A program made the translations under genes and the position numbers. The notes below the pieces were generated by a model that worked only from the letters and a program-made list of their open reading frames with translations, was not told the DNA's origin and did not search any database. A stretch of 64,000 nucleotides of DNA from Gemmatimonadaceae bacterium (GTDB lineage: Bacteria > Gemmatimonadota > Gemmatimonadetes > Gemmatimonadales > Gemmatimonadaceae), in NCBI GenBank assembly GCA_035248505.1, contig DATFHK010000012.1, forward strand, positions 27,821 through 91,820. Reading direction: 5' to 3'. This document shows, piece by piece, positions 1-64,000 of the stretch. Each line of letters begins with the position of its first letter. Position 1 is the stretch's first letter.

Positions 1-6
1 GCGCGG

Positions 7-70
7 GCGGGAGGCGGGCGGCGAGAGGCGGGAGGCGGGACTGCTCAAATTGATGAGCGGTGAGCGGTGA
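7..70. repeat. Heptamer tandem repeats (GCGRGMG x5 at 7-41; TGAGCGG x2 at 54-67)
   Basis: Read directly: gcgggag gcgggcg gcgagag gcgggag gcgggac, then tgagcgg tgagcgg tga. Truncated by the window edge. Confidence 0.7.
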
Positions 71-98
71 TGGCTCTGTGTAGCCGTGAGCGCGAGCG

Positions 99-1166
99 TT
101 AGCGCGCGGTGAAGTCGGTTTTGGTGGTCACCTGCCTGCACGTTTCTGCAATCAGCTCGGCGGCGTGGTCGAGGTCCTGGATGCTCACCAATTCGTTGGG
201 CGAATGCATGTAGCGATTGGGAACCGAAACGAGAGCGGTGGCGACACCTTCGCGCGCGATGTGGATCGCGTCGGCATCAGTGCTGGTCTCGCGACCGGCG
301 GCGTGTAGCGCAAAGGGAATCTTCCTCTTCTCGGCGGTGTCGCGCAGCAGACGAAATACGACAGGCGAAATGATCGAGCCGCGCGTAAGTACCGGCCCCT
401 GGTCGATCGCGGCTTCGCCGTATTCCTTTTTCTCGACACCCGGATGATCGATGGCGAAGGTCACATCGACGACGATCGCCATCTGTGGGCCAATGCACGT
501 CGCGCAAACTCCAGCGCCGCCGCCCCGATAGCCGATTTCTTCCTGCGTCGTCGCAACCGCGACTACTTTCGCCGCGGCCGGTTTCTCGGAGTACCGCCGC
601 AGTGCTTCCAGCACGACGAAGGCGCCAATGCGATCGTCGATCGACCGCGAAACGATGCGGCCGTTCGGAAATTCCATCGTGCGCGAATCGATGACGCCGG
701 AATCGCCGACCTGCAGCAACGCATCCGCCTCCTTCTTGTCCTTGAAGCCGAGGTCGACCCAGAGGTCCTGGAATTTCGCTGCCTTCTCGCGCTCCTCGGG
801 CTTGATCAGGTGAATGGGTTTCTTGCCGACCACTCCAAACACATCCCCGTTGCGTCCGCTGAAGCGCAAACGCTGACCGATCAGAACCTGTGGATCCCAA
901 CCGCCGATTGGCTGAATGTAGGCGTAGCCCTTGTCGTCGATATGGTTGATGATGACACCAATCTCGTCGATGTGTCCCGCCAGCATGATGGTGGGCTTGC
1001 CGTCGCTATTCACTTCCGCGAGGCTGTTACCGGCGACATCGCCGCTCACCTTCGCAAACTTCTTTGCCTGATCGCGCCAGACTTTTGCGGGCGCCGCTTC
1101 GAATCCTGAGGGGCCGGGTGTATCGAGAAGTTTCTTGAGGAAGGTGAGTGATTCGGCGGAGATCAT
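99..1166 (-). CDS. M42 family metallo-aminopeptidase (TET/FrvX-like)
   Basis: Motifs PGPSGFE, AGHIDEIG, IGGWD, DDRIG, QEEIG, TDAD, RYMHSPNE. Confidence 0.92.
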   Translation of the reverse strand: MISAESLTFLKKLLDTPGPSGFEAAPAKVWRDQAKKFAKVSGDVAGNSLAEVNSDGKPTIMLAGHIDEIGVIINHIDDKGYAYIQPIGGWDPQVLIGQRLRFSGRNGDVFGVVGKKPIHLIKPEEREKAAKFQDLWVDLGFKDKKEADALLQVGDSGVIDSRTMEFPNGRIVSRSIDDRIGAFVVLEALRRYSEKPAAAKVVAVATTQEEIGYRGGGAGVCATCIGPQMAIVVDVTFAIDHPGVEKKEYGEAAIDQGPVLTRGSIISPVVFRLLRDTAEKRKIPFALHAAGRETSTDADAIHIAREGVATALVSVPNRYMHSPNELVSIQDLDHAAELIAETCRQVTTKTDFTAR

Positions 1167-1369
1167 GCGAAGCTATTTCAGGTTGGGCCACCCCGCCCCG
1201 GAATGAGGCGCGGCGAGAATGACAATGTATAGCAACCGGCGCCAAAAGGCCGGGTAAGTGTACCCTGTCACGTGGAAATAAAGCATCGCCGCGAATCCAA
1301 GCCGCATCCGGCTGGAGTTTTGCAACCTGGGGAGCGCCGGTCCCCTTACTTGTACAGTACCAGACGAAC

Positions 1370-3187
1370 ATGAGAAAAGCCTTTCTGCTGCCGGTTGCAT
1401 CATTCCTCGCGACAGGCATTCACCCATTGCGCGCCACGGCGCAGGTCGTCGCGACTTCCGCGGCGATCACCGATGTCAGCTACGAAGTCACGTTCACTCG
1501 CGCCAATGGTGAGAGACGTGAGGTTGGTTCGGCGATGACGTTTACAGTCGGCGGCACCGAACCGGTCATTCTATCGTTGCCGAGATGGACGCCGGGTGCG
1601 TACGAGATCTCCAACTTCTCGCGCGACGTTTCGAATTTCGCGGCGGAGCAGAACGGCGCGTCGCTGACCTGGGACAAAGTCGACCCCGATACATGGCGCG
1701 TGCGTCCGCGCGGAGTCGGCGAAGTCACCGTTCACTTCGAGTATCTGGCCGATAGTCTCGACAATGCAAACACCTGGGCCCGCCCTGATTTCCTCCTCTT
1801 CAACGGCACCAATCTCTTTCTCTATCCAGAGGGCAGAGGATTCGATTTTCCCGCTTCGGTGACGGTCAACACCGAAGCCGCGTGGAAAGTCGTGACGGGA
1901 ATGACGAGCGCGGGCCCCCGCCGGTACACCGCCAACAACTATCACGATCTCGTCGACTTTCCCTTTTTCGTCGGACAATTCGACGTCGACAGCGCGCAGA
2001 TCTCGGGCACGTGGGTTCGTTTTGCCTCGTACCCGTCAGGAAGCGTCACGGGCGGGCCACGCGTCGCGGTGTGGGAAGCGCTGAAGCTGATAATTCCGGC
2101 TGAAGTGCGGGTGTTCAACGTAGTGCCATGGACGACGTACAGTGTGCTGCAAATCGCAGATCCCAGCTACAGTGGAGGCTCCGGACTCGAGCACCAGAAC
2201 TCTCACGTCGACGTACTCGGTCCGGGCATGCTCGGGACTCCAGTGCTGCCTTCGCTTTACGCGCACGAGATCTTTCACGCCTGGAACGTGAAGCGGCTGC
2301 GGCCGGCGGACCTGTGGCCGTATCGATACGACGAGGAGCAGCCGACCACACTGCTGTGGATCAGCGAAGGAATCACCGATTACTACGCCGATCTCGCCGA
2401 GGTCCGCGGCGGAATCATAAACCCGAAGGGCTTTTACGAAGCGACGAGCGACAAGATCTCGCAGGTCGAGCAATTGCCGCCGACATCGCTCGAGGACGCG
2501 TCGCTGTCGACGTGGGTCCATCCACGCGACGGCAGCGAATACATCTATTATCCGAAAGGATCGCTGGCGGGATTACTGATCGACATCATGATTCGCGATG
2601 CGAGCGACAATCACAGCTCGCTCGACGACGTGATGCGCGAGCTGTACAACGCGGACTACAAGAACGGTCGCGGATTCACCAATGACGAATGGTGGGCGGC
2701 AGTCAGCCGCGCGGCGAACGGCAAATCGTTTTCCGATTTTGCCTCGCGCTATGTCGACGGTCGCGAGCCGTTTCCGTATGATCGGGTTCTGCCGCTCGCT
2801 GGTTTGCGATTGGCGCGTGACACTGCGCGTGTTCCACAGCTGGGTATCGCGAGTTTGCAGGACACGTCCGGCGCCCTGCACGTGACTGAGGTTCTTCCGG
2901 AGAGCGCCGCAGCGGCGGCCGGTGTGCAGCCAGGCGATCAGCTCGTTTCTGTCGCAGGGTTCAATGCGCAGGATCCCAACTGGACCGAGCAGTTTCGTTC
3001 ACGCTATGCACGGCAACCCGAAGGAACGGTTCTGCCGGTCGTCGTCAAGCGCGACGGTGCGCAGCAAACGCTTACTGCGCATTTGCATTTCGTATTGCGG
3101 ATCGAGTCGAATGTGGTCGAGGATAGCCGAGCGTCGGCGAAGGCAAAACGAATTCGGAGCGGACTGCTTACGGGAACCACTAACTGA
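1370..3187 (+). CDS. Secreted M61 glycyl aminopeptidase with C-terminal PDZ domain
   Basis: Signal peptide; PRWTPGAY, GLEH, HEIFHAWNVKR, SEGITDYY, YYPKG; PDZ-like AAAAGVQPGDQLVSV. Confidence 0.92.
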   Translation: MRKAFLLPVASFLATGIHPLRATAQVVATSAAITDVSYEVTFTRANGERREVGSAMTFTVGGTEPVILSLPRWTPGAYEISNFSRDVSNFAAEQNGASLTWDKVDPDTWRVRPRGVGEVTVHFEYLADSLDNANTWARPDFLLFNGTNLFLYPEGRGFDFPASVTVNTEAAWKVVTGMTSAGPRRYTANNYHDLVDFPFFVGQFDVDSAQISGTWVRFASYPSGSVTGGPRVAVWEALKLIIPAEVRVFNVVPWTTYSVLQIADPSYSGGSGLEHQNSHVDVLGPGMLGTPVLPSLYAHEIFHAWNVKRLRPADLWPYRYDEEQPTTLLWISEGITDYYADLAEVRGGIINPKGFYEATSDKISQVEQLPPTSLEDASLSTWVHPRDGSEYIYYPKGSLAGLLIDIMIRDASDNHSSLDDVMRELYNADYKNGRGFTNDEWWAAVSRAANGKSFSDFASRYVDGREPFPYDRVLPLAGLRLARDTARVPQLGIASLQDTSGALHVTEVLPESAAAAAGVQPGDQLVSVAGFNAQDPNWTEQFRSRYARQPEGTVLPVVVKRDGAQQTLTAHLHFVLRIESNVVEDSRASAKAKRIRSGLLTGTTN

Positions 3188-3213
3188 AGAACCAGCGCTC
3201 GTTCTTCAGTTAG
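3180..3213. terminator. 13-bp perfect hairpin between convergent genes (probable bidirectional terminator)
   Basis: CTAACTGAAGAAC-cagcgctc-GTTCTTCAGTTAG, overlapping the M61 stop codon. Confidence 0.65.
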
Positions 3214-3220
3214 CAGTCAG

Positions 3221-4381
3221 CTATTTGAGGATTGTCTTCGCGATCGTCTGCAGCTGCATGTTCGACGTACCCTCGTAGATCGTCCCGATCTTCGCGTCGC
3301 GATAAAACTTTTCGACCGGATAGTCCTTGGTATATCCATACCCGCCGAAAAGCTCGACGCATAACGAGGTCACGCGCTCGCAGACCTGCGATGAGAACAG
3401 CTTTGCCATCGCGCCCTCACGCGCGATGTCCTTGCCGGCATCCTTTAGTCGAGCGGCGTTGTAGACCATCAGTCGCGCTGCCTCCAACTCTGTCGCAGCC
3501 TGCGCCAGCTGGAACTGTACCGCCTGAAAATCGGCGAGCGGTTTCCCGAACTGCTTGCGCTCGTTCACGTACGCGATCGCCGCGTTGATGGCGCCCTGCG
3601 CGACCCCGATCATCTGCGCGCCGATGCCGATGCGCCCGCCGTTCAGTGTGTTGATGGCGATCTTGTAACCCTGACCAACCGGGCCGAGCACGTTGGCGTC
3701 GGGGACTTCACAATTGTCGAGCAGCAGCTCGGTGGTGCTCGACGCGCGAATGCCGAGCTTGTCTTCCTTCTTGCCAACCTTGAATCCGGGGAATTCACGC
3801 TCGATGATGAACGCCGTGATGCCCCGATAACCTTCCGCCGGATCCGCGTTGGCAAACACCACGAAAATGCCCGCCTCGGCGCCGTTGGTGATCCACAACT
3901 TCTGACCGTTGAGGATCCACTTGTCGCCGCGCTTCTCCGCGCGCGTCGCCAATCCAAACGCGTCCGAGCCTGAGCCCGACTCGGAGAGGGCGTAGGCGCC
4001 GACAATTTCCGACGTCAACTGTGGCAGATACTTCGATTTCTGCGCGTCATTTCCGTATTTGAGAATCGGGAAATTGACGAGCGTGTTCTGTACATCACAG
4101 ACGATAGCAGCGGCCGCGTCGATCTTGCTGATCTCCTCGACCGCGAGCGTAACCATGAACAGGTTGCCGTCGGCGCCCCCGTACTGCTCGGGAACCTCGA
4201 TTCCCATCAAGCCCAGCTCGAAATAATGCGGTAGCAGCGCGGGGTCGATCTTGCCGGCCTTCTCCATCTCCGTAACGCGTGGCCGCACTTCTTCCTGCGC
4301 GAACGCGGCCACCGCGTCGCGGAACATGATCTCCTCTTCGGAGAGAATGGTCAGTGCATTCGCACCGGTGTCAGTCTGCAT
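3221..4381 (-). CDS. Acyl-CoA dehydrogenase (short/branched-chain type)
   Basis: YALSESGSGSDA, LNGQKLWITNG, KLGIRASST, RKQFGK, GGYGY, IYEGTSNMQ. Confidence 0.95.
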   Translation of the reverse strand: MQTDTGANALTILSEEEIMFRDAVAAFAQEEVRPRVTEMEKAGKIDPALLPHYFELGLMGIEVPEQYGGADGNLFMVTLAVEEISKIDAAAAIVCDVQNTLVNFPILKYGNDAQKSKYLPQLTSEIVGAYALSESGSGSDAFGLATRAEKRGDKWILNGQKLWITNGAEAGIFVVFANADPAEGYRGITAFIIEREFPGFKVGKKEDKLGIRASSTTELLLDNCEVPDANVLGPVGQGYKIAINTLNGGRIGIGAQMIGVAQGAINAAIAYVNERKQFGKPLADFQAVQFQLAQAATELEAARLMVYNAARLKDAGKDIAREGAMAKLFSSQVCERVTSLCVELFGGYGYTKDYPVEKFYRDAKIGTIYEGTSNMQLQTIAKTILK

Positions 4382-4384
4382 CTC

Positions 4385-6436
4385 TTACCAGATTTTCGGC
4401 TGCAACGCGGCGGGACGTACCATCGGATCGCCATCCTTGCATCCCCAAGCCGCTTTGAACTCCGGCATGTTGCTGAGCGGGCCGTTCACGCGCCACTTGG
4501 CGGGTGGATGCTCGTTCGAGCTGACGAGGTATCTCAGAAACTCGGGCCGATCGAGCTCGCGCCACACTTGAGCCCAACCGAGGAAGAAGCGCTGTTCCGG
4601 CGTAAAGCCATCGATCACCGGCTGCGGATGCTGCGCCAGCGCGCGCTTCATCGCCGCGTAGGCGACAGTCAGACCGCCGAAGTCGCCGATGTTTTCGCCG
4701 AGCGTGAGTTGGCCTTGCACGTGCGTTGCGGTGTCGAGCACGGTGTAGGCGTTGAACTGCGTCACGATCTTGTTGGCCTCGGCTTCATACTTCGCCGCGT
4801 CTTCTTTCGTCCACCAGTCGCGCATGTTGCCGAACTTGTCGTACTGGCGCCCTTGATCATCGAACGCGTGCGACATCTCATGGCCGATCACCGCGCCCAT
4901 TGCGCCATAGTTCAGCGCGTCGTCGGCGTTGGGATCGTAGAATGGCGGTTGCAGGATGCCCGCCGGGAATACGATTTCGTTCAGCAGCGGATTCTCGTAC
5001 GCATTCACCGTCGGCGGGGTCATTCCCCACTCGGTGCGATCGGTCGGCTTCCCGATTTTTGCCCAGTCGCGCTGTGACAGGAATTGGTTCGCGGCGACGA
5101 CGTTGGTGAAGTAACCCCCGGGCTTGATCTGCAGCTTCGAGTAGTCTCGCCATTTATCGGGGTAGCCAATCTTCCGATTGAACGCATCCAGTTTGACCAG
5201 CGCTTGCTGCTTGGTCTCCGGCCCCATCCACTGCAGCTGCTCGATTCGAGAACGGAGCTCCCGCACGAGGTTGTCGACGATGGCTACCGCCCGTGCCTTG
5301 GCGGCGGGAGAGAACTTCCGGGCGACGAACTCCTGGCCGAGGATTTCGCCGAGGTAATTGTCAGTGGCGTTGGTGCAGCGCTTCCAGCGCGGACTGATCT
5401 CGGTGGCGCCGGTGAAGAGCTTGTTGTATTCGAAGTTCTGCTGCACGAACTGGCTGCTGAGATACGGTGCCGAGCCGTGGACCAAACGCCAGCGCAGCAG
5501 AGTTTTCCAATCACTGACCGGGATGCTCGTCAGCATCTTGTCGAACGCCTGGAAGAACTCCGGCTGGCCGACGTTGATCTTTTGCGGCGGTGCGACGTGC
5601 AGCGCGCGGTAGAAATCTTCCCACTTGAAATCCGGCGTCAGTGAGTCGACTTGCCGGAGGGTCATGCCGTGATAGTTGTTGACGACATCCCGCAGCTGGA
5701 TCGGGGTCCGCGACGCCCTGGCGAACCGAGTCTCGATCGCCAACACCGTATTCGCATCAGCCTTCGCTTTGGCGGGGTCCTCGCCAATCAGTCGAAACGT
5801 GCCGGCAACGTTGTCGACGAACTTCGCGCGCAGGCTTGCCGAGGCCGTGTCAGTCTTGGTGTAGTACTCGTTATTGGGCAGCGACAAACCGCCTTGATAC
5901 AGACCGGCGATGGTGTTTGCCGCGTCCTTGGCATCCTGTGCGGAGCCTTCGGAGATGGGCGCGAGTCCGTAACTGTACTCGAGCTCGCCCAGCGCACGTT
6001 TCAAGTCCGCGACTGAGTTGATCGCGGCTATTCGAGCGAAGATTGGCTGGAGTGGAGTCGCGCCGAGTCGCTCGACGGCAGCGGTGTCCATACAGCTGGA
6101 ATAGAACGCCGCCATCTTGTAATTGTCGGTACCAGGCTGATACTGGCCTGCCTTCAGTTTGACGACGCTGGTGTCGAGAATCTCACGCAGCAGCGCCTGA
6201 TTCTGATCGAACAGCTGATCAAAGGCGCCGTAGCTGGAATAGTCGCCGGGGATTTTGGCGCGCTGGAGCCAGCCGCCGTTCGCGTACGAATAAAAGTCTT
6301 CGCAGGGCGCGCAGGTCGTATCCATGTTTGCGCGATCGAACGGCTTGGTCTGCACCGGAGCCTGCGCGCCAACAACGCTCGCCAACGCTAGCAAAAGAAA
6401 AAGTGGGTGGGCCAGGGTTCGACGAGAGCAAATCAC
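4385..6436 (-). CDS. Secreted M13 family metalloendopeptidase (PepO/neprilysin-like)
   Basis: Signal peptide; DFYSYANGGW, KIGYPD, VNAY, HEMSHAFDDQG, GENIGD; AGGAGG RBS. Confidence 0.95.
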   Translation of the reverse strand: MICSRRTLAHPLFLLLALASVVGAQAPVQTKPFDRANMDTTCAPCEDFYSYANGGWLQRAKIPGDYSSYGAFDQLFDQNQALLREILDTSVVKLKAGQYQPGTDNYKMAAFYSSCMDTAAVERLGATPLQPIFARIAAINSVADLKRALGELEYSYGLAPISEGSAQDAKDAANTIAGLYQGGLSLPNNEYYTKTDTASASLRAKFVDNVAGTFRLIGEDPAKAKADANTVLAIETRFARASRTPIQLRDVVNNYHGMTLRQVDSLTPDFKWEDFYRALHVAPPQKINVGQPEFFQAFDKMLTSIPVSDWKTLLRWRLVHGSAPYLSSQFVQQNFEYNKLFTGATEISPRWKRCTNATDNYLGEILGQEFVARKFSPAAKARAVAIVDNLVRELRSRIEQLQWMGPETKQQALVKLDAFNRKIGYPDKWRDYSKLQIKPGGYFTNVVAANQFLSQRDWAKIGKPTDRTEWGMTPPTVNAYENPLLNEIVFPAGILQPPFYDPNADDALNYGAMGAVIGHEMSHAFDDQGRQYDKFGNMRDWWTKEDAAKYEAEANKIVTQFNAYTVLDTATHVQGQLTLGENIGDFGGLTVAYAAMKRALAQHPQPVIDGFTPEQRFFLGWAQVWRELDRPEFLRYLVSSNEHPPAKWRVNGPLSNMPEFKAAWGCKDGDPMVRPAALQPKIW

Positions 6437-6491
6437 CAGCTTCCTCCTATGTAATGAGGTGTGTCCGTACTACGGATTGTCCATCCATACT

Positions 6492-6983
6492 CTATGAAAC
6501 CTCCGGCCGCGACATCACGGCCGGTCGTGCGGTCTTGGCGCGGCATGCACCGCCGCAGAGTGTCTCCGAGCACTCGGGATCCCAGCACCGATCGGCCTCC
6601 GAACCGGCGAACGCCTTCACCGGTTCGATGCCCGCCCGCTCCAGAATCAGCTCGCCGAGTTTCTCGTGCACGCCGAACGCCGGTGTGACGCTGAATGTCA
6701 CGTGGGGAAATGGTTTCGCGGCAGCGGCAACCATGCGCGGGATGTCGGTTGTGGAGTGCCGTCCGGGCGAGAGCATGTATGGGAAAACGATCACATCATT
6801 CGCGCCGCGCTGCACGCAATTCGCAAAACCCCTCGCGATGTCGGGATCAGCGAGGTCCATGTGCGCATAGCTGACGACGACATCCGGTCCCGCCATCGTC
6901 TGCAGCAGATTGGCCATGCACTGCATCATGTCGTTCGCCTCGGCGCGCACCGAGCCGTGATCGACGATGAGAATCCCTTTCAT
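6492..6983 (-). CDS. CbiX/SirB-type sirohydrochlorin chelatase with Cys-rich C-terminal tail
   Basis: DHGS, AHMDLADPDI, PYMLSPGRHSTTDIP; start moved to ATG 6983 (MKGILIV). Confidence 0.85.
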   Translation of the reverse strand: MKGILIVDHGSVRAEANDMMQCMANLLQTMAGPDVVVSYAHMDLADPDIARGFANCVQRGANDVIVFPYMLSPGRHSTTDIPRMVAAAAKPFPHVTFSVTPAFGVHEKLGELILERAGIEPVKAFAGSEADRCWDPECSETLCGGACRAKTARPAVMSRPEVS

Positions 6984-7015
6984 GTTTGCAAAATGGCGTT
7001 GAGCGCGCGCCGGGA

Positions 7016-7558
7016 CTAGTGCGGAGCTTCGTCGAGGCTGGTGCCGAGGTGCCAAGTGGGCCGGGCGAGGCCGCCGGCGTCCTCGTAGAATTGGATTTTA
7101 CCAGGCGCATACATCTTGGTGAGAAAGATGATCTGCCCGGTGTGCATCGAAAAATGTTCGACAACATGATAGACCGCTGACAACACCGTAGTTTCGCGAT
7201 CCTGGATAACGACCGAGCGTTCCAGATCCGACTCGGTCAGATCTCCCAGAACGGTACCCGCTTCATGTAACACGGTCTCCAGATTGTCGAGGAGTTCGCC
7301 GGCGTCGGCGCCCTCCGTTTGCGCGAACTCTCCCGCGCGATAGCGGGTAATCTTCCGACCGCCGATCCCGCCGAGTATCCACTCGGTGACGTTACCGGTG
7401 AGGTGGACGAGCAGATTTCCGATGCTGTTGGAGGTTTGATTCGGTCGCGACCATACGGCCTGTCGCGGCAGCGCCTCGACGCAGTGCCGCAGCTTGATCG
7501 GATACTCCTTAGTCAGCCAGTATCGTGAGCGGGCGAGAAATTCTTCCGCGATCGACAT
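7016..7558 (-). CDS. DinB/DUF1572-family protein
   Basis: NSIGNLLVHLTGN ... HVVEHFSMHTGQI (DinB His triad). Confidence 0.85.
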   Translation of the reverse strand: MSIAEEFLARSRYWLTKEYPIKLRHCVEALPRQAVWSRPNQTSNSIGNLLVHLTGNVTEWILGGIGGRKITRYRAGEFAQTEGADAGELLDNLETVLHEAGTVLGDLTESDLERSVVIQDRETTVLSAVYHVVEHFSMHTGQIIFLTKMYAPGKIQFYEDAGGLARPTWHLGTSLDEAPH

Positions 7559-9471
7559 TACGCCGGCTGCGCTGCCGCCGGTGCGCGCACGTTAGTCTTA
7601 CTCAGAGTATCGCGGAACACATCGAGGGCCAGCTCGACTTTTCCAAACGGTGCTGAGACCTGGACTCCCTGCACCAGCGGTCGCACGCGCTCGAGCATTT
7701 CACGCGCGATGGCGATTCCTTCGGCAACTCCGTGCTCCTTCGATTTCGCGCTGGCGACGCGCATGCGCTCGATGACTTTGGGCGGCACGATCACGCCCGG
7801 AACCTCGTTCGCCAGGAACTCGGCGTTTCGCAACGACACCAGCGGCCAAATGCCGGCGACGATCGGAATCCGGACATGGTTGATCGTCGACAGGAATTTT
7901 TCGAGCTGCTTGACGTCGAACACCGGTTGGGTGATCGCGTACTCGGCGCCGGCTTCGACTTTCCACTCGAAGCGTTTCAACTCGTGCGCGGGATCGATCG
8001 CCGCTGGATTGACGCCGACCCCAATCGTGAATTTCGTGGGCTGACCTATGGCGTTGCCGCCCGGATCGAGGCCGCGATTCAGGTTGTTGACCAGATTCGT
8101 CAGACCAATCGCATCGATGTCGAACACCGCCGTGGCATTTGGATATGGTCCCATCTTCGGCGGATCGCCCGTGATCAGCAGGAGATTGCGCAGTCCGACG
8201 GCGGACGCACCAAGAAGATCGCTGAGCATGCCGAGCAGGTTGCGATCGCGACAGCAGTAGTGGATGACGGTCTCGATGCCGACTTGCTGCTCGATCAGCA
8301 GACTGCAGAGCAGCGCGCCCATGCGCGATTGCGCGCGCGGCCCATCGGGGACGTTGACCGCATCGACGCCGGCGTCGCGCAACGCGGCGGTATCGCGCAG
8401 CATCTTCGACGCATCGACACCGCGTGGCGGAACGATTTCAACCGAAGTGACGAAATCTCCGCCCGCGATCTTTCGTCCCCATCTCGAGCGCTCGGCGAGT
8501 GTCACGGGCTCGACGCCTGGATTTTCTGGCGGCACGTCGGGGTGTGAATGCCGCCGCTCCTTCATCGGCACGCGCGGCTGGCGCGGCGACAGCGGTCGCA
8601 CTCCTTCCACCATCGCGGCGATGTGCTCGGGAGTCGTGCCGCAACATCCGCCGACGATCTTGGCGCCGGCTTGCACCAGATGATGCGCGTAAGTCGCCAT
8701 GTACTCGGCGCTCGCCATATACATGCTGCGGCCGCTGACATCGCGCGGCATTCCTGCATTCGGCTGGGCGCTGAGTTTGCGTCGGGTCACCGGCGCCATC
8801 TTCTCGATCGCATCGAGAATGATTTGCGGGCCGACGGAGCAATTGAGGCCAATGACGTCGGCGCCAAATGCATCGAGCGATTGCGCAAGATCCTCCGCCG
8901 TCACGCCGTATGGAGTGTGACAGTCGGAGCCAATCGTCATCTGCGCGATGACGGGCATGTTCGGGTCGACTTCGCGGGCCGCGAGAATGGCCTGCTCTAT
9001 TTCGTGCAGATCTGCGAACGTCTCCAGGATGAAGACATCGCAGCCACCATCTTTCAAGGCCTGCATCTGCTCGCGGAATGCAGCGCGCGCTTCATCGAGA
9101 CTGGTTGGACCGAAGGGCTCGATGCGCAGACCCAGCGGGCCGACGGCGCCGGCGACCAGCAGATCGTCTTCTGCAACTTCACGCGCGAGCTTTGCCGCGG
9201 CGCGATTGATTTCGGCGACCTGGGCGACGAGTCCGTATTGCTCGAGCTTGAACCGATTGGCGCCGAAGCTATTGGTCTCCAGAACTTCCGCGCCGGCCTT
9301 CCTGTAGGCGTCGTGTACGTCGCGCACGAGATCAGGAGCGCGCAGGTTGAGCTCGTCGTAGCACTGATTGATGAACACGCCCTTGTTGTAGAGCATCGTG
9401 CCCATCGCGCCGTCGAAGACGATCACCTGAAGGGGGTCGAGCAGGCGATGGATCAGCGGATTGTCAGGCAA
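7558..9471 (-). CDS. yitJ: Bifunctional homocysteine S-methyltransferase / 5,10-methylenetetrahydrofolate reductase (YitJ-like)
   Basis: DGAMGT, GLNC, GGCCGTTP followed by an MTHFR domain (EIVPP, ITGDPPK, ITQPVFD). TTG start at 9471 after AGGAGG overlaps the metH stop. Confidence 0.9.
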   Translation of the reverse strand: MPDNPLIHRLLDPLQVIVFDGAMGTMLYNKGVFINQCYDELNLRAPDLVRDVHDAYRKAGAEVLETNSFGANRFKLEQYGLVAQVAEINRAAAKLAREVAEDDLLVAGAVGPLGLRIEPFGPTSLDEARAAFREQMQALKDGGCDVFILETFADLHEIEQAILAAREVDPNMPVIAQMTIGSDCHTPYGVTAEDLAQSLDAFGADVIGLNCSVGPQIILDAIEKMAPVTRRKLSAQPNAGMPRDVSGRSMYMASAEYMATYAHHLVQAGAKIVGGCCGTTPEHIAAMVEGVRPLSPRQPRVPMKERRHSHPDVPPENPGVEPVTLAERSRWGRKIAGGDFVTSVEIVPPRGVDASKMLRDTAALRDAGVDAVNVPDGPRAQSRMGALLCSLLIEQQVGIETVIHYCCRDRNLLGMLSDLLGASAVGLRNLLLITGDPPKMGPYPNATAVFDIDAIGLTNLVNNLNRGLDPGGNAIGQPTKFTIGVGVNPAAIDPAHELKRFEWKVEAGAEYAITQPVFDVKQLEKFLSTINHVRIPIVAGIWPLVSLRNAEFLANEVPGVIVPPKVIERMRVASAKSKEHGVAEGIAIAREMLERVRPLVQGVQVSAPFGKVELALDVFRDTLSKTNVRAPAAAQPA

Positions 9472-12400
9472 CGGCTGCCTCCTGTGCGCTCGCCTGCGCA
9501 CCAGTGCCACGCACGGCGTAGTACTTGGCTTCCGGATGGTGCATGATCACGGCGGCGGTCGACTGTTCGGGAAGAAGCTGGAATGCCTCGGTGAGATCCA
9601 TGCCGAGTGCTTCTTTCGCCGGCAGCAGCTTGAATACGACAGCGTGGTCGTCCAGGTCGGGGCATGCGCCGTAACCCCACGAGTAGCGTTTGCCGCTCTC
9701 AACGCCCAGCTCGTTCTTGATGCGACGATGCGCCCACTCGGCGACAGCTTCAGCGGTCTCGACGGACAGGCCGTGCGAGTAGAAAGCTTCGGTGTATTCG
9801 TGCTTTGACTGGAGCCCGTCGAAATGTCTGGTCGCCTCATTGCCGACGGTGACGACCTGCAGTGGCACGACATCGACATCGCCGGAATCGACGCTGCGCA
9901 CGTAATCGGCGAGACAAAGCCGCTCACGCCCAACCATGCGCGGGAAGTGGAAGCGGGCAATCTCGCGCAAAGATCCACCGTCGCTCGAGTACGCAGCAGG
10001 ATCGTAGATGATTACGTCGTTGCCTTGCGACTGAGCGGGGAAGTAGCCGTAGACGACCTCAGGTTTGATCCAGCCGTTCTCTTTCGCGTCTTTCTTCAGA
10101 CGCTCCAGTGCCGGCTCGAATTCCTTTTTGACTGTTTGCTTGTAGGCATCGCCCGATCCGCGCGCGCCCCACTGCAGTCGATACAGCTCGTCGAGATCGA
10201 GGAGATCGAAGACTTCGTCGAGCGGAATGTCGCGAACGACGCGCGTGCCCCAGAACGGCGGCTTGGGAACGGGATTGTTGGCCGCGACGTCGCTGCGCTG
10301 GCCACCAGCTTCGCCGACGGCGATGTCTTTGCCGACAGCAGTCTTGAGGAAGACGTCGTTGCGCGCGTCGTCGAGGTTCTTGATCACGAAGTCTTTGCGC
10401 TGCTTCGGATCCTGGAGGACGTCCATCGTTTCCAGACCTTCGAATGCATCCTTGCAGTAGAAGACGCCGGGTCCATAGTGCCGATCGCCGTCGACGAACA
10501 GCGCGCGACGGCCGAAGCGGCGGTTGATTGCTGCACCGCCGATCAAGACGGGAATCTTCATTCCACGCTTGTCGAGCTCCTGCACGCAGAGCGGCATCTG
10601 CTTCGACGTGGAGACGAGCAGCGCGCTCAGTCCAATTGCGTCAGCACCGACTTCGACGGCCTTGTCGAGAATCGTATTGACGGGCACCTGCTTGCCGAGG
10701 TCGTAGACTGTGTAGCCGTTGTTGGAGAGAATGGTGTTGACGAGCGATTTGCCGATATCGTGCACGTCGCCATATACGGTGGCGAGCACGACCTTCCCTT
10801 TGGTGAAGCCTTCGGCTTTCTCGAGGAATTGCTCCAAATGCTTGACCGCTTTTTTCATGACTTCCGCGGACTGGAGCACGAACGGAAGGATCAATTCGCC
10901 GGCGCCGAACTTGTCGCCGACTTCTTTCATCGCCGGCAGCAGTACCTCGTTCAGCACTCGCACTGGATTCGCACGTACGCCCGCGGCATCGAGCTGCTCC
11001 TCGATGCCTTCTTTCTTGCGGTGAAGGATCATCCAATGGATTCGCTGATCGGGCTCCATGTCGGCGGTCGGATCCTCTTTCTCCGCCTGCGCTGTCGACG
11101 CCGTCGCCCCGGCCGATGCGAAGTGCTCGATAAAACGCTGAAGCGCGTCCGGCCGCTTGTTGAACACCAGATCGTCGGCCAGCTCGCGCTCCGTCTGTGA
11201 GATCTCGGCGTATGGCCGGATGTGCGCGGGGTTCACGATCGCCGCATCGAGGCCGGCCTGCACGCAATGATGCAGGAACACCGAGTTGAGCACGCCGCGA
11301 GCTTCTGATGACAGACCGAAGCTGACGTTCGATACGCCAAGAATGGTCGACACACCCGGCAGCTCGCGCTTGATAAGTCGGATTCCTTCGATGGTTTCCT
11401 TGCCCGACTCGATCCACTCCGCGTCACCGGTCGCGAGGGTGAAGGTCAGCGCGTCGTAGATGATGTCCTCGGGCGCCAGGCCGTACTCACCGACGACGAT
11501 GTCGTAGATCTTCCGTGCGACCTCGAGCTTTCGCTCGCGCGTCTTCGCCATTCCGATCTCGTCGATGGTAAGTGCGATCACTGCAGCACCATGTTTCTTC
11601 ACCAAAGGCACGACTGCATCGATGCGCTTGCGACCGTTCTCCATGTTGATGGAGTTCACAATTCCGCGCCCCGGAATGTGCTCGAGCGCCGCCTCGATGA
11701 CGTTGGCTTCGGTGGAGTCGATGACGAGCGGAGTTTCCACGCTCATCGACAGCAGTTTCACCACCTTCGACATCTGCTCTGCTTCATCCGCGCGCTCGGT
11801 CAGTGCGACACAGACGTCGAGTACGTGCGCACCGGAATCGACCTGATCGCGCGCGACCTCGAGAATTCCTTCGTAGTCGTCCGCGAGCAACAGTCGTTTG
11901 ACTTTGCGCGAGCCCTGTGCGTTGACGCGCTCGCCGACCAGCAGCGGGGGTGGATCCTGGTGCAGGGTAATCGCGCGCATCGCCGAGCTCACGCGCGGCA
12001 CGTGACTCGGATGCTGAGGCTTCGCGTCGGGCTCTGCCTTGCTTACCGCGTCGACGATCGCCGAGAGATGTTCCGGAGTGGTGCCGCAGCATCCGCCAAC
12101 AATGCGCACGCCAAAGTCACGCACGAATTCAGAGAGCGCGTCGGCCATCGGCGCCGGCTCGAGCGGATAGACTGCTTCACCGACGCCGGTGTTGAGCGGC
12201 AATCCGGCGTTGGGAATCACGGACAGCGGCAGGGTCGCGTGCTCGGAGAGATAGCGCACCGGCTCGCGCATGTGCTCGGGCCCCGTCGAGCAGTTCAACC
12301 CAATCACGTTGACGCCCAGTGATTCGAGCGTCGTCATCGCGCTGGCGATGTCGGTACCGAGGAGCATGCGGCCGCTGACATCGAGGGTGACCTGCGCCTG

Positions 12401-12994
12401 TATTGGAATGCGACGACCGATCTCCGTGAACAGCTGCTCGATTCCCGCGACTGCAGCTTTGACTTCGAGAATGTCCTGCGACGTTTCGATCAGCAGCAGA
12501 TCGACACCGCCCTCGACGAGATACTTCGCCTGCTCATAGTAATTCCCAGCCAGCTCGTCGTAAGTGATCTGCGACAAAACCGGATCAGAGCTCGATGGCA
12601 GCATCCCCGTTGGGCCCATCGATGCCGCCACGAACCGTGGTTTATCCGGCGTCGAATATTTCTCGGCTGCCGCTCGCGCGATTCCGGCCGCAGCGAGATT
12701 GACGTCGCGAACTTTGTCGCCCAGTCCCCATTCGTGGAGACGGCGCGGAGTCGATTGGAACGTGCATGTCTCGACGACGTCGCAACCGACCTTCAGGAAC
12801 GACTCGTGAATTTCCTGAATGACATCAGGCCGTGTGAGGACGAGGTGATCGTTGCATCCCTCGAGCGCTTTCCCGCCAAAATCCTCGGCGGTGAGGTGGT
12901 AGCGCTGGATGTTCGTCCCCATCGCGCCGTCGTAGACGAGGACGCGGCGATTCAGCTCATCGAGATAGCGAGATTCAATCTTTCGTTTGGCCAT
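9464..12994 (-). CDS. metH: Cobalamin-dependent methionine synthase
   Basis: Hcy domain GGCCGTT, pterin domain VGERVN, cobalamin motif GDVHDIGK..V..LS, reactivation domain RYSWGYGACPDL. Confidence 0.97.
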   Translation of the reverse strand: MAKRKIESRYLDELNRRVLVYDGAMGTNIQRYHLTAEDFGGKALEGCNDHLVLTRPDVIQEIHESFLKVGCDVVETCTFQSTPRRLHEWGLGDKVRDVNLAAAGIARAAAEKYSTPDKPRFVAASMGPTGMLPSSSDPVLSQITYDELAGNYYEQAKYLVEGGVDLLLIETSQDILEVKAAVAGIEQLFTEIGRRIPIQAQVTLDVSGRMLLGTDIASAMTTLESLGVNVIGLNCSTGPEHMREPVRYLSEHATLPLSVIPNAGLPLNTGVGEAVYPLEPAPMADALSEFVRDFGVRIVGGCCGTTPEHLSAIVDAVSKAEPDAKPQHPSHVPRVSSAMRAITLHQDPPPLLVGERVNAQGSRKVKRLLLADDYEGILEVARDQVDSGAHVLDVCVALTERADEAEQMSKVVKLLSMSVETPLVIDSTEANVIEAALEHIPGRGIVNSINMENGRKRIDAVVPLVKKHGAAVIALTIDEIGMAKTRERKLEVARKIYDIVVGEYGLAPEDIIYDALTFTLATGDAEWIESGKETIEGIRLIKRELPGVSTILGVSNVSFGLSSEARGVLNSVFLHHCVQAGLDAAIVNPAHIRPYAEISQTERELADDLVFNKRPDALQRFIEHFASAGATASTAQAEKEDPTADMEPDQRIHWMILHRKKEGIEEQLDAAGVRANPVRVLNEVLLPAMKEVGDKFGAGELILPFVLQSAEVMKKAVKHLEQFLEKAEGFTKGKVVLATVYGDVHDIGKSLVNTILSNNGYTVYDLGKQVPVNTILDKAVEVGADAIGLSALLVSTSKQMPLCVQELDKRGMKIPVLIGGAAINRRFGRRALFVDGDRHYGPGVFYCKDAFEGLETMDVLQDPKQRKDFVIKNLDDARNDVFLKTAVGKDIAVGEAGGQRSDVAANNPVPKPPFWGTRVVRDIPLDEVFDLLDLDELYRLQWGARGSGDAYKQTVKKEFEPALERLKKDAKENGWIKPEVVYGYFPAQSQGNDVIIYDPAAYSSDGGSLREIARFHFPRMVGRERLCLADYVRSVDSGDVDVVPLQVVTVGNEATRHFDGLQSKHEYTEAFYSHGLSVETAEAVAEWAHRRIKNELGVESGKRYSWGYGACPDLDDHAVVFKLLPAKEALGMDLTEAFQLLPEQSTAAVIMHHPEAKYYAVRGTGAQASAQEAAVA

Positions 12995-13027
12995 CTATTC
13001 CATCTCCCGCCCAAACTGAGCGGTAAC

Positions 13028-13054
13028 AAAAAAGCCCGCGCGTAGGCGCTGGGC
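13028..13054 (-). terminator. Intrinsic terminator in the metH leader (riboswitch expression platform)
   Basis: Minus strand GCCCAGCGC-CTAC-GCGCGGGC-TTTTTT. Confidence 0.8.
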
Positions 13055-13055
13055 C

Positions 13056-13110
13056 AGCGCTTTAGCGGATTGTTTAACGTGGCCGCAAGTTGCTTTAAAT
13101 CGCCACGAAG
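13056..13110 (-). ncRNA. SAM-II (SAM_alpha) riboswitch aptamer
   Basis: Minus strand CGTGGC-GATTTAAAGCAACTTGCG-GCCACG-TTAAACAATCC-GCTAAAG matches SAM-II hallmarks (P1 CGTGG/CCACG, GATTT, TTGC, TAAA, GCTAAA) and lies upstream of metH. Confidence 0.88.
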
Positions 13111-13129
13111 TCGATTGACACCCTTCACT

Positions 13130-13158
13130 ATAGTAGTCCGAAGTCGAATCCCTGGCAA
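13130..13158 (-). promoter_or_regulatory. Sigma70-type promoter of the metH operon
   Basis: TTGCCA-17 nt-TACTAT on the minus strand, about 20 nt upstream of the aptamer. Confidence 0.7.
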
Positions 13159-13167
13159 GAGTTAGGA

Positions 13168-13788
13168 CCGAGGTCTCCGGACCAACGGCACTTCTGACTG
13201 CTGACTGAGTGAGGACTGGGACCTTTTGGACGGTGCACGAGTTTGACGAGGCGCGAAGGGTAAAGGGTTTGTCGCACCGTACGAAGACCAACAGACTTCG
13301 CGCATGTCTCATTTCGGGCCCGCCTTATCCGCAGAAAGCTCCAATGATCCGCTGTTTCGAATGCGCGCGTACACGATTGCCAATAATCTTGTGGAAACCG
13401 CGTATTTGGATGCCAAGACTTTAAGTCGTGATCCAGTTGCGGAGAGGATGTCCGGACAACTCTACGCAGCCGTTGGTTCCATAGTCGCCAATCTTGGGGA
13501 AGGCTATTCACGGAGCTCGGGCAAGGACCGCGCGCACATCTTCGAGTACGCGCTTGGTTCGGTGCGAGAAGCGATGGGCTGGTACCGGGCCGCACGCCCC
13601 ATATTGGGTGAAATTGTACGGGAACGCCTCAATGCGCTCGAAGAAATTCGGCGATTGTTACTCGCGATTATCGCGCGAGAGCGGGGCAGAACAATTGGTC
13701 CGAACAAAAAATGAGGAGCAGTGCAGGCGCTTGGTCCGAGTCCTCACTCAGTCAGCAGTCAGAAATGCCGTTGGTCCGAAGACCTCGG
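13168..13788. mobile_element. Inverted-repeat-bounded four-helix-bundle cassette (arms 13168-13223 and 13733-13788)
   Basis: 56-bp arms, 53/56 identical as reverse complements, enclosing a single antisense gene. Mobility is inferred, not shown. Confidence 0.7.
13304..13714 (+). CDS. Four helix bundle protein (23S rRNA intervening-sequence protein / Avd-like)
   Basis: QLYAAVGSIVANLGEGYSRSSGKDRAHIFEYALGSVRE fits the family signature Q...S.SI..NIAEG..R.....F...A.GS..E. Confidence 0.9.
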   Translation: MSHFGPALSAESSNDPLFRMRAYTIANNLVETAYLDAKTLSRDPVAERMSGQLYAAVGSIVANLGEGYSRSSGKDRAHIFEYALGSVREAMGWYRAARPILGEIVRERLNALEEIRRLLLAIIARERGRTIGPNKK

Positions 13789-13795
13789 CCCCGAC

Positions 13796-14209
13796 TTAGA
13801 ACTCCAGCTGGTAGTCCTGCCGACTTTCTTCCCTCTGCGACCTTCCTGTCGTCCTCGACCTACTGTCAAACGACTGGACTAAAGCCAACAGTCTCTGTCT
13901 CTCCAACGGCAATACTAAATGCGCGAGTGTCGCCCGCTGCAGCTTGGGCGGCAGGAAGAGATGCTCTCCGTGCGATTTGCCGTACACGATTAACGCGGTG
14001 TTGCCGGTGACGGGCAGCGTTGCCGAGGGGCCGGCGTCTTCCACCGATTCCGTAGAAGCAACCATGATCGCGGCGTCATCGCCGGCCATGATCACCGCCG
14101 CTTCAGCGATTGTCGCGGCGAAGGTCACGTCGTGTCCGCAGCCAACCAATGTCTGCGCCAATCCTTCCAGCAGCGCGATGTCGGCGCCTACTAAAATCAC
14201 CTTACACAA
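13796..14209 (-). CDS. Hypothetical protein, atypical (pseudo) receiver-like fold
   Basis: VILVGADIALLEGLAQTL..CGHDVTFAATIAEA resembles the REC N-terminus but lacks the acidic pocket and phospho-Asp; translationally coupled to yggU. Confidence 0.6.
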   Translation of the reverse strand: MCKVILVGADIALLEGLAQTLVGCGHDVTFAATIAEAAVIMAGDDAAIMVASTESVEDAGPSATLPVTGNTALIVYGKSHGEHLFLPPKLQRATLAHLVLPLERQRLLALVQSFDSRSRTTGRSQREESRQDYQLEF

Positions 14210-14507
14210 CGTCTGGGCCCTCCGCCAATCGGTGAATCGATTCCAGGGAAATCCCCGTCACCTCGAGAACTTTCGTCCGCGAGGCGGAGCCGCTCACGAT
14301 GCACACATTGCGCCGCGAAGTTTTCAGCGCAGCTGAGATCAGATCGATCACACTCTCGTTCGCCCTCCCTTCGACTGGCGGAGCAGTCACCCGCACTTTG
14401 AGCGCCGAGCCCTGCAATCCTACTATTTCGTTTTTCGAAGCGCGAGGTTGCAGCCTGATTGTGAACCGAACGCCTGCTGAAGTTTTACGCGCGTCGAGTC
14501 CGCTCAC
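14202..14507 (-). CDS. yggU: DUF167/YggU family protein
   Basis: LQPRASKNEI, LKVRVTAPPVEGRAN, SGSASRTK; GTG start overlaps the yggT TGA (GTGA). Confidence 0.88.
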   Translation of the reverse strand: MSGLDARKTSAGVRFTIRLQPRASKNEIVGLQGSALKVRVTAPPVEGRANESVIDLISAALKTSRRNVCIVSGSASRTKVLEVTGISLESIHRLAEGPDVV

Positions 14508-15094
14508 ACCAACCGGAAGAGCAGGTTCTCGATAATTCCCAGCAGGATGTACGCGACGATCGGCGTGATGTCGAGTCCCGCAAGCACGGGCACGACTCTT
14601 CTCAGCGGCGAAAGAATGGGCTCGCTCAGCCGATAGCTCCAGTTCACCCACGCCGAGTAGGGCGAGATCGGCAGCCACGAGCTGATCACTCTCACGATTA
14701 GAGCTGTCTTGAGGATGGTGAAGGTCCAGCTCACCAGCAGCCGGAATATTCCGCGGGATCCTTCCTGCGACGCGATGATCGATCGCACGACCTCGAGCCG
14801 AATGAGGTCGAGCGCGGTCAGCAACAGGATTCCACCGATTACGACTGCCGCCAACGCCCAGAGCGGCGCTGATGCGGGGGCGCCACCCGCGCGCACTACT
14901 CTGCGCTCGATCGGCGCGATGATCGGATCAACGGTCGAGCGGCAAAAGCGCGCTACCGCATTGAATGGGCTGATTTTTCTGGTCCGCACTGCCCAGTCCA
15001 GCACGCAGATCGCGCCGAACGCAACCGCCACCGACAACAGCGCGGTACGCAGTATCTGAATTACTGCGTCCGCGCCGGTGAGAAAGGTCTCCAT
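14504..15094 (-). CDS. yggT: YggT family membrane protein
   Basis: Two YggT repeats (DPIIAPIERRV; SEPILSPLRRVVP..GLDITPIV). Confidence 0.88.
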   Translation of the reverse strand: METFLTGADAVIQILRTALLSVAVAFGAICVLDWAVRTRKISPFNAVARFCRSTVDPIIAPIERRVVRAGGAPASAPLWALAAVVIGGILLLTALDLIRLEVVRSIIASQEGSRGIFRLLVSWTFTILKTALIVRVISSWLPISPYSAWVNWSYRLSEPILSPLRRVVPVLAGLDITPIVAYILLGIIENLLFRLV

Positions 15095-15112
15095 CTAGTG
15101 GAGAAGCTCCAT

Positions 15113-17452
15113 CTATTGGAGTGTTGGCCTCATGTGCAGTTCTTTCACAAGGAATGCAAATCTATCAGCAGCTTCGTCGATCAGCTTGGTCGTCGGCCGT
15201 CCTGCGCCGTGGCCCGACTTGGTCTCGATCCTTACGAGAATCGGGTTCGAACAGTTTTGCGCCGCCTGCAACGTGGCGACGTACTTGAAGGTATGGCCTG
15301 GTACGACGCGATCGTCGTGATCGGCGGTGAAGGCAAGCGTCGGCGGGTAGCACGTCAACGGCTTGATGTTGTGGAGAGGGGAGTACGCGCGCAGATAGTT
15401 GAACGCCGTCGAATCGTCCGACGATCCGTAGTCGGACGTCCACGCCCAGCCAATCGTGAATTTCTGGAAGCGCAGCATGTCCATCACGCCGACTTCCGGC
15501 AGCGCCGCGCCAAACAGATCGGGACGCTGATTCAAAACCGCGCCAATCAGCAGCCCGCCATTGGAGCCGCCCCGAATTGCCAGCTTCGGCGTCGATGTGT
15601 ATTTCTGCGAGATCAGGTACTGCGCGGCGGCAATGAAATCGTCGAAGACGTTCTGCTTCTTCGCCAGCATTCCGCCTTCGTGCCACTCCTTGCCGTACTC
15701 GCCCCCACCGCGGATGTTGGCGAGCGCATAAATCCCGCCCATCTCCAGCCACGCGATGTTCGCCGCCGAAAACGACGGTGTTTCCGCGATATTGAACCCG
15801 CCGTAAGCGTAGAGCAGGGTGGGATGGCTGCCATCGAGGGCGATGCCCTTCTTGGCGGTGATGAACATCGGCACCCGCGTGCCGTCCTTGCTGGTGTAAA
15901 AAACCTGCCGCGTCTCGTACGCCGTCGGATCGAAGTCCACCTTCGGCGCACGGAACACTTCGTTGCGGCGTGAATCGAGATCGAAGCGGTAAATCGTCGT
16001 CGGATACAGGAAGGACGTGAAGCTGTAAAACATCTCGTTGTCGCCCTGCCGACCCTGAATCACGTCGACGCTGCCGATGCCCGGCAGCGGCAGCTCGCCG
16101 CGCGGCGTGAACCCGCCAACCGAAGGAATGCGCTCGCGCGTCACGATCGGAGCGGTGCTCGTGTCATCGTAGACGCTGCCGGGATTCCGCGGCTGCTGCG
16201 TCGGTGGCCGCCGAATGTCGTCACGCCTGTTGTCGCGTCCCCCGCTGAAAAAGCGAACCGTCGAATGCGCGTCCTGCAGATAGTTGGCGACGATGTCATC
16301 GCCGACAGTCGACGCGCTGATCAACGCATCCTTGCTCTCGGGAATCAGCGTCGTCCAGCGCTCCTCGCGCGGATTGTCGATGCTGATGCCCACGACTCGA
16401 CCTTTCGGCGCATTCTTGTCGGTGCGCACGTAGAAAATCGTTCCGCGATTGCCGACGAAATCGTATTCTGCATCGAGCTTGTCGATCAGCCGCACGACGG
16501 GATTGTCGATCTCCGGCTTGCCGGGATTGTCGAGGTCGATGAAGTAGAGCCGCGTTCTGACGTCGGTGCCCTGTGAAACATTGATGATCAGGTATTGGCC
16601 ATCGTCAGAAACACTGCCGGTGAAGAGCCAGTCGGGTTCATCCGGCCGATCGTAGACGAGCTCGTCACGCGACTGTGGCTGGCCGACGCGATGGTAGTAG
16701 AGCTTGTGATTCTTGTTCGCGTTCGTCATCGCATTGCCGGATGTCGGCTCGTCGTAACGCGAATAGAAGAAGCCCCGATTGTCGTGCGTCCAGGCGATGT
16801 TCGAGAACTTGACCCACTTCAGCACGTCCGAGAGATCGCGGCCGGTGTCGACATCGCGCACATGGATCTCGCGCCAATCGGATCCGCTTGTCGACAAGCT
16901 GTACGCCAGATAGCGCGCATCGTCGGATGCCGCGATCACGCCCAGCGCCACCGTTCCGTCGCTCGACAGCACGTTCGGATCCAGCAACATCCGCGGCCGC
17001 GCGTCGCGTCCGTCCTGAACGTAGAGCACGCTCTGGTTTTGCAGGCCGGTGTTCTGGAAGTAGAAGTAGCGATTGTTCTGCTTGAAGGGCACCGAGTAGC
17101 GTGCGTAGTTCCACAATTTGGTGAGCCGGTTCCGAATCGCCGTTCGCTCGGGAATGGTCGCCAGGAACGAATCCGTCAGCCTGTTCTCGGCGGCGACCCA
17201 CGCTTTGGTTTCGGGCGCGTCGACGTCTTCCAGAGACCGATATGGATCGGCGATACTGACGCCGTGATAGACATCGACCTGCGTTCCTTTGGGCGCGACT
17301 GGATACGAGAGCGATGGATTGGGCGCGGTTTGGGCGACGGCGCCGGCGGCGACGGCAAATAACGAAATGGCGGGCGTAGCGAACATCGCCCGGATGCTGT
17401 GGCGGGACATGAGTGCTGACCTGCTCTTGTTGTTGGTTATGATGTATCTCAA
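15113..17452 (-). CDS. Prolyl oligopeptidase (S9A), secreted
   Basis: DPYRSLED, YGGFN, RGGGEYG, GGSNGG, DHDDRV, SGHG; true start may be 17410. Confidence 0.95.
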   Translation of the reverse strand: MRYIITNNKSRSALMSRHSIRAMFATPAISLFAVAAGAVAQTAPNPSLSYPVAPKGTQVDVYHGVSIADPYRSLEDVDAPETKAWVAAENRLTDSFLATIPERTAIRNRLTKLWNYARYSVPFKQNNRYFYFQNTGLQNQSVLYVQDGRDARPRMLLDPNVLSSDGTVALGVIAASDDARYLAYSLSTSGSDWREIHVRDVDTGRDLSDVLKWVKFSNIAWTHDNRGFFYSRYDEPTSGNAMTNANKNHKLYYHRVGQPQSRDELVYDRPDEPDWLFTGSVSDDGQYLIINVSQGTDVRTRLYFIDLDNPGKPEIDNPVVRLIDKLDAEYDFVGNRGTIFYVRTDKNAPKGRVVGISIDNPREERWTTLIPESKDALISASTVGDDIVANYLQDAHSTVRFFSGGRDNRRDDIRRPPTQQPRNPGSVYDDTSTAPIVTRERIPSVGGFTPRGELPLPGIGSVDVIQGRQGDNEMFYSFTSFLYPTTIYRFDLDSRRNEVFRAPKVDFDPTAYETRQVFYTSKDGTRVPMFITAKKGIALDGSHPTLLYAYGGFNIAETPSFSAANIAWLEMGGIYALANIRGGGEYGKEWHEGGMLAKKQNVFDDFIAAAQYLISQKYTSTPKLAIRGGSNGGLLIGAVLNQRPDLFGAALPEVGVMDMLRFQKFTIGWAWTSDYGSSDDSTAFNYLRAYSPLHNIKPLTCYPPTLAFTADHDDRVVPGHTFKYVATLQAAQNCSNPILVRIETKSGHGAGRPTTKLIDEAADRFAFLVKELHMRPTLQ

Positions 17453-17513
17453 TCTACGACCTATAGACAGTTAGGTTCCACTGTCGCCCTACTATTCCGA
17501 CGGCGGTTATTGA

Positions 17514-18026
17514 ATGGCGAAGATTACCCAAGGCGCGCACAAGGATCGGCGCTACTGGCTGCTCAAATCGGACACGGACACGTTTTCCTGGGACGATCTG
17601 TGGAACGCGCCCAATCGCACCACCCATTGGGATGGTGTGCGGAATTTCCAGGCGCGCAATTACATGCGCGATGAAATGAAGAAAGGCGATCTCGCCTTCT
17701 TCTACCATTCGGGCGGAGAAGACCCGGCCATCATTGGGATTGTCGAGGTGGTGCGCGAGGGTTACCCCGACTCGACGGCGCTCGATCCGAAGGATCCGCA
17801 CTACGATCCGCGCAGCAAGGGCGGAGAGTCCCACTGGTCGATGGTGGACATCCGCGCGGTCGAGAAACTGTCCCGCCCGGTGACCCTCGCCGAGATGAGG
17901 ACCAAGCCGGAGTTGCAGGCTATGCCGCTGCTGCAGAAGGGAAACCGGCTTTCGGTGCAGAAGGTCGGGCCGGCGGAGTGGAATGCGGTGATCGCGCTGT
18001 CGAAGTTGGGGACGGACGAGGGTTGA
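17514..18026 (+). CDS. EVE domain protein (thymocyte nuclear protein 1-like)
   Basis: YWLLKS, WDGVRNFQARN, GDLAFFYHS, DPHYDPRS, RLSVQKV. Confidence 0.93.
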   Translation: MAKITQGAHKDRRYWLLKSDTDTFSWDDLWNAPNRTTHWDGVRNFQARNYMRDEMKKGDLAFFYHSGGEDPAIIGIVEVVREGYPDSTALDPKDPHYDPRSKGGESHWSMVDIRAVEKLSRPVTLAEMRTKPELQAMPLLQKGNRLSVQKVGPAEWNAVIALSKLGTDEG

Positions 18027-18169
18027 ACTACATAAAGAAGAGTACCAGCCGGCGGCCGTGAGCTTTTGCAGCCGGCAGCCCCGGGCTGCGCTTACTCCGA
18101 GATAAGGCGGCTCGGGGCCGCCGGCCCAGGGGCTCGGGGCCGCCGGCTGGTAGTCTTCCTTTTGTAGTT
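18026..18169. repeat. 144-bp non-coding element with 32-bp terminal inverted repeats (REP/MITE-like)
   Basis: 18026-18057 vs reverse complement of 18138-18169 is 29/32 identical; internal 17-bp direct repeat GGCTCGGGGCCGCCGGC at 18109 and 18131. Confidence 0.75.
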
Positions 18170-18266
18170 AAAGTCCCTTCACGGCGGTCATACTATAGAG
18201 ATACCCTGTCCGGGTCCTACTCGTCCCTGTCCTATGACCCTCTCAGCATCGTCCACCCGGTAAGCC

Positions 18267-20345
18267 ATGGCGGGACCCGTCAAAGTCCTGGTGGCGGGAC
18301 TGCCCGCGGAGACGGTCCGCGAGATCGGCCTGCGACTCCGCGACGTCGCGGTCAGTGAATTCGACAATTCACAGCAGATGGGCCGAGCTGCCGCCCACGG
18401 CGAAGCCCGGCTGGTCGTGCTCAGCGATCTGCTGCCCACCGAAGACGCGATCTACGTCGCCCGCCGCGCCAAGGATGCGAGCGAGGACATGCGCATCGCT
18501 TTTCTCATCTCGATGCAGCAGGCGGAGAATGCGCTGCTTGCCCTGAAAGACATCCAAGTCGATCGATTCTTCCTCGTCCCCGTCGACACGGAAGAGATGC
18601 TGCGCGAGATGGCAAAGATGGCCGGCGTTGAGCTGCTGCCACCCCAGGCGTCGCACGCCGAGCACATCGCATCCGCGGTCTTCGCCGCCTGGGATCGCGC
18701 CAAGCCGGCGACATTCCAGAAAATCGACAAACTCGACGACGTCGCAATCGCCCTCCTCGACAACAAGCTGGACGCCGAGACGAAAAAAATCGCCGCCCAG
18801 GATGCGACTGCGATCGCTGACGTCGCAACACGCTTTGGTTTTCAGAAAGCGGTCGGTGTTGCGCGTGAGCTCGCCGAGCGATTTTCAAACGATTCGCTGA
18901 CCGCCGTCGACGGACTCAGCGTCTCGGAGCAGCTGCTTGCGCTCCGGCAAAACCTGACTGGCGCGCCAACGCCACCGGCCTCGGCGTCCGATCCCAATCG
19001 CCCGACGCCTTCTCACGTCGCGGCCGCGTTCGACGACGCGCAACTCGAGGGCAAGCGCGTTCTCGTCGTCGACGACGAGGCGCTCGTCACGCGCGGCCTG
19101 ACCTCGCTGTTGAGTCGTCGCGGACTCGAAGTGATCGCGCTGAACGATCCACTCAAGTTCTGGACGACGATCGAAGACGCGAGGCCGAATCTCGTGCTGC
19201 TCGATCTCGAGATGCCGAAGATCAGCGGTGTCGAGCTGTGTCGAGTCATCCGCAGCGATCGTCGCTGGAGCGAATTGCCTGTGATCTTTCTCACGGGGCA
19301 CACCGATCAGGCGAGCGTGCATCGAGTGTTCGGCGCGGGCGCCGACGATTACGTCGGCAAGCCGTTCGTGCCCGCCGAGCTGATGATGCGCATCGAGAGT
19401 CGTCTCACCGGCGTCAAAGCGCGCAAGGCTCCCGTCGAGACCGATCCTCTAACCGGCTTGGCGACGTCGCTCAAAGCTACTGAGCTGATGGAACGATTCC
19501 TGAGATTGGCGCGCCGCAAATCGGATCCATATTCGATCGCCGTTCTGCAAATCGATGGGTTCGCCAGTTTGTCGCAGAACTTTGGTCGTGCGCTGACTGA
19601 GAACGTGTTGCGCGGAATCGGCGGACTTCTTCCCAAGTCCTTTCGGGCCGAGGACGTCCCCGGGTGGTGGGGCGGTCCCGATTTCGTGATCGGGATGTAC
19701 GGCAGTCCAAAGGAAGCGGCGGCAATCAAGCTCGGACAAGTCTCAACCAAAGTCGCCGAGCTCAATTTCCTGGCCGAAGATGGTCGCCGTGTTCACGTGT
19801 CATGCAGCGGTGGTGTCGCGCAGTACCAGCAAGACGGCGACACCGTGAGCGTTCTGCGTGACGAGGCGATCAAGGCGATGCAGAAGGCGAGAGAAGCGGG
19901 CGCAGCTACCGCGATCGGCGTCACCGGCGTCATGCCAACGGGCCCGATGACGCGGCGGGTCGATGTCGCCATCATCGACGACGATCCAGTGCTGGTGTCA
20001 CTGCTTCAGCACGCGATGGAGAGTCGCAGCATGAGAGTGGCTACGTACGCCGACGGCGAAGCGGCTGTCGCTGCGCTCTCCGGCACCTCACCCGAAGTCC
20101 AGGCATCGATCGTTTTGCTCGACGTCGATTTGCCCGCGCTCAACGGCCTCGAGGTACTCCGCCGGCTCAAGGCGAGCGACATCGGCAAGTTGAGCAACGT
20201 CATCATGCTCACCGCGCGCACGGGAGAGCGTGACGTGCTGACTGCGCTCGAGATGGGCGCCACCGACCACATCACCAAACCGTTCAGCGTGCCCGTGCTG
20301 ATGCACAAGGTGCGGACGGCGTTGAGGCAGACGCAGATATGGTAA
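18267..20345 (+). CDS. Multi-domain response regulator: pseudo-REC / Hpt-like / REC / degenerate GGDEF / REC
   Basis: LVVDD..LLDLEMP..FLTG..KPF; DPLTGL..RAED-x5-GGPDF; IIDDD..LLDVDLP..MLTA..KPF. Confidence 0.88.
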   Translation: MAGPVKVLVAGLPAETVREIGLRLRDVAVSEFDNSQQMGRAAAHGEARLVVLSDLLPTEDAIYVARRAKDASEDMRIAFLISMQQAENALLALKDIQVDRFFLVPVDTEEMLREMAKMAGVELLPPQASHAEHIASAVFAAWDRAKPATFQKIDKLDDVAIALLDNKLDAETKKIAAQDATAIADVATRFGFQKAVGVARELAERFSNDSLTAVDGLSVSEQLLALRQNLTGAPTPPASASDPNRPTPSHVAAAFDDAQLEGKRVLVVDDEALVTRGLTSLLSRRGLEVIALNDPLKFWTTIEDARPNLVLLDLEMPKISGVELCRVIRSDRRWSELPVIFLTGHTDQASVHRVFGAGADDYVGKPFVPAELMMRIESRLTGVKARKAPVETDPLTGLATSLKATELMERFLRLARRKSDPYSIAVLQIDGFASLSQNFGRALTENVLRGIGGLLPKSFRAEDVPGWWGGPDFVIGMYGSPKEAAAIKLGQVSTKVAELNFLAEDGRRVHVSCSGGVAQYQQDGDTVSVLRDEAIKAMQKAREAGAATAIGVTGVMPTGPMTRRVDVAIIDDDPVLVSLLQHAMESRSMRVATYADGEAAVAALSGTSPEVQASIVLLDVDLPALNGLEVLRRLKASDIGKLSNVIMLTARTGERDVLTALEMGATDHITKPFSVPVLMHKVRTALRQTQIW

Positions 20346-21382
20346 GCGAGCATCTGCTCAACGTGATCATGTTGATCGAGGTGGGACTGCTCGCACTGGC
20401 GGTCGCGCTTTTCTTCATGCACGGTTTGTGGCTGCACCTGACAGCGCGTCGCATCAAGCGGCTCTCCAAGTCGGGCCACGAAGCGCTCGCACGTCTGGTA
20501 ACACGGGGCCACGTCAGCGTCGAAGACGTCGCAGCACTCAAAGAGCTGCCGCCGGACGTGCAGACCATCACCTTCCTCGAGGTCTCGCGCAGTCTGAGCG
20601 GAGCCGGAAAGGAACGCCTGCGGTTTGTTGCGCAACAGGTTGGCGTCGTCGATCGCGCGCGCAAGCTGTGCGAGCATCGCTGGTGGACGCGACGTCTGCG
20701 CGGCGCACGCATTCTCTCCAGACTCGATATTCCGGATCCGCTGGTGCTAAAGCTGCTCGCCGATCCGCACCCGGCGGTGCGCGCGCAGGCAGCGGAGTGG
20801 GCAGCGGCGCAGCCGGACGTCGACGTGATCTCGGCGATGCTGGAGCTGTTGGCCGATCCGGCGACGCAGGCGCGGTTCGCTGTGCAAAACGCGTTGCTGC
20901 GCATGGGGAACGTCATCGCGATTCCGCTGGCGTCGTTTCTCGAGACGCATTCCGGTCGCGCCGCCGAAGCCGGATTGCGCGTCGCCGAGTCGGTTGCGGT
21001 ACCAGGCTTCCTTCCCGCCGCTCTCAGACATTCGCGCGCCGAGGGCGCTGGGGTGAGAGAGGCGGCCGCGAAACTGCTCGGCGGAATCGCCGGAGCTGAT
21101 GCGGGCCTGCGATTGATGGAAATGCTGAGCGACAACGAGTCCAACGTGCGAGCGGCGGCCGCGAGTGCGCTGGGCCGGATGCACTATTGGCAAGCAGGCA
21201 CCTTGCTCGCTGACAGTTTGCGCGATCAACGGTGGCGCGTGCGGCGCGAAGCAGGGCTTGCGCTGCGCGCGCTCGGCGCTGCCGGGACGTTGTTCCTTCG
21301 TCGCGCGCTCAAGGGTAACGATCGTTTCGCGGCGGATATGGCGGAGCAGGTACTGGAGCTTCCCGAAGGAGCGACCGGATGA
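20339..21382 (+). CDS. Membrane-anchored HEAT repeat protein
   Basis: N-terminal TM helix; repeats LLADPHPAVRAQAA, LSDNESNVRAAAASALG, LRDQRWRVRREA. Confidence 0.88.
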   Translation: MVSEHLLNVIMLIEVGLLALAVALFFMHGLWLHLTARRIKRLSKSGHEALARLVTRGHVSVEDVAALKELPPDVQTITFLEVSRSLSGAGKERLRFVAQQVGVVDRARKLCEHRWWTRRLRGARILSRLDIPDPLVLKLLADPHPAVRAQAAEWAAAQPDVDVISAMLELLADPATQARFAVQNALLRMGNVIAIPLASFLETHSGRAAEAGLRVAESVAVPGFLPAALRHSRAEGAGVREAAAKLLGGIAGADAGLRLMEMLSDNESNVRAAAASALGRMHYWQAGTLLADSLRDQRWRVRREAGLALRALGAAGTLFLRRALKGNDRFAADMAEQVLELPEGATG

Positions 21383-22842
21383 TTCAGGTGAACTCGACCG
21401 TCGCCGCGTTCGTCACTGATTTCCTGGTCAAGGGACAGTTCGCTGTTCTCCTGTATTTCCTCGCCGTCAACGGCTGGTATCTGGTGTTGCTGGTGAGCTC
21501 GCTGCTCGAGCTGCGGCGTCACATGCTGCTGATCGCGGACGAGAGCCGGCACCTGTTATTGAGCTCGACCCTGTCGCCGACAATTTCGATTCTCGCGCCC
21601 GCCTACAATGAGGAGGCGACGATCGAGGTCAGTCTGCGCGCGCTGCTGGCCCTGCACTATCCGAGTCTCGAGGTGATCGTCGTCAGCGACGGCTCGAAGG
21701 ACAAGACGGTGCAGGTGCTGATCGAGAAATTCGATCTCGTGCCGGTGAAGACCATCTACGAGCGAAAGATCAACACCAAAGCCGTACGTTCGTTGTACCG
21801 GTCGTCGACGTATCCTGGTCTGGTCGTCGTCGACAAGGAGAATGGGGGCAAAGCCGACGCGTTGAACGTTGGGCTGAGCTTCGCGCGCGGCGAGCTGGTG
21901 TGCGCGATGGATGCCGATACGCTGATCGAGGCCGACGGACTTCAGCGCATGGTGCGGCCGTTCCTGTACGCGACTGATGTCGTCGCGACGGGCGGAACGA
22001 TCCGCGTCGTCAACGGTTCGCAGGTCAAGCACGGGCGCGTGGAGAAAACGGCGGTGCCGACGAATTTGCTCGCCGGGATCCAGGTGGTGGAGTATCTGCG
22101 CGCGTTCCTGTTTGGTCGGCTCGGCTGGAACAGACTCGGCGGCAACATCATCATCTCGGGCGCATTCGGTCTCTTCCAGCGTGAAGCTGTGCTCAACGCG
22201 GGTGGATACCTGCATGACACCGTCGGCGAAGACATGGAGCTCGTCGTGCGGCTCAAGCGTCTGTCGTACGAAAACGGTGGTCCGGGGAAGATTGCATTCG
22301 TTCCCGATCCGGTCGCGTGGACCGAAGTCCCGGAGAGCGCGAAAGTGCTTGGCCGCCAGCGCGATCGATGGCACCGCGGGCTCGCTGATGTGCTATGGCG
22401 ACATCGGCGGATGATGCTCAATCCGCGCTACGGAGTAACGGGTCTGATCGTTTATCCGTACTACGCGTTCGTCGAGTTACTGGCGCCGGTCATCGAAGCC
22501 GTCGGATTGGTGAGCCTCGTGCTCGGCCTGAGCTTCGGCGTCGTCGATTGGAATTTCGCGGGACTGTTTTATCTGACAGCGTACGGATTGGGCACCGCGC
22601 TGACCGCGTTCACGCTCATCCTGGAAGATCTCAGCTTTCATCGCTACAACTCGTTCCGCGATCGCGCATTGCTGTTCTGGTGGGCGCTGCTCGAGAACAT
22701 GGGATACCGGCAGCTCACGGTTTACTGGCGGCTGCGCGGGTTGTGGAAGTTCATTCGCGGGCGCAAGGACTGGGGCGCAATGGAGCGCAAAGGGTTCCGC
22801 GCGGTCCCGGTCGTTGCGAAATCGCCCGACGCTGCCGCTTGA
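21379..22842 (+). CDS. Processive family-2 glycosyltransferase (PgaC/IcaA-like)
   Basis: PAYNEE, DGSKD, GKADALN, DAD, GED, QRDRW; several TM helices. Confidence 0.9.
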   Translation: MIQVNSTVAAFVTDFLVKGQFAVLLYFLAVNGWYLVLLVSSLLELRRHMLLIADESRHLLLSSTLSPTISILAPAYNEEATIEVSLRALLALHYPSLEVIVVSDGSKDKTVQVLIEKFDLVPVKTIYERKINTKAVRSLYRSSTYPGLVVVDKENGGKADALNVGLSFARGELVCAMDADTLIEADGLQRMVRPFLYATDVVATGGTIRVVNGSQVKHGRVEKTAVPTNLLAGIQVVEYLRAFLFGRLGWNRLGGNIIISGAFGLFQREAVLNAGGYLHDTVGEDMELVVRLKRLSYENGGPGKIAFVPDPVAWTEVPESAKVLGRQRDRWHRGLADVLWRHRRMMLNPRYGVTGLIVYPYYAFVELLAPVIEAVGLVSLVLGLSFGVVDWNFAGLFYLTAYGLGTALTAFTLILEDLSFHRYNSFRDRALLFWWALLENMGYRQLTVYWRLRGLWKFIRGRKDWGAMERKGFRAVPVVAKSPDAAA

Positions 22843-22895
22843 AACACATGTGAAATGCTGCCAATCTCTGGTCGATGGTTTCGACTGGAGCAAAA

Positions 22896-23405
22896 ATGAA
22901 TCGCGCGATTGCGCTGATGCTGGTGGCACTGACGACTTCGACGCTGGCGTGTGCCCGCCGCACGCCGGGCATCCAGCTGGCGTCCAGCGACTTCGATCTG
23001 AATCCACTCGTTGGTCAGTGGCGCGGCAGTTTCAGCAGCTCGCAAACCGGACGCACCGGCACCATCGCCTTCAATCTCAACGCTGGTGAATCAGCTGCAA
23101 CCGGCAACGTGGTGATGTTTGCGAAACCGGACTCGCTGCTCACACCCGAGGAACGCGAGATGGCAGCGAACGTTCCAGATCGCAGCGTGCTGAAAATCCA
23201 TTTTGTGCGGAAACAGGGCGGAACGATCAGCGGCGGTCTCGACCCATATCGCGATCCGGATTGCAACTGTACGGTGACGACTCTGTTCCAGGGTGCATTC
23301 ACCAACGCCGCGACCATCGAAGGGACGTACACCACCGTGCGCTCCCTCCCCGGAAGCGACATTGTCAGCGGCACGTGGAAGGTGACGCGCACGAAAAAAC
23401 TGTAG
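22896..23405 (+). CDS. Hypothetical lipoprotein (paralog of 28827-29351)
   Basis: Lipobox TLAC; GGAG RBS; DPYRDPDCNC motif. Confidence 0.75.
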   Translation: MNRAIALMLVALTTSTLACARRTPGIQLASSDFDLNPLVGQWRGSFSSSQTGRTGTIAFNLNAGESAATGNVVMFAKPDSLLTPEEREMAANVPDRSVLKIHFVRKQGGTISGGLDPYRDPDCNCTVTTLFQGAFTNAATIEGTYTTVRSLPGSDIVSGTWKVTRTKKL

Positions 23406-23576
23406 GGGAGCTGGATGTTTGGGGGGCGACGCGGTCGGCAGCCTGCTCCCGCAGTTCAAGCGCCGGCGAACCCTTACGCTGTACCAATGTTCAAGGCGAC
23501 ATACCAGGCGTGACGGCGACGGAGCGAGTCCGTCATTGCTTTGATTGTCGACTTTCCGATCTCGGTTAATTGGCTT

Positions 23577-25328
23577 GTGCCGGTACTGATCCCGAAATCC
23601 CTCACCACCCTCAAGACCTATAATCGGTCTCAGTTCGCGTCCGATCTGGTCGCTGGCGTAATCGTCGGCATCGTTGCGCTACCTCTGGCGATTGCGTTTG
23701 CCATTGCGAGTGGCGTCACCCCTGATCGCGGACTTTACACTGCGATAGTAGCAGGCTTTCTGATCTCGGCGCTTGGTGGTTCGCGCGTGCAGATCGGCGG
23801 CCCAACCGGGGCATTCGTCGTCATCGTCTACGGCATCGTTCAGCGGTATGGCGTCGATGGCCTGATCGTGGCGACGATGATGGCGGGCGTGATACTGATT
23901 GCGTTCGGCCTGGCCAGGCTTGGCGCGGCAATCAAGTTCATCCCGCATCCCGTGATCGTCGGTTTCACGAGCGGCATTGCGGTGATCATTTTCTCGAGCC
24001 AGGTCAAGGATCTGCTTGGCTTGCGAGTCGCGAACCTGCCCGCCGAGTTCATCCCGAAGTGGCGGGAGATTTTCGCGCACCTGGGCTCGCTCGACATCGC
24101 CACGGTAGGAGTCGCCGCGTCGTCCCTTTTGATAATGCTGCTGTGGCCGCGGGTCAGTCGCCGGATTCCGGGACCTTTCGTCGCCCTGATTGCGACGACC
24201 CTACTCGTCCTCATCTTTCACATTCCGGTCGACACCATCGGCACCCGCTTCGGCGCGATTAGCGCATCGCTGCCCCATCCGGTCGTTCCACACATTACCC
24301 TCGATCGACTGACGCTGCTGGTGATGCCGGCGTTCACCATCGCGCTGCTCGGGGCGGTGGAGTCGTTGTTGTCAGCGGTCGTCGCGGACGGAATGATCGG
24401 CGGTCGGCATCGCTCGAACATGGAGCTCATCGCGCAAGGCGTCGCCAACGTCGTGACACCTCTGTTCGGAGGAATTCCGGCGACCGGTGCGATTGCACGC
24501 ACGGCCACCAACGTCAAGAACGGCGGACGCACCCCTGTCGCGGGAATGATCCACGCGCTGACTCTGCTGCTCATCACCATCGCCTTCGGCCGTTTTGCGG
24601 CGCTCATTCCGATGGCGACTCTGGCGGCGATTCTGGTCGTTGTCTCGTATCACATGAGCGAGTGGCGCACGTTCCGGAGCGAGCTGACAGCGCCGAAGAG
24701 CGACATTCTGGTCCTGCTCGTGACGTTTTCTCTGACAGTACTGGTGGATTTGACCGTGGCGATCGAAGTCGGAATGGTGCTCGCCGCGTTTCTGTTCATG
24801 TATCGAATGGCGGAGGTCACCAATGTCAGCATGGTGACGCGCGAGATCGCCGACGAAGGCTGGGACGACACCGACGATCCTAATGCCATTCGTGATCGCA
24901 GCGTGCCCGACGGCGTCGAGGTGTTCGAGATCAGCGGTCCATTCTTCTTCGGCGCCGCCGAGGAGTTCAAGAACGCTATCGGCGCGGTGGCTGGCAGGCC
25001 GCGCGTGCTCATCATCCGAATGCGTGACGTTCCTGCCATCGATGCAACCGGGCTGCACGCGCTCCAGGATCTTGCCAAACGCTCGCGCAGGGATGGCAGC
25101 CTGCTCGTTCTATCCGATGTGCACGCTCAGCCAATGTTTGCTTTGGTTCGCTCCGACATGCTCGACGAAATCGGCGAAGACAACATCTTTGGCAACATCG
25201 ACGATGCGTTGAACCGCGCGCGCGATTACCTGGGGCTGAGCCGCCTCGCGCGACCGGCGCGCGCAACGCCGACGGTCGCCCGTGAAGCGGCTAATGACAG
25301 CGCAGCGAAGCTGAGTCGCGAGGCATAA
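23577..25328 (+). CDS. SulP family anion transporter with STAS domain
   Basis: [54 protein letters not shown]; start uncertain (23541-23577). Confidence 0.95.
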
Positions 25329-25335
25329 TCACGGC

Positions 25336-25788
25336 CTACATCACCTGTGGCCGCCGCGCCGCGGGAGCTTGCTCGGTCCGGCGCAGACTCGCCTGCCCAT
25401 CGATGGTCCGCCAGACATTGTAGATGAACGCAAACGCGCCGAGCGCACTCAACACGCCGCCGGTTGCCAGCACCGGCATGCTCCTCTGTCCGAAGTGCGG
25501 CGCCATGAAGAAGCCGGCCACCATTCCGGCGAGGCCGACATTCGACAGCCACCAGTGAACCGCGCCCAGCTTCGTGCTGTGCAGCGGATGTCCGAAGAAC
25601 CTCGGCACGACGTGATATCCAACTCCGTAGATCATCATCGTCACGAAGCCGAGCAGGTTCATGTGAACGTGCGCCGGTCGATAGATGATTCAGAGTGGGT
25701 GAACGGCCATCGCCACGCCGAGCGTCACACCAAGACCGAACCATACCAGCGCGGCTTTGATAAACCGCCGAACGAACCAATCCATCAT
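25336..25788 (-). pseudogene. Small His-containing 4-TM protein (heme-copper-oxidase-subunit-I-like helices) interrupted by an in-frame TGA at 25690-25692
   Basis: One frame reads MMDWFVRRFIKAA...AVHPL*IIYRPAHVHMNLLGFV...PRF and aligns end to end with the adjacent intact paralog. Confidence 0.75.
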
Positions 25789-25817
25789 CGTGAACGCCTC
25801 GCAATTGCTGGTAGCAA

Positions 25818-26273
25818 CTAAAACCGCTCTCCCTTTGCCTCGCGCACGTGACTTCCGGCCGAACGGATGCGCGGCCACATCGTGAAGAAGAACATCGCGA
25901 TGCCAGCCGCTTGCGCCAAACTCGCGACGACGACGGTCCAGCCCAGCCAGGCCACGCTGCGCGACGATTCGATCAGCTCTCCGCCGACGCGCAACGCCGT
26001 ACCTGCTGTCAGTAGCCAGTATGCAACCAACGCGAGCTGCGGATCATAACGTCGCCCCTCGCTGCCGCCGCGCGGGAACAGCCACAGTGCAACGCCGAGG
26101 ATCATCATCATCACGAAACCGACGAGCAGCGCGTGGGTGTGAGCGCTCGTTTCGTAAACATCGGGAACACGGCGCATTACATCGCGTTCGAAGATCATCT
26201 TGACGCCGATCACCAGGCCGATGCCCAGAAACAGGATCGCGGTTTTTATGTAGCGCCGAACGAGCGAGTGCAC
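25818..26273 (-). CDS. Small His-containing 4-TM membrane protein (paralog of the downstream gene)
   Basis: GTG start after GGAG; VRRYIKTA...SAHTHALLVGFVMMMILGVALWLFPR. Confidence 0.8.
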   Translation of the reverse strand: MHSLVRRYIKTAILFLGIGLVIGVKMIFERDVMRRVPDVYETSAHTHALLVGFVMMMILGVALWLFPRGGSEGRRYDPQLALVAYWLLTAGTALRVGGELIESSRSVAWLGWTVVVASLAQAAGIAMFFFTMWPRIRSAGSHVREAKGERF

Positions 26274-26399
26274 GCCTTGGCTCCATCGGTGAAGGAGCAA
26301 ATGTAAGCTTTCCGCCGACGTCGGACGCGGAACTTTCCCGATACTTCAGCGCGTCACGCTCGGTGAACTTGGCAGCGTCCGATTTCGTGCGGGTGATTA

Positions 26400-27479
26400 A
26401 TGACTGCCCCTCCGATTGTAATTTCGCGGCGCTCGCTGCGTCAACGCGCAACGTTTACCCTCTCAGCAAGACAGCAGAAGTTATTTGGCGTTTTTCTGCT
26501 CTTTCACGGACTCGCCCATGCCGGACTTGGAATCTGGGCGGGCGAAATCGGTCGCTGGTGGCTGCCGATGTCCCTGTGGGAGTTGGCGATGGTCGGCTTC
26601 CTCGCCGCCGGTTTTGGCGCGATTGGCGTCGCCGGACTGAAAAATTTCTGGCGACCACTGACCGTAATCGCAAGCGTCGTGTCGTTGCTAGAGTTGATTT
26701 TGATGCCCGGCACGGTGCTGGTGCCCGGCTTGACCGTCGATTTCCTGGCGCTGAGCGTGATCGCCTACTCGGAAAGCGCGGATTCAAGGCCTCACGTGGT
26801 CAGGCATCGCGCCTGGAGGTTGTCCGGCATCGTTCTGAGCTGGGCTTTTCTATTGTATGTCGCGATCGTGCTGGCGCTGCGTCCGTGGAATGTCGAATGG
26901 GGAACGACTGCTGCCGAGCGTGCGAGTGCTCTGCCGGGTGACGAGTTTGTTCCAGTTGCACAGTACCGTATCGATCACGCGATTACGATCGACGCTCCGC
27001 CCGAGGCGGTCTGGCCATGGTTGATTCAGATCGGTCAGGATCGCGGCGGCTTCTACAGCTACACGCGCCTCGAGAACGCAGTTGGCGCCCGCATCACCAA
27101 CACCGATCGAATCGTCTCCGAGTGGCAGCAGCGAGGGGTTGGGGAGCTGGTGCCGACTGTTCCCGAGAACTACCTGGGCGGAATCTTCGGCTCGAGGCTC
27201 GGTTGCAAGGTACTGCAGATAATTCCCGGTCAGGCGCTGGTGCTGGACGGCTGGGGCGCCTTCGTCGTGCTGCCAACAACCGACAACAAAACGCGGATGA
27301 TGGTCAGGACGCGCATGCACGTGACGCCGAGTTTCGCCGGCGTGCTCTCAGCCCCGTTTCGACTGCTGGTTTACGAGCCGGCTCACCTGATCATGGAGCG
27401 CGGGATGCTGCTTGGCATCAAGCGCCGCGCTGAGAGATCACTTCTGGAAAGCGACCCCGTCTACTCGAGGATTCAATGA
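26400..27479 (+). CDS. Membrane protein with C-terminal SRPBCC-like domain
   Basis: Four TM helices, then WGTT..E....LPGD, AITIDAPPEAVWPWLIQIGQDRGGFYSY, HLIMERGML.GIK.RAE. Confidence 0.8.
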   Translation: MTAPPIVISRRSLRQRATFTLSARQQKLFGVFLLFHGLAHAGLGIWAGEIGRWWLPMSLWELAMVGFLAAGFGAIGVAGLKNFWRPLTVIASVVSLLELILMPGTVLVPGLTVDFLALSVIAYSESADSRPHVVRHRAWRLSGIVLSWAFLLYVAIVLALRPWNVEWGTTAAERASALPGDEFVPVAQYRIDHAITIDAPPEAVWPWLIQIGQDRGGFYSYTRLENAVGARITNTDRIVSEWQQRGVGELVPTVPENYLGGIFGSRLGCKVLQIIPGQALVLDGWGAFVVLPTTDNKTRMMVRTRMHVTPSFAGVLSAPFRLLVYEPAHLIMERGMLLGIKRRAERSLLESDPVYSRIQ

Positions 27480-27955
27480 ATATCGTCCACCTGCATTTGC
27501 TCTTGAATCATCTGCCAGTCGTGGGCAGTCTGGTCGCGCTGCTGTTGTTCGCCGCGACTTTTTATCGGAACGCAGTCTCCACGCGTTTTGCTCTGTGGTT
27601 TGCGGTGGGGCTCGGCGCCGTTGCGCTCGCAGTGTATTTGACCGGCGAACCAGCTGCTGACACCGTCGAGAGAGTCGTCCGCATTGCGGAGCGTGACATC
27701 GAGCGGCACGAAGAAGCTGCGGAACTAGCGACCATCATCGCCGGGTCGCTGGGAGCGCTCGCTCTTGTCGCCCTGCTTGTCTTCCGGCGTCGGCAGATCC
27801 CGCGCTGGGTTGGAGCGGCTGGACTCGCCGGCATGCTGTTTTTGTCGGCCGCCATGGCTTGGACCGCCAACCTTGGCGGGCAAATTCGTCACAGCGAGAT
27901 TCGCAGCACGGCACTGCCTACGACGACGGCCAGCGAGCACGATTCAGAGCAGTAA
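27476..27955 (+). CDS. DUF2231-like His-rich membrane protein
   Basis: HLHLLLNHLP, LTGE.A, IERHEE, TANLGGQIRH. Confidence 0.75.
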   Translation: MNIVHLHLLLNHLPVVGSLVALLLFAATFYRNAVSTRFALWFAVGLGAVALAVYLTGEPAADTVERVVRIAERDIERHEEAAELATIIAGSLGALALVALLVFRRRQIPRWVGAAGLAGMLFLSAAMAWTANLGGQIRHSEIRSTALPTTTASEHDSEQ

Positions 27956-28117
27956 GGGTCAGGCTACCCGCGTTGTCGACTCTACTGGAATGGGCCGTCC
28001 TTTCCTGGTTCCAGGCTGGACGAGCGCGGTTTTCAGGGAAAGTCGCACAAAAGAACAGCGGATCGATTACGGATTTATTGCATCTCTCAACGCAGGTTAC
28101 TGCATATGGGTTACTAC

Positions 28118-28321
28118 ATGAATGGCCCTCCGCGCCACAGCCATCGGTCGCCGGCCGAGCTCGCAGAGGATGAGATCCTGGCGGCGCTTCGCGGAGAATT
28201 CTGCGGTGTCCTGAGGCAAGCCGAAGACAGACCTGCAGCATTGAGGCAATCAGCCCACACTCCCCGACGGTTTGCCCTTGTGCGCTGGGCGGACCGGCCA
28301 GAAACAAGGAGAGGTCGATGA
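28118..28321 (+). CDS. Possible small hypothetical protein
   Basis: 67-aa ORF filling the gap ahead of the CBS gene; no recognisable motif. Confidence 0.3.
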   Translation: MNGPPRHSHRSPAELAEDEILAALRGEFCGVLRQAEDRPAALRQSAHTPRRFALVRWADRPETRRGR

Positions 28322-28352
28322 TCGCCGAGGCTTCGAGCGTCAAGGAGGAAGG

Positions 28353-28796
28353 ATGCTGAGGCTGGCGGACATCATGACAACTGACGTTGTTATCGCCGCG
28401 CCTGAAACGTCGTTGCGCGAAGCGATATCCATTCTTGCCGACAATCATGTCGGCGGCGTACCGGTGCTGAGACACGGGAAAGTCGTCGGTGTATTTTCCG
28501 CCGCCGACCTGCTGTCGTACATAACCGATCTGAACGCAGGCCCGCCGTCTGATTCGCTGCGCCGCCGCCGCACCACACTCGAGGAGATCACAGTCTCCGA
28601 GCTCATGACACGTGAGGTCAAAACGCTGCCGCCGAATTGCTCGGTCGAGCAGGCCGCTGATTTCATGCGGAAAAACCAGATTCACCGGGTGCTGGTGATG
28701 GAGGGGCAGAAGCTGGTCGGAATTGTCACGACGACCGATGTAGCCAAGGCAGTCGCGGATCATCGGCTGCGCACCAACACCTACGTGTTTGGCTGA
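28353..28796 (+). CDS. CBS domain pair protein (Hrp1-like)
   Basis: AAGGAGG RBS; DIMTTDV..GGVPV..VGVFS..DL; ELMTREV..IHRVLV..LVGIVTTTD. Confidence 0.9.
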   Translation: MLRLADIMTTDVVIAAPETSLREAISILADNHVGGVPVLRHGKVVGVFSAADLLSYITDLNAGPPSDSLRRRRTTLEEITVSELMTREVKTLPPNCSVEQAADFMRKNQIHRVLVMEGQKLVGIVTTTDVAKAVADHRLRTNTYVFG

Positions 28797-28826
28797 ACGC
28801 GTTTGCACGTTCGGGAGGGTAGGGCA

Positions 28827-29351
28827 ATGCTAGGGATGAAAAGTGTTCTGGCAACGGCTGTCGCTTTAACGGCTTTGTCCTGCGCCACGCGCAGGTATGC
28901 GACGGTGGAAGTGTCAGCGGCAGACTTCGATGTGTCGTCACTGGTTGGAAGATGGGCGGGCGAATATCACAGCGAGGAAACTGGAAGGAGCGGCGACATA
29001 ACCTTCACGCTGCAGCCGGGCGAGGCGTCTGCTTACGGCGACGTTACGATGATCCCAAAAACTCCAACGCGCTCGACCGTACCCCTACACAATGAAATCG
29101 TCGGCATGCCCGCGCTCGGCAGTGTGCGCGAGCTGCTGACGATTCATTTCGTGCGCAAGGAAGGCAACACTGTGGTCGGCATGCTCGATCCCTATCAGGA
29201 CCCTGAATGCAGGTGCCGCGTCGTCACGACCTTCCGCGGCGAATTCAAGAATGGTGGTACGATCGAGGGCACCTTCAGCACGCATGGCAGTGATCAGATC
29301 GTGATGCACAGCCAGGGCTACTGGAAAGTGAACCGTGTCAAGCGGCTCTAG
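28827..29351 (+). CDS. Hypothetical lipoprotein (paralog of 22896-23405)
   Basis: Lipobox ALSC; LVGRWAG..TGRSGDI..TIHFVRK..LDPYQDPECRC. Confidence 0.75.
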   Translation: MLGMKSVLATAVALTALSCATRRYATVEVSAADFDVSSLVGRWAGEYHSEETGRSGDITFTLQPGEASAYGDVTMIPKTPTRSTVPLHNEIVGMPALGSVRELLTIHFVRKEGNTVVGMLDPYQDPECRCRVVTTFRGEFKNGGTIEGTFSTHGSDQIVMHSQGYWKVNRVKRL

Positions 29352-29366
29352 TTGCGCCGGAAGCTT

Positions 29367-30062
29367 TTACGCGATGGTGCGAGCTATCGCGAAGGCAGTC
29401 GCCGCCGCCAACCCACCGACAAGGGTCGTCTGAACAGCGCTGCGGAGTACTGGGACGCCCGTAAAGCGACCCTTGATCCCGCCGAACGCAGCGAGCGCGA
29501 GCAGCGTGACGACAATCGAAGCTCGTAATGCCGCTCGTGCTTCGCTCACGAACAGATAGGCGCTGAGCGGGATCAGGCCGCCGAGGACGTAAGCGAGTGC
29601 GATCGTGAGGGCGCTTTTCCAGGCGCGACTCGGAACGGGCGCTTCGAGTCCGAGCTCGAAACGCATCATGAAATCAACCCAATTTTTCGGGCGCTGCCGC
29701 AGCGATTGGATGACCGTTGCGCTTTCGTCGGCTGTGAGGCCGTACGTCTGAAAGATCTCGCGCACTTCGTTCTCTTCCGCTTCCGGTATCCGCACGATTT
29801 CGTCCTCTTCTCGCCGGCGCTCGCTCGCGTAGTGTTCCGCATCGCTACGCGCGGCTAGATATCCGCCCAGCCCCATCGCAATCGAACCAGCCGCAATTTC
29901 GGCGAAGCCGGCGGTGATGATCAGGCGTGATTCAGTGATCGCTCCGGTTAGTCCCGCCGCCAGCGCAAACGGCACCGTCAGGCCGTCCGACATCCCGATG
30001 ACTATGTCGCGGACAGCATTGCCGGCGGTAAAATGTTTTTCAACGTGCGGCGTGATTGGCAA
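29367..30062 (-). CDS. VIT1/CCC1 family iron/manganese transporter
   Basis: RDIVIGMSDGL, AEIAAGSIAMGLGGYLA, MMRFELG; TTG start after GAGGT. Confidence 0.93.
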   Translation of the reverse strand: MPITPHVEKHFTAGNAVRDIVIGMSDGLTVPFALAAGLTGAITESRLIITAGFAEIAAGSIAMGLGGYLAARSDAEHYASERRREEDEIVRIPEAEENEVREIFQTYGLTADESATVIQSLRQRPKNWVDFMMRFELGLEAPVPSRAWKSALTIALAYVLGGLIPLSAYLFVSEARAALRASIVVTLLALAAFGGIKGRFTGVPVLRSAVQTTLVGGLAAATAFAIARTIA

Positions 30063-30115
30063 GTGGACCTCGACAGATCGAGTCCGGGTCTTCAGTAGCA
30101 GCGGGAATTTGTGGC

Positions 30116-31078
30116 CTAAGAGACCTTCTCTTCGAGCGCGAGCTCTCCCGCTCGCACCGCCTTTGCGCCAACTCCCGTTGGATGAAAAACCAGAACGCAA
30201 TTGCGTGCGGTACGAGTGAGCGAGTCGGCCACGCTTCCGCGCAAGACGCGGGTCAGTCCGCCACGTCCATGGGTGGCGATGGCAATCAGGTCCGCGTTTT
30301 CGCGGCCAGCGTAGGCCGCAATTTCATCGCCAACGTCATCGCCAATCACCACATCTGTCAGAACACTGAGCTGGGTGGCTCGCATCGCTTGCGACACGCG
30401 CGCCAGGTAGGCTTTCGCCTCAGCGACGTCTCTCTCCCACCACGGCGCCTTGGGAGGTGCGTCGTCGCCAGGCGCAGCGGCACGATCGACAACGGTTAAG
30501 AGCACGACCTCCGAATCTTCGAGCACCGCCAGCATCCGCACCGATTCGAGCACCTGTTCCGCGAGGGGAGAGCCGTCGAGCGGAACAACGATCCGCTTGA
30601 ACGCGCCACGCACCTGCGGGTTGAGATAACTCGCAGACGGCTTCACCACTAGCACCGGGACTGCCGTGTGCCGTATCAGTGAGTCCGTGACACTACCGAG
30701 CGTTAAACGGGAGAATCCTCCGCGACCGTGAGAACTGATGACGATCAGGTCCGCATTGTTGCGTTTGACATAACCTTCGACTGCGTCAGCAACCGGACCC
30801 GTCTCGAGGGCAACCGTGACATCCACATTTGCAGCGCGGCGACACTCTGCCGCCAGCGCGTAGAGCTCGGTGAGGGCTGCATCGCGATCGCGCTTCACGT
30901 TCGTCGCCGCCGCGCGAAGTTCGTCTGCGCTGGCGCCGGCACCAAAGTACGCACCGGTGGTCAGCACTCGCACCAACCGGAGTTTCGCATCGCTTTTCTC
31001 GGCGATACGCAGCGCGACGCGGATCGCTTCCCGGTCGAAGCCGGAGCAATCGGTGGGGACGACGATGGTTTTGTACAT
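30116..31078 (-). CDS. Universal stress protein (tandem USP domains)
   Basis: IVVPTD, DLIVISSHGRGG..LGSV, VPLDGS, ATHGRGG..RGSV. Confidence 0.93.
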   Translation of the reverse strand: MYKTIVVPTDCSGFDREAIRVALRIAEKSDAKLRLVRVLTTGAYFGAGASADELRAAATNVKRDRDAALTELYALAAECRRAANVDVTVALETGPVADAVEGYVKRNNADLIVISSHGRGGFSRLTLGSVTDSLIRHTAVPVLVVKPSASYLNPQVRGAFKRIVVPLDGSPLAEQVLESVRMLAVLEDSEVVLLTVVDRAAAPGDDAPPKAPWWERDVAEAKAYLARVSQAMRATQLSVLTDVVIGDDVGDEIAAYAGRENADLIAIATHGRGGLTRVLRGSVADSLTRTARNCVLVFHPTGVGAKAVRAGELALEEKVS

Positions 31079-31097
31079 AAGCACTCCTTTGGCGGCT

Positions 31098-32063
31098 TTA
31101 GGCGAAGGCTGCCACTTTGCGCTCCGCCAGCGGTTTGGCGTCGCTTGCCACTTCCTTGACGGCAGGGTGGAAAACGAACACCGAGGCGCGCGCGGACTTG
31201 GTCAGCGCATCGGTGACGCTGCCGTGGATGAGACGAGACAGTCCGCCGCGGCCGTGGGTTGCAATCGCGATGAGATCTGCTTTCTCGCAGCGCGCGAATT
31301 CCGCGATCTTCTCGGCGACGTTCTCACCGATGACGATGTCGCTCGCGACCGTCAAACCACGACGGCGCAGCTTGGCAGCCATCGGAAAGAGATACGCTTC
31401 GGCCGACGCGATGTCCTTTTCCCACCAGGGAAGCAGCGGATCCTGAATCTGCTGCTGCGAGTACGTCTGCGGCTTCAATACATATAGTAGCGTCAGCTCG
31501 GCGTCCTCGAGATCGGCGAGTCCGGCAATCCGCGGCAGGATCTGCTCCGCCAGTGCCGACCCGTCGAGAGGGACGACGATTCGCCTGAAGGAGCCAGCGA
31601 CCTGCGGATTGAGATAGCTGCGCGGTGGCTTCACTACCAGTACCGGGATCGTCGTCAAGCGAATCAGAGAGTCGGTTACGCTGCCCAGCGAAAGCCGGGC
31701 GAAACCGCGCCGGCCATGGGTGCTGATGACGATCAGATCGACATGGTGCCGATTCGCGTAACCAGCCAGGGCGTCCGGAACCGAGCCCTGCTCGAGCGAG
31801 GTGGTGACGTCGGCGGCAGCAATGGTTCGGCATTCAGTGGCAAGTGCGTGGAGCTCGGCGAGCTCCGTATCCAGTTCCTGCTGGATCGCTTCGGCCGACA
31901 GGACGAGCCCGTCGCCACCTGCCATACCCAAGAATGACGCGCTGGCTGACACGCGCACCAGGTGGACTTTCGCGTTGGTTTTTTCTGCCAATCTCAGGGC
32001 AACTCGGATCGCCTCGCGATCGAAGCCCGAGCAGTCAGTCGGAACCATAATAGTCGTATACAT
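31098..32063 (-). CDS. Universal stress protein (tandem USP domains), tandem paralog
   Basis: Same motifs; shares VPTDCSGFDREAIRVALR and SYLNPQV with the neighbour. Confidence 0.93.
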   Translation of the reverse strand: MYTTIMVPTDCSGFDREAIRVALRLAEKTNAKVHLVRVSASASFLGMAGGDGLVLSAEAIQQELDTELAELHALATECRTIAAADVTTSLEQGSVPDALAGYANRHHVDLIVISTHGRRGFARLSLGSVTDSLIRLTTIPVLVVKPPRSYLNPQVAGSFRRIVVPLDGSALAEQILPRIAGLADLEDAELTLLYVLKPQTYSQQQIQDPLLPWWEKDIASAEAYLFPMAAKLRRRGLTVASDIVIGENVAEKIAEFARCEKADLIAIATHGRGGLSRLIHGSVTDALTKSARASVFVFHPAVKEVASDAKPLAERKVAAFA

Positions 32064-32163
32064 GAATCCTCCATCGTTTCTGCGAGGCGTCTTCCACCTC
32101 AGTCGTGCGATCAGAATACGAAGGGCGAGGAGCACGACCCATCAGCACAATGCTGATTGTGTG

Positions 32164-32177
32164 TAGGAGAATCCTTG
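32164..32177. promoter_or_regulatory. Degenerate TAGGG-N4-CCCTA-like palindrome (TAGGA-GAAT-CCTTG)
   Basis: In the usp/yceI divergent intergenic region. Confidence 0.4.
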
Positions 32178-32285
32178 TTTTTTTGGTTTGGGTTCGGGCC
32201 TGCCGACTGAAAGCCGCCGGCAGCCGGCTGGCACTTTTTGTTTTGTACTTAACAGCGTCTGGCCGCCAACAGGACGTGGAGAGTG

Positions 32286-32299
32286 TAGGGGATTCCCTT
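32286..32299. promoter_or_regulatory. Putative NarL/NreC-family binding site TAGGG-GATT-CCCTT
   Basis: 9/10 match to the palindrome TAGGG-N4-CCCTA; divergent promoter region. Confidence 0.6.
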
Positions 32300-32438
32300 T
32301 CCCGGGCCTCGGTACTTCTCCCAGGAAGTTCAGCAAGTTCTCCCGAAAAATTGAGGCGAAGTCCGACAGTAGGCGTCTCCTGCCACTCGTATCCTGGGTG
32401 CGTACTGAAATACCCAACGAACCGACATGGAGACGAAC

Positions 32439-33080
32439 ATGAGAAAGGCCCTTTTAATGGCGACAGCGGCGATCGAACTCGGCGCAACTGGATTGGTGGC
32501 CCAAGGCCCGTCCGCGATTCGCCTGCGCCTCGAGCCGGGAAGCGAGATCACCATTCAGGGAACCTCGACTCTCCACGACTTCCACTGCAAGACCGACAAG
32601 ATCCTCGCTTACGTCGACGTCGATCCCTCCTACACCAAGGATCTGACAAAAGTCGCGAAGCCGCTTGTGAGCGTGAAGGTGAACATCGTCGCCAGAACTC
32701 TGACCTGCGGCGGCGGCACGATCGACAACAACATGTACAAGACGCTGAAGACCGATGAGTTCCAGTTGATCAAATACACGATGTCGGGCTACGACCTGCT
32801 CGATGCGACAACGAGTTCGTTTTCGGCGAACACCAAGGGAACGCTGCAGATCGCCGGTCAGGACAAGGCCATCGACTTCAAGATCAACGCGTCGCGTCTC
32901 GCTGAAGGGAAGGCGACTGCTGAAGGCGAAGAGACGATCAAGCTGACTGACTTCGGCATCGAGCCACCGAGCTTCATGTTCGGTCGCCTCAAAGTCGGTA
33001 ACGAGATCAAGGTGAAGTTCAACCTGAAGGCGGGGCCAGAACTGATTGCACAGCTCAAGACTGCAATCAACGGCGAGTAA
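32439..33080 (+). CDS. YceI family periplasmic lipid/isoprenoid-binding protein
   Basis: Signal peptide; GTSTLHDF, GTLQIAG, LTDFGIEPP..M.G.LKVG.EIKVKF. Confidence 0.88.
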   Translation: MRKALLMATAAIELGATGLVAQGPSAIRLRLEPGSEITIQGTSTLHDFHCKTDKILAYVDVDPSYTKDLTKVAKPLVSVKVNIVARTLTCGGGTIDNNMYKTLKTDEFQLIKYTMSGYDLLDATTSSFSANTKGTLQIAGQDKAIDFKINASRLAEGKATAEGEETIKLTDFGIEPPSFMFGRLKVGNEIKVKFNLKAGPELIAQLKTAINGE

Positions 33081-33128
33081 CGACGACCACTGACCAGACC
33101 AACGTTTTTAATACAAAAGGAGCCTCAT

Positions 33129-34580
33129 ATGAAACGCTACACATTCGCCCTCGCCGCCGCCGTCGCGACGTTTGCAGTCGCGCCGCGCCTGGTGGCGCAG
33201 CAGGCAACACAAACGCCGGTACCCCCGAGTGTCGACACGATCGCCCTGCTCGGTGAAACGATCACGCTGCCTGATTCGACTCCGGCAGACACGCTGAAAA
33301 AAATCGCCGGCATCAAGAAGATCAGTACGTTCCTCTCGATGGCACCCGCGGTCGAGATGCAGAACTATCGCCCCGAAGACAAGCGTGGCGTAAATGTCTT
33401 CGAGGCGCCGAAGGACGAATCGGTTCCCTACACCGGGTTCAAGCTGCAGTGGGGTGGCGCGTTCACCCAGCAGTTCCAGGGACTTGATCACAGCAACAGC
33501 GCCGCGCCGAAGCCGGTCACGACAAACGGTGTGACGACAGATGCGAATCAACTGATTCGCATCGGACACGGTCCCAACAACGCGACCGCCAATCTGTATC
33601 TGAACGGCCAGCTCGCGAAGGGAATTCGGGTTGCGACGACCATCTACTCGTCAGCGCGCCATCACCAGGAAACGTGGGTCAAGGATGGCTACCTGCTGGT
33701 CGATGCTTCACCGATCGACTGGAAGCCGCTCAACGACATCATGAAGTACGTGACGATCAAGGCCGGCCACTTCGAGATCAACTATGGTGATGCGCACTTC
33801 CGCCGCAGTGATAACGGCAACGCGATCCGTAACCCGCTCGTCGGCAACTATATCATGGACGCGTTCACGACCGAAGTAGGCGGCGAAGTCTACGTCCGCC
33901 CGGGCCCGTTCCTCTTTATGGGCGGCATCACTGGTGGCGAGAGCCGCGGCATGATCACGGCACCCGACCGTCGCGCGCCGAGCTATCTGATTAAGGCGGG
34001 TTTCGACAAGACCTTCAGTGATGGAGTCAGGTTCCGTCTCACGGGTTCCGAGTATGCGACGGCGAGCTCGGTCAGCAACACCCTGTTCAGCGGAGACAGA
34101 GCAGGTTCGCGCTACTACGACGTGCTCGAGAACACCAGCTCCACTGAGACAGCGCAGGCCTGGTCGGGCGCAATGCAACCCGGTCTCAAGAACAGCATTC
34201 ACTCAGTGGTTGTGAACCCGTTCCTGCAGTTCAGAGGTCTCGAGCTCTTCGGCAACGTCGAGAGAGCGAAGGGACGCGCTCAGGGTGAGACCGACAACCG
34301 CACCTGGAAGCAGAATGTCGGTGAAGTTGTCTACCGCTTCCTGCCCGACCAGAGAGTGTACGTCGCCGGTCGGTACAACACGGTGAAAGGTCAGCTCACA
34401 GTCGGCGCGCCCGATGTCACGGTGAATCGCTGGCAGTTTGGCGGTGGCTGGTTCATGACGCCGAATATCCTCACCAAGGCGGAGTACGTAACCCAGAAGT
34501 ACCTGGATTTCCCGACCACCGATATCCGCAATGGTGGCCAGTTCAAGGGCTTCATGGTCGAAGGCGTGGTCGCCTTCTGA
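33129..34580 (+). CDS. Probable outer-membrane beta-barrel protein
   Basis: AAGGAG RBS, signal peptide, amphipathic strands, C-terminal Phe (EGVVAF); strongly biased codon usage. Confidence 0.75.
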   Translation: MKRYTFALAAAVATFAVAPRLVAQQATQTPVPPSVDTIALLGETITLPDSTPADTLKKIAGIKKISTFLSMAPAVEMQNYRPEDKRGVNVFEAPKDESVPYTGFKLQWGGAFTQQFQGLDHSNSAAPKPVTTNGVTTDANQLIRIGHGPNNATANLYLNGQLAKGIRVATTIYSSARHHQETWVKDGYLLVDASPIDWKPLNDIMKYVTIKAGHFEINYGDAHFRRSDNGNAIRNPLVGNYIMDAFTTEVGGEVYVRPGPFLFMGGITGGESRGMITAPDRRAPSYLIKAGFDKTFSDGVRFRLTGSEYATASSVSNTLFSGDRAGSRYYDVLENTSSTETAQAWSGAMQPGLKNSIHSVVVNPFLQFRGLELFGNVERAKGRAQGETDNRTWKQNVGEVVYRFLPDQRVYVAGRYNTVKGQLTVGAPDVTVNRWQFGGGWFMTPNILTKAEYVTQKYLDFPTTDIRNGGQFKGFMVEGVVAF

Positions 34581-34591
34581 GGAAAGGCGCA

Positions 34592-35557
34592 ATGCTTCTT
34601 CAGAGCGCACCCGCAGCAGCACCGCTGTTCAAGACACTCTCGCGTCACGAATGCGAGAGTGTCTTGCTTCGTAACAACGTCGGGAGAATCGCATACACCG
34701 TTCACGATCGCGTGAGCATCGTCCCAATCCACTACGCGTTCGTGAACGGCTGGATCTACGGACGGACGACATCCGCAGGCAAGCTTCGCCAGATACTGCG
34801 GAACAGGCGCATCGCATTCGAGGTCGACGAGCACACGGGGATCTTCGATTGGAAGAGCGTCGTCGTTCACGGACCGCTCTACGTCGTTGAGGCCGATACC
34901 ACGCAGCTCTCCCGAAGCGTCTATCGCACGGCCGTCTCGGTACTTCGCAAGCTCGTCCCAGAAACGCTTTCCGACGCTGATCCAGTGCCGTTTCGGGATC
35001 AGCTCTTTCGCATTCGTGCTGTCGAAATCTCGGGCCGCTCGGCGCAACCAAGCGGCGCAGACAGACTGTTTCCCGAGAATGGTGGAACCATTTCGGAAAC
35101 TGCGGAAGCCGTCGCCGACTGCAGACTGCGCGAGCAGGTCGAATCCGCGATAGCTGCCCTCGGCATTCCCGAAAACGCGGACCTCCACATCGAAGTCTTC
35201 GATGGTGTGGTGTCGCTCAGCGGGACCGTCGAGACGGCTCGTGACCGTCACGCCATCGAAGCTGAAGTTCTCGAGATACCAGGAGCTTTCGCAGTGGTTC
35301 AGGAAATCGAAACGGCGTCACCGGTCAAGCAGGAGCCGCTGCCAACCGAGCTCGCCCGCGATGCGATCAGACAGTTGCGTTCCAACAAGGATGTCGGCAG
35401 TGAAGACCTCAAGGTCGTAGTCGAACACGGATGGCTGCGACTGGAAGGCACTGCCATGTCATCGCGCGACCGCGACGATGCACTTCGTCGCATTCGAACG
35501 ATCAAGGGCGCGCGCGGAATCATCGATCGTAGTCACGTCGGCCGCTCCGCGACGTGA
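34592..35557 (+). CDS. Pyridoxamine-5'-phosphate-oxidase-like (NimA-type) flavin-binding domain fused to two BON domains
   Basis: VGRIAY..IVPIHY..IYGRT..GK..AFEVD..WKSVVV.G; then DGVVSLSGTV and HGWLRLEG BON motifs. Confidence 0.82.
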   Translation: MLLQSAPAAAPLFKTLSRHECESVLLRNNVGRIAYTVHDRVSIVPIHYAFVNGWIYGRTTSAGKLRQILRNRRIAFEVDEHTGIFDWKSVVVHGPLYVVEADTTQLSRSVYRTAVSVLRKLVPETLSDADPVPFRDQLFRIRAVEISGRSAQPSGADRLFPENGGTISETAEAVADCRLREQVESAIAALGIPENADLHIEVFDGVVSLSGTVETARDRHAIEAEVLEIPGAFAVVQEIETASPVKQEPLPTELARDAIRQLRSNKDVGSEDLKVVVEHGWLRLEGTAMSSRDRDDALRRIRTIKGARGIIDRSHVGRSAT

Positions 35558-35566
35558 GGAGGACAA

Positions 35567-36871
35567 ATGCCAGCAATCCAAGCAGAAGTAACAACTCGCG
35601 CACAGGCGCCATCACTCTCTGTCCCCGTACCCGTCATCACCCTTGCCACTGACGGAACCTCGCAATCTGATCCTGCGATTGCGTTCGCGCTCGCTCTTCA
35701 GAAGAGGCGATCGATTGAAGTAAGAGTGGTGACTGTTGTCGATCATTTGGCCATTCCTGTTGGCGCAGTCGATCTCAATTTGATGTCCGAGATCGAGGAT
35801 TCTCTGAAGCGCGACGCTCTCTCCGCAGTCGCGCACCAGATAACTCTCGGCGGCGATCAGGATTGGCCAATCGATCTGGAAAACGGAAATCCAGCGGAAC
35901 GCATCAGCTCAGTAGCGGCAAAATCGGACGCGTGGATGATAATCCTCGGCCTGGGTGGCCACGGTATCACCGATCGATTGTTCGGCAGCGAGACGGCATT
36001 GCGCTTGATTCGTATCAGCCGCACTCCCGTGCTCGCGGTTGCACCAGATGCGTCGGCAGAGCCGCGACGCATTCTCGTCGCGATGGACTTCAGCGAGGCC
36101 AGCATCGAAGCGGCTCGCCTCGCGCTCGAGTTCGCCGACAGGCGAGCGACGATGGTGCTCGCCCATTGTGTTCCGTGGAGCCGCAACGAATATGTGCCCG
36201 AGAAATGGTTCCGCTCACACGAAGCTGCGATTGCGGCCGAACTCACCCGCGTTGCCCGCTGGCTCGATGCGGACAGGAAGCATCGTATCAGCCACCGAAT
36301 ACTGTATGGCAGGGTTGGGTCGACGCTCCTGTCGTACGCTCAAGAAATCGGCGCCGATCTCATTGTCACAGGCACCCACGGCCGGTCGGTACTCGGTCGT
36401 GTGCTCGCTGGCCAGACAGTCGCGAAGCTGATTCGCGGCGCACGATGCTCGGTCCTTGTTCTGCCTGCAGCAGCAGCGTTCAAGTTCTCGGATGGGCTCC
36501 CCGAAACTGCTGCTACTGTAGGCGGAACGGACTGGTCGGGCGTACTGGCCGAGTTCTCACGCAATAATGTCGGTCGTCGTGCACGGCTCGAAATCGATGA
36601 CGCAGCTCTAGGCGCGCAGACCGAGATGTCGGGGTATCGGTTTCAGGGCGCTTCGTACGAGCCGAACTCAAATCGTGTGACGTTGATGTTCGGCACCGGC
36701 AACAGTCGCGGGCCACATCTCGAGCGCGGCATCACGCAAATCAAGTCGATCGAGCTTCTTTCGAGCAGGAAAACGGGCGCTGACGTCGCGCTGGCGATTG
36801 GCCACGAAGGTGGTCAGACGTTGCTCATCTTCGACGTCCCTGAAACTGTCTTGCCGGTAGAGGCGAGATGA
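35567..36871 (+). CDS. Universal stress protein (two USP domains) with C-terminal DUF5335-like domain
   Basis: LATDG, LFGSET, VAMDFS, DLIVTGTHGR; tail DWS.VL.EFSR.N.GR..RLEID..LGAQ. Confidence 0.85.
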   Translation: MPAIQAEVTTRAQAPSLSVPVPVITLATDGTSQSDPAIAFALALQKRRSIEVRVVTVVDHLAIPVGAVDLNLMSEIEDSLKRDALSAVAHQITLGGDQDWPIDLENGNPAERISSVAAKSDAWMIILGLGGHGITDRLFGSETALRLIRISRTPVLAVAPDASAEPRRILVAMDFSEASIEAARLALEFADRRATMVLAHCVPWSRNEYVPEKWFRSHEAAIAAELTRVARWLDADRKHRISHRILYGRVGSTLLSYAQEIGADLIVTGTHGRSVLGRVLAGQTVAKLIRGARCSVLVLPAAAAFKFSDGLPETAATVGGTDWSGVLAEFSRNNVGRRARLEIDDAALGAQTEMSGYRFQGASYEPNSNRVTLMFGTGNSRGPHLERGITQIKSIELLSSRKTGADVALAIGHEGGQTLLIFDVPETVLPVEAR

Positions 36872-38820
36872 GCAACTCGGCGCTTGCCCGCGTCGCGACG
36901 ACGGGTTCGCGAAAGCCACCGATTGTTAGCGCGACCCTTCGGATACGGCGGGAGTCGCGGGAGTTGAACGTCGCGGCACCGGTCATTGCGATTGCGATGC
37001 TGATCGTGGGCGCCGTCGAAGGATATTTCGCAGGCGAATGGTCTTACGCGAAAGTGATCTGGGAGCTCGGCTTGATTGGCTCCGGGCTGCCGGTGGTGCT
37101 TCGAACTGTTCGCGGGATGGTTCGCGGAGAATTCGCCGCTGATGTGGTCGCGAGCCTCTCCATCGTTACGGCTGCAGTCATCTACCAGCCGTTCGCCGGG
37201 CTAGTGATCGTGCTCATGCAGACGGGCGGCGAAGCCCTCGAGAAGTTTGCAGAGCGTCGCGCATCAGCGGCGGTAAGCGAGCTGGAGAAAAAGGCGCCGC
37301 GAATCGCACATCTGCTGACCACCGATCGTGGGCTCATCGACGTACCAGTCGACCGAATCCAGCCAGGCGATACGTTTCTCGTCCGGCCGGGTGAAATGAT
37401 TCCCTGCGATGGAACTGTGCTGAACGGGATCTCCGAGATCGATGTTTCACAGCTCACCGGCGAAGCGATTCCGGTTCCCGCCGTCGCCGGCGCGGCGGTA
37501 ATGAGTGGCTCCCTCAATGCACACGGCGTGTTGAGTATCAGAGCCACAGCCAGAGCTGCCGAAAGCCAGTACTCCCGCATCGTCGAGCTTGTTCGCTCGG
37601 CCCAGGCGTCCAAGGCACCCCTGCAACGAGTCGCTGACCGGTACGCGGTGTGGTTTACTCCACTCACGCTCTTCGTCTGCGCCCTTGCATATGCGTGGAG
37701 TGGGTCGTGGCTGATTGTGTTAGCGGTTCTGGTAGTGGCCACTCCATGCCCGCTCATCCTTGCGACTCCTGTCGCGATCATTGGCGGGATCAATCGGGCT
37801 GCGCGCCGCAAGATCATCATGCGTCACGGTGGCGCGCTCGAGTATCTCAGTGCAGCATCGATCGCCGTATTTGACAAGACTGGAACCCTCACGATCGGAA
37901 AACCGAGTGTTAAAGAGGTAGTCGCACTTCCTGGATTCTCGGAGCAAGAAGTTCTGACCTACGCCGGCGCAGTGGAGGCTGGATCGAGTCACCTTCTCGC
38001 CCGCGTTCTGGTCGATGAAGCAATTCATCGTTTCGCAAGTCTCCCCAATGCAACTCAGCATCGCGAATCACCGGGGCAGGGTGTAGTGGGCCTGGTCAAT
38101 GAGACGGATGTCGTCGTAGGAAGCCGTGCCTTCGTGTCGACCAGAGCGACGGCGTCGCTGGATCAGTTCTCCGTCTACGAAACCTCGGAAGCCGGTTTGC
38201 GGGCGTACGTGCTTCTCAATGGCAGGCCGGCGGGCATCATCGAATACGCGGATTCACTGCGTGCCGAGCTTCCGCGATTAATGGCGAGGTTGCAGCAATT
38301 CGGGCTGCAGCGGCGCGTGCTGCTCTCTGGTGATCGCACCGCGAACGCTCGTGCCGTGGGTGAGGCAGCTGGAATGGATGCGATTTACGGCGATCTGCTG
38401 CCCGCTGACAAAGCCGCGATCGTGTCTCGCTATCGCGCGGGCGGTGACGTGGTACTGATGGTCGGCGATGGTACAAACGACGCGCCCGCACTTACGGCGG
38501 CCGACGTCGGCATTGCGCTCGCCGGTCATGGCGGTGGTGTCACTTCGGAAGCCGCTGATGTCGTGATCCTCATTGACGACCTAAGCAAGGTTGGCGACGC
38601 GCTCTCGATCAGCCGCCGGACGATGCGAATTGCGCGGCAGAGCATAGTCGCAGGCCTGACTGTCAGTGCGACCGCAATGATGTTTGCTGCATTCGGATAC
38701 ATCCCACCCACTGCCGGCGCGCTGCTGCAAGAGGCGATCGACGTCGCCGTGATCCTGAACGCACTCCGCGCGAGCTGGCGAGGCAACGATTATGTCGAGC
38801 AAAGAAGGAACGATGTTTAG
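36868..38820 (+). CDS. Heavy-metal P-type ATPase, P1B-5 subtype
   Basis: LTGE, TPCP, DKTGT, GDGTND, QEAID in the last TM; no N-terminal metal-binding domain or hemerythrin tail. Confidence 0.92.
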   Translation: MSNSALARVATTGSRKPPIVSATLRIRRESRELNVAAPVIAIAMLIVGAVEGYFAGEWSYAKVIWELGLIGSGLPVVLRTVRGMVRGEFAADVVASLSIVTAAVIYQPFAGLVIVLMQTGGEALEKFAERRASAAVSELEKKAPRIAHLLTTDRGLIDVPVDRIQPGDTFLVRPGEMIPCDGTVLNGISEIDVSQLTGEAIPVPAVAGAAVMSGSLNAHGVLSIRATARAAESQYSRIVELVRSAQASKAPLQRVADRYAVWFTPLTLFVCALAYAWSGSWLIVLAVLVVATPCPLILATPVAIIGGINRAARRKIIMRHGGALEYLSAASIAVFDKTGTLTIGKPSVKEVVALPGFSEQEVLTYAGAVEAGSSHLLARVLVDEAIHRFASLPNATQHRESPGQGVVGLVNETDVVVGSRAFVSTRATASLDQFSVYETSEAGLRAYVLLNGRPAGIIEYADSLRAELPRLMARLQQFGLQRRVLLSGDRTANARAVGEAAGMDAIYGDLLPADKAAIVSRYRAGGDVVLMVGDGTNDAPALTAADVGIALAGHGGGVTSEAADVVILIDDLSKVGDALSISRRTMRIARQSIVAGLTVSATAMMFAAFGYIPPTAGALLQEAIDVAVILNALRASWRGNDYVEQRRNDV

Positions 38821-38892
38821 AGTCATCATGGCGCCGACCGCCGGAGAAGAGACACTTCTTCCGGCGTAACGCTGAGAGTTCAGGAGGCTGAG

Positions 38893-39417
38893 ATGCGTGA
38901 CGCGGCCGATTCCTCATCCGAACCAAGAAAAGCAACAACGACCGATGCGATGCTAGCCGCGCGGCACGGTGAAGTTGTGTTTCGCGATCTACCGCGCGCC
39001 GAGATCGAGGAAATCATCTCGCGCAACCACGTTGGACGCATTGCCTTTGCGTTCCACGACCGCGTCGACATCCAGCCGATTTCCTATGTGTACGAACGTG
39101 GCTGGTTGTATGGCCGCACTTCGGAAGGCGAGAAGATTGCCACGATGAAACACAATCAGTGGGTCGCATTCGAGATCGACGAGATCAAGGATGCGTTTGA
39201 TTGGCGCAGCGTCGTCATTCACGGAAGCTTCTGGCGCATTCACCCTCTCGGCAGTCCGCACGCCGAGGACGTCTGGGCAAAGGCCGCCGACCTGGTCTCG
39301 AAACTCGTTCCTGGCGCGCTCACCGAACATGACCCGGTCGCGTTCAGACAAATACTGTTTCGCATTGCGATCAGCGACGTTCGAGGGCGAGCGGCTCAGC
39401 GCAAAGGTCTGTCCTAG
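38893..39417 (+). CDS. Pyridoxamine-5'-phosphate-oxidase-like flavin-binding protein (paralog of the 34592 N-domain)
   Basis: HVGRIAF..DRVDIQPISY..LYGRTS.G.K..AFEID..DWRSVV..DPV.FR. Confidence 0.85.
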   Translation: MRDAADSSSEPRKATTTDAMLAARHGEVVFRDLPRAEIEEIISRNHVGRIAFAFHDRVDIQPISYVYERGWLYGRTSEGEKIATMKHNQWVAFEIDEIKDAFDWRSVVIHGSFWRIHPLGSPHAEDVWAKAADLVSKLVPGALTEHDPVAFRQILFRIAISDVRGRAAQRKGLS

Positions 39418-39440
39418 CCGTTGCTACCAGGAAGACGAAT

Positions 39441-41030
39441 CTAAGCCGGCAGGCTGAACTCGACCCGCGTACCGACGCCAGGTTCACTGGAAATCGAGAT
39501 CGCGCCGCCGTGTTCCTCCACTATGCCCTTGGCGATCGCCAAACCCAGCCCCGCGCCCTGACGGTCAGTGCGCGTCGACTGCCAGTATCTGTCAAACACC
39601 TTTGGCAACTGGCCGGCAGAGATGCCACGACCAGTATCAGCTACCGAGAAGATCACATCGGCACCGTTCCGGCGCGCACCGATCGATATCGTGCCGCCGG
39701 CGGGCGTGAACTTGATTGCATTTCCCACCAGGTTCGACATCACCTGCTGCACACGCTCCACATCGGCTCGAATGTTGGGCAGACCCTTTTCAACTTCCAC
39801 CTCGAGGTTGAGGTCACGGGCACTCACCAACGGCCGCAGCGTTCTCAATACATCATCGATTAGTGCCGCTGGATCGACCGGCTCCAGCGCGAGCTGGAGT
39901 TGTCCGACATCGATGCGTGTGACGTCGAGAAGGTCGCGAATCAGCGAATCCATCTGCTCGGCGGCCTCCGCAATCAGAGAGAGATTTTCGTTGGTGCCTT
40001 CGGTGTCCCGGTCAGCGTCGTTTAGAACAGCGCGGCTCAACATTCTCACTGCGGCGACGGGATTCCGAAGATCGTGCGAGACGACGCCCACGATTTCATC
40101 TCGTGCTCGCAGACTGCTGCGAACGGTGGCGAGCAGCTGCGAGTTGTCGAGCGCCAGTGCTGCAAGTCTGCCCAGGTCCTCAGCGAAACGCAGGTCGTCC
40201 ATATCGAACCCCCGATTGGATCGAAAAAGGCTGAGCACGCCGATGAGCTGACCCCGCGCTACAAGCGGCAGGTACAGCGCGGAGTGCGGATTCATCGCTT
40301 TGATGGCGTCGATGTACGCAGCGTTGGTGCTCGAATTCGCGATCCTCGCGGCGGTGTCCGTGCGCAAGAGTACCGGGCTGCGGTTGCGCAGAACTTCGGC
40401 GAGTGGATGCTGGCTCGCCGGCTTGCGCACCCCCGTCTGAGTGACCGCCTGTAGCACGGAGTTGATGTCCGCGTCTGCATGGCAGGCAGCGCCGCTGCGG
40501 AAGCCGTCTTCAATCCGATTCTCCAGAATGCACCCGTCCGCCAGAGCGGGAACCGCCAGCGCCACGACGTTCTGGAGGACTTCACCGGAGCCAAATGCGG
40601 AAGCCAGCTTCTCACCCGCGGCGGCGAGAAATTCCTGCCGCTTCTCGAATTTCTTGCGAACGGTGATATCGCGCAGCACTACGGCATACACAATGTTGTC
40701 ACCCTGCTGCACCTGCGAGATTGCCGCCTCCGCTGGAAACTCTTCGCCACTTTTGCGGATGCCGGCGATCTCGCGCCGCTCTCCCATCCGGCGCGCGGTG
40801 ACGCCCGAACGACCGAACTCGGCGACCTGGCGCCCGTGGTTCGCACGGTAGCGCTCGGGCATCAGCACTTCGACACGCTGACCGATGATTTCGTCCGCGG
40901 TCCACCCGAAGATGGTTTCAGCGCCTTTGTTGAAGAACGTGATGCGCTGAAAATCATCGATGCAAATCACTGCGTCAGCGGCGATGCCGACGATCTGCGC
41001 AAGTATGTCCTCTGTTATACGGTCTGGCAT
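39441..41030 (-). CDS. Cytoplasmic PAS-GAF sensor histidine kinase (FixL-like PAS)
   Basis: FNKGAE.IFG..LMPERYRANH..RKSGEEFPAE; SHDLRNP; NLVGNAIKF, DTGRG, GLGLAI. Confidence 0.92.
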   Translation of the reverse strand: MPDRITEDILAQIVGIAADAVICIDDFQRITFFNKGAETIFGWTADEIIGQRVEVLMPERYRANHGRQVAEFGRSGVTARRMGERREIAGIRKSGEEFPAEAAISQVQQGDNIVYAVVLRDITVRKKFEKRQEFLAAAGEKLASAFGSGEVLQNVVALAVPALADGCILENRIEDGFRSGAACHADADINSVLQAVTQTGVRKPASQHPLAEVLRNRSPVLLRTDTAARIANSSTNAAYIDAIKAMNPHSALYLPLVARGQLIGVLSLFRSNRGFDMDDLRFAEDLGRLAALALDNSQLLATVRSSLRARDEIVGVVSHDLRNPVAAVRMLSRAVLNDADRDTEGTNENLSLIAEAAEQMDSLIRDLLDVTRIDVGQLQLALEPVDPAALIDDVLRTLRPLVSARDLNLEVEVEKGLPNIRADVERVQQVMSNLVGNAIKFTPAGGTISIGARRNGADVIFSVADTGRGISAGQLPKVFDRYWQSTRTDRQGAGLGLAIAKGIVEEHGGAISISSEPGVGTRVEFSLPA

Positions 41031-41037
41031 TTTGCTG

Positions 41038-41051
41038 TAGGGAGTTCCCTT
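41038..41051. promoter_or_regulatory. Putative NarL/NreC-family binding site TAGGG-AGTT-CCCTT
   Basis: 9/10 palindrome match between the divergent kinase and multicopper oxidase genes. Confidence 0.6.
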
Positions 41052-41159
41052 ACGCTGGTGTGGAGTTTTCGCCGTGAACAATCCTCTAACTCACGACAGA
41101 GCCACCGGGCTCTCAATCGTACTTTCAGTCGTACGGGACGACAACCACTCGAGGTCTTC

Positions 41160-42242
41160 GTGAGCGAGCAAATCAGGAACACAAAGCGCGGTGGATTGCT
41201 TGGACAACCAGGCTCGCGCCGCGATTTTCTGCGCAAAACCGCCTTGACGGCATTAATCGGCGGTACTGCTGCAGCTTGCAAGGTAGATGAATCGGGCGCC
41301 CAGCAGACAAGCGTGCACGACGCTGATCACAGCGGGGGTTCGATGGCGCCCAATCCGGCACCACTTTCGCCGGCTGCCGCCGCCGAGGCGATGGATAAGA
41401 TGCACGAAGCTGGCATCAAGGCATTCCCGGCTAAGACTGCCGGCAAGGGCAATCAGCTTCTCAAGCCGCGCATCGAAAAAGGCGTAAAAGTCTTCGACAT
41501 CACTGCGAAGAAGATTCGGTGGGAGACTTCGCCGGGCCAGTTTGTCGAAGCATGGGCTTACAACGAGCAGGTGCCCGGTCCACAGATCCGCGTCCGCGAA
41601 GGCGATCGCGTTCGAATTAACATCAAGAACGAACTCAGCGAATCGACAGCTGTGCACTTCCACGGCGTCGAGCTGCCGAACGACCAGGACGGCGTGCCTT
41701 TCATCACTCAGCCGCCGATCAAACCGGGCCAGTCGTACACCTACGAGTTCACCGCGCCCAATCCAGGATCGCACATGTACCACTCCCACCACAACTCTGC
41801 GACCCAGGTTGGACTAGGGTTGCTCGGCGCGTTCATCATTGAGCCGAAGAATCCTGAGCCGATGGAGAAGGCGGATGTCGATTATGTGATGGTTCTGAAC
41901 GACGGCGCGCACGGCTACACCTTCAACGGCAAAAGCTTTCCGGCGACCGAACCGCTCCTTGGGAAGCTCGGTCAGAAAGTTCGCATCCGTTTCATGAACG
42001 AAGGCATGATGATTCACCCGATGCACCTCCACGGGATGCACATGACCGTGATTGCAAAGGATGGCTGGAACCTTCCCGCACCCTGGAAGTGCGACACGCT
42101 CAACGTGTCGCCCGGCGAGCGGTGGGACGTGATCGTAAACTGCAACAACCCGGGCACGTGGGCGTTCCACTGCCACATCCTCCCGCACGCAGAATCCGAC
42201 CATGGGATGTTTGGCATGGTCACAGCACTGGTGGTGAAATAA
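41160..42242 (+). CDS. Two-domain multicopper oxidase (type B pattern), Tat lipoprotein
   Basis: SRRDFL plus AAAC lipobox; HFH, YHSH, HPMHLH, HCHILPH..M; GTG start after GAGG. Confidence 0.9.
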   Translation: MSEQIRNTKRGGLLGQPGSRRDFLRKTALTALIGGTAAACKVDESGAQQTSVHDADHSGGSMAPNPAPLSPAAAAEAMDKMHEAGIKAFPAKTAGKGNQLLKPRIEKGVKVFDITAKKIRWETSPGQFVEAWAYNEQVPGPQIRVREGDRVRINIKNELSESTAVHFHGVELPNDQDGVPFITQPPIKPGQSYTYEFTAPNPGSHMYHSHHNSATQVGLGLLGAFIIEPKNPEPMEKADVDYVMVLNDGAHGYTFNGKSFPATEPLLGKLGQKVRIRFMNEGMMIHPMHLHGMHMTVIAKDGWNLPAPWKCDTLNVSPGERWDVIVNCNNPGTWAFHCHILPHAESDHGMFGMVTALVVK

Positions 42243-43345
42243 TGAATCAGGCCCACCCGAATCTGGTTCGCACGCCGGCGCGCGGGACGTGTACTCCCAG
42301 GCCCGTTCCCCGCTGGCTGCGCGCAATCCTGGGTGTGCCGCTCGAGCAAAAGGTGCTCGGCGCGAATTTCGTCGTGCTCGCCATCGCGTTAGGTCTGCTT
42401 TTGTCCCCGCTAAACGGCGGCCATATTCGCTGGACGGACATGTTAGTGTTGTTCGCAGCTCTGAGTGTCGGCGCAATAGCGAGCTACGGTTTGATACGCA
42501 TCGCGCTCAGACCTGTAAAAGAGCTGGAGCAGATCGCGCGCAAGGTTTCGCTCGGTCGCGTCAGCGAACGCGTGCCGCCGTCGCTCGTTGCCGATCCCGA
42601 TCTCGCGCTTTTGGCGGCTACCATGAACGAGATGCTCGACAACCTCGCCACAGGCAGGAAGCGGATGGCGAAGCTTGCGGCCGACGTCGTCTACGCTCAG
42701 GAAAAGGAGCGCGCGCAGGTCGCGCGCGATCTGCATGATTCCATTGGCCAGACCCTCGCGGCGGCGAGCTTTCAAATTGCTGCCGCAGCCAATCAGGACA
42801 CTCTCGACGACGTCAGAACGCAGCTGGGGCCGGCGCGTGAGCTGTTGCGCAATTCACTCGATGACATTCGCAACGTCTCGCGAGCGCTGCACCCGCGGGT
42901 CGCCGACGACCTCGGCTTGCCGACTGCGCTGCAGGGCCTCGCCGACGTGACGCGTCAGCGCTCTCTTATCGACGTGAAGCTGCAAACCAGACTCAACGGA
43001 GCTCCGATTCCGTCAGCATTGTCGAGCACACTGTATCGCGTCGCGCAGGAGGCGATGCGAAACATCGAGCTCCACGCTGATGCCGGTAACGCGCGCATTT
43101 TGCTGACCACACGTCCGGGGGTGATCGAGTTGGAGGTCAGCGACGATGGGTGCGGCCTCGATGGCGCGCACGAAAAAGTGAAGGCCAGCCCAATCCTCGC
43201 CAGAATGCGTCAGCGCCTCTCACTCGCGGGCGGAGATCTGCATATTCATAGTACGCCAGATTGTGGTACTCGCGTCGTCGCACGGGCGAGATTGGATGTG
43301 AACGCCGAAGCAGTCAAAGTCCACGGGGAGGACGAAGCAGCTTGA
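42242..43345 (+). CDS. Membrane sensor histidine kinase (2 TM, HAMP, HisKA_3)
   Basis: QEKERAQVARDLHDSIGQ, LYRVAQEA..NI..HA, DDGCG. Confidence 0.92.
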   Translation: MNQAHPNLVRTPARGTCTPRPVPRWLRAILGVPLEQKVLGANFVVLAIALGLLLSPLNGGHIRWTDMLVLFAALSVGAIASYGLIRIALRPVKELEQIARKVSLGRVSERVPPSLVADPDLALLAATMNEMLDNLATGRKRMAKLAADVVYAQEKERAQVARDLHDSIGQTLAAASFQIAAAANQDTLDDVRTQLGPARELLRNSLDDIRNVSRALHPRVADDLGLPTALQGLADVTRQRSLIDVKLQTRLNGAPIPSALSSTLYRVAQEAMRNIELHADAGNARILLTTRPGVIELEVSDDGCGLDGAHEKVKASPILARMRQRLSLAGGDLHIHSTPDCGTRVVARARLDVNAEAVKVHGEDEAA

Positions 43346-44004
43346 GCAACGATGGCGTCATAACAGTAGTACTTGTCGACGATCATGCGGTGGTGCGCGC
43401 TGGGCTCAAAGCGGTCCTCAGCACCGCCAAGGACATCAAAGTCATTGGCGAGGGATCCAATGGCAACGATGCCATTTCGCTTGCCAAGCGTCTCGATCCG
43501 GATGTAATCGTCATGGATCTCTCTATGGGAGAAATGGACGGCGCCGAGGCGACCAGGGAGCTCAAGGCAAAGGACACTCGCAGCAAGATCCTCATTCTTA
43601 CGATGCACGCGGAGGATACCTACCTCGTCCCGCTGCTCGAGGCTGGAGTAAGCGGCTACCTCGTAAAGAGTGCCGCCGATCGTGAGCTGATCGATGCCGT
43701 GCGTGCGGTGGCGCATGGCGATGTGTATATGCAGCCCTCGGCAGCGCGCGCTCTCGCTCAGCGCATTCAGCGGAAGGCGGAGCACGCCGATGAGCGCACC
43801 AAGTTCGAGAAGCTCACGGAGCGCGAACAGAACGTGCTTCGCTATGTCGCGCGCGGCTATAGCGCGCCCGAGATTGGGGAGAAACTGTTCATCAGCCCGA
43901 AGACTGTCGACACCTACAAGCAAAGGATAAACGAAAAACTCGGGCTGTCCCACCGGTCAGACTACGTCGACTTCGCCCTGAAGATCGGGCTCCTCTCCGA
44001 ATAA
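43342..44004 (+). CDS. NarL/LuxR-family response regulator (NreC-like)
   Basis: DDHAVVR, MDLSM, KILILTM, GY.VK, LTERE..VARGY...EIGEKLFISPKTV; TTG start overlaps the kinase stop. Confidence 0.93.
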   Translation: MSNDGVITVVLVDDHAVVRAGLKAVLSTAKDIKVIGEGSNGNDAISLAKRLDPDVIVMDLSMGEMDGAEATRELKAKDTRSKILILTMHAEDTYLVPLLEAGVSGYLVKSAADRELIDAVRAVAHGDVYMQPSAARALAQRIQRKAEHADERTKFEKLTEREQNVLRYVARGYSAPEIGEKLFISPKTVDTYKQRINEKLGLSHRSDYVDFALKIGLLSE

Positions 44005-44033
44005 AACCCTGCTGGCTGGGGAAGCACTGTGAC

Positions 44034-44861
44034 TCAGTGCTTCGCGCAGGCCTCTGCTGCGTTTTCCGCTCGCAGGCTCATGATTGCTTTACCAACGACG
44101 GGCATCGTGCTCTCTATACGCGCCGGCAGCCTGCAGTCGTCCTCGGTGAAGTTGAGCCGGATCAGGCCCTCACCGTCGTAGTGCTTGGAGTCACGCACAC
44201 GCATCTCGACGAGCACGGTGTGCAGCTCACCAAGCGATGTAGCGGTGACTTCGCGACGCACGACCTGCACGCGAATGGGATTGCGCGCCTGGTCGAAATG
44301 CCGATCGAACTGGTAATTCGCGCCCGGCGTCAGCGGCAGTGTACGAAGAAAGAAAATGAACGACAGCTCGTCGAGAGAAGAATCGGTCGGACTGCTGCCA
44401 CTGGTCCCATCCTTCGCTTGCCACCGTTTCTGCTCGGGAAACATGTCGACGAGGATGTCGTCGCGGGTGACGATGCTTCGCTCGCGCCTCAGATAGCGAA
44501 GTGACCTTTGCCGGACCGGATCGAACCAGGATTCGCTTTTGCTCTCGCCAGTGAACAGCGCGAGGCGCACGCGCGAATCGAAGCGCAGCACGTAGGTATT
44601 GGTTCCACGAACCGGCGCGGGTCCTTCGACCCACATTGTGCTCTGGCCGATGCGGGCGCCGCTTGCCAGCGACACGTCGTAAGTGAGCTTTTCACCGATG
44701 AAGAACGGCAATTTCGGTGACGCATCGTCCGGCCCGCGCGCGGCGCACACGCCCAGCGCGAGCAGACAAATCACGGCAGCGAGCAGCGGTAATGACGGCG
44801 CTGCCAACGCATCGGTTCGGTAGGTGCTCGGGTTCCCGGCAGTCTGTAGCTGCTTGCGCAT
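44034..44861 (-). CDS. DUF3108-like exported protein
   Basis: PF..GEKLTY, LDELS.IF.LR..PL, T..G...T..VE, D..RLP.RI. Confidence 0.7.
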   Translation of the reverse strand: MRKQLQTAGNPSTYRTDALAAPSLPLLAAVICLLALGVCAARGPDDASPKLPFFIGEKLTYDVSLASGARIGQSTMWVEGPAPVRGTNTYVLRFDSRVRLALFTGESKSESWFDPVRQRSLRYLRRERSIVTRDDILVDMFPEQKRWQAKDGTSGSSPTDSSLDELSFIFFLRTLPLTPGANYQFDRHFDQARNPIRVQVVRREVTATSLGELHTVLVEMRVRDSKHYDGEGLIRLNFTEDDCRLPARIESTMPVVGKAIMSLRAENAAEACAKH

Positions 44862-44939
44862 ACGCCAAGATGCGCGATGTGTCGCTTTCCATCAGTCAGG
44901 GTGAGCAGCCATTCTCAGCGGCGATCTTCCGCTCTACCG

Positions 44940-44953
44940 TAGGGGAAAGCCTT
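44940..44953. promoter_or_regulatory. Putative NarL/NreC-family site TAGGG-GAAA-GCCTT
   Basis: 8/10 match, upstream of the DUF3108-like gene. Confidence 0.45.
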
Positions 44954-46061
44954 ATCGAGCCATGCCCGCCGCCGAGAGCGTTTGACGCACGTGGTGTGCA
45001 ATCATCGATTCTTCGTTGGTCGGTATCACGGCAACTCTGACTTTGCTGACCTCGCTGGAGATGGTCTCGGCGTTGCCGCGATTCCGCGTGTCGTCGACGG
45101 CGATACCGAGAAAACCGAGGTTGTCGCAGATGCGACCGCGAATTTCGGCAGAGTGCTCGCCAACACCGCCTGTGAACACCAGCAAGTCGAGCCCGCCCAG
45201 CGCGGCTGCATACGCGCCGACGAATTTCCTGATCTGATAGACAAAGACCTCGAGCGCATCAGCGGCCCTGCTGTTGGTTTTTTGCGCGTGCAACAGAGTT
45301 CGCACATCCGAGTCGAGCTCCGAGAGCCCGAGGAGTCCGCCGCCCTTGCCCACCGCGCGCTCGAGGTCATCCCCTGAAAATCCAAGAGCGCGCAACATGA
45401 AGAGCACTGCGCCTGGATCGAGGTCCCCCGCTCGCTTGCTCATCACGACACCGCCCATCGGCGTCATTCCCATCGATGTATCGACCGACTTTCCGTCAAG
45501 CACCGCGGCGAGGCTGGCGCCGTTGCCGAGATGCGCGATGATGGTTCGCTTTGGCAAATCTCCGGCCTTTTGCAACGTGGTTACGATGTACTCGTACGAC
45601 AGACCGTGAAATCCGTAGCGTACCACTCCAGCGTCGGCAACTTTGCGCGGTAGACCAAATAGCCGTGCGCGCACGGGCATTCCCGAGTGAAAGGCAGTAT
45701 CGAACGTCGCAACCTGGGTCAGATGCGGCGACCGCCTGGCGATGGTGTCGACCGCGCGCAATTCCAGCGGCAGATGGTTGGGGGCAAGCGAGATCAGCTC
45801 GCCGAGGGACTGGCGGACCGTCGAGTCGATGACCACTGCTCTACGAAACCGCCTTCCACCGTGAACCAGACGATGACCGATCGCGCGGACATTGGCGAGT
45901 CCGAATGCTTTGTCGACTTCGTCGAGCACCTTGTTGGCTGCCCCATCGCAGTCTGCATCGTCTCTGACATCAATTGTCGCGCGGGAGATCTGCGTGTCGT
46001 CGTCTGCGCTGAAGAGCGCATACTTCAGCGTCGACGAACCGACGTTGAAGACAAGGATCAA
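44952..46061 (-). CDS. ackA: Acetate kinase
   Basis: [49 protein letters not shown]. Confidence 0.95.
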
Positions 46062-48448
46062 CCGCTGGTCCAGCGCCAGTTGAGCACCTCCGGCGTGTCC
46101 TCGCCATGCTCTCTGATATACGCCGAATGCTCGGCGAGCTTCTGTTGCCAGAGTTTTATGGCTTCACGACCCTTCTCGCCCAGATCGCAACGCTTCACCG
46201 CGTCCATGGCCAGGTGATAGCGATCGAGATCATTCAGCACGGTCATGTCGAAGGGCGTTGTCGTCGTACCTTCTTCCTTGTAGCCCCTGACATGCAGATT
46301 CGCGTGATTTGTGCGGCGGTAAGTCAGTCGGTGAATGAGGAGCGGGTAGCCGTGAAACGCAAACACGATTGGTTTGTCTCGGGTAAAAATCGCGTCGAAG
46401 TCAGAGTCGGGCAGGCCGTGGGGATGCTCCGAGGCCGGCTGTAGCGCCATCAGATCGACGACGTTCACCACGCGAATGCGCAGCTTGGGTACGCTGGTTC
46501 GCAGAAGATCCACTGCGGCGAGCGTCTCCATCGTCGGCACGTCGCCCGCACAGGCCATCACAATGTCGGGCTCGCCGCCGGCATCGCTGCTCGCCCAATG
46601 CCACACGCCAACGCCTGCCTCGCAATGCCGAATTGCCGACTCGATGTCCAGCCATTGGGGAGCCGGCTGTTTTCCGGCGACAATGACGTTGATGTAGTTC
46701 CTGCTGCGCAAGCAGTGATCCGCTACCGACAACAACGTATTTGCATCGGGTGGCAGATAGACGCGAATCACGTCCGCTTTCTTGTTGACGACGTGATCGA
46801 TAAAACCCGGATCCTGATGGCTGAATCCGTTGTGGTCCTGCCGCCAGACGTGAGATGTCAGCAGGTAGTTCAGGGACGCCAGTGGTTTACGCCAAGGCAG
46901 TGCGCGCGTCACCTTCAGCCATTTGGCGTGCTGATTGAGCATCGAGTCGACAATGTGAATGAACGCCTCATAGCAGGAAAACAAACCGTGACGCCCGGTG
47001 AGCAGATATCCTTCGAGCCATCCCTGACAGGCGTGCTCGCTGAGGATTTCCATTACTCGGCCATCGTGTGAAACGTGTTCGTCCGTCGGCAGGATTTCTT
47101 CCGTCGACATTCGCGATGTCACCTCGAACAAGGCGTCGAGACGGTTCGAGCTCGTTTCATCGGGTCCGACGATGCGGAAGTTCCGCGCGTCGGCGTTCAG
47201 CTTCATCACGTCGCGCAGATATCGTCCAAGTACACGAGTGGCTTCGCCAATTGTCTCGCCGGGAGAGCGCACATCGATCGCGTAGTCCCGGAAGTCAGGG
47301 AGCTCGAGAGACTTGAGTAGCAGGCCGCCGTTTGCATGCGGGTTGGCGCCCATCCGTCTCGTACCGGTGGGTGCCAAACTCGCCAGCTCGGGCACCAGGC
47401 GCCCCTGCTCGTCGAACAACTCCTCGGGACGGTAGCTGCGCATCCACGATTCGAGCAACTCAAGATGATTCGGGTTGCCACGCACATCGGCGATCGGCAC
47501 CTGATGCGAACGGAAGCTTCCCTCGACCTTCTTGCCATCCACCTCGCGGGGACCCGTCCACCCTTTCGGTGTGTTCAGCACCAGCACCGGCCACCTTGGA
47601 CGGCCGTCAAACCCGTTGCTGCGTGCATCGTTCTGAATCCCGCGTATCTCGGCGAGAATCTGATCGAGCGTCGCCGCCATCTGCTGATGCACCGCCGCCG
47701 GCTCGTCTCCTTCGACGAAGTACGGTCGGTAGCCGTACCCGGAAAGCAGCTCGATCAGCTCGGTGCGGGGGATGCGCGCAAGTACCGTCGGCCCGGCGAT
47801 CTTGTAGCCGTTCAGGTGCAGAATCGGCAGCACCGCGCCGTCGTAAACGGGATTCAGGAATTTGTTGGAGTGCCAGCTGGTTGCGAGCGCGCCGGTCTCG
47901 GCTTCGCCATCGCCGATCACGCAACAGACGAGGAGGTCTGGATTGTCGAACGCCGCTCCGTATGCGTGCAGTAGTGCGTATCCGAGCTCGCCTCCTTCGT
48001 GGATGGAGCCAGGCGTCTCTGGAGAGGCGTGACTGGGAATGCCGCCCGGAAATGAAAACTGTTTGAACAGCTTTCTCATCCCCTCGGCGTTCTGGGTTAT
48101 CTCCGGATAGATCTCGCTGTAGGTGCCTTCGAGATAAGTGTTGGCAACTACGGCGGGCCCGCCGTGCCCTGGTCCGCAAATGAATATGCAATCGAGATCG
48201 TCACGCTTGATTACCCGATTCATGTGGGCGTAGATGAAATTCAGTCCGGGTGTCGTTCCCCAGTGGCCAAGCAGTCGCGGCTTGATGTCGTCGCTCTCGA
48301 GCGGGCGACGAAGCAACGGATTGTCGAGCAGGTAGATCTGGCCAACCGAGAGGTAATTCGCCGCGCGCCAATAAGCGTCGATGCGGGCCAGCTCGTCCGC
48401 AGGGAGAGCGCCGGTTTCGGCCAAGGGTTCCGTGCTGATTGCGGTCAA
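46058..48448 (-). CDS. xfp: Xylulose-5-P/fructose-6-P phosphoketolase
   Basis: [48 protein letters not shown]. Confidence 0.97.
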
Positions 48449-48454
48449 GTGCGT

Positions 48455-48874
48455 CTAGGTTGAATCGTCCTGCGATGCGAGTTCGAGATGGAACCGATGC
48501 AGGAACCGATGCAATACTGGAGCTAGCAGCACGCCGACCATCGTGATGAAAGTCACGCCGCTGAACAGAGCGTAGAACCCAGCGAAGAGGTGCAAGCGAC
48601 CAACCTGCGCAGCACTCAAGGCGATCGGGTCTGCCGGCGGCCCCTCACCGGCGAGAATCATCGACGCATAGTAAAACGACTCGCTCCAATTGACGTGGCC
48701 GAATCGGTGGTAGCCAACCATGCCGACGAGCAGGCCGCCCCCGATGACCGACGTAGCGATGCTGAAGCTGCGCAGGAGTTTCCGCGCGAATACGCCGCGA
48801 CTTGGCATCGGCGTCATGGCCAACAATGCATCCGCCTGTGAAAGCATCCGCGGTTGGTGTGTTCCTGAACGCAT
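48455..48874 (-). CDS. Small 2-TM conserved hypothetical protein (K-channel pore-like fold)
   Basis: GMVGYH..W.ESFYYASMILAG.GP..LFAGFYALFSG..APVLHRFLHRFH. Confidence 0.7.
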   Translation of the reverse strand: MRSGTHQPRMLSQADALLAMTPMPSRGVFARKLLRSFSIATSVIGGGLLVGMVGYHRFGHVNWSESFYYASMILAGEGPPADPIALSAAQVGRLHLFAGFYALFSGVTFITMVGVLLAPVLHRFLHRFHLELASQDDST

Positions 48875-48913
48875 TGTGCTCCGGTCTGACTCCTATCGTA
48901 TTTGCGGTGGCGA

Positions 48914-50851
48914 TCACGCGCACGCAAGTGATCTGTCGCGATTGGCGATCACCTTGTGCAAGCATCTTTCGGCAGTCGTACGCAGCGAACGCACCAGTCC
49001 CGCGATGTAGTCAGGGTGCTGGCTCGTCGCGAATGGATTCATCACCGTCGCGCGCAATATCACGATTCCTTTCGCGCCATCCACATCCCAATACTGGCTC
49101 GCACCGACGCCAATCTGCTTCAGCAGTGGTCGCACGGCACCGTCGTAGGCCGGCGAGGTAAGGCGAGTGCGACTGATCACGTACTCCGGCCGCTTACCAT
49201 CCGCGGGACTCAATTCACCAAAAATCAGCTCGTTGAGCGCATTCAGTTCCTCGACAGAGCCAAGCGAAGGATGAGCGATCAGGAAGCAAACGATGTTGAG
49301 ATCGGGTGCAGGCAGCGTTATCGCGTCAAAAGGCTCGAGTGTCGATGCGCCTAGCTCGCGATGCAATCGGTGCGCGGCAGAGATGGTCGAAGCTATGAGC
49401 CGGCCGTGTGCCGTGTTGTCGAGAGGAAGCGTTTGATGATTCAGCCAAACGGCAGCCGCCGAAGCCCCCGGCTTCGATCCTTCGAATATGAACCGTCCGA
49501 GGAATGGGACGTCGCTTGCCTGAGCCGATGATGGCGCGAGGTACGGCGGGTCGGTCGCTACCAGCTCACGTGCTCGTCGATCGCGGAGCAGGAATGCGCC
49601 CGCTGGATAAGGAACGTATCCGAGCTTGTGAGGGTCAATGCTCAGTGAATCTGCTTTTTCCAGAGCTGATATTGAGCGAACCCACGTGTCGCTCGGCCAC
49701 TCGGTGCCCAGCGCCGCGCGGATCTCAACTGCGTTCTGTCTTGAATTATCCTTGCCGCGGGTAATTGCGGCGGCATAGCCCCCATAACAGGCGTCAACGT
49801 GAATGTGAAAAGTTACTCGGAGTTTTCGCTCGGCGATCGCACGAACGGCCATGATCTCATCGATCCGATCGATCGCGCTTTCCTCGGTTGAACCGCACAC
49901 TGCGACGCAAGCCATGATTGGGACGCGGCGCTCAGTGAGCCGCACGATGGTCTCCCACAGCGCCGCCGTGTCCATCCGGCATGACTCGTCTACGGGAAGT
50001 TGCACCAATTGCTTCGCGCCAATGCCGAGTGCGCGAACGATCTTTTCCCAGGAGTAATGGCCCGTGGCGGTTGCGAGCACGACACCCGGCGGAAGCGGAT
50101 CGCCGAAGTCCGCCGCCAGTCTGCGAGTGTAGTCCTGATATCCGAGCGTCGCCAGCGAGCGCGACGCCAACGCCTTTTCAACCACGTGGCGCGGCGCAGT
50201 TGCCCACAGACTATCCCAAAGATCGAGCGAGGCGGCGGGCCTAAGATTCAGCAGGTCCCATAGTGCGAGGTCGCGCAGCCGCGCGCGGGATCCATCCGGA
50301 AGCGACACGCTCAGTTCGACTCCGAGTTCATCAGCGGCTCCCGCCGCCGCAACGGGATGATAAAGGACGTTTCGGGCGATCCACAGCGCCTCGAAGTTCG
50401 CGATGGTCCCGCCCGATGTCAGATGTCCCCACGATCGCTGCGCATCATATCCGATCATCTCTGCCAGGTGTTTGACGACTTCCAATTCGAGCAGCGTCGT
50501 TACCGGCGCTACTTCGGACGAGATGTTGTTCGGGTTGTAGAGCATGGCGGCGAAGTACGCAGCCTGTGACGCGATCGTCTGATCAGAAAGCATGTGAGCG
50601 TTGTACCGTCCACTGAAAAACGGGACACTCGCGTGCAGGCGATTGAGGAGCTGGAGAAAGCTGCTCTTGATCGATTCGGCGGCATGAGACGGACGGCCCG
50701 AAGTCGAATCCATCGTTGGTGAAGGATCTTGAGGATGGTACCGCCGACGCCATCGGACGTGATCGTCGATGGCGGTGCTAATCAGCTCCTCCAGCAGTGT
50801 CGCGTTCTCGGCCTTCGGTCCGAGAAAGCGGAATCCAATTGAATCACCCAA
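48914..50851 (-). CDS. Group II PLP-dependent decarboxylase (tyrosine-decarboxylase-like)
   Basis: SVPFFSGRYNAHM, GHLTSGGTIAN, HYSW.K, HVDACYGG, SIDPHKLGY (PLP Lys), EGSKPG. Confidence 0.88.
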   Translation of the reverse strand: MGDSIGFRFLGPKAENATLLEELISTAIDDHVRWRRRYHPQDPSPTMDSTSGRPSHAAESIKSSFLQLLNRLHASVPFFSGRYNAHMLSDQTIASQAAYFAAMLYNPNNISSEVAPVTTLLELEVVKHLAEMIGYDAQRSWGHLTSGGTIANFEALWIARNVLYHPVAAAGAADELGVELSVSLPDGSRARLRDLALWDLLNLRPAASLDLWDSLWATAPRHVVEKALASRSLATLGYQDYTRRLAADFGDPLPPGVVLATATGHYSWEKIVRALGIGAKQLVQLPVDESCRMDTAALWETIVRLTERRVPIMACVAVCGSTEESAIDRIDEIMAVRAIAERKLRVTFHIHVDACYGGYAAAITRGKDNSRQNAVEIRAALGTEWPSDTWVRSISALEKADSLSIDPHKLGYVPYPAGAFLLRDRRARELVATDPPYLAPSSAQASDVPFLGRFIFEGSKPGASAAAVWLNHQTLPLDNTAHGRLIASTISAAHRLHRELGASTLEPFDAITLPAPDLNIVCFLIAHPSLGSVEELNALNELIFGELSPADGKRPEYVISRTRLTSPAYDGAVRPLLKQIGVGASQYWDVDGAKGIVILRATVMNPFATSQHPDYIAGLVRSLRTTAERCLHKVIANRDRSLACA

Positions 50852-50944
50852 TGGGTAAGCCTCTCTTTTTAGCCGGTCGTACCGCTGATCAAAGGTGACG
50901 ATCAGGGCGTTAGCCGGCAGAGAGGGCGTGTTACTGAATTACGG

Positions 50945-50958
50945 TAGGGGTTTCCCGC
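50945..50958. promoter_or_regulatory. Putative NarL/NreC-family site TAGGG-GTTT-CCCGC (extra half-site CCCTA at 50986-50990)
   Basis: 8/10 match in the divergent decarboxylase/kinase region. Confidence 0.45.
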
Positions 50959-51119
50959 AGGGATTCGTCCGTTGCTTCCCCGTTCCCCTACAAAGCGGGG
51001 CCGTAGTGCTGACAAAAAATCCACTAACCCTGTACTGAGCTCAACAGTTCCGAATCGTATCCTCGGTATCCACTACTGAAAGGGATTCCGATGGCAACGA
51101 AACCGACTGCTACCAGTAT

Positions 51120-53963
51120 TTGCCCGTTAGCATGGAGCACCATCTTGCGCTGGGGAGCGCAGTGAGTAGCGCTTACAGCAGGCACAACCGTCAGGCCGGA
51201 GTCGACGCATTGCGACTTGGCGGGCGAAAGGTAAGCGAGCTCCTTAAATCGGCTCGCGCGGCGAGCATTGACTACACGCAGCCAGCGCAATCGGAGTCTG
51301 CGCTGCGGGTTCTGGCGGTGACGACTGATGTACACGACGCCGATGCAATCGGCGATCAGCTACGCGGCGCCGGGTTCAAGGTGCGAGTGGATCTCGCCGT
51401 CACGCGAAGTGAGCTGGCCGTACGCCTTCGCGGCCGCGTTTATGATGTCATCGTAGCCGACTTCGATCTCGGCCAATGGACCGCTCTCGATGTGTTGGTG
51501 CTATTGCGGGAATTGGGCAATGACACTCCTGTCATCGTTGTGGCACCGATTGGCGACCCGCGTGTAATCGAATGTGTTAGAAGCGGCGCAACTGATTACG
51601 TCAGTTGGCAGAACCTGAGTCGCCTTACAGTCGCTGTACGGCGCGGGATTGCGGAAAGACGGGCGCGTCTGGAGCGGGAGGACGCGGACCAGCTGATTCG
51701 CAAGCTTACACTTGCGGTCGATCAGAGCCCGGCCTCGGTGATCTTCACTAACACAGCCGGCACGATTGAGTACGTGAATCAGCGGTTCACCGAGGTCACG
51801 GGCTACACCTTCGACGAAGCGGTTGGTCGCACGCCGCGGATGCTCAACTCCGGGCAAAACTCGCGCGAGATGTATGCATCGTTGTGGCGAACGATTCGCG
51901 ACGGCCAGGTATGGCGCGGCGAGCTGCGCAACAGGCGCAAGAACGGTGATGTGTACTGGGACTCGGTAAGTATTTCGCCGATTCGTGACAACAACGGTAC
52001 GGTCACGCATTTCCTTGGCTGTCAGGAAGACATCACCGCTCGCAAAAACGCCGAGCAGCAAATACGCGAGAGCGAACACCGTTTTCGCCAGCTCGCCGAG
52101 AATACGCAAGAGGTCTTCTTCGTCGCCAGCGCGTCCTTGCGGGAAATGCTCTACATAAGCCCGGCCTATGAACAGATATGGGGGCGCAGCTGCGAGAGTC
52201 TTTATGCGAACCCGCAATCATTCATCGATGCGATTCCGCTACGGCACCGCGATGCCGTGTTCGCCTACGTGTCACGTCTACAGAGAGGCGAGGCGGTACC
52301 GCCGATCGAGTACGAAGTCGTTCGACCCGACGGCTCCGTGCGGTGGGTGCTTAACAACGCCGTGGCGATCAAGGATGCGAGCGGCGTCGTTTATCGAATG
52401 AGTGGCTCGGTGATAGATGTCACCGATCGGCGAAACGCTGAAATAGCGCTCAAGGAAAGCGAAGAGCGATTTCGCCTTCTTACGGAGGCCTCTTTCGACG
52501 GGATAGTCATTGTCGCAAACGGTGTGATAAAGGAAGCGAATCAAGGCCTGGCCGATATCACGGGCTACACCGTGGAAGAACTTATCGGTAGTCAGGCAAT
52601 CGATATTGCCGCCGACGAGTCGAAGCAGCTCGTTCGCGGGCGAATCGCGCAGGGAATCGACGGTGTATACGAGTTTGTTGGTTTGCACCGCAGCGGACGG
52701 AAAATCCTCTTCGAAGCGGCGGCGAAATCGCACGTCATCGACGGTCGGCCGGGCCGCATTACGGCGCTGCGCGACATTACGGAGAAAAGAAATCTTGAGA
52801 ACCAGTTCCGTCAGGCGCAGAAGATGGAGGCGGTGGGGCGGCTTGCGGGCGGCGTGGCGCACGATTTCAACAATCTGCTCAGTGTCATCCTCACCTATTC
52901 CGAGATGCTCGCTGAAAGTCTGGACGTCACGGACGAACGCCGTGAGGATATCGAGGAAATCCAGAAAGCGTCGAAGGCCGCCGCATCTTTAACGCGCCAG
53001 CTACTGGCGTTTAGTCGACAACAGGTAATCGAGCCTCGCGTCGTTTCCCTCAACGAGGTGGTTGCAAACGCAGACAAGATGCTGCGCCGCCTCATCGGCG
53101 AAGATATTGAGTTGGCGAGTAGGCTGTGTTCCGCCGATTGCTCGACTCTCATCGACGCCGGTCAATTGGAACAGGTCATCATGAATCTCGCGGTAAATGC
53201 ACGCGACGCGATGCCCACCGGCGGCAAGCTCACGCTTGAAACCCTTGTCGTTGATCTCGACGACACCTACGCACACTCGCATTTCCCGGCCGTTGCCGGC
53301 CGGTTTGCCATGCTTGCTGTGACCGATACCGGCATCGGCATGACACCCGAAACGCGCGCGCGAATCTTCGAGCCCTTTTTCACAACCAAGGAGGCAGGCA
53401 AGGGCACTGGACTCGGCCTCGCGACAGTGTACGGGATCGTCAAGCAGAACAACGGCTTTATCTGGGTTTATAGCGAGGTGGGCGCGGGATCGACGTTCAA
53501 GCTGTACTTCCCTATCGCCTCCGCTGCGGCCCCCGCGCCAGCGACCGCAGGTTCGACGGCGAATCTGCGCGGCACTGAGAGCATTCTGCTGGTGGAAGAT
53601 TCGCCGGCGGTACGCACCGCGGCTCGCGCGATTCTTCAGCGCTATGGATACAACGTGATCGAGGCTGCGACGGGCAAGGCGGCTCTGGCGATCGCCACCA
53701 AAAGGCAACCGGCGATCGACCTGCTCCTCACTGATGTCGTGATGCCTGAAATGAGCGGTCGCGAGCTCGCGGAGGAGTTCAGCAAGCTCCGTCCGGACTG
53801 CAAGGTCATCTTCATGTCGGGCTACACCGACGACGCAGTGGTGCGGCATGGAATTCTGACCGCGAAGGTAGCCTACCTCCAAAAACCGTTCAGCGGTGAG
53901 GCCCTCGCCGGCAAAGTTCGCTCTGTGTTGGACGGCACGACCCCCGTTTCTGCCCTGAAATGA
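51120..53963 (+). CDS. Hybrid histidine kinase REC-PAS-PAS-PAS-HisKA-HATPase-REC (CckA-type core)
   Basis: QKMEAVGRLAGGVAHDFNN, NLAVNARDAM, FEPFFTTK, GTGLGL, LTDVVMP; start uncertain. Confidence 0.93.
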   Translation: MPVSMEHHLALGSAVSSAYSRHNRQAGVDALRLGGRKVSELLKSARAASIDYTQPAQSESALRVLAVTTDVHDADAIGDQLRGAGFKVRVDLAVTRSELAVRLRGRVYDVIVADFDLGQWTALDVLVLLRELGNDTPVIVVAPIGDPRVIECVRSGATDYVSWQNLSRLTVAVRRGIAERRARLEREDADQLIRKLTLAVDQSPASVIFTNTAGTIEYVNQRFTEVTGYTFDEAVGRTPRMLNSGQNSREMYASLWRTIRDGQVWRGELRNRRKNGDVYWDSVSISPIRDNNGTVTHFLGCQEDITARKNAEQQIRESEHRFRQLAENTQEVFFVASASLREMLYISPAYEQIWGRSCESLYANPQSFIDAIPLRHRDAVFAYVSRLQRGEAVPPIEYEVVRPDGSVRWVLNNAVAIKDASGVVYRMSGSVIDVTDRRNAEIALKESEERFRLLTEASFDGIVIVANGVIKEANQGLADITGYTVEELIGSQAIDIAADESKQLVRGRIAQGIDGVYEFVGLHRSGRKILFEAAAKSHVIDGRPGRITALRDITEKRNLENQFRQAQKMEAVGRLAGGVAHDFNNLLSVILTYSEMLAESLDVTDERREDIEEIQKASKAAASLTRQLLAFSRQQVIEPRVVSLNEVVANADKMLRRLIGEDIELASRLCSADCSTLIDAGQLEQVIMNLAVNARDAMPTGGKLTLETLVVDLDDTYAHSHFPAVAGRFAMLAVTDTGIGMTPETRARIFEPFFTTKEAGKGTGLGLATVYGIVKQNNGFIWVYSEVGAGSTFKLYFPIASAAAPAPATAGSTANLRGTESILLVEDSPAVRTAARAILQRYGYNVIEAATGKAALAIATKRQPAIDLLLTDVVMPEMSGRELAEEFSKLRPDCKVIFMSGYTDDAVVRHGILTAKVAYLQKPFSGEALAGKVRSVLDGTTPVSALK

Positions 53964-54364
53964 CAGTATTTGCTCAGGCAACAATCCTTGTTCTCGAGCA
54001 CGAGGGCGGCCTGCGCAGTCTGGCGTGTAGGGTGCTTGCGGGCCAAGCCTACCACGTGCTGGAAGCAGCCGACGGTTCGCAGGCGTGCGAGACCGCCGCG
54101 ACAGAAGCCACCATCGATTTACTGATTTGCGACGTCGACGTTGCTCAAATACGCGCGCGAACGCTGGTTACGGCAATCCGCCTTTTCCACCCCGAGCTTG
54201 ACGTGGTCTTCAGCTCCGCGCGCACAGATAGGGAGTTGCTGACTCGCGGATTCGACATCGGGATAGACCATTTGCTCAAGCGGCCCTTCAACGGTACACA
54301 ATTGATGGACGCTGTGCGCGCGGCGCTCCGCTTTGAGCCGCTCGTTTCGCTAGATTTGAGGTAA
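53960..54364 (+). CDS. Single-domain response regulator (atypical REC)
   Basis: ILVLEHE..YHVLEAADG..IDLLICD..VVFSS..LKRPF. Confidence 0.75.
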   Translation: MTVFAQATILVLEHEGGLRSLACRVLAGQAYHVLEAADGSQACETAATEATIDLLICDVDVAQIRARTLVTAIRLFHPELDVVFSSARTDRELLTRGFDIGIDHLLKRPFNGTQLMDAVRAALRFEPLVSLDLR

Positions 54365-54380
54365 CTGCACGGAGAATAGC

Positions 54381-55802
54381 ATGCCCAAGCCCGGTACGAC
54401 CGCAGCACCTTCCACGAACAAGAAGAAAACCTCAACCGACGGCAGTCGAGGCCCGACCGCCGCGGCGAAACCCGCCAAGCCAGCGACAGGCGCCTCCAAT
54501 GGCGACGCGCTCGAAATAAAAGACGGCCGCACCAATCAGACCTACACGGTTCAGATCGCCGAGTGCGCGATACGGGCGACTGAGCTCAAGAAAATCAAAA
54601 CCGACGATCCAAGCGATTCCGGTCTGCTGAGTTACGATCCAGCCTTCCTCAATACTGCCTCGTGTCGCAGCGCGATCACTTACATCGACGGCGACCGCGG
54701 AATCCTTCGCTATCGCGGGTACCCGATCGAACAACTAGCGGAAAAAGCGAGCTTCCTCGAGGTAGCTTGGCTGCTGCGGCGCGGCGAGCTGCCGACGCAG
54801 CAGGAGTACGATCAGTTCGTCCACGACGTGACGTGGCACACCTATGTCCACGAGAACTTCCGCAAATTCCTTGAAGGCTTCCGCTATGACGCGCACCCGA
54901 TGGCGATACTGAACAGCGGCATCGCCGCACTCGCCTCGTTCTATCCAACGTCGCGCAACATCTTCGATGAGCGCGAGCGCGACATATCGATGGTTCGCCT
55001 GCTCGCCAAGACGCCGACCATCGCTGCGTTCTCATATCGGCACGTCAAAGGGATGCCGTTCGTCTATCCCGACAATCGACTCTCCTACGTCGAGAACTTC
55101 CTCTCGATGATCAATCGCATGAGCGAGTCGAAGTACGAGGCAAATCCAACCTTCGTGCGCGCGCTCGAGATCCTGTTCATTCTGCACGCCGATCACGAGC
55201 AGAATTGCTCGACCAGCGCTGTCCGCGGCGTCGGCTCCTCGCACGTCGACCCGTTTTCGGCGATGTCGGCGGGAGTTGCCGCGCTCTTTGGTCCGCTCCA
55301 CGGCGGCGCCAACGAGCAGGTGCTGCGAATGATCACCGAGATCGGCAACGTCAAGAACGTGCCGAAGTTCATCGAGGGCGTGAAGAGTGGACAGGGCGGG
55401 CGACTGATGGGATTCGGCCACCGCGTCTACAAGAGCTACGACCCGCGCGCCAAGATCGTGAAGAAGCTCGCTGACGACATATTCAAGGTCGTCGGCGTCG
55501 ACAAGGATCTGGAGATCGCGCTCGAGCTCGAGCGGATCGCGCTGTCGGACGACTACTTCGTCTCGCGCAAGCTCTATCCGAACGTCGACTTCTACACCGG
55601 ACTGATCTATCGGTCGATGGGATTCCCGACCGATTTCTTCACCGTGCTGTTCGCGATCGCCCGCATGTCGGGCTGGCTCGCGCAGTGGGAAGAGATGCTG
55701 CTCGACAAGGAGCAGAAGATCTCGCGGCCGCGACAGATCTACATTGGGCAGACCGAGCGGCCGTACGCTAGTCGTTTATCTAAAAAGGAGCTCCCGGGGT
55801 AA
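54381..55802 (+). CDS. gltA: Citrate synthase
   Basis: LRYRGY, HADHEQNCST, GPLHGGAN, GFGHRVY..YDPR, YPNVDFY. Confidence 0.97.
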   Translation: MPKPGTTAAPSTNKKKTSTDGSRGPTAAAKPAKPATGASNGDALEIKDGRTNQTYTVQIAECAIRATELKKIKTDDPSDSGLLSYDPAFLNTASCRSAITYIDGDRGILRYRGYPIEQLAEKASFLEVAWLLRRGELPTQQEYDQFVHDVTWHTYVHENFRKFLEGFRYDAHPMAILNSGIAALASFYPTSRNIFDERERDISMVRLLAKTPTIAAFSYRHVKGMPFVYPDNRLSYVENFLSMINRMSESKYEANPTFVRALEILFILHADHEQNCSTSAVRGVGSSHVDPFSAMSAGVAALFGPLHGGANEQVLRMITEIGNVKNVPKFIEGVKSGQGGRLMGFGHRVYKSYDPRAKIVKKLADDIFKVVGVDKDLEIALELERIALSDDYFVSRKLYPNVDFYTGLIYRSMGFPTDFFTVLFAIARMSGWLAQWEEMLLDKEQKISRPRQIYIGQTERPYASRLSKKELPG

Positions 55803-55948
55803 CCACTGTGCACCGCGCGGGACAAGTCTCGTCATGTGCAGGTGACACTGCGCTTCGTTGACTCTGAATTGAAAGAGTCAAGCTGTGGAATGGGCGATGC
55901 CAAATGCGGCTTCGCCCATTCTTTTTGCGGAATACGCGGGAGCCTGCC

Positions 55949-56389
55949 ATGAGGAAGAGTTCTATTTTCGCGATCACTCTCATCAGCGTCGGTTGTTATC
56001 ACGTGTCAACCGCTGCAAGCCTGATGGATCCCAGTCTGCATCTCACCAGAACCTGCCCCGACGCGGTCAAGCTTTATCTGACGGCCGATCGTGTTAAGAC
56101 GGACTACCGCGAAGTTGCGCTGCTCAACTCTACGGGACGCACCCGCGATACCAGCGTAGAAGAGATGATTGAGTCGATGCGGGAGAAGGCAGCCAAGATC
56201 GGCGCGAATGCAATCATTCTGAGCGGAATCGACGAGCCGAAAGAGGCAACAAAAGTCGCCGCGGAAGCCACCAACGTTCTGACCGGCTACGCCGTCGCCC
56301 TCAGCCCTGCCAGAAGGGGACATGCGCTGGCGATTTACATCCCGGCTGATTCCGCCGATTCCCAGGCAACCTGCGCCAAGCCGAAGTGA
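55949..56389 (+). CDS. Hypothetical lipoprotein (YbjQ-like motif)
   Basis: Lipobox SVGC; MREKAAKIGANAII. Confidence 0.65.
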   Translation: MRKSSIFAITLISVGCYHVSTAASLMDPSLHLTRTCPDAVKLYLTADRVKTDYREVALLNSTGRTRDTSVEEMIESMREKAAKIGANAIILSGIDEPKEATKVAAEATNVLTGYAVALSPARRGHALAIYIPADSADSQATCAKPK

Positions 56390-56391
56390 TG

Positions 56392-56411
56392 ACGGCGCTT
56401 TGCAGCGCCGT
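56392..56411. terminator. Hairpin between convergent genes
   Basis: ACGGCGCT-ttgc-AGCGCCGT. Confidence 0.5.
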
Positions 56412-56436
56412 TCACCACCAGGCGTGATTTAAAGAA

Positions 56437-57441
56437 TTACCAGGGCCGCAACGCCACCAGCATCAATTCCGGATGCTGGTCTCGATTCGTATCGACGAGC
56501 TCGGCGACTGGGTAGGTACCAGAGTTCACGAACAACACATCCGGGCCAGTTGCTTCATTGTGCCACACACCAGTGAGCGGATCCGCGTAGCCGAGTGTGA
56601 CGGCGTGCAGCGCGAGGCGATCGTAGGCGACGGGGCCGAGGATGTTGAGAAGGATGTTGTTGGGTACGACTCCAGAGTTCACTCGCTGTCCGAAGATGAT
56701 GTCGCTGACGCTGCGCGTGGTTCCCCAGCGGATGTTCTGGTCTGTGCCCAGGCCAAAGCCCTTATCGAGGCACCACTGCCGACCCCACACCGGATGACCG
56801 GCTCCCGATCGGCAGAAGCTCGGCGCACCGCCGTTGACGCGATCGCTGAGCGGCGCCACTTGCCACGCACCCAGATTTCTGGCGCGATCGTCATCGAGCG
56901 CGACGAGCTGCTGTCCTTTCCGGTTGCGCAACACGACCTCGTTTCTCATCGGCGCCACGAGTATTGAATTCTGCGGAATGCCGCGAGCCAGCGCATAAGC
57001 CAGAGCGCCGCCGGTTACATACTGTGCGGGTTTGTTGCTCACGACATACGTGCGCACCACTGGTTGTACTTCGCTGACGCGGAGATCGCGCGCCAAATGG
57101 CCGACGCCACGCCCGCGATTATTTCCGGTCGCGACAATCGCGCGCGGAGATGCATTTGCGGAAGCCGGCAGCGTCTTCGCGACTTTATTTGGGTGCGTGT
57201 TTGAATTTCCCCGCCCGCGACTGACCGCTTCTACGCGCGATTGTCCGGGCGGAGGCGATGCATTGGCCGGCTTCGCGGCTTGTCCTTTTGCGGATTTTTC
57301 GGGGCCATGTGACTTGCTCTGGCCGACTTTCGCGCCACCATTGCCGCTGCCTTTTCCTTTGCCCTGCGCATCGGCGCTGTTGGCAGTGGCGATTAGCGCG
57401 AGTGGCAAGACTATCGTTGCAATCCAGCGTGTTGTTTTCAT
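56437..57441 (-). CDS. Secreted hypothetical protein with Gly/Lys/Asn-rich N-terminus
   Basis: Signal peptide (..SADA/Q), GAGGG RBS; motif PSFCRSGAGHPVWGRQWC. Confidence 0.75.
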   Translation of the reverse strand: MKTTRWIATIVLPLALIATANSADAQGKGKGSGNGGAKVGQSKSHGPEKSAKGQAAKPANASPPPGQSRVEAVSRGRGNSNTHPNKVAKTLPASANASPRAIVATGNNRGRGVGHLARDLRVSEVQPVVRTYVVSNKPAQYVTGGALAYALARGIPQNSILVAPMRNEVVLRNRKGQQLVALDDDRARNLGAWQVAPLSDRVNGGAPSFCRSGAGHPVWGRQWCLDKGFGLGTDQNIRWGTTRSVSDIIFGQRVNSGVVPNNILLNILGPVAYDRLALHAVTLGYADPLTGVWHNEATGPDVLFVNSGTYPVAELVDTNRDQHPELMLVALRPW

Positions 57442-57545
57442 GTTTGCCCTCAGCTGTTGGGTCGCGTAGTTGCGACAGCTCTGCACTGGGGCGGCAAGGA
57501 TTTGGCCAGAATTCGTGCGAACAAATGTTGCCGCGCGCTTATGGA

Positions 57546-58583
57546 TTAGACCTGCAGCACCATCGACCCGCGTAGTCGAGCACCTTCGCTCAGCCGGTTG
57601 AGCGCGTGGTTGGCTTCCTCGAGCGGCATTGTTTCCGTCGTCGCCCGCAAACCTGTTGCGGCGGCGAGCTCCAGCATCTCTCGCACGTCGGCACGCGTCA
57701 CGTTGGCGACGCTTTTGATTTCCCGCTCTTTCCAGAGATGCGTGGTGTAGTCCAGTCGCAGTAGTTCGTTCTGATCGCGTGATGATTTGCTGATCGCGTT
57801 GATTACGAGACGGCCGCCGGGCGCGAGATTGCGTAGCCCCTCGACCACTGGCTTCCACGCCGGTGTCGTGTCGATGATCGCGTCGAGCGGCGCCGGTGGA
57901 TCATCGGCAGTGTCTCCCGCCCAGTTTGCGCCGAGCTCGAGCGCGAACTGCCGCTCCTCTGGACTCCGTGCGAAAACAGATATCGGTGAAGATGGAAATC
58001 GTCGCCTCGCGATCTGGAGGACGAGATGCGCGGAAGCGCCGAAGCCGGTGAGACCGAGGCGCTGGCCGTCCGTAAGCTGTGTGAGCCGCAACGATCGCCA
58101 GCCAATCGCGCCCGCACAAAGCAGCGGTGCTGCTTCCACATCGCTCAACGCGTCTGGCATCGGATATACGAATGCCGCGGGAGCGACGACGTATTCGGCG
58201 TAGCCGCCATTCACATCGCAACCGGTCGAGCGAAAACGCGGACAGAGATTCTCGCGATCGGTCCGGCACCATTGGCATTCTCCATCCGTCCAATTGATCC
58301 ACGCGACTCCAACGCGATCGCCTTCGCGGAACCGAGGGTTCTTCCCAACTCCTTCCACTCGACCGACGATCTGATGTCCTGGAACAACCGGGTACTGCGG
58401 GGCGACAACGCGGCCTTCCGCAACGTCCAGATCAGTGCGGCACACCGCGCAGACCGAAACCCGAATCAGGAGGTCGTCATCGGCCGGTGCTGGCTTGGCG
58501 AGCTCGGTGAGTTTTAACGGCGTTGGATTCTCCGCCAGCGGCGCCGGCTCGCTCAGTAGCATCGCACGCATTGTCGCCGTCAC
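57546..58583 (-). CDS. Zinc-dependent alcohol dehydrogenase family protein
   Basis: VCRTD, PGHQ, DGECQWC..ENLC, PLLCAG, GFGASA. Confidence 0.92.
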   Translation of the reverse strand: MTATMRAMLLSEPAPLAENPTPLKLTELAKPAPADDDLLIRVSVCAVCRTDLDVAEGRVVAPQYPVVPGHQIVGRVEGVGKNPRFREGDRVGVAWINWTDGECQWCRTDRENLCPRFRSTGCDVNGGYAEYVVAPAAFVYPMPDALSDVEAAPLLCAGAIGWRSLRLTQLTDGQRLGLTGFGASAHLVLQIARRRFPSSPISVFARSPEERQFALELGANWAGDTADDPPAPLDAIIDTTPAWKPVVEGLRNLAPGGRLVINAISKSSRDQNELLRLDYTTHLWKEREIKSVANVTRADVREMLELAAATGLRATTETMPLEEANHALNRLSEGARLRGSMVLQV

Positions 58584-58587
58584 GGTC

Positions 58588-58803
58588 TTAACCGTTGGCG
58601 GCGACGTCGCACTTGACGCACATCAACGTCTGACCGAGGAATTTCCGCCGTCCTTCTTCCGTGATCACCCACGGCCGCACCTGCCACGGCGGATCGTGTC
58701 GCACATGTTGCGTGTGACCGCACTCGAGGTCCGCTACCCAATGCCGCTCGTCGTCCTGATGAAAACCAACGATCTTGCGTGCGACGCCGCGGCTCGTACT
58801 CAC
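58588..58803 (-). CDS. DUF3565 domain protein
   Basis: IVGFHQD...HWVADLECGHTQHVRH.PPW..RPWV..C..C. Confidence 0.88.
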   Translation of the reverse strand: MSTSRGVARKIVGFHQDDERHWVADLECGHTQHVRHDPPWQVRPWVITEEGRRKFLGQTLMCVKCDVAANG

Positions 58804-59735
58804 TCCAATGCCGCTCCTTCAACCATTCTGTCGCTGACAATGACTTCGGCAGTTTGATCGTGCGATTTCCACGCCGCCTGCATCGCGCTGCCCACATACG
58901 CTGCCGCGGCGCGAGGAGCGATTGCGACCAACGTCGATCCGGAACCGCTCAGCGTTGCGCCGAACGCGCCGGCCCCGGTCGCTGCGGCCACCACTTCATC
59001 GTAGCCGGGAATGAGCTGTCGTCTGAACGGAACGTGTAGCACGTCGTCGAGTGCAAAGGCCAGCAAAGCGCCGTCGCCGCTGGAAAGGCCTTCGATCAGC
59101 GCCGCCGCCTTCGCGGCTGCTCGCACTGCCGTGAGGTGTGGAACTGACTTGGGCAGCACCGCTCGTGCCTCCGATGTCAGCACTTCCAACTCGGGTACGG
59201 CAAACACCAGCGTGATGCCGTGATGAATCCTCAATTCCGAAAACGCCCACGCACTCGCGGCGTTCTGCGTCGGAATTCCCAGCACCGCGCCACCAAATAC
59301 CGAGGGGCCGGCGTTATCGGGATGTCCCTCCTCGCGCGCGCACAGTGTTGCGATTGCATCAGAGCCAAGATCGAGACCCAGGGCTCCACGCGCGAGAAAC
59401 GCTCCTGCGACGATCGCTGCTGCCGACGCGCCGAGTCCGCGCGCGACTGGAATCGTGGAGCTGACGTCGTAATCGAGCGCGTCTGGTACAGGCGCAGCGC
59501 ACGCGTCACAGGCGAGACGAAAGCCTGTGTGCACGAGATCGTCCTCGGGCTTCAGCGCGATGCCCTCGTTCGCCCCCGAGCGCTTCATCGTCACCCCAGA
59601 CCCTCCATTGCCGACGACAACCGAGGCTGTGAGCCAACGATCGACTGCTACTCCAACACAATCGAAGCCGGCGCCGAGGTTCGACGTGCTGCCCGGCACA
59701 CGCACACGCGCTTTCTTCGTTGCGCCCTTCTTCAT
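58800..59735 (-). CDS. thrB: Homoserine kinase
   Basis: VPGSTSNLGAGFD, IPVARGLGASA, EGHPDN, LSGSGST. Confidence 0.95.
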   Translation of the reverse strand: MKKGATKKARVRVPGSTSNLGAGFDCVGVAVDRWLTASVVVGNGGSGVTMKRSGANEGIALKPEDDLVHTGFRLACDACAAPVPDALDYDVSSTIPVARGLGASAAAIVAGAFLARGALGLDLGSDAIATLCAREEGHPDNAGPSVFGGAVLGIPTQNAASAWAFSELRIHHGITLVFAVPELEVLTSEARAVLPKSVPHLTAVRAAAKAAALIEGLSSGDGALLAFALDDVLHVPFRRQLIPGYDEVVAAATGAGAFGATLSGSGSTLVAIAPRAAAAYVGSAMQAAWKSHDQTAEVIVSDRMVEGAALE

Positions 59736-61036
59736 CGCTGCTGATTCCCGCTCGACTTCATCACGCCCTCGACGGCATCGAGTCTGGCGTCGATTTCGAT
59801 CGGAGGATTCGCCTGAGCGTGGCTCGCATCCCTGTGGTAATCGATCAGAATTCCTGGATCCTTGAGAATGTGACCGGTAAGAATCGCGACCACGCGATCT
59901 TTTTTCCGAATCACGCCGTCGCTGACCAATCGTCGCACGCCGGCAACGCTCGCCGCACTCGCCGGCTCACAACCAACGCCGCTAGCGTCGATTATTGCTT
60001 TCGCGTCGAGGATTTCAGCATCACTCACGTCCAGCACGACGCCATTCGTCTCGCGAATCGCGCGCACACCACGATCGTACGATGCCGGATCGCCGATTTT
60101 GATCGCCGTCGCCACGGTCTCCGCGCGAACGGTCTCGCGCTTCGTGAATCCTTCACGGAAACTCTTCGCGAACGGCGCAGCGCCTTGCGCCTGCACCGCG
60201 GCCAGCCTCGGCGCAGAATCGATCAATCCAGTCGCGCGCGCCACACGAATCGCCGCTCCAAACGCGGCAGTGTTTCCCAGATTACCGGCCGGTACTACGA
60301 TCCAGTCAGGAGCATTCCAGGCCAGCTGTTGCAGCAGGTCGAGCACGATGGTCGTCTGCCCCGCGATGCGGAACGGATTGATGGAGTTGACGAGATAGAC
60401 GCCGAGCTTCTCCGACGCCTCCTTCGCCAATCGCAGGCAGTCGTCGAAATCACCACGCACCATCAGCGTGCGCGCGCCGTAGGCAAGCGTCTGGGCCAGT
60501 TTGCCGAGCGCGATCTGGCCGGCAGGGACGAATACGATCGCTGGAATGCCGGCGAGAGCTGCGTATGCCGCCAGTGATGCTGACGTATTGCCAGTCGACG
60601 CGCAGGACACCGCGGTCGCACCGATGCGGCGCGCGTTGCTGACCGCCACCGTCATCCCGCGATCCTTGAACGATCCGGTCGGATTGTGGCCTTCATGTTT
60701 GAGGTGTAGCTCCGACACGCCGGTCCACTCGGAGACACCCTCGCGCTTTAACAGCGGAGTATTTCCTTCCCATTGCGTAACCACATCAGCGTCGGGCATC
60801 GCCGGCAATACCAGCTCCCGGAAACGCCAAACTCCGGAGCGATGGATCTCGCTCGACGCGGCTGCCCGGCTCGACGAGAGTCTGTCTGCGAACAGCTCGC
60901 GCAGCGCCTCGGCGGTCGCTGCCGGCAGATCATTCTCCAGTGACAGGAGGCCGCCGCACGTTGGGCAGGTCGTCGCTCTGTTGTGTTCGCTCAGTTCCGC
61001 GCCGCACGATTCGCAACGCAATCGAGTCAGCGCCAT
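59732..61036 (-). CDS. thrC: Threonine synthase
   Basis: EGNTPL, NPTGSFKDRG, ASTGNT, PAGNLGN, EPASA, LTGH.LKD. Confidence 0.95.
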   Translation of the reverse strand: MALTRLRCESCGAELSEHNRATTCPTCGGLLSLENDLPAATAEALRELFADRLSSSRAAASSEIHRSGVWRFRELVLPAMPDADVVTQWEGNTPLLKREGVSEWTGVSELHLKHEGHNPTGSFKDRGMTVAVSNARRIGATAVSCASTGNTSASLAAYAALAGIPAIVFVPAGQIALGKLAQTLAYGARTLMVRGDFDDCLRLAKEASEKLGVYLVNSINPFRIAGQTTIVLDLLQQLAWNAPDWIVVPAGNLGNTAAFGAAIRVARATGLIDSAPRLAAVQAQGAAPFAKSFREGFTKRETVRAETVATAIKIGDPASYDRGVRAIRETNGVVLDVSDAEILDAKAIIDASGVGCEPASAASVAGVRRLVSDGVIRKKDRVVAILTGHILKDPGILIDYHRDASHAQANPPIEIDARLDAVEGVMKSSGNQQR

Positions 61037-61037
61037 C

Positions 61038-63548
61038 TCAGCGCGAGCCTGCCAACTTCAGCACGTCGTTCAGAACACCCGCTGCGGTTACGGCCGCGCC
61101 CGCGCCCGGACCGGTGATGACGAGTGGATTCGCGCGGTAACGCCGCGTTGTGAACGAAAAGTGGTTGTCTGTTCCCGCGAGCGAGGCGAGCGAGCTCTTC
61201 GCATCGACAGCGACGATTCCGACGCGCGCCTCACGTTTTGTCACCGATGCACGATAGCGAAGTACAGTTCCTCGCTCGCGGGCGTCTCGAATACGCTGTT
61301 CCCAGCTCTCGTCCTCCGCGCTGAGTCGCTCCAGAAAGACATTCAAAGGAACCTCCCGCAAAGCGTCGGGCACCAATGATTCGACTTCGACGTCCGCCAG
61401 CTCTCCCGAGAATCCAATCAGCCGACCGAGTATGAGCGCTTTGCGCGCGACGTCCATCCCTGACAGATCGTCGCGGGGATCCGGCTCTGTGTATCCCAAC
61501 TTCATCGCCGTCTTGAGCGCGAGGGAGAACGGAGTTCCGCGGCCCATCTCGCTGAGTAAATAGCCGAGAGTTCCAGACGGACTCCCTTCGACCCGCAATA
61601 TCTGATCGCCCGACTCGGCCAGCTTCTGGATCGTATCGATGATCGGCAGTCCGGCGCCGACGGTTGCCTCGTGCAGTAGCCTGCGTTCGTTCGCCGTCGC
61701 AGTGCTGGTGAGATCGCGCGCGTCCTTTTCGGAACCGGCTAGTGGCCGCTTGTTGGCGAGCACGATGTCCATTCCGTGTTGCATCGCCTGCTTTAGCACT
61801 TCCACCGTGTCGGCAGCAGTGACATCAACGAGGATCGGACGCGACAACGCGTGGGCCGCGATCGCCGAAATCGCTTCCTCGGTCGTCGCGCGCTGCCCTC
61901 GACGCACACCCGATAACGGCGTGCGCGCCGACTTCGCTGTCGCCAGCGCTTCCAGCTTTTTCGCGGACAATCCACGCGCATCGAACACGTAGCCGCTGCG
62001 ATCCACGACTGCCACCACTCGCGCCTGTCCATCCGCGGCGTGCCCGGATCGAGTCGCCATCTGCATCGCCAGCTCCCGACCGATCTGGCCGAAGCCGAGT
62101 ATTACGACGTCGGCATGCTCGGGATGAACGGCGGCTCCGCCACCGATCTTGCCCAGTCTGAACGCGTGGTGAATCGCGCGCTGCGCCTTCGCCGCATCGT
62201 TGCCGTCGACGACGACGGAGATGTTGAGCTCGCTCGCGCCCTGCGCGATGGCGATGATGTTCACTTCCTCATCCGCCAGCGCCGAGAACAATCGCGCAGC
62301 GACGCCCGGCGTCCCCGCCATCCCGAGTCCGACTACCGCGATCGTCGCCAGATCAGGCCGCACTTCGATGGCATCGATCTCGTGTCGCGCCAGCTCCGCC
62401 GCGAACGCTTCGCGCAAAGCAACTTCCGCCGCATCAGCTGCAGTGCTCGGAATTCCCATGCAGATCGAGTGTTCGGAGGAGGCCTGCGAGATCAGCGACA
62501 CCGACACTCCCATACGTTCCAATGCGCCGAAGGCGCGCGCTGCAACACCCGGCACACCCACCATGCCGTTGCCTGCAATCGTGACGAGTGTCTGACCGGA
62601 AATTGCCGTCAGCGCTTTCACCGGACGCCGTGTGCGCTGCGCACCGCTCTTGCGTTCGCGGTCGATAACGATCTCGGTGCCCTCCGCCGCTGGATCGGCG
62701 AACGGCCGAATGATCAGTCGCATGCCCGGCTGCAATGCGATCAATGACCGTGGGTGCAGCACTTTCGCTCCGTAATACGCGAGCTCCGATGCTTCCCGAA
62801 CATGCAGCACCGAAATCAGCCGTGCATCCGGTACGACACGCGGATCGGCGGTGAGTAGACCGGGCACGTCTTTCCACAGAATCACATCGCGTGCACCGAG
62901 CGCTCGGCCAAGCACAGTCGCTGTGAGATCGGAGCCGCCGCGCCCCAGCGTGACGACTTCTCCTCGCGGAGAGCGCCCGACGAAGCCAGGAACGACAGGC
63001 ACCACGTCTCGCTCGATCAGCGGGCGCAACGTGCTCGCGGCAGCCGCCGTCGTTTCCTCGATGTCGGGGCTGGCGTTCCCGTGCGGTCCGTCCGCGCGCA
63101 CGACATCGGTTGCATCTACGAACTGCGCGGGCGTACCGGTGATGCTCAGTGCTGCGGATAGTATCCGCGCAGCGAGCCGATCGCCGTACGATATGAACGA
63201 ATCGCTCGTGGCGGGTGTGACCTCGCCCTCGGCGGCGATCGTCGAATGGAGCTGTTTGAGGTCGTCGAAACTTTTCGCCAGCTCACCTTGAAAAACATCG
63301 CTGTCCAGGCCGAGCGCTAATGCAACCTGGGCGTGCTTCTGTCGCAAACCGTCGAGCGCGGTATCGGAGAATTCACGCGCAGTCGGTGTATGGGCGATCG
63401 CCAGAAGTTCGTCCGTGACACCGAGCATTGCCGAGGCGACAATCACTTTTTGCGCGTCGTCGCCGGCGATGATTGCAATGACGCGACGAATGGCGTCCGC
63501 GTCGGCCAGTGCTGCGCCGCCGAACTTGTGGACGTTGACTGTGGACAG
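61038..63548 (-). CDS. thrA: Bifunctional aspartokinase / homoserine dehydrogenase
   Basis: HKFGG lies upstream of the track start; VASAM, LGRGGSD, two ACT domains, GFGQIG, ANK, EATVGAGLP, GYTEPDP, GPGAG. Start placed at CTG 63548. Confidence 0.93.
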   Translation of the reverse strand: MSTVNVHKFGGAALADADAIRRVIAIIAGDDAQKVIVASAMLGVTDELLAIAHTPTAREFSDTALDGLRQKHAQVALALGLDSDVFQGELAKSFDDLKQLHSTIAAEGEVTPATSDSFISYGDRLAARILSAALSITGTPAQFVDATDVVRADGPHGNASPDIEETTAAAASTLRPLIERDVVPVVPGFVGRSPRGEVVTLGRGGSDLTATVLGRALGARDVILWKDVPGLLTADPRVVPDARLISVLHVREASELAYYGAKVLHPRSLIALQPGMRLIIRPFADPAAEGTEIVIDRERKSGAQRTRRPVKALTAISGQTLVTIAGNGMVGVPGVAARAFGALERMGVSVSLISQASSEHSICMGIPSTAADAAEVALREAFAAELARHEIDAIEVRPDLATIAVVGLGMAGTPGVAARLFSALADEEVNIIAIAQGASELNISVVVDGNDAAKAQRAIHHAFRLGKIGGGAAVHPEHADVVILGFGQIGRELAMQMATRSGHAADGQARVVAVVDRSGYVFDARGLSAKKLEALATAKSARTPLSGVRRGQRATTEEAISAIAAHALSRPILVDVTAADTVEVLKQAMQHGMDIVLANKRPLAGSEKDARDLTSTATANERRLLHEATVGAGLPIIDTIQKLAESGDQILRVEGSPSGTLGYLLSEMGRGTPFSLALKTAMKLGYTEPDPRDDLSGMDVARKALILGRLIGFSGELADVEVESLVPDALREVPLNVFLERLSAEDESWEQRIRDARERGTVLRYRASVTKREARVGIVAVDAKSSLASLAGTDNHFSFTTRRYRANPLVITGPGAGAAVTAAGVLNDVLKLAGSR

Positions 63549-63550
63549 AG

Positions 63551-64000
63551 CTAGTGCCGGTAGCCGGGTCCTCTCAGCGCGCGACCCGGAAGTGCACTGG
63601 TCACCCTGCCGCCGTCCACAACTGCGACGCCATTCACGAACACGTAGTTCACTCCGGTCGCCACCTGCGACGGATTCTCATAAGTCGAGTTGTCGATGAT
63701 CGTGTTGGGATCGAACACCGTAATGTCGGCGTACATGCCCGGCTTGAGCAGCCCGCGATCGTTGATGCCGACACGCTGCGCGGCGAGCGACGTCATCTTC
63801 CGAATCGCGAATTCGAGAGTGATCACCGAATCCTGACGCACGTAGCGTCCGAGAATGCGTGGAAACGTTCCGAATCCTCTTGGATGACCGCGGTCGCGCC
63901 ACTTTCCGGTCGAATCCGGGCTGACGGCGCCGGCATCCTGCCCAACCGACACCCATGGCTGCTGCATCGCCAGACGCAGCGCGTCCTCGTTGAATGAGAA
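63551..64000 (-). CDS. N-acyl-D-amino-acid deacylase family amidohydrolase (C-terminal part, runs off the window)
   Basis: HPRGFGTFPRILG.YVR, AIRKMTSL.A, DRGLL..G..AD..VFD, V.VNG, PGRAL. Confidence 0.9.
   Translation of the reverse strand, partial: FSFNEDALRLAMQQPWVSVGQDAGAVSPDSTGKWRDRGHPRGFGTFPRILGRYVRQDSVITLEFAIRKMTSLAAQRVGINDRGLLKPGMYADITVFDPNTIIDNSTYENPSQVATGVNYVFVNGVAVVDGGRVTSALPGRALRGPGYRH

Follow-up and report, generated by a model that had tools for sequence, protein, structure and literature searches.

The stretch of DNA analysed here (the window; 64,000 nt) belongs to a Gemmatimonadaceae MAG of 3.2 Mb that is 87% complete, hereafter G000, and contains on contig C12 a small gene enclosed by long inverted repeats and lodged between metH and a conserved 137-aa ORF (Table 1). 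A repeat search of the window identified two 64-nt arms that are 91% complementary (58/64) across an intervening 509 nt, with a 56-nt core (13168-13223 and 13733-13788) complementary at 53 of 56 positions (94.6%); the initial annotation, made from the sequence alone, had described this 53/56 core and its outward extension, and both were recovered. The plus-strand gene is the single sizeable ORF between the arms, which together with its PF05635 and TIGR02436 scores bears out the earlier description of arms enclosing one 136-aa four-helix-bundle gene and nothing else. The coordinates also agree with the placement originally proposed for the cassette, between the stop codon of the upstream ORF and the -35 box of metH, the left arm beginning 2 nt past the -35 hexamer. 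The metH promoter is kept in all relatives, at filled and empty sites alike. metH, the 137-aa ORF, yggU and yggT all lie on the minus strand and the cassette gene on the plus strand. The 137-aa ORF is conserved in 20 of 41 relatives; it had no match in Pfam or NCBIfam, and the label REC first given to it was not upheld.

Table 1. Features of the cassette and its immediate surroundings (positions within the window).
Feature	Position	Strand	Basis or remark
metH	9464-12994	-	neighbour
SAM-II riboswitch RF00521	13043-13116		precedes metH; Rfam
metH promoter TTGCCA-17-TACTAT	13158..13130	-	directly beyond left arm; outside cassette
Left arm	13160-13223	none	inverted repeat of family F1; F1 model covers 13166-13222
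5' spacer, left arm to start codon	13224-13303	+	80 nt; sequence reading
136-aa four-helix-bundle gene	13304-13714	+	PF05635 / TIGR02436, divergent clade B; HMM scores
Short 3' spacer, stop codon to right arm	13715-13732	+	sequence reading
Right arm	13733-13796	none	family F1; final base is base 1 of the stop codon of the adjoining ORF
Stop codon of conserved 137-aa ORF (13796-14209)	13796-13798	-	ORF convergent with cassette gene

The proposal of an IVS-like module outside rRNA was likewise sustained, the PF05635 gene being held in a long stem and the window containing no rRNA detectable by Rfam; the cassette does not lie in helix 25 or 45 of 23S rRNA. No match to PADLOC defence families was obtained. 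The 5' spacer has neither a Shine-Dalgarno sequence nor a clear sigma-70 promoter, and sigma-70 promoters were not enriched in the 5' spacers of 44 cassettes relative to an antisense control. The start of the cassette gene, MSH, is common to relatives. A few clade-B cassettes have a -10-like box 5-9 nt upstream of the start codon, an arrangement that hints at a candidate leaderless mRNA.

The 136-aa protein scored 39.9 bits against PF05635 (cut-off 33.8) and 48.7 bits against TIGR02436 (cut-off 24), and its homologues fall into 2252 clusters, the names given to them pointing to Gemmatimonadaceae as the family of the genome. An AF2 model built on 27 relatives (pLDDT 86) comprised four helices, and the best PDB matches found with Foldseek were 2RLD (TM 0.74/0.86) followed by 2GSC, with the DGR Avd structures 8UB7 and 8UB8 ranking below both; a profile search with the protein also matched 2GSC (E = 8e-5). 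The model thus confirmed the predicted fold as an up-down four-helix bundle like that of 2RLD and 2GSC. These two entries are the two solved 'S23p' proteins. The nearest paralogue of the window protein, encoded on C25, is 66% identical to it. Paralogues on C19 and C112 share 93% amino acid and 81% nucleotide identity, and the genes of the cassettes found at the metH site of two relatives, G015 and G002, share 86% and 76.5%, respectively. Amino acid identity exceeding nucleotide identity points to purifying selection, and on these comparisons the PF05635 cassette protein is constrained.

All seven PF05635 genes of G000 are enclosed by inverted repeats of 56-80 nt with 85-98.5% identity, and in the genus an inverted repeat of at least 25 nt encloses 41 of the 49 untruncated loci fetched, although counts from the genus overstate the number of independent events because kin are not independent. 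The initial annotation had suggested looking for other four-helix-bundle genes with long inverted repeats of their own, and these loci provide them. When 400 random segments of G000 were examined as a control, a single one was enclosed by an inverted repeat of at least 25 nt, and that one was the window cassette itself. PF05635 genes numbered 0-11 per genome (29/31 genomes of the genus). It might be argued that the cassette is nothing but a small gene flanked by chance by two members of a common repeat, given that the repeat is abundant and that a few other small genes lie within same-family arms as well, namely an HNH endonuclease, two membrane proteins and a lipoprotein (arm identity lower, at 73-87%). 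For these genes, being few and having less similar arms, chance flanking is probable; for the cassettes it is refuted by the control and can practically be dismissed.

The clade of the protein tracks the family of the arms, the C12 and C25 proteins occurring with family F1 and the C19 and C112 proteins with family F2. In 939 non-syntenic pairs of cassettes, similarity of the proteins was correlated with that of the arms (Spearman 0.26, matched by 0 of 500 permutations), a correlation which, since kin are not independent, shows co-inheritance of gene and arms rather than binding. Arm similarity was 0.45 for pairs with very similar proteins versus a background of 0.16-0.21. These comparisons show that gene and arms travel together as one unit. 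The initial annotation had also raised the case that the arms are ordinary high-copy REPs unlinked to four-helix-bundle genes; they are indeed high-copy, with 120 arms of family F1 in G000, but the linkage described above speaks against the second half of that description.

The 120 F1 arms were obtained with an iterated nhmmer model, one arm used as a BLAST query against G000 having given 53 matches, and they comprise 50 inverted pairs and 20 solo arms. Most of the pairs form gene-less hairpins with loops of 1, ~30, ~62 or ~100 nt. Two F1 pairs only have a loop longer than 500 nt, that of the window and that at C25:598-1240, and each holds a PF05635 gene. F1 arms consist of degenerate GGAC-containing 7-nt words, the periodicity being degenerate in the window's own arms. 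The arms of G000 sort into four superfamilies: F1, F2 (109 arms; cassettes on C19 and C112), F3 (41 arms; cassette on C55) and F4/F5 (~65-96 arms; cassettes on C13 and C88). Together these families amount to ~200 element clusters, and gene-less hairpins are many in each. F3 hairpins are conserved 175-nt units between AAAAGCG and CGCTTTT flanks, the loop of F2 hairpins in a relative contains an intrinsic terminator, and arms of the C55 family are built of GCTNNNN words. The two arms of a cassette are 91-98% alike versus ~80-90% for family members at large. Cassettes and gene-less hairpins have only their arms in common, cassette interiors matching only other cassette ORFs. Derivation of the gene-less hairpins from cassettes by internal deletion was considered and ruled out, as the two share only arms. 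The survey shows the arms to be members of dispersed, terminator-proximal hairpin repeat families of degenerate 7-nt words.

The placement of the elements was assessed using a home-made gene call of G000 (2838 genes, 90% coding). Ninety-three per cent of the hairpin elements are intergenic. Their median distance to a stop codon is 10.5 nt, and for 85 of 216 it does not exceed 5 nt, often with overlap. Convergent gene pairs flank 36% of the elements versus 17% genome-wide. Among cassettes with both neighbours called, 25 lie in a convergent setting, 13 run antisense to two co-directional neighbours, as in the window, 1 lies between co-directional genes in sense orientation, and 1 between divergent genes. 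The antisense orientation emphasized in the initial annotation is therefore real but not special, being the norm in the co-directional setting (13 antisense versus 1 sense in the genus).

Comparison of relatives revealed several states of the metH site. A cassette fills it in G000, G015 and G002, and in G012, G011 and G004 it is empty, with ~30-56 nt from the conserved -35 box to the stop codon; the search for empty sites that the initial annotation had recommended was thus productive. In G022 the site holds a 185-nt gene-less hairpin with GGACTGC-type words and an F1 core, and in G016 and G010 an unrelated gene (~850 nt). Among G000, G015 and G002 the riboswitch and promoter share 88-94% identity, and similarity collapses exactly at the arm. 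The flanking ORF supports the grouping ((G000,G015),G002), with 88% versus 75-77% amino acid identity. The cassettes group differently: those of G015 and G002 are close (protein 86%, arms 86-88% alike), and that of G000 is distant from either (protein 62-66%, arms 65-70%). In a maximum-likelihood protein tree G015 and G002 were grouped (100/99), together with a third metagenomic protein, and G000 fell outside, the window protein occupying a long unresolved branch. Because the cassette disagrees with the flanking-gene tree, the whole unit was probably replaced in the G000 lineage, although a strong rate acceleration in G000 could also account for the disagreement. The relatives are ~80% identical in DNA and most intergenic junctions are not alignable base by base, so insertion and deletion are not always distinguishable. 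Base-level empty sites for the gene-less F1 hairpins were sought through synteny with G002 and abandoned, the intergenic DNA being too diverged (~82% identity).

An exact empty site was obtained for the C13 cassette. In G002 it reads ...GAT TAA|AAAAAAGCCGCC..., the stop codon being directly followed by a bidirectional terminator, and G000 has a 733-nt cassette between the TAA and the A-run, the whole of which, arms included, is absent from G002. No direct duplication accompanies this exact empty/filled pair, and the right end of the cassette, TTAGTC, mirrors the native GACTAA. G015 carries at the same point a gene-less hairpin of another family (~165 nt). The unit of arm, gene and inverted arm is shown to be a discrete insert of DNA that sits immediately behind the stop codon of a gene.

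Other cassette sites displayed exchange of the interior and change within the arms. At the C112 site F2 arms surround a terminator loop in G015 versus a gene in G000. At the C88 site the interior is inverted between G002 and G000 (70% identity, on the opposite strand) and the flanks are colinear at 72%. The C55 cassette is kept in three genomes; between genomes its flanks are 73-82% identical, its interior 64-69%, the inner 17 nt of its arms 94-100% and their outer ~40 nt, made up of GCTNNNN words, 53-59%, and the two arms of any one genome are 96-100% complementary to each other. For each pair of genomes this comes to well above a dozen mirrored changes, indicating concerted evolution of the arms. 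Taken with the metH and C13 sites, these comparisons show that a given orthologous site may have the unit or lack it, or have it replaced or inverted, and that the two arms of a unit evolve in concert. They are in keeping with the original suggestion of a non-autonomous mobile unit, since in relatives such units behave as if acquired, lost, exchanged and inverted at the ends of genes.

The same data invite another interpretation, in which the arms are domesticated gene-end hairpins, REP- or terminator-like repeats with a host function such as termination or mRNA stabilization, and the PF05635 gene is a separate selfish or accessory gene for which hairpin loops are a preferred and safe place to land. 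Gene-less hairpins outnumber cassettes by ~20 to 1 and share only arms with them, F2 and F3 hairpins have terminator-like loops or A/T-tract flanks, the hairpins sit at stop codons with enrichment between convergent genes, and the same site holds different hairpin families in different genomes, all of which speaks for this interpretation. A gene landing independently in such repeats is harder to reconcile with protein clades that track arm families, with cassette arms that are more alike than their family in general, and with the C13 unit, from whose exact empty site in G002 the arms are missing along with the gene. We therefore consider domestication rather unlikely, and regard the cassettes as inserts of which the arms are part.

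Searches for a mobilizing enzyme were negative. Flanking direct repeats were no commoner than in shifted controls, so that no target duplication was apparent, and the search of G000 for a partner transposase, which covered Y1 (PF01797) and RT (PF00078) only, detected neither a Y1/RAYT transposase nor a reverse transcriptase (RVT_1) in this 87% complete MAG; the absence of transposase, reverse transcriptase and target duplication reported initially for the cassette was thus reproduced with dedicated searches. G000 lacking both enzymes, the cassette belongs neither to a REP-RAYT system nor to a DGR. The latter had to be considered because PF05635 includes Avd and the modelled fold of the 136-aa protein resembles that of Avd in 8UB7/8UB8, which might make the protein an Avd working with a reverse transcriptase in a DGR remnant or accessory locus. 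The genome contains no RVT_1 and no template/variable repeat pair, the gene occurs in seven dispersed copies, every one of them between inverted arms of its own, and the neighbours in the window are metH and a conserved ORF, making this origin very improbable.

RNase III was not found in G000 by PF14622, by tblastn or by its ERLEFLGD motif. With PF00636 it was not found in any of 31 genomes of the genus, nor, among 60 genomes of the order with a completeness of at least 90%, in 59, the sole match lying on a 1.5-kb contig. A 2021 review names Deinococcus radiodurans alone as lacking RNase III (PMC8708148). Given that it was not found in 59 of the 60 order genomes, the excision model of rRNA IVSs does not simply carry over to these cassettes. 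The lineage's own 23S rRNA showed no large insert in the one partial sequence available (G004, model positions 15-2044), rRNA being mostly unassembled.

These results bear on a reading of the cassette as an RNA-level analogue of the IVSs, in which the arms form a double-stranded RNA stem in read-through transcripts, cleavage of this stem by a dsRNA nuclease sets the cassette free or insulates it, and selection on the stem keeps the arms complementary. Both strands fold into a long stem (z = -9 and -11), four of the six arm mismatches of the window cassette are G-U pairs on host-strand RNA, the elements immediately follow stop codons, in transcribed 3' sequence, and excision of the Coxiella IVS by RNase III provides a precedent (PMC4990558). 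When the arm mismatches of 44 cassettes were pooled, however, they comprised 136 transversions, 48 sense-strand G-U and 56 antisense-strand G-U, with no tolerance of wobble pairs and no strand bias; RNase III domains were not found in G000, in the genomes of the genus or in 59 of the 60 of the order; and inversion, replacement and exact empty sites are events at the DNA level. An RNA-level role thus appears unlikely, and the initial suggestion of a self-excising unit, if taken as excision by RNase III, gained no support, the enzyme not being found in 59 of the 60 order genomes and the arm mismatches showing no G-U wobble signature on either strand.

Our verdict is that the IVS-like cassette is real and, to judge from its behaviour at orthologous sites, mobile or exchangeable. 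The explanation we favour as probable, with moderate confidence, is that the window cassette is one copy of a lineage-expanded, hairpin-bounded PF05635 family that forms an intergenic counterpart of the ORF-bearing 23S IVSs. We infer a non-autonomous element that operates on DNA. An activity supplied in trans would carry units to new gene ends without leaving a target duplication, recombination through dispersed arms of the same family would copy the gene into gene-less hairpins or erase it from them, and recombination between the two inverted arms would flip the interior. Templated repair within the element (quasi-palindrome correction), and not selection for a stem at the RNA level, would keep the arms complementary. 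The protein resembles pentameric nucleic-acid-binding Avd/S23p proteins, and the arm repeats of the family to which it belongs are its most likely binding target, where it may serve protection, propagation or regulation. The initial suggestion that the protein may bind its own stem has its support in the co-variation of protein and arm similarity.

A bolder version, which we put forward as a speculation with rather poor prospects, assigns the PF05635 protein the part of the sequence-specific factor of a transposase-free mode of propagation, each clade reading the 7-nt words that make up the arms of its family. The protein might then promote copying of its own cassette and, in trans, of gene-less hairpins to junctions of stop codon and terminator, possibly by DNA synthesis of a fold-back or templated kind, a step which would explain arms that are perfectly mirrored and yet fast-changing. 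If this were true, the rRNA IVSs would be a special case in which the system lands in rRNA helices, and the expansion in Gemmatimonadales may stem from a lineage without RNase III.

A search of the published literature did not find PF05635 cassettes outside rRNA described. Among known elements, MITEs and mobile insertion cassettes are non-autonomous units with terminal inverted repeats that can carry a passenger gene, the Correia elements of Neisseria being an example. The G000 elements resemble them in their terminal inverted repeats, in their many short gene-less copies and few with a passenger, in their intergenic location and in the absence of a transposase inside. They differ in having no target-site duplication and in negative Y1 and RT searches, in arms that are 56-80 nt arrays of 7-nt words evolving in concert, and in a passenger that is always PF05635 and co-varies with the arms. 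REP/BIME palindromic repeats, mobilized by RAYT (Y1) transposases, are also high-copy palindromes found just 3' of genes with enrichment between convergent genes; in contrast, no Y1 was found in G000, the arms there are far longer, and a subset has a PF05635 gene in the loop. With the Avd proteins of DGRs the 136-aa protein shares what the model suggests is the same fold, but G000 has neither a reverse transcriptase nor a TR/VR pair.

Arrays of heptamers have been described as GGGNATC in Xanthomonas and Nostoc (PMC4692102) and as TAACTGA in Beggiatoaceae (PMC4679880). Like the G000 arms, they are made of 7-nt periodic words lying no more than tens of bases from stop codons, between co-oriented or convergent ORFs. 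The published arrays are described as direct, with no gene family linked to them (PMC4692102, PMC4679880), whereas those of G000 form inverted pairs that have become complex arms by divergence and that enclose a PF05635 gene. Intergenic heptamer arrays, hitherto unexplained, are now tied to a protein family.

The closest parallel is with the ORF-bearing 23S rRNA IVSs of Leptospira and Coxiella burnetii, which encode an S23p ORF and whose stem is excised by RNase III (PMC4990558). In these too a PF05635 protein is encoded in the loop of a long inverted-repeat stem, sometimes with tandem heptamers, and their distribution is sporadic, with mobility long suspected (PMC4990558). The G000 cassettes differ in their host site, an intergenic spacer after the stop codon of a protein gene rather than an rRNA helix; in arms that belong to dispersed families with many gene-less copies, in a lineage without detectable RNase III; and in the replacement and inversion seen for them at the DNA level. 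Since the whole order seems to lack RNase III, the part generally accorded to that enzyme in IVSs cannot explain everything. What the '23S rRNA IVS protein' family does and how rRNA IVSs arose are questions that date from the early 1990s. Here G000 and its genus constitute a compact natural experiment with empty, gene-less, filled, swapped and flipped states at orthologous sites, and a single organism offers cognate and non-cognate pairs for the study of protein-arm recognition, arm-mediated exchange and inversion.

The cassette of the window, a PF05635 four-helix-bundle gene between inverted-repeat arms, lies between a 137-aa ORF and metH. In this Gemmatimonadaceae genome, a SAM-II riboswitch and a promoter lie ahead of metH, in a region that is 88–94% conserved among relatives. 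The 137-aa ORF on the other side (13796-14209) was retained in 20 of 41 related genomes; a receiver domain had been assigned to it in the initial annotation, but the ORF matches no family in Pfam or NCBIfam. In two of the relatives, G016 and G010 (loci L036 and L037), the site occupied by the cassette in the window holds an unrelated insert of approximately 850 nt without inverted repeats.

Across 44 cassettes found in the genus (loci L021-L107), the gene downstream of the cassette gene was nearly always convergent with it, and cassettes situated between co-directional host genes were antisense in 13 cases and sense in one. Comparison of an orthologous site in two genomes (L027:1410-1760 and L093:796-1147) revealed that the cassette interior was inverted while the flanks were still colinear, as expected of recombination between inverted arms.

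Arms of the dispersed families F1-F5 were also observed apart from the window cassette. F2 arms bracket two other PF05635 genes of the same genome (G000), and the window itself contains a gene-less F2 hairpin and a solo F2 arm. The gene-less F3 hairpins of G000 are conserved units of approximately 175 nt (e.g. C13:98865-99039) with a conserved 48-nt loop and AAAAGCG...CGCTTTT at the flanks, and look like giant bidirectional terminators. Two small membrane-protein genes lie between F4/F5-family arms that measure 88 and 162 nt and show 86–88% identity, so that enclosure by such arms is not confined to PF05635 genes. An HNH endonuclease gene has F2-family arms of low identity (73%) on both sides; the arrangement may be due to chance, or the protein could be a nuclease associated with the hairpins.

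Features of the metH upstream region and of family arms with or without enclosed genes
Feature	Location	Details
SAM-II riboswitch and promoter	window 13043-13158	RF00521; TTGCCA-17-TACTAT; upstream of metH
Complete gene-less F2 hairpin	window 18024-18171	23-nt loop between arms 18024-18086 and 18110-18171
Solo F2 arm	window 32194-32252	
HNH endonuclease gene	L050:343-951 (G000:C71:21500-22511)	202 aa; PF14279/PF01844
Two small membrane-protein genes	L048:464-853, L049:456-887 (G000:C22, C56)	129 and 143 aa

Searches for the RNase III domain (PF00636 or PF14622) gave no match in G000, where tblastn and a search for the ERLEFLGD motif were likewise negative, or in any of the 31 genomes of the genus. 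The domain was also not detected in 59 of 60 genomes of the order, each at least 90% complete, the sole match being located on a 1.5-kb contig. In a 2021 review (PMC8708148), Deinococcus radiodurans is the only organism named as lacking RNase III.
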